A stretch of 10,163 nt of DNA, taken from the NCBI GenBank assembly GCA_037917625.1, contig JAVCBY010000087.1, positions 1 to 10,163 on the forward strand, in the 5' to 3' direction. Within the stretch, counting starts at the first letter, position 1, and each line of letters begins with the position of its first letter. This document shows, one piece after another, positions 1-10,163 of this stretch. The translations under genes were made by a program, and so were the position numbers. The notes below the pieces were generated by a model. It was not told the origin of the DNA and did no database searches. It worked only from the letters and a program-made list of their open reading frames with translations. This stretch comes from Thermoproteota archaeon (lineage in GTDB: Archaea > Korarchaeota > Korarchaeia > Korarchaeales > Korarchaeaceae).

Positions 1-2
1 AG

Positions 3-188
3 AGGTTATTCAGTGATATAGCTATTTTTTACAAGCCTGGCGATAGGGAATCCCTGAAGAAAGCTTTGAGGGACCTCGAGAATTTCGATATTCCCCCAAG
101 GATGTTGAGGTATATTGTTGAAAAAAATTATGATATAAAAGTAGTTGGTGAGAAAATACTATCAGTCTATTCAGACTTAATTGAATGA
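3..188 (+). CDS. 3' end of a probable glycosyltransferase family 4 (GT-B fold) protein, partial
   Basis: Not in the ORF track. Frame 3 is open from the window edge to TGA at 186-188: RLFSDIAIFYKPGDRESLKKALRDLENFDIPPRMLRYIVEKNYDIKVVGEKILSVYSDLIE*. The 'PGDxxxLxxAL...R..V...Y........L..Y..L' pattern is typical of GT4 C-termini. It overlaps the convergent gene by 22 nt. Confidence 0.6.
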   Translation, partial: RLFSDIAIFYKPGDRESLKKALRDLENFDIPPRMLRYIVEKNYDIKVVGEKILSVYSDLIE

Positions 189-1003
189 CTTGAGCGTTTC
201 CTCAGCCTATAAGCTAAGTATATTGATGCGAGCAACAGGAGGGGGATCGCTAGGAAGGAAGCTCCCACGACTAGTATGTAAATAGACCCTATTAAGGCCT
301 TCCTAGAGTCCTCCCAGATTTTAGCTAAGAGGTCCTCCTCAGGAGGCACATAGCCTTCCTTCTTCAACTCCACATTCACAGTCGCATAATTTATCATCGT
401 CTGTAAGTTCCTCCTCATCGCCTCTAACCATTCTATCTGCTGCCTCACTTGAGATAGCTTATCCTCTATCTCTATTATATCTTTGACGCTCTCAGCTTTA
501 TTCAAAAGATCCATTAGCCTACTTTCAGTAGCTTTAAGGCTCTTCAATCTCGTTTCAACATCTAATACTTGCTCTGTCACATCCTCCACATTCTTCTGCT
601 CGATCTCAACTTTGCCAAGCGATCTTATATCTTTCAAAGCATCCTCGAGCCTCTCCACCGGTATCTCTAAGGTTACGTAACCTCCTCCCTCGTATATTGA
701 GGAGCTCTGGACATAACCATCATACTTTAGAGCTATCTGAGATAGCTTAGACTGAGCCGAATTTACATCGCTCACCTTAAGCTTCAGATAAGCACTCACA
801 GTCACATTCCTTCCTGAAGGCATTGAAATAGCTTCCTTACTCGGGAGAGCCTCCCCCGTCAAACTCGCTGCCTTGGTCATCTCAGGCATATATTGAGTCT
901 TAAGCGCTTGTTGAGACTGCCTCTCGAAAAGAGAGGGGTATATGAGGTAGCCAGCTAGTAAGAGGATCGTCAAAAAGGCCGCTAGCAATATCACTCTCTT
1001 CAT
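167..1003 (-). CDS. DUF4349-domain membrane protein (N-terminal signal/TM segment, coiled coil, C-terminal TM helix)
   Basis: Likely start is ATG at 1003 (MKRVILLAAFLTILLLAGYLIY, a signal-like segment). It contains the family-typical 'L.V.DV..A...L......Y.GYV.SS', 'EDVTEQVLDVETRLKSLK..E.RL..LL.KA.SVKDIIEIE.KL..VR.QIE.L' and 'YATVNVEL' segments, then a C-terminal hydrophobic helix followed by basic residues. Confidence 0.75.
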   Translation of the reverse strand: MKRVILLAAFLTILLLAGYLIYPSLFERQSQQALKTQYMPEMTKAASLTGEALPSKEAISMPSGRNVTVSAYLKLKVSDVNSAQSKLSQIALKYDGYVQSSSIYEGGGYVTLEIPVERLEDALKDIRSLGKVEIEQKNVEDVTEQVLDVETRLKSLKATESRLMDLLNKAESVKDIIEIEDKLSQVRQQIEWLEAMRRNLQTMINYATVNVELKKEGYVPPEEDLLAKIWEDSRKALIGSIYILVVGASFLAIPLLLLASIYLAYRLRKRSSHSIKSE

Positions 1004-1031
1004 AATTTCACATGAAATTACTCGCTTAAAA
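1003..1031 (-). promoter_or_regulatory. Candidate promoter of the DUF4349 gene: TATA-like TTTTAA plus an 18-bp palindrome at the start site
   Basis: On the minus strand TTTTAA (1031-1026) lies 23-28 nt upstream of the ATG, which is leaderless spacing, and there is no SD. A perfect inverted repeat TAATTTCA-CA-TGAAATTA occupies 1003-1020. Confidence 0.5.
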
Positions 1032-1928
1032 GGGGAGCTGATAAGCTTCAATTCCACCTGAAGCATTCAGTATCGGAGGATGGAAGAGGACGCTATCCGC
1101 AGCTACAGTCACTACAGTCCCTCCGTACTTCCTCTTCGCATATAAGCTAGCTAGATAATGGGCACCCGTCGACATGCCTCCCATGATCCCCTTCTTCAAG
1201 AGCTCGGAGGCCCACTCAATAGCTTCGGCCCTGCTGACCTCATAAACTTCATCCACTAAGCTAAGATCGAGATTATCGGGGATGTGATAGGTGTCGTAAC
1301 CCTCCACCTCCCCCTCGAACTCACTAGAGAGGCCGAATTTTCTAGCTAATTCTGAGCCTTTAGAGGTGACAGCTATTATCCTAGCCCCGAATTCCCTCTT
1401 AAGGAGTCTCCCGACACCAGTTATCGTACCTCCTGTCCCTACTCCCATCACGAAAACATCCACTCTCTTGACACTCTCCAATATCTCCTCTCCCATCCTC
1501 TCCTGTCCCTTAGGGTTAGCTGGATTCGAATCCTGCATCAAGAAAGTAGCTCCCTTCTCCTCAGCTATCCTCTCAGCTACGGATTTTATGCTCCTAGGGT
1601 CCTCAGGGGGGACGTTGGGGCATGTGTAAACTTTAGCGCCTAAGCTCCTCATTAGAGCGACTTTGATGGGGCTGGAGTCCTCCTTAACCGCTATATAGAC
1701 ATCGAAGCCCATAGCCCTACCGTGGAGGGAGAGGGAGACCCCAGTGCATCCGCTCGTGGCTTCTACTATAGCTCCACCCCTACCCTTCCTATCTATTAGA
1801 TCCAAGAGCATCGAGACTGCCATCCTGTCCTTATGACTGCCTCCGGGATTCAGATACTCGAGCTTGAATAAGATGCCATCTACATCAACGAGTGGGGTAT
1901 TTCCCACGCATTCCCAGATCTCGGGCAT
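1026..1928 (-). CDS. Cysteine synthase / cystathionine beta-synthase family PLP enzyme (fold type II), atypical
   Basis: Motifs present: VGNTPLV, KLEYLNPGGSHKDR (PLP lysine), EATSGCTG (normally TSGNTG), QDSNPANP, GVGTGGT (phosphate loop) and GxSTGA. The CPNVPPEDPRS segment resembles bacterial CBS-type enzymes. Confidence 0.85.
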   Translation of the reverse strand: MPEIWECVGNTPLVDVDGILFKLEYLNPGGSHKDRMAVSMLLDLIDRKGRGGAIVEATSGCTGVSLSLHGRAMGFDVYIAVKEDSSPIKVALMRSLGAKVYTCPNVPPEDPRSIKSVAERIAEEKGATFLMQDSNPANPKGQERMGEEILESVKRVDVFVMGVGTGGTITGVGRLLKREFGARIIAVTSKGSELARKFGLSSEFEGEVEGYDTYHIPDNLDLSLVDEVYEVSRAEAIEWASELLKKGIMGGMSTGAHYLASLYAKRKYGGTVVTVAADSVLFHPPILNASGGIEAYQLPF

Positions 1929-1950
1929 AAGAGTGGCTTGAGCTTACGCC

Positions 1951-1965
1951 TCTTAAATTTTGTCC
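1951..1965 (-). promoter_or_regulatory. Candidate BRE/TATA promoter for the leaderless cysteine-synthase-like gene
   Basis: The minus strand reads GGACAAAA-TTTAAGA. The TTTAAG box lies 24-29 nt upstream of ATG 1928, behind a purine-rich BRE-like run. No SD precedes the ATG. Confidence 0.5.
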
Positions 1966-2180
1966 TCGAGGGACTTGAGCGAGATGATGCGTTCCCTCTG
2001 ATTCCTCACAAACATTAATTCAATGATATAGTTAAAAATTAGCTATTAATCCTTCTGCAATCATATCTTTAATTCTTAATAAATTTCTCGATTTAATAAC
2101 GGAAATTCATCGAGCCGAAAGGAATCTATTCGATAAAAATGAAACAATTAACCCCGGTCGTATGAATCCAGCCAACCACT

Positions 2181-2228
2181 AAGTTTTTATTTCAGTTAGG
2201 TCAACGATATAGACCTCCTGAGGAGGTG
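2181..2228 (+). promoter_or_regulatory. Candidate TATA box and strong Shine-Dalgarno for the ABC operon, with the SD inside a palindrome
   Basis: TTTTTATT at 2184-2191. GAGGAGGTG at 2220-2228 lies 5 nt before ATG 2234. ACCTCCT-G-AGGAGGT is a perfect inverted repeat at 2213-2227. Confidence 0.55.
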
Positions 2229-2233
2229 TCCGG

Positions 2234-3889
2234 ATGAAAGCCCGTGATCTAGCCTTAGTTTTACTCCTCTTCGTAGTGGGCGCGGTCATCGGTTATTTCG
2301 CCGCGGGTCCCGGTAAGGTGACTACAGTCACTACCACAGTGACCACTACTATAGTGCAGACAGCTACGCCGACTGTCACGACACCGGCAGTTACGATGAG
2401 GACTCCTGCTGATACGCTGATAATCGCGATGGATACATCTGATGCCGTTTCACTCGATCCCGCGAGAGCTTATGAGTTCACATCATGCTTCGTCACGAAT
2501 CAGTTATACGATAAGCTCGTCGATTTTGAGCTCCCCAATCTGGTAGATGTGAAGCCGGAGGTCGCCGAGAGATGGGAAGTGAGTCCTGATGGAATGACTT
2601 GGACATTTTACATAAGGAAGGGCATTAAGTTCGCCAGTGGAAATCCGCTCACAGCTGATGATGTCGTTTACTCCCTCCAAAGGGTAGTCAAGTTAAAACA
2701 GACGGCTTACTCAGTACTAGAGCCATTTCTGAAGACTCCGGATCAGATAGAGAAGATCGATGATTACACTGTCAGGATAAAGCTCAATAAGACAGTCGCT
2801 CCCAGCTTCTTCTTGAGCGTCTTGACCTTCACTACATCGAGTATTGTAGATAAGAAGGTCGTAGAGGCCCACGAGAAAGATGGGGACATGGGGAGTGCCT
2901 GGTTAGACGACCATAGTGCCGGGAGTGGTCCCTTCGTGCTGGAGAAATGGGATAGGGAATCCCAATTCATCCTGAGGGCCAACCCGTATTATTGGAAGCC
3001 TGGACAGCCTTACGTCAAGACGATCATAATAAAGCACGTCGCTGAGCCGACCGACCAACTCCTCTTGATACAGAAGGGTGATGTCGATGTAGCGACAGAT
3101 CTGACTCCGGATCAGATAAAGCAATTGGAGGGACAGCCCGGGATCTACATAGTCAGGGCTGAGAGGTTACACAATGTTTACATAGGGATGAATGTGGCCG
3201 TAAAGCCCCTGGATAAGGAGGAAGTGAGGGATGCGATAAGGTACTGCATAGATTACGACGGTATAGTGAATGCTATAATGAAGGGAGCCGCTATAAAGTG
3301 GCAGACAGTGATTCCAAAGGGATTGCTAGGCGCTAATCCGAAGACCCCTTACTATAAAGACGTTAGTAAGGCTAAGGAGTTACTGGCTAAAGCTGGATAT
3401 CCGAACGGCTTCACTATAGAGTTGACGACGCCCCCGACTTACCCGCAGATAGATATCGCCACGAAGATACAAGCTGACTTGGCTGAGTGCGGTATCACGG
3501 TGAACATAGTACAGATGACGGCCTCGATGATGTACGAGAAGTACAGGAAGCAGGGGCTTCAGATGGTCTTAGCTGGCTGGGGCTCCGATTACCCTGATCC
3601 TGACAGCAATGCCATGGCCTTCGCTAACTATAGGATAAGGCAATTGGCCTGGAGGAACAGCTGGTACGATGATTACGCCGCTGACCTGGCTGAGAAGGCT
3701 AGCGTTGAGATGGACACTAAGAAGAGGGAGCAGATGTACTTAAATCTGACAGATTATATACTGGATCACGGTCCTTACGTCATGCTATATCAGACTGTAG
3801 CTCAACAGGCTGTCAGAGATTATGTGAAGAACTGGTTGCCTGATCCCACGTTCTATTACCTCGATCTCTCGAAGGTCAGGAAGGGTTAA
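2234..3889 (+). CDS. dppA: ABC transporter substrate-binding protein, family 5 (DppA/DdpA-like peptide-binding protein)
   Basis: It has an N-terminal hydrophobic anchor and a Thr-rich linker (VTTVTTTVTTTIVQTATPTVTT). Family motifs include SLDPA, AERWEVSPDGMTWTFYIRKGIKFASGNPLTADDVVYSLQR (family-5 signature), GSGPFVL, ANPYYW, VRDAIRYCID, KAKELLAKAGYPNGF and WGSDYPDPD. Confidence 0.93.
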   Translation: MKARDLALVLLLFVVGAVIGYFAAGPGKVTTVTTTVTTTIVQTATPTVTTPAVTMRTPADTLIIAMDTSDAVSLDPARAYEFTSCFVTNQLYDKLVDFELPNLVDVKPEVAERWEVSPDGMTWTFYIRKGIKFASGNPLTADDVVYSLQRVVKLKQTAYSVLEPFLKTPDQIEKIDDYTVRIKLNKTVAPSFFLSVLTFTTSSIVDKKVVEAHEKDGDMGSAWLDDHSAGSGPFVLEKWDRESQFILRANPYYWKPGQPYVKTIIIKHVAEPTDQLLLIQKGDVDVATDLTPDQIKQLEGQPGIYIVRAERLHNVYIGMNVAVKPLDKEEVRDAIRYCIDYDGIVNAIMKGAAIKWQTVIPKGLLGANPKTPYYKDVSKAKELLAKAGYPNGFTIELTTPPTYPQIDIATKIQADLAECGITVNIVQMTASMMYEKYRKQGLQMVLAGWGSDYPDPDSNAMAFANYRIRQLAWRNSWYDDYAADLAEKASVEMDTKKREQMYLNLTDYILDHGPYVMLYQTVAQQAVRDYVKNWLPDPTFYYLDLSKVRKG

Positions 3890-3909
3890 GAGCCCTCCCA
3901 CCTTTTTTT
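3874..3909 (+). terminator. Candidate internal terminator/attenuator after the binding-protein gene
   Basis: Hairpin AGGGTT-AAG-AGCCCT (3882-3896, one G-U pair) spans the stop codon and is followed by CCCACC and a T7 run (3903-3909). Oligo-T tracts are known archaeal terminators. Confidence 0.45.
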
Positions 3910-3927
3910 ACATTGAGGAGGGTCCAT

Positions 3928-4941
3928 ATGGACCTCAGGACTTATATTATAAGGAGATTGGGTTTGATGGTTTTTGTCCTGTTCGGGATCATAGTGATAA
4001 CATTTATAGTATCTCACGTAATTCCAGCTGACCCCATTGGAGCTATACTAGGCCCTCAAGCCTCCCCAGAGCTCGTGGAGAAGATAAGGAGAGAGTGGGG
4101 ATTCGATAAGCCCTTACACGAGCAGTTCTTCGATTATATCTATAAGGTGATCAGGGGGGACCTGGGGAGATCTATAAAGACGAACAACCCCGTGATGGAG
4201 GATCTCCTCTACTTCTTCCCAGCGACTATAGAGCTCGCTACTGCCGCTATAATAGTAGCTATAGCCATAGGGATTCCCCTAGGCATAATATCCGCTGTTA
4301 AGAAGGACAAGTGGCCTGACCATATCTCGAGGATATTCGCTCTCATGGGCGTGAGCATGCCTGTCTTCTGGTTGGGCTTACTGCTCTTATTCGTCCTCTA
4401 CTACAAGTTGGGGATATTCCCAGGGCCCGGGAGGCTAGATCCAGGCATACCTGAGCCCCCTAGGATAACGGGTCTCTTGACGCTGGATAGCCTCTTGACT
4501 GGGAATTTCGAAGCATTTACCAATGCACTCTGGCATTTAGCATTACCATCGTTCGTTCTGGGGTATTACGCTTCAGCTTCGATAGCTAGGATAACGAGGA
4601 CAGCACTCCTGGAGGTATTAACGCAGGATTTCATAAAAGCCGCCAGGAGCAAGGGCCTAGCGGAGAGGGTCGTCCTGTTCAGGCACGCTTTGAGGAATGC
4701 CCTGATCCCGACAACTACAGTGATAGGCATGGCCTATGGTAGCCTATTGGAAGGTGCTATTTTAACTGAGACAATATTCGCCTGGCCCGGATTGGGGAGA
4801 TATTCTACAGGAGCTTTCCTATCCGTGGACTTCATGGCTGTAATGGGGTCTACACTTTTAATAGCTCTAGTTTACTCGCTAGCGAACTTGATAGTAGACA
4901 TACTCTACGCCTTCTTGGATCCCAGGATAAGGTACGCGTGA
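3928..4941 (+). CDS. dppB: Peptide ABC transporter permease (DppB/DdpB-like)
   Basis: ATG 3928 follows GAGGAGG (3915-3921). Motifs are YIIRRL, IPADP, GDLGRS, FPATIELA, MPVFWLG, HLALP, the EAA-like loop DFIKAARSKGL, RHALRNA and ETIFAWPGLG. Confidence 0.93.
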   Translation: MDLRTYIIRRLGLMVFVLFGIIVITFIVSHVIPADPIGAILGPQASPELVEKIRREWGFDKPLHEQFFDYIYKVIRGDLGRSIKTNNPVMEDLLYFFPATIELATAAIIVAIAIGIPLGIISAVKKDKWPDHISRIFALMGVSMPVFWLGLLLLFVLYYKLGIFPGPGRLDPGIPEPPRITGLLTLDSLLTGNFEAFTNALWHLALPSFVLGYYASASIARITRTALLEVLTQDFIKAARSKGLAERVVLFRHALRNALIPTTTVIGMAYGSLLEGAILTETIFAWPGLGRYSTGAFLSVDFMAVMGSTLLIALVYSLANLIVDILYAFLDPRIRYA

Positions 4942-4945
4942 GGTG

Positions 4946-5818
4946 ATGGCCTTGCTCAAGATCCAAGAATACCTCAAGTCAGAGGATTTCAAGTTCACGC
5001 TCATTTTGATAAAGAGGAGCCCTCTGACTATACTAGGGATCTCCATAACGTCGCTATTGATAATGATAGCAGTGCTGGCACCCATGATAGCTATTGAAGA
5101 TCCCACGAGAACTGATCTGAGCAAGAGGTTGTTACCGCCGAGTATGGAACACCCCTTCGGCACTGATCAGTTGGGGAGGGATATCTTCAGCAGGGTGGTC
5201 TGGGGCTCTAGGATCTCGTTATTCATAGCTGTGGTAGTTGTTTCGATATCTTTGACTATAGGAATGTTAATAGGATTAATATCTGGATACTTTGGTGGTA
5301 AAATAGATGAAATATTGATGAGAATAACTGATATGTTCATGGCCTTCCCCAGACTGATACTGGCGCTCGCAGTCGCTGCTGCCCTGGGGCCCGGATTATT
5401 CAACACGATGATGGCCATAGCATTCGTCGATTGGGTGTTTTACGCTAGGCTCGCTAGAGCTATCGCACTTCAGATAAGGGAGGAGACGTATATAGAGGCA
5501 GCCAGAGCTATAGGGGCTGGCGATGCGAGGATAATACTCAGGCACGCATTACCTATCGCGATCCCCACACTGATAGTCAGGGCGACTCTGGATATGGGTG
5601 GCACGATACTGACGGCAGCAGCCCTCGGTTTCCTGGGTCTCGGAGTCCAACCGCCGACCCCTGAGTGGGGCGTCATGGTGAGTGAGGGGAGGAGGTTCGT
5701 AACTGAGCAATGGTGGGTCTCAACGTTCCCGGGCTTCGCCATACTATTAGCTACAATGGGATTCAATCTGCTGGGGGATGGTATAAACGATATACTTAAT
5801 GTGAGGGCAAGGAGGTAA
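4946..5818 (+). CDS. dppC: Peptide ABC transporter permease (DppC/DdpC-like)
   Basis: Motifs are HPFGTDQLGRDIFSRVVWGSRISL, the EAA motif YIEAARAIGA, LGFLGLGVQPPTPEWG and GFNLLGDG. The start could be GTG 4943, ATG 4946 or TTG 4952, next to GAGGTG at 4940-4945. Confidence 0.93.
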   Translation: MALLKIQEYLKSEDFKFTLILIKRSPLTILGISITSLLIMIAVLAPMIAIEDPTRTDLSKRLLPPSMEHPFGTDQLGRDIFSRVVWGSRISLFIAVVVVSISLTIGMLIGLISGYFGGKIDEILMRITDMFMAFPRLILALAVAAALGPGLFNTMMAIAFVDWVFYARLARAIALQIREETYIEAARAIGAGDARIILRHALPIAIPTLIVRATLDMGGTILTAAALGFLGLGVQPPTPEWGVMVSEGRRFVTEQWWVSTFPGFAILLATMGFNLLGDGINDILNVRARR

Positions 5819-5823
5819 TATAC

Positions 5824-6783
5824 ATGCTCCTCGAGGTCAGGGATCTCAGAGTCAGGTTTCACAGCCTGAGGGGGATTGTGAGAGCTGTAGATGGTGTGAG
5901 CTTCTCTGTTAACTATGGTGAGGTCTTAGGATTAGTGGGGGAGACCGGTAGCGGGAAGACAGTGACTGGGCTCACGATAATGAGGTTATTAGATGAGAAC
6001 GCTGAGATATCTGGAGGGGAAGTTATCTTCGAGGGGAAGGACCTTCTAAAACTCCCAATTAGTGAGATCCTTAAGATAAGAGGTAGAGATATATCTATGA
6101 TATTCCAAGAGCCGAAAGTGGCACTGAATCCCGTGATTCAAGTCGGGGACCAAGTAGCTGAGTCTTTCCTCACTCACGAGAGAATGAGTAAGGATGAGGC
6201 TAGGGAGAGAGTGCTGGATATGTTCAGGAAGGTAGGTCTCCCCGATCCGGAGAGGATATACAGGAGCTACCCCCATGAATTGAGCGGAGGCATGGCTCAG
6301 AGGATAGTGATATCGATGGCTCTAGCCTTAAAACCGAAGCTCATGATAGCCGATGAACCTACCTCAGCGCTCGATGTGACTATCCAAGCCCAGATAATGG
6401 AGCTCTTCAGGGAGCTAATCAGGGAGTTCAACACTAGCGTCATCTACATAACGCACGATCTAGCTCTAGCCGCTGAGATAGCTGATAGAATAGCCGTTAT
6501 GTACGCTGGGAGGATAGTTGAAGTAGCTAGGACCGAGGAGCTATTCGAGAACCCACTTCATCCTTACACGGTAGGCCTCCTCAAGTCCATCCCCGGATCG
6601 AGATCCTCGGGGAGTAGGCTCTTCTCCATGGAAGGGGAGATACCCTCCCTCCTCAATCCCCCACCCGGTTGTCTCTTCCATCCTAGATGCCCGAGTAGGA
6701 TGGGCATATGCGAGAGGGAAGTCCCAAGCCTTTTAAATGCCGGAAATGACCATATAGTCTCTTGCTTCCTCTATGGGAGATGA
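5824..6783 (+). CDS. dppD: Peptide ABC transporter ATP-binding protein (DppD-like)
   Basis: Walker A GETGSGKT, Q-loop IFQEP, signature LSGGMAQR, Walker B IADEPT, H-loop ITHD. The C-terminal oligopeptide domain reads HPYT...GCLFHPRC...C...C. SD GGAGGT overlaps the upstream stop. Confidence 0.95.
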   Translation: MLLEVRDLRVRFHSLRGIVRAVDGVSFSVNYGEVLGLVGETGSGKTVTGLTIMRLLDENAEISGGEVIFEGKDLLKLPISEILKIRGRDISMIFQEPKVALNPVIQVGDQVAESFLTHERMSKDEARERVLDMFRKVGLPDPERIYRSYPHELSGGMAQRIVISMALALKPKLMIADEPTSALDVTIQAQIMELFRELIREFNTSVIYITHDLALAAEIADRIAVMYAGRIVEVARTEELFENPLHPYTVGLLKSIPGSRSSGSRLFSMEGEIPSLLNPPPGCLFHPRCPSRMGICEREVPSLLNAGNDHIVSCFLYGR

Positions 6784-6789
6784 TGCCCT

Positions 6790-7761
6790 ATGCTCAAGCT
6801 CCAAGATATCAAGAAGTACTTCCCCGTCAGGGGAGGCGTATTCATGAGAGTTATCGGAGAGATAAAAGCCGTGGATGGTGTCTCAATTGACATAGGAGAG
6901 GGTGAAACTTTCGGACTTGTTGGTGAGTCCGGGAGCGGGAAGACGACGCTGGGGAGGGTCGTTCTCAAGTTGATAGAGCCTACCTCAGGGAGGATATTCT
7001 TCAATGGAAGGGACATAACTGAACTGAGGGGTAAGGACCTCCTGCCTCTGAGGAGGGAGATGCAGATAGTCTTCCAAGACCCGTACAAAGCACTGCATCC
7101 CAAGAAGAAAGTCAAAGACATAATTGGTGAGCCCCTAGTAGTGCACGAAGGGCTTAAAGGGGAGGAATTAGAGAGGAGGGTGAGCGAGATGCTCAAGCTA
7201 GTGGGCATGAACCCTGAGCACATGCATAGGTACCCTCACGAGTTCTCAGGGGGTCAGAGGCAGAGGATAGTCATAGCCAGGGCCCTCATACTAAGGCCCA
7301 AGTTCCTCGTCCTCGATGAGCCCACTTCCGCTCTCGATGTCAGCGTTCAAGCGAAAATATTAAATTTATTATCCGATTTAAAGGAAGAATTTAGACTAAC
7401 TTACCTATTGATAACACATAATCTTGCTGTAGTTAAACACGTCAGTAATAGGGTTGGTGTGATGTACTTGGGGAAGTTAGTCGAAGTTGCCCCGACTGAG
7501 GAGCTCTTCGAGAACCCAGTGCATCCTTACACTATGGGGTTGATCTCTTCAATCCCCGTCCCCGACCCTAAGTTAGCTAAATCTAGGAGAAAGCTCATCC
7601 TCCTCGGTGAGATACCGAGCCCCATGAACCCCCCGCGGGGATGCAGATTCCACACGAGATGCCCTTATGCTAAGGAGATATGCAAGACAGAGGAACCTCG
7701 GATGGAGGAAATCTCGAGAGGCCATTATGTATCATGCCACCTCTGGAGAGAGTTGAGCTGA
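6790..7761 (+). CDS. dppF: Peptide ABC transporter ATP-binding protein (DppF-like)
   Basis: Walker A GESGSGKT, MQIVFQDP, signature FSGGQRQR, Walker B VLDEPT, ITHN and a C-terminal HPYT...GCRFHTRC...C...CH domain. Confidence 0.95.
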   Translation: MLKLQDIKKYFPVRGGVFMRVIGEIKAVDGVSIDIGEGETFGLVGESGSGKTTLGRVVLKLIEPTSGRIFFNGRDITELRGKDLLPLRREMQIVFQDPYKALHPKKKVKDIIGEPLVVHEGLKGEELERRVSEMLKLVGMNPEHMHRYPHEFSGGQRQRIVIARALILRPKFLVLDEPTSALDVSVQAKILNLLSDLKEEFRLTYLLITHNLAVVKHVSNRVGVMYLGKLVEVAPTEELFENPVHPYTMGLISSIPVPDPKLAKSRRKLILLGEIPSPMNPPRGCRFHTRCPYAKEICKTEEPRMEEISRGHYVSCHLWRELS

Positions 7762-7763
7762 TC

Positions 7764-7907
7764 ATGAGCGACGAGCGAGAAGTGAAGCTGAGCTTAAAGG
7801 ATTATATAGCTTTCCTGATAGCGCTCCTAACGACCCATCTCCTCCCCCTGATATTTGTGATAATCATCACGATACTGCTAGCCATCCTCATAGGATATCT
7901 CTTCTGA
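7764..7907 (+). CDS. Small membrane protein (47 aa), function unknown
   Basis: ATG lies 2 nt after the dppF stop. The product MSDEREVKLSLKDYIAFLIALLTTHLLPLIFVIIITILLAILIGYLF has a charged N-terminus and a ~33-aa hydrophobic stretch with a central Pro. It fills the gap to the convergent gene almost exactly (2 nt left). Confidence 0.65.
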   Translation: MSDEREVKLSLKDYIAFLIALLTTHLLPLIFVIIITILLAILIGYLF

Positions 7908-7909
7908 TC

Positions 7910-9190
7910 TCACTTAGAGATCCGATTTTTTATCTCCTTCAGGGAGTCCTCAATTATTCTTATAGCTTCATCCATCTGCTCTCGAGTTATCGTTATGGGT
8001 GGGGTCAATTTGATTACATTGTGGTGCCTTCCTACAGTAATAGCCAGAAGCCCTCGGTCGAATAGAGCCCATTTCACCATCTCAGCTACTTTACTGGAGG
8101 GTCTGCCTTCCTCATATAACTCTATCCCCTGAACACAACCCACTCCTCTCGAGTCAACCACGAAATCATACTCCTCGACGAAGTCCCTCAAGGAAGAGCT
8201 CAACTGTTCCCCTCTCTCCCTAGCGTTCTCGATCAGATTCTCCTCCCTTATGGCCTCTATAGTCGCTAGAGAAGCTACTGCCGATAGATAGTGCCCCGCG
8301 AAGGTCCCGAGGCTGCCTCCACTGCAGAGGTACCAATCCTCCAGGAGATCCCCTCTGAATGCTATCGCAGCTATGGGGAGGCCCCCGCCCATCCCCTTGC
8401 CCATGACGATCACATCGGGCTCGACGCCATGATGCTCGATCCCGAACCACTTCCCCGTCCTCCCGAATCCAGTATAGACTTCATCTACTATCAGGAGAGC
8501 GCCTGTCTCACTCGATATCCTCCTCAGCTCTTGGAAGAACCTAGCTGGCGGGAATATTATGCCACCATGTGATTGTAGAGGCTCTACGATTATAGCTGCG
8601 AGATCTTCAGGTTCAACAGCCCTCCCGATTATCTCCTCCTCTATGAAGGAGATCGAGAGATCGACGCACTCATCACATGGGAGGGATCTCATCTTGCAGG
8701 GGAGGCAGTTGGGATAGGGCGCATATAAAGTATCGCTAGCCCTCGGGGCCACTCTCCTCATTCCTTCCGTCGGTGATGACATCAAAGCATAGCCTGTCAG
8801 GCCATGATAGGCCCCGAGAAATGAGAGGATGACGCTCCTCTTAGTGACGTACTTAGCTAGTTGGATCGCGAAATCGCTCGCCTCACTTCCGGTAGTAGCG
8901 TAAGCTATTGAGGATTCCTTAACAGGCACTATAGATCTCAGTTTCTCGCCCAACCTTAAGAAGGGCTCCGTTGGAGCTAATAGACCTGAGAACCCCGTTA
9001 TCCTATCTACATGTTCCTTAACGCTCTCAACTACCTTGGGATGCGCTTGACCCAATGAAGTAGCTGCTCCGCTGAAGTCCAGGAATCTCCTCCCATCCTT
9101 CGTCCAGATCTCAGCTTTGAAGCCCCTCTCTACTATTATAGGGAATGAGGGCTTGCATTTGAATATAGATGGGTAATAGGGCTCTATCAT
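7910..9190 (-). CDS. Class III PLP-dependent aminotransferase-fold enzyme, possible amino acid/amide racemase
   Basis: Motifs are DGRRFLDF, SLGQAHPKVV, TGSEA, GAYHG, AIIVEPLQSHGG, LIVDEVYTGFGRTG, PDVIVMGKGMGGGLP (PLP Lys265), GTFAG and NVIKLTPP. The fold is certain; the activity is inferred. Confidence 0.9.
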   Translation of the reverse strand: MIEPYYPSIFKCKPSFPIIVERGFKAEIWTKDGRRFLDFSGAATSLGQAHPKVVESVKEHVDRITGFSGLLAPTEPFLRLGEKLRSIVPVKESSIAYATTGSEASDFAIQLAKYVTKRSVILSFLGAYHGLTGYALMSSPTEGMRRVAPRASDTLYAPYPNCLPCKMRSLPCDECVDLSISFIEEEIIGRAVEPEDLAAIIVEPLQSHGGIIFPPARFFQELRRISSETGALLIVDEVYTGFGRTGKWFGIEHHGVEPDVIVMGKGMGGGLPIAAIAFRGDLLEDWYLCSGGSLGTFAGHYLSAVASLATIEAIREENLIENARERGEQLSSSLRDFVEEYDFVVDSRGVGCVQGIELYEEGRPSSKVAEMVKWALFDRGLLAITVGRHHNVIKLTPPITITREQMDEAIRIIEDSLKEIKNRISK

Positions 9191-9199
9191 GCTCTTCCC

Positions 9200-10111
9200 C
9201 TACAGAGGCGTAGATACTTTACCTTCCTCGAAAACTTTCCAGAGCTTCAACATCCCCTCCTTAACCCTCAAGTTCCCCAAGCCCGCTCCCTCCGGCAGTA
9301 TCCTGAAGCCGTTCTCACACTTAGCCCCTCCCTCAACGAAGTCCTCCTTCAAAGATATATCGGAATCTAGGTCCGTCGTAACGATATTCCTAGTGGCTGT
9401 AGCGAAGTGAACTGCTGCAGTTATGCTTACTCCTCCCTCCATCATACAACCTATCATATTCGGTATCCCAGCCGCTTCGCTTATAGCAGCAATCCTCCTA
9501 GCCTCCAAGAGGCCCCCGGCTTTAGTCAACTTTATGTTTATGTAATCAGCAGCCCTCATCTTCGCGACTAAGAGAGCATCTCTAGCGGAGTGGACGGATT
9601 CATCCGCCATTATCGGGATCGGGCTGACTCGAGTCAGCTCAGCCATCCCCTCATAATCGTACCACTTCACAGGCTGCTCAGCGAGCTCCACATCGTACCT
9701 CTCCATGGATGATAGAGCCTTCTTAGCTTGCTTAACTGTCCATCCTTGATTGGCATCTATCCTTATCCTTATGTCCTTACCCACAGCATCCCTGACAGCC
9801 TTAACCCTAGCTAGATCCTCCTCAACATCGAGGCCCACTTTTAGCTTCAATATCCTGAAGCCCATCTCAACGTACCTCAAGGCATCGGAGGCCATCTCCT
9901 CTGGCGACATTATGCCTATAGTGAAGTCTGTCTCTACTCTCTCTTTATAGCCTCCCAGTAGATCCCTCACTCTGACACCCAGTATCTTCCCCTTCAAGTC
10001 GAAGACAGCCATCTCAAGCGCTAGTTTCGCTGACGTATTTCCGAGGATGGCTCCGGATATCTTACTCTCGATCTCCTCGACATTGAGCGGATCCTCATTG
10101 ATCAATTGAGG
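9200..10111 (-). CDS. Dipeptide epimerase (L-Ala-D/L-Glu epimerase family, enolase superfamily MLE subgroup), 5'-truncated in this sequence
   Basis: KLKVG (KxK catalytic Lys), metal ligands in DANQG, EQP and DES, the second Lys in NIKLTKAGG, GCMME, and the DLD (DxD) motif typical of dipeptide epimerases such as B. subtilis YkfB. The start of the N-terminal capping domain is missing because the frame runs into the inverted duplication (in-frame stop at 10123-10121). Confidence 0.88.
   Translation of the reverse strand, partial: PQLINEDPLNVEEIESKISGAILGNTSAKLALEMAVFDLKGKILGVRVRDLLGGYKERVETDFTIGIMSPEEMASDALRYVEMGFRILKLKVGLDVEEDLARVKAVRDAVGKDIRIRIDANQGWTVKQAKKALSSMERYDVELAEQPVKWYDYEGMAELTRVSPIPIMADESVHSARDALLVAKMRAADYINIKLTKAGGLLEARRIAAISEAAGIPNMIGCMMEGGVSITAAVHFATATRNIVTTDLDSDISLKEDFVEGGAKCENGFRILPEGAGLGNLRVKEGMLKLWKVFEEGKVSTPL
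9768..9825. repeat. Copy 1 of a 58-bp exact inverted repeat, inside the epimerase coding sequence
   Basis: CTTATGTCCTTACCCACAGCATCCCTGACAGCCTTAACCCTAGCTAGATCCTCCTCAA is the exact reverse complement of 10106-10163. Confidence 0.95.
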
Positions 10112-10163
10112 AGGATCTAGCTAGGGTTAAGGCTGTCAGGGATGCTGTGGGTAAGGACATAAG
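10106..10163. repeat. Copy 2 of the 58-bp exact inverted repeat, running to the window end (probable fold-back chimera)
   Basis: TTGAGGAGGATCTAGCTAGGGTTAAGGCTGTCAGGGATGCTGTGGGTAAGGACATAAG encodes EEDLARVKAVRDAVGKDI on the + strand, identical to the internal epimerase segment on the - strand. Confidence 0.95.

What the first reader, a model, noticed from the sequence alone, without database searches (positions are those of the whole stretch)
7910..9190. Class III PLP enzyme with a racemase-like active site and His at the usual Glu/Asp position
Seen: EPLQSHGG (His208, codon 8569-8567), DEVY (Tyr239), PLP Lys265, AYHG (Tyr128) and NVIKLTPP. Established, from recall: GABA/ornithine transaminases typically have EPIQGEGG, DEVQ and NVIRF. 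Fold-I racemases (Achromobacter alpha-amino-epsilon-caprolactam racemase, Lactobacillus isoleucine 2-epimerase, Pyrococcus broad-specificity racemase) have AYHG and Asp in EPIQ(S/G)D(G/A)G, and that Asp is implicated in catalysis with the PLP lysine. This protein lacks the transaminase Glu, Gln and Arg. Its DFSGA..SLG, AYHG, QSxGG and GKGxGGGLP segments recall the caprolactam racemase, and the His-Lys spacing (57) equals the recalled Asp210-Lys267 spacing. Inference: a racemase/epimerase subfamily that uses His as the second acid/base and would be auto-annotated as GabT/ArgD.
Basis: partly seen in the sequence, partly recalled or inferred. Interest (0 to 1): 0.72.

Follow-up and report, generated by a model that had tools for sequence, protein, structure and literature searches.

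The report
Archaeal racemase-like PLP enzyme with histidine
A hot-spring archaeon carries a vitamin-B6 enzyme that looks like an amino-acid racemase but has three changed active-site residues, and it always sits beside a peptide importer in a gene set that probably salvages D-amino-acid peptides.

Summary
ORF 7910..9190 (-) is a 426-aa class III PLP protein with His208, Tyr239 and Lys394. GabT-type transaminases have Glu, Gln and Arg at these positions, archaeal racemases have Asp, Gln and Arg, and amide racemases have Asp, Lys and Glu.

The H-Y-K triad is invariant in its small clade: one korarchaeal genus plus a few other archaeal sequences. Both synonymous codons occur at each site.

The nearest solved proteins are the Pyrococcus Ala/Ser and broad-specificity racemases. 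However, the clade is not nested among characterised racemases. It lies in an uncharacterised neighbouring radiation where position 208 varies (H, N, P, A, D).

The gene always converges on a DppA-type ABC operon. It travels with a YkfB-like dipeptide epimerase and an orphan LysA, and the same module recurs in a lineage only 52% identical.

A close homologue of the broad-specificity racemase also carries His in place of the catalytic Asp, next to an orthologous importer.

The best reading is a racemase or epimerase for imported D-amino acids or D-peptides (about 0.5). His as the second acid/base is plausible but not shown.

This scan had already noted the module on other DNA (e1-5198388).

The parts
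7910..9190 (-). Class III (fold-type I) PLP enzyme, 426 aa, 'H-Y-K' subfamily; racemase-like
   Evidence: ORF and translation. Pfam PF00202, 285 bits. Best solved relatives are 9wqz (6.8e-85) and 9wrf (2.4e-81). No NCBIfam cut-off is reached.
8567..8569 (-). His208 codon (CAT), at the position of the racemase Asp and the transaminase Glu
   Evidence: Alignments, coordinates, invariance.
8474..8476 (-). Tyr239 codon (TAT), at the position of Gln in DEVQ and of Lys241 in amide racemases
8396..8398 (-). Lys265 codon, the Schiff-base lysine
   Evidence: Aligned to the GKG/AKA lysine of 9wqz, 9wrf and GabT. Invariant in alignment A1.
8807..8809 (-). Tyr128 codon (AYHG), the aromatic residue next to the cofactor
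   Evidence: Tyr in 34 of 38 racemase-type, 10 of 117 E-Q-R and 31 of 31 clade sequences.
8009..8011 (-). Lys394 codon (NVIKLTPP), at the position of the carboxylate-binding Arg
8483..8485 (-). Asp236 codon, the aspartate facing the pyridine nitrogen
   Evidence: Nearly invariant (90% or more) in A1 and invariant in the clade alignment A2. Its role is taken from ACLR D238 and ILEP D250 (PMC6424897, passages).
9200..10112 (-). Enolase-superfamily dipeptide epimerase-like gene, 9 bases upstream of the PLP gene. Its 5' part is lost at the contig end.
   Evidence: Pfam MR_MLE_C and MR_MLE_N. The full-length orthologue's best solved relative is B. subtilis L-Ala-D/L-Glu epimerase 1jpm, 1.5e-85. It reaches no NCBIfam cut-off.
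2234..3889 (+). Family-5 solute-binding protein of the ABC importer (DppA-like)
   Evidence: Pfam SBP_bac_5. Solved relatives include E. coli DppA 1dpp, 2.1e-52.
3913..5818 (+). Two ABC permease genes (3913-4941 and 4943-5818)
   Evidence: Pfam BPD_transp_1.
5824..7761 (+). Two ABC ATPase genes (5824-6783 and 6790-7761) with oligo_HPY tails
   Evidence: Pfam ABC_tran and oligo_HPY.
7764..7907 (+). Conserved 47-aa hydrophobic small ORF that closes the ABC operon and ends 3 bases from the stop of the PLP gene
   Evidence: tblastn matches of 51-77% identity at the same place in all 15 korarchaeal loci, and also in L135 and L154.
1026..1928 (-). Fold-type II PLP enzyme (cysteine-synthase-like), a loose member of the neighbourhood
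   Evidence: Pfam PALP. cysKM scores 178.6 against a cut-off of 344. It lies next to the module or to the epimerase gene in L037, L038, L050, L132 and L134.
167..1066 (-). DUF4349 protein that travels with the PALP gene
   Evidence: Pfam, synteny.

Best explanation
The gene encodes an active PLP enzyme of the class III fold that works as a racemase or epimerase rather than a standard transaminase. It serves a small import-and-conversion module made of a DppA-type ABC importer, an enolase-type dipeptide epimerase and a diaminopimelate decarboxylase. That module lets a wall-less archaeon use D-amino-acid-containing peptides, most plausibly fragments of bacterial murein.

Proposed mechanism (inferred): the substrate amine forms the external aldimine on the cofactor held by Lys265, Asp236 and Tyr128. 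Lys265 removes or adds the alpha-proton on one face. A group on the opposite face, at the place of the racemase Asp, does the reverse. Here that group is His208, possibly acting together with Tyr128. Lys394 stands in for the Arg that holds the alpha-carboxylate, and Tyr239 stands in for the Gln at the cofactor O3'.

Shown: the residues, their conservation, the homology and the gene neighbourhood. Inferred: the reaction type, the role of His208 and the substrate. D-Ala is the simplest substrate guess. A peptide N-terminal residue, D-Glu or a diaminopimelate isomer remain open.
For: 1. The cofactor-binding residues are intact and the protein is under purifying selection.
2. The best solved relatives are racemases: 9wqz at 288.7 bits and 9wrf at 277 bits, against GabT at 231 bits. 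Foldseek also ranks 9wqz/9wr1 first, TMq 0.90.
3. All three positions that mark GabT-type transaminases are changed. The genome has four other, more ordinary class III paralogues (three E-Q-R and one T-I-R) plus a HemL-like one, and no D-Q-R racemase.
4. In an IQ-TREE of 85 rows the clade lies in a 62-row group (support 94) together with the D-Q-R/D-K-E racemase clade, apart from most E-Q-R rows. It shares 5 of 9 class-discriminating columns with racemases.
5. In ILEP and the Ala/Ser racemase the Asp at this position is needed for activity and is taken to deliver the proton (PMC6047364 and PMC6053490, passages). P0123, which scores 411 bits to 9wrf, has EPIQGHAG there.
6. Context: the ABC operon converges on the gene in the window and in all 15 other korarchaeal loci. 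The epimerase and lysA genes are close by in most of them. In a lineage 52% identical (L154) the order is lysA | H-Y-K gene | epimerase | small ORF | ABC, with housekeeping flanks. None of the 79 other loci from the same scan (77 E-Q-R, 2 D-Q-R) has any module gene.
7. The binding-protein orthologue was found in 15 of the 16 genomes of the genus that have the gene, and in 0 of the 5 that lack it.
8. lysA passes TIGR01048 (356 and 382 bits against 297.9). DapF and DapB were not found in 5 genomes, four of them 99% complete. There is no fold-III alanine racemase other than lysA itself.
9. In G362 the His-bearing BAR-like gene lies beside an EamA transporter, an AsnC-type regulator, an M55 D-aminopeptidase and an ABC operon 57-69% identical to the window's. 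This resembles the D-amino-acid-induced transporter/racemase/regulator cluster of P. horikoshii (PMC13628549, abstract and passages).
Against: - No racemase model cut-off is reached: Ala/Ser racemase family 285 against 639, Leu/Met racemase 275 against 800.
- The clade is not nested in the characterised racemase clade. Its 33-row home clade (support 96) has no characterised member, and none of 10 members tested reaches any NCBIfam cut-off.
- Among the nearest kin, position 208 is N, P, A or D as well as H, and position 394 is R, G, E, T or S. These positions therefore behave like specificity positions.
- For the caprolactam racemase I recall that the Tyr, not the Asp, was proposed as the second base. 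I did not see that paper.
- The ESM Atlas feature search puts clusters named after phospho-lyases among its three top rows.
- The loops at 130-151 and about 285-300, which border the pocket, are modelled with low confidence, and no coordinates were available for measurement.
- The epimerase has Gly where I recall B. subtilis YkfB Arg24 binds the Glu side chain (alignment), so a murein dipeptide substrate is not assured.
- No peptidase gene belongs to the module, and M55 was not found in 5 korarchaeal genomes.
- Genomes without the gene still have the epimerase, although those loci lie at contig ends.
Confidence: 0.5

Rival explanations
1. It is a transaminase with an unusual substrate pair, for example one acting on a D-amino acid, on diaminopimelate or lysine, or on a peptide-derived amine. 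In this reading His208, Tyr239 and Lys394 only shape the pocket.
For: Most of the family are transaminases: E-Q-R in 117 of the 270 collected relatives. Positions 208 and 239 also vary among its nearest kin. Lys394 keeps a positive charge that could hold a keto-acid carboxylate. The fold matches GabT nearly as well as it matches the racemases, TMq 0.84-0.87 against 0.86-0.90. Class III enzymes do serve diaminopimelate and lysine metabolism (established knowledge, recalled), and lysA is the direct upstream neighbour in L046, L050 and L051.
Against: All three positions that mark GabT-type enzymes are changed. GABAtrnsam scores 259 against 506 and argD 229 against 410. The genome keeps four ordinary paralogues. 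The closest characterised proteins are racemases. The partner gene is another stereo-inverting enzyme.
Confidence: 0.25
2. It is a racemase or epimerase, but His208 is not the second base. Lys265 and Tyr128 (or water) move the protons, and His208 binds or orients the substrate and sets specificity.
For: Position 208 is N, P, A, D or H in the 20-row clade (support 98) around the core clade. Tyr128 is invariant and is the racemase-type state. PDB titles show that both D210 and K241 of the caprolactam racemase were mutated for mechanistic work. I recall, without having seen the paper, that the Tyr was proposed as the base there.
Against: In ILEP and the Ala/Ser racemase, loss of the Asp abolishes activity, and the Asp is described as the proton donor nearest C-alpha (PMC6047364 and PMC6053490, passages). 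His is invariant in the clade and also replaces Asp in a BAR-like protein.
Confidence: 0.3
3. It catalyses another PLP reaction on an imported compound, such as elimination (phospho-lyase or ammonia-lyase type) or decarboxylation-dependent transamination.
For: The ESM Atlas feature search lists clusters named 5-phosphohydroxy-L-lysine phospho-lyase-like and ethanolamine-phosphate phospho-lyase among its three best rows. A relative from the same wider clade (P0032) scores 314 bits on the PbfA ammonia-lyase model, against a cut-off of 525. The replacement of Asp/Glu by His, with Lys at 394, would suit a more anionic substrate (inference).
Against: The solved phospho-lyase 6tor scores only 156 bits against the query, compared with 289 bits for the Ala/Ser racemase. 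The Atlas gives no alignment and describes itself as a source of leads only. Nothing in the module points to phosphorylated substrates.
Confidence: 0.08

Closest known systems
Pyrococcus horikoshii Ala/Ser racemase (PH0782; PDB 9wqz, 9wr1)
   Same: It is the best solved relative by sequence (6.8e-85) and by predicted fold (TMq 0.90, about 35% identity). It has the same fold, Schiff-base Lys, AYHG Tyr and Asp at the pyridine nitrogen. The spacing between the position-208 residue and the Lys is the same, 57.
   Different: The racemase has Asp, Gln and Arg (EPIQGDAG, DEVQTG, NVIRITPP) where the query has His, Tyr and Lys. The query scores 285 against a cut-off of 639 on that family's model. It lies in another clade. 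It has a two-residue deletion in the DFSG loop and a longer WYLCSGGSLGT loop.
P. horikoshii broad-specificity amino-acid racemase BAR (PH0138; PDB 9wrf) and its His-bearing homologue P0123/G362
   Same: Second-best solved relative (2.4e-81). BAR is clustered with a transporter and serves D-amino-acid use (PMC13628549). P0123 carries His at the same position and sits near an ABC operon orthologous to the window's.
   Different: BAR is D-Q-R and P0123 is H-Q-R. Both keep the Gln and the Arg that the query has lost. Neither is next to an epimerase or lysA gene.
Lactobacillus buchneri isoleucine 2-epimerase (PDB 5wya, 4ysn)
   Same: A class III fold racemase with a Lys and a residue at the query's position 208 described as the two proton carriers (PMC6053490, PMC6047364). 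It scores 193 bits against the query.
   Different: It has Asp at that position. It is bacterial, and its gene neighbours an amino-acid permease (PMC6053490, passage), not a peptide importer.
Alpha-amino-epsilon-caprolactam racemase and amino-acid amide racemase (PDB 2zuk, 3dxv, 5m46, 6gio)
   Same: Same fold, the (A/S)YHG Tyr, and a GKGxGGGLP-like lysine loop. Like the query, they have lost the carboxylate-binding Arg.
   Different: Their triad is Asp210, Lys241 and Glu (EPILSDGG, DEVKVG, NVLEFMPP in 6gio), not His, Tyr and Lys. They score lower than the Pyrococcus racemases. Their substrates are lactams and amides (names of the entries).
E. coli GabT and other GABA, ornithine or acetylornithine transaminases
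   Same: Same Pfam family and fold, 231 bits. The sources' automatic names place the query's kin here.
   Different: The Glu, Gln and Arg of EPVQGEGG, DEVQSG and NVLRIL are all replaced. The GabT Arg141 after AYHG is Leu in the query. The equivalog cut-offs are missed by about half.
B. subtilis dpp-ykf and E. coli mpp/ycjG murein-peptide recycling loci (recalled)
   Same: A peptide ABC importer lies together with an enolase-type L-Ala-D/L-Glu epimerase. The epimerase's best solved relative is YkfB itself.
   Different: The bacterial loci include peptidases and no class III PLP enzyme. The archaeal module has no peptidase gene, adds lysA and the H-Y-K enzyme, and its epimerase lacks the recalled YkfB Arg24 equivalent.

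Membership tests
Class III aminotransferase fold (Pfam PF00202, fold-type I PLP enzymes) | Profile match above the gathering score | tested here: met
   285.2 bits against 30.5, covering residues 15-416.
Class III aminotransferase fold (Pfam PF00202, fold-type I PLP enzymes) | Schiff-base Lys, Asp at the pyridine nitrogen, and the Thr of the phosphate site | tested here: met
   K265 and T296 are invariant and D236 is nearly invariant in A1. All three are aligned to the same residues of 9wqz, 9wrf and GabT.
GabT/OAT/ArgD-type transaminases | Glu in EPxQGEGG, Gln in DEVQ, Arg in NV(I/L)R | tested here: not met
   His208, Tyr239 and Lys394.
GabT/OAT/ArgD-type transaminases | NCBIfam equivalog or subfamily cut-off | tested here: not met
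   GABAtrnsam 259.2 against 506.65; argD 229.3 against 410.05.
Fold-type I amino-acid racemases (BAR, Ala/Ser racemase, ILEP, Leu/Met racemase) | Asp at the position opposite the Schiff-base Lys (D234 in the Ala/Ser racemase, D222 in ILEP) | tested here: not met
   His208 occupies this position. P0123 shows that His also occurs there in a BAR-like protein.
Fold-type I amino-acid racemases (BAR, Ala/Ser racemase, ILEP, Leu/Met racemase) | Tyr of (A/S)YHG and the Schiff-base Lys | tested here: met
   Y128 and K265.
Fold-type I amino-acid racemases (BAR, Ala/Ser racemase, ILEP, Leu/Met racemase) | Curated model cut-off | tested here: not met
   PRK05639 scores 285.1 against 639; LeuMetRace scores 275.2 against 800.
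Fold-type I amino-acid racemases (BAR, Ala/Ser racemase, ILEP, Leu/Met racemase) | Placement inside the clade of characterised racemases | tested here: not met
   The core clade (10 rows, support 100) sits in a separate 33-row clade (support 96). That clade lies next to the 25-row racemase clade (support 99) within a 62-row group (support 94). The tree is a quick IQ-TREE search with an uncertain root.
Fold-type I amino-acid racemases (BAR, Ala/Ser racemase, ILEP, Leu/Met racemase) | Racemase activity without net transamination | not testable with these tools
   This needs an enzyme assay.
Caprolactam and amino-acid amide racemases | Asp210, Lys241, and Glu in place of the carboxylate-binding Arg | tested here: not met
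   6gio has EPILSDGG, DEVKVG and NVLEFMPP. The query has His, Tyr and Lys.
Murein-peptide or D-peptide salvage module (context reading) | Conserved linkage of importer, epimerase, lysA and the PLP gene | tested here: met
   The ABC operon is linked in 16 of 16 korarchaeal loci. The epimerase and lysA are nearby in most. All four parts are present in L154.
Murein-peptide or D-peptide salvage module (context reading) | Epimerase specific for L-Ala-D/L-Glu | tested here: inconclusive
   The best solved relative is YkfB, but no NCBIfam cut-off is reached and the recalled Arg24 equivalent is Gly.

The most novel reading that the evidence does not exclude
The H-Y-K enzyme is a PLP-dependent epimerase of the N-terminal residue of imported di- or tripeptides, and it works in tandem with the co-transcribed enolase-type enzyme that epimerises the C-terminal residue. 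Together they would turn D,D- or mixed dipeptides, such as D-Ala-D-Ala, into all-L peptides that ordinary peptidases can cleave. His208 and Lys265 would be the two proton carriers. The loss of the carboxylate-binding Arg would reflect a peptide carbonyl in place of a free carboxylate. This would be a reaction not known for the class III fold. It would also give a route by which wall-less archaea feed on bacterial D-peptides.
Probability: 0.12. Interest if true: 0.8.

Novelty: new variant of a known kind. Interest (0 to 1): 0.58.

Why it matters
Class III PLP enzymes are named almost automatically as GABA or ornithine transaminases, yet the handful of characterised racemases of this fold show that the same scaffold can invert stereocentres.

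This work turns up a rare, tightly conserved subfamily in which all three substrate- and proton-handling positions are replaced together. It lies inside a wider radiation that has no characterised member and reaches no curated model cut-off.

If His208 acts with Lys265 as the proton pair, this would be a third solution for the second base in fold-type I racemases, after Asp and Tyr. It would also be a thermostable candidate for biocatalysis.

The gene neighbourhood gives a concrete, testable picture of how a wall-less, peptide-fermenting archaeon could use the D-amino-acid peptides and diaminopimelate that bacteria shed. It also shows that the importer family recurs with a His-bearing BAR-like racemase in another phylum.

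Tried and rejected
- Caprolactam racemase as the specific model: rejected. Amide racemases have D-K-E and score lower than the Pyrococcus racemases.
- Nesting inside the known racemase clade: not found.
- The genome-contig scan with the clade alignment used generic patterns. It returned one orthologue (L052) and 79 distant relatives, nearly all E-Q-R.
- The metagenome scan gave one H-Y-K locus (L154) and 79 others.
- The phylum search around G000 covered only 43 genomes and added no orthologue outside the genus.
- A sample of 401 genomes from the phylum of G043 gave only the H-Q-R protein of G362.
- The structure model could not be used for distances because no coordinates are handed out. Foldseek does not separate racemases from GabT beyond what sequence already shows.
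- ESM Atlas: the top rows are an unnamed transaminase cluster and two phospho-lyase clusters. I kept this only as a weak lead.
- No RNA holder was listed for the stretch, so nothing can be said about expression.
- The promoter and terminator scan of 7650-8000 found one terminator-like hairpin at 7906-7922 and no promoter-like site. This is not informative for an archaeon.
- Literature searches turned up no paper on a His-type class III racemase or on this korarchaeal enzyme. They were keyword searches, and only the top rows were read.
- The Leu/Met racemase paper (PMC8088516) is not held. The primary papers on ILEP and caprolactam racemase structures were not seen, only citations of them and PDB titles.
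- Supplementary files were not consulted.
Full report
**Observation**

The minus-strand ORF 7910..9190 encodes 426 residues. It matches Pfam Aminotran_3 over residues 15-416 at 285 bits. All quoted motifs are present at the stated places: His208 (8569-8567, CAT), Tyr239, Lys265, Tyr128 in AYHG, and NVIKLTPP with Lys394.

HMMER alignments to solved proteins fix what these positions mean.
- His208 lies on the Asp of EPIQGDAG in the Pyrococcus Ala/Ser racemase (9wqz) and the broad-specificity racemase (9wrf), and on the Glu of EPVQGEGG in E. coli GabT.
- Tyr239 lies on the Gln of DEVQ/EEVQ.
- Lys394 lies on the Arg of NV(I/L)R.

A relative of the query (P0056) aligned to the amide racemase 6gio shows that family's triad as Asp210, Lys241 and Glu: EPILSDGG, DEVKVG, NVLEFMPP. 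So there are four signatures at these three positions:
- E-Q-R in GabT-type transaminases;
- D-Q-R in amino-acid racemases;
- D-K-E in amide racemases;
- H-Y-K in the query.

**Is it more than chance?**

I collected 270 relatives in two searches. Among them E-Q-R occurs 117 times, D-Q-R 33, H-Y-K 33 and D-K-E 5, and the rest are scattered combinations.

The H-Y-K set is made of the query's own clade (P0001-P0031, 49-92% identical, plus fragment P0207) and two separate sequences, P0122 and P0161. Within the clade His and Tyr are invariant. Lys394 is present wherever the position is covered.

In 18 genomic copies both synonymous codons are used at each site while the residue never changes.

The clade is small. 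In a library of 1.84 billion representatives, only one protein more than 50% identical appears (463 bits). The next scores 309 bits.

**What family?**

No NCBIfam model cut-off is reached. The best is an unnamed 'acetyl ornithine aminotransferase family' model, 342 against 552. The Ala/Ser racemase family scores 285 against 639, Leu/Met racemase 275 against 800, GABA transaminase 259 against 507 and ArgD 229 against 410.

By sequence the nearest solved proteins are the two Pyrococcus racemases (289 and 277 bits). GabT follows at 231 bits, and caprolactam/amide racemases and ILEP score 193-210 bits.

An AlphaFold model (pLDDT 87.5, low at 130-151 and about 285-300) is closest to 9wqz/9wr1 (TMq 0.90). 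GabT, BAR and the amide racemase follow closely at 0.84-0.87. Fold therefore does not add discrimination.

**Phylogeny**

A FastTree of 268 rows and an IQ-TREE quick search of 85 rows agree. I chose the 85 rows from the 270 plus eight locus proteins. Fragments under 380 aa were dropped, and the larger classes were sampled at random.

- The core clade (10 rows, support 100, long stem) lies in a 20-row clade (support 98).
- That clade lies in a 33-row clade (support 96) with no E/D-Q-R member at all.
- In this 33-row clade position 208 is H, N, P, A, W, K or D, and position 239 is Y, F, W, V, L, I, M, T or A.
- The 33-row clade and the 25-row racemase clade (D-Q-R plus D-K-E, support 99) share a 62-row group (support 94), apart from most E-Q-R rows.
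- The root, placed on a long ArgD-like paralogue, is uncertain.

None of 10 proteins from this odd clade reaches any NCBIfam cut-off, and the sources call them GABA transaminases. The query is therefore a neighbour of the known racemases, not one of them. The variability of position 208 among its closest kin weighs against treating that position as an indispensable catalytic base across the whole clade.

Nine columns separate racemase-type from E-Q-R sequences in my set. The clade has the racemase state at five (D106, Y128, S139, I187, G264), the E-Q-R state at two, and neither at two. The classes were defined by the signature itself and the sample is centred on the query, so this is weak support.

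**Role of the Asp and His position in known enzymes**

From passages I read:
- K291A and D234A mutants of the Ala/Ser racemase are inactive. In ILEP, Asp222 lies nearest C-alpha of D-allo-Ile, and D222A/N mutants are almost inactive (PMC6047364).
- ILEP is described as using Lys280 to abstract the alpha-proton and Asp222 to add it (PMC6053490, restating a paper I did not see).
- The Tyr of caprolactam racemase (Y137) and of ILEP (Y142) packs edge-to-face on the cofactor, and D238/D250 face the pyridine nitrogen (PMC6424897).
- PDB titles show that D210A and K241A mutants of a caprolactam racemase were solved.

It scores 411 bits to BAR and lies inside the racemase clade. It has EPIQGHAG where BAR has EPIQGDAG, and it keeps Gln and Arg. 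His therefore replaces the racemase Asp at least twice independently.

**Surroundings**

In the window the gene is preceded, 9 bases upstream on the same strand, by an enolase-superfamily gene (9200-10112). It converges on a five-gene DppA-type ABC operon at 2234-7761.

The full-length orthologue of the enolase-type protein is closest to B. subtilis L-Ala-D/L-Glu epimerase YkfB (1.5e-85), then to an Enterococcus dipeptide epimerase. It reaches no curated cut-off. It has Gly where I recall YkfB Arg24 binds the Glu side chain.

The binding protein is closest to a peptide-binding protein (8upi), then haem-binding HbpA-type proteins, and E. coli DppA at 2.1e-52.

**Distribution**

Among 40 genomes of the class, orthologues (68% identity or more) occur only in the window's genus, in 16 of 21 genomes counting G000. 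The gene was not found in G012, G016, G022, G029 and G030, which are 96, 78, 70, 63 and 99% complete.

**Synteny**

In all 15 other loci the ABC operon converges on the gene. Upstream on the same strand there are three arrangements:
- the epimerase directly (G011 and G015, as in G000);
- a PhoU-domain gene, then lysA and the epimerase (8 loci);
- lysA directly (L046, L050, L051).

The lysA-like protein passes the TIGR01048 cut-off, and its solved relatives are all diaminopimelate decarboxylases.

The binding-protein orthologue was found in 15 of the 16 genomes with the gene. The sixteenth locus starts inside the operon at a contig end. It was found in none of the five genomes of the genus without the gene.

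The epimerase is more widespread, in 19 of 20 other genomes of the genus. However, in the genomes lacking the PLP gene it lies at or near contig ends, so those absences may be assembly gaps.

**An independent lineage and a control**

A metagenome contig that encodes P0028 (52% identical, L154) carries, in order: lysA (divergent), the H-Y-K gene, the epimerase, the small ORF, and the ABC operon at 61-73% identity. Its flanks are archaeal housekeeping genes.

The other 79 loci from the same scan (77 E-Q-R, 2 D-Q-R) carry none of the module genes, although many of them are short.

In G362 the H-Q-R BAR-like gene lies next to an EamA transporter and an AsnC-type regulator. It is 3.7 kb from an ABC operon 57-69% identical to the window's, and an M55 D-aminopeptidase gene lies nearby. 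This mirrors the transporter/BAR/regulator cluster of P. horikoshii, which is induced by D-allo-Ile (PMC13628549).

**Genome content**

In five genomes of the genus, four of them 99% complete:
- DapF and DapB were not found, so lysA looks like a salvage enzyme.
- The only Ala_racemase_N matches are lysA itself.
- Asp/Glu racemase family genes occur in three of the five.
- M55 peptidase was not found.

G000 has five other class III paralogues: three E-Q-R, one T-I-R and one HemL-like. It has no D-Q-R racemase.

**Reading**

Best supported is a racemase or epimerase that serves a module for imported D-amino-acid-containing peptides. Lys265 would act on one face and His208, perhaps with Tyr128, on the other. 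I put the reaction type at about 0.5 and the specific role of His lower.

D-Ala is the simplest substrate, for three reasons: the nearest characterised enzyme is an Ala/Ser racemase, no other alanine racemase was found, and D-Ala is the murein residue that the rest of the module leaves unhandled.

The joint loss of Gln and Arg, and the variety at position 394 among kin (R, K, G, E, T, S), leave room for a substrate without a free alpha-carboxylate. One such substrate would be the N-terminal residue of a dipeptide, which would complement the C-terminal specificity of enolase-type epimerases.

The rivals are:
- an unusual transaminase;
- a racemase in which His only binds substrate;
- another PLP chemistry.

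My synteny, lysA and DapF/DapB checks agree with it. They add the second lineage, the control loci and the G362 locus.

**Side findings**

- The last 51 bases of the window (10113-10163) are an inverted copy of an inner part of the epimerase gene. Contigs from three runs leave the window at 10113 and continue with the sequence expected for the gene's 5' part. The truncation is therefore an assembly artefact.
- A conserved 47-aa hydrophobic ORF (7764-7907) closes the ABC operon in every H-Y-K locus examined, but not in G362.

Noticed in passing
window 7764-7907 (+): An unannotated-looking 47-aa hydrophobic ORF lies directly after the second ABC ATPase gene and ends 3 bases from the stop of the PLP gene. 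tblastn finds it at the same place (51-77% identity, core DY(I/L)AF(L/I/V)IALLTT(H/N)LLPL) in all 15 korarchaeal loci, and also in L135 and in the distant L154. It is absent from L235.
   Followed up: partly
window 10113-10163: The last 51 bases do not continue the epimerase gene. They match an inner part of the same gene in reverse. Contigs from three public runs diverge from the window at 10113 and read on with the expected coding sequence. This is a contig-end assembly artefact, so the epimerase gene is not really truncated.
   Followed up: yes
L235 (G362:C2:4000-23900), gene at 9205-10551 (-): A close homologue of the Pyrococcus broad-specificity racemase has His in place of the catalytic Asp (EPIQGHAG, with Gln and Arg kept). 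It lies next to an EamA transporter and an AsnC-type regulator, 3.7 kb from an ABC operon 57-69% identical to the window's, and near an M55 D-aminopeptidase gene.
   Followed up: partly
proteins P0032, P0037, P0122-P0129, P0133, P0141, P0145, P0146, P0152, P0157-P0168, P0192, P0197, P0248, P0266: A 33-row clade of class III proteins (support 96) has no member with the usual Glu/Asp plus Gln. All come from metagenomes and are named GABA transaminases. None of the 10 tested reaches an NCBIfam cut-off. This is an uncharacterised radiation next to the racemases.
   Followed up: partly
L039 6743-7897 (+); L154 8606-9838 (-); G011:C1:928275-929423: A lysA that passes the curated cut-off occurs in genomes where DapF and DapB were not found. 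It is an orphan diaminopimelate decarboxylase that stays within the module's neighbourhood.
   Followed up: partly
window 1026-1928 (-) and 167-1066 (-): A cysteine-synthase-like fold-II PLP gene (178.6 bits against a cut-off of 344 for cysKM) overlaps a DUF4349 gene by 41 bases. The pair stays near the module and lies directly beside the epimerase gene in L050, L132 and L134.
   Followed up: partly
L039 8302-8928 (+) and the same place in 9 more loci: A PhoU-domain protein (118 bits against a cut-off of 130 for phoU_full) sits between lysA and the PLP gene. No phosphate transporter genes were seen in those stretches.
   Followed up: no
L037 10304-11437 (-), residue 27: The korarchaeal dipeptide-epimerase-like protein has Gly where B. 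subtilis YkfB has Arg24. The Enterococcus dipeptide epimerase 3jva also has Gly there, so its dipeptide specificity may not be Ala-Glu. The role of Arg24 is recalled, not checked.
   Followed up: no
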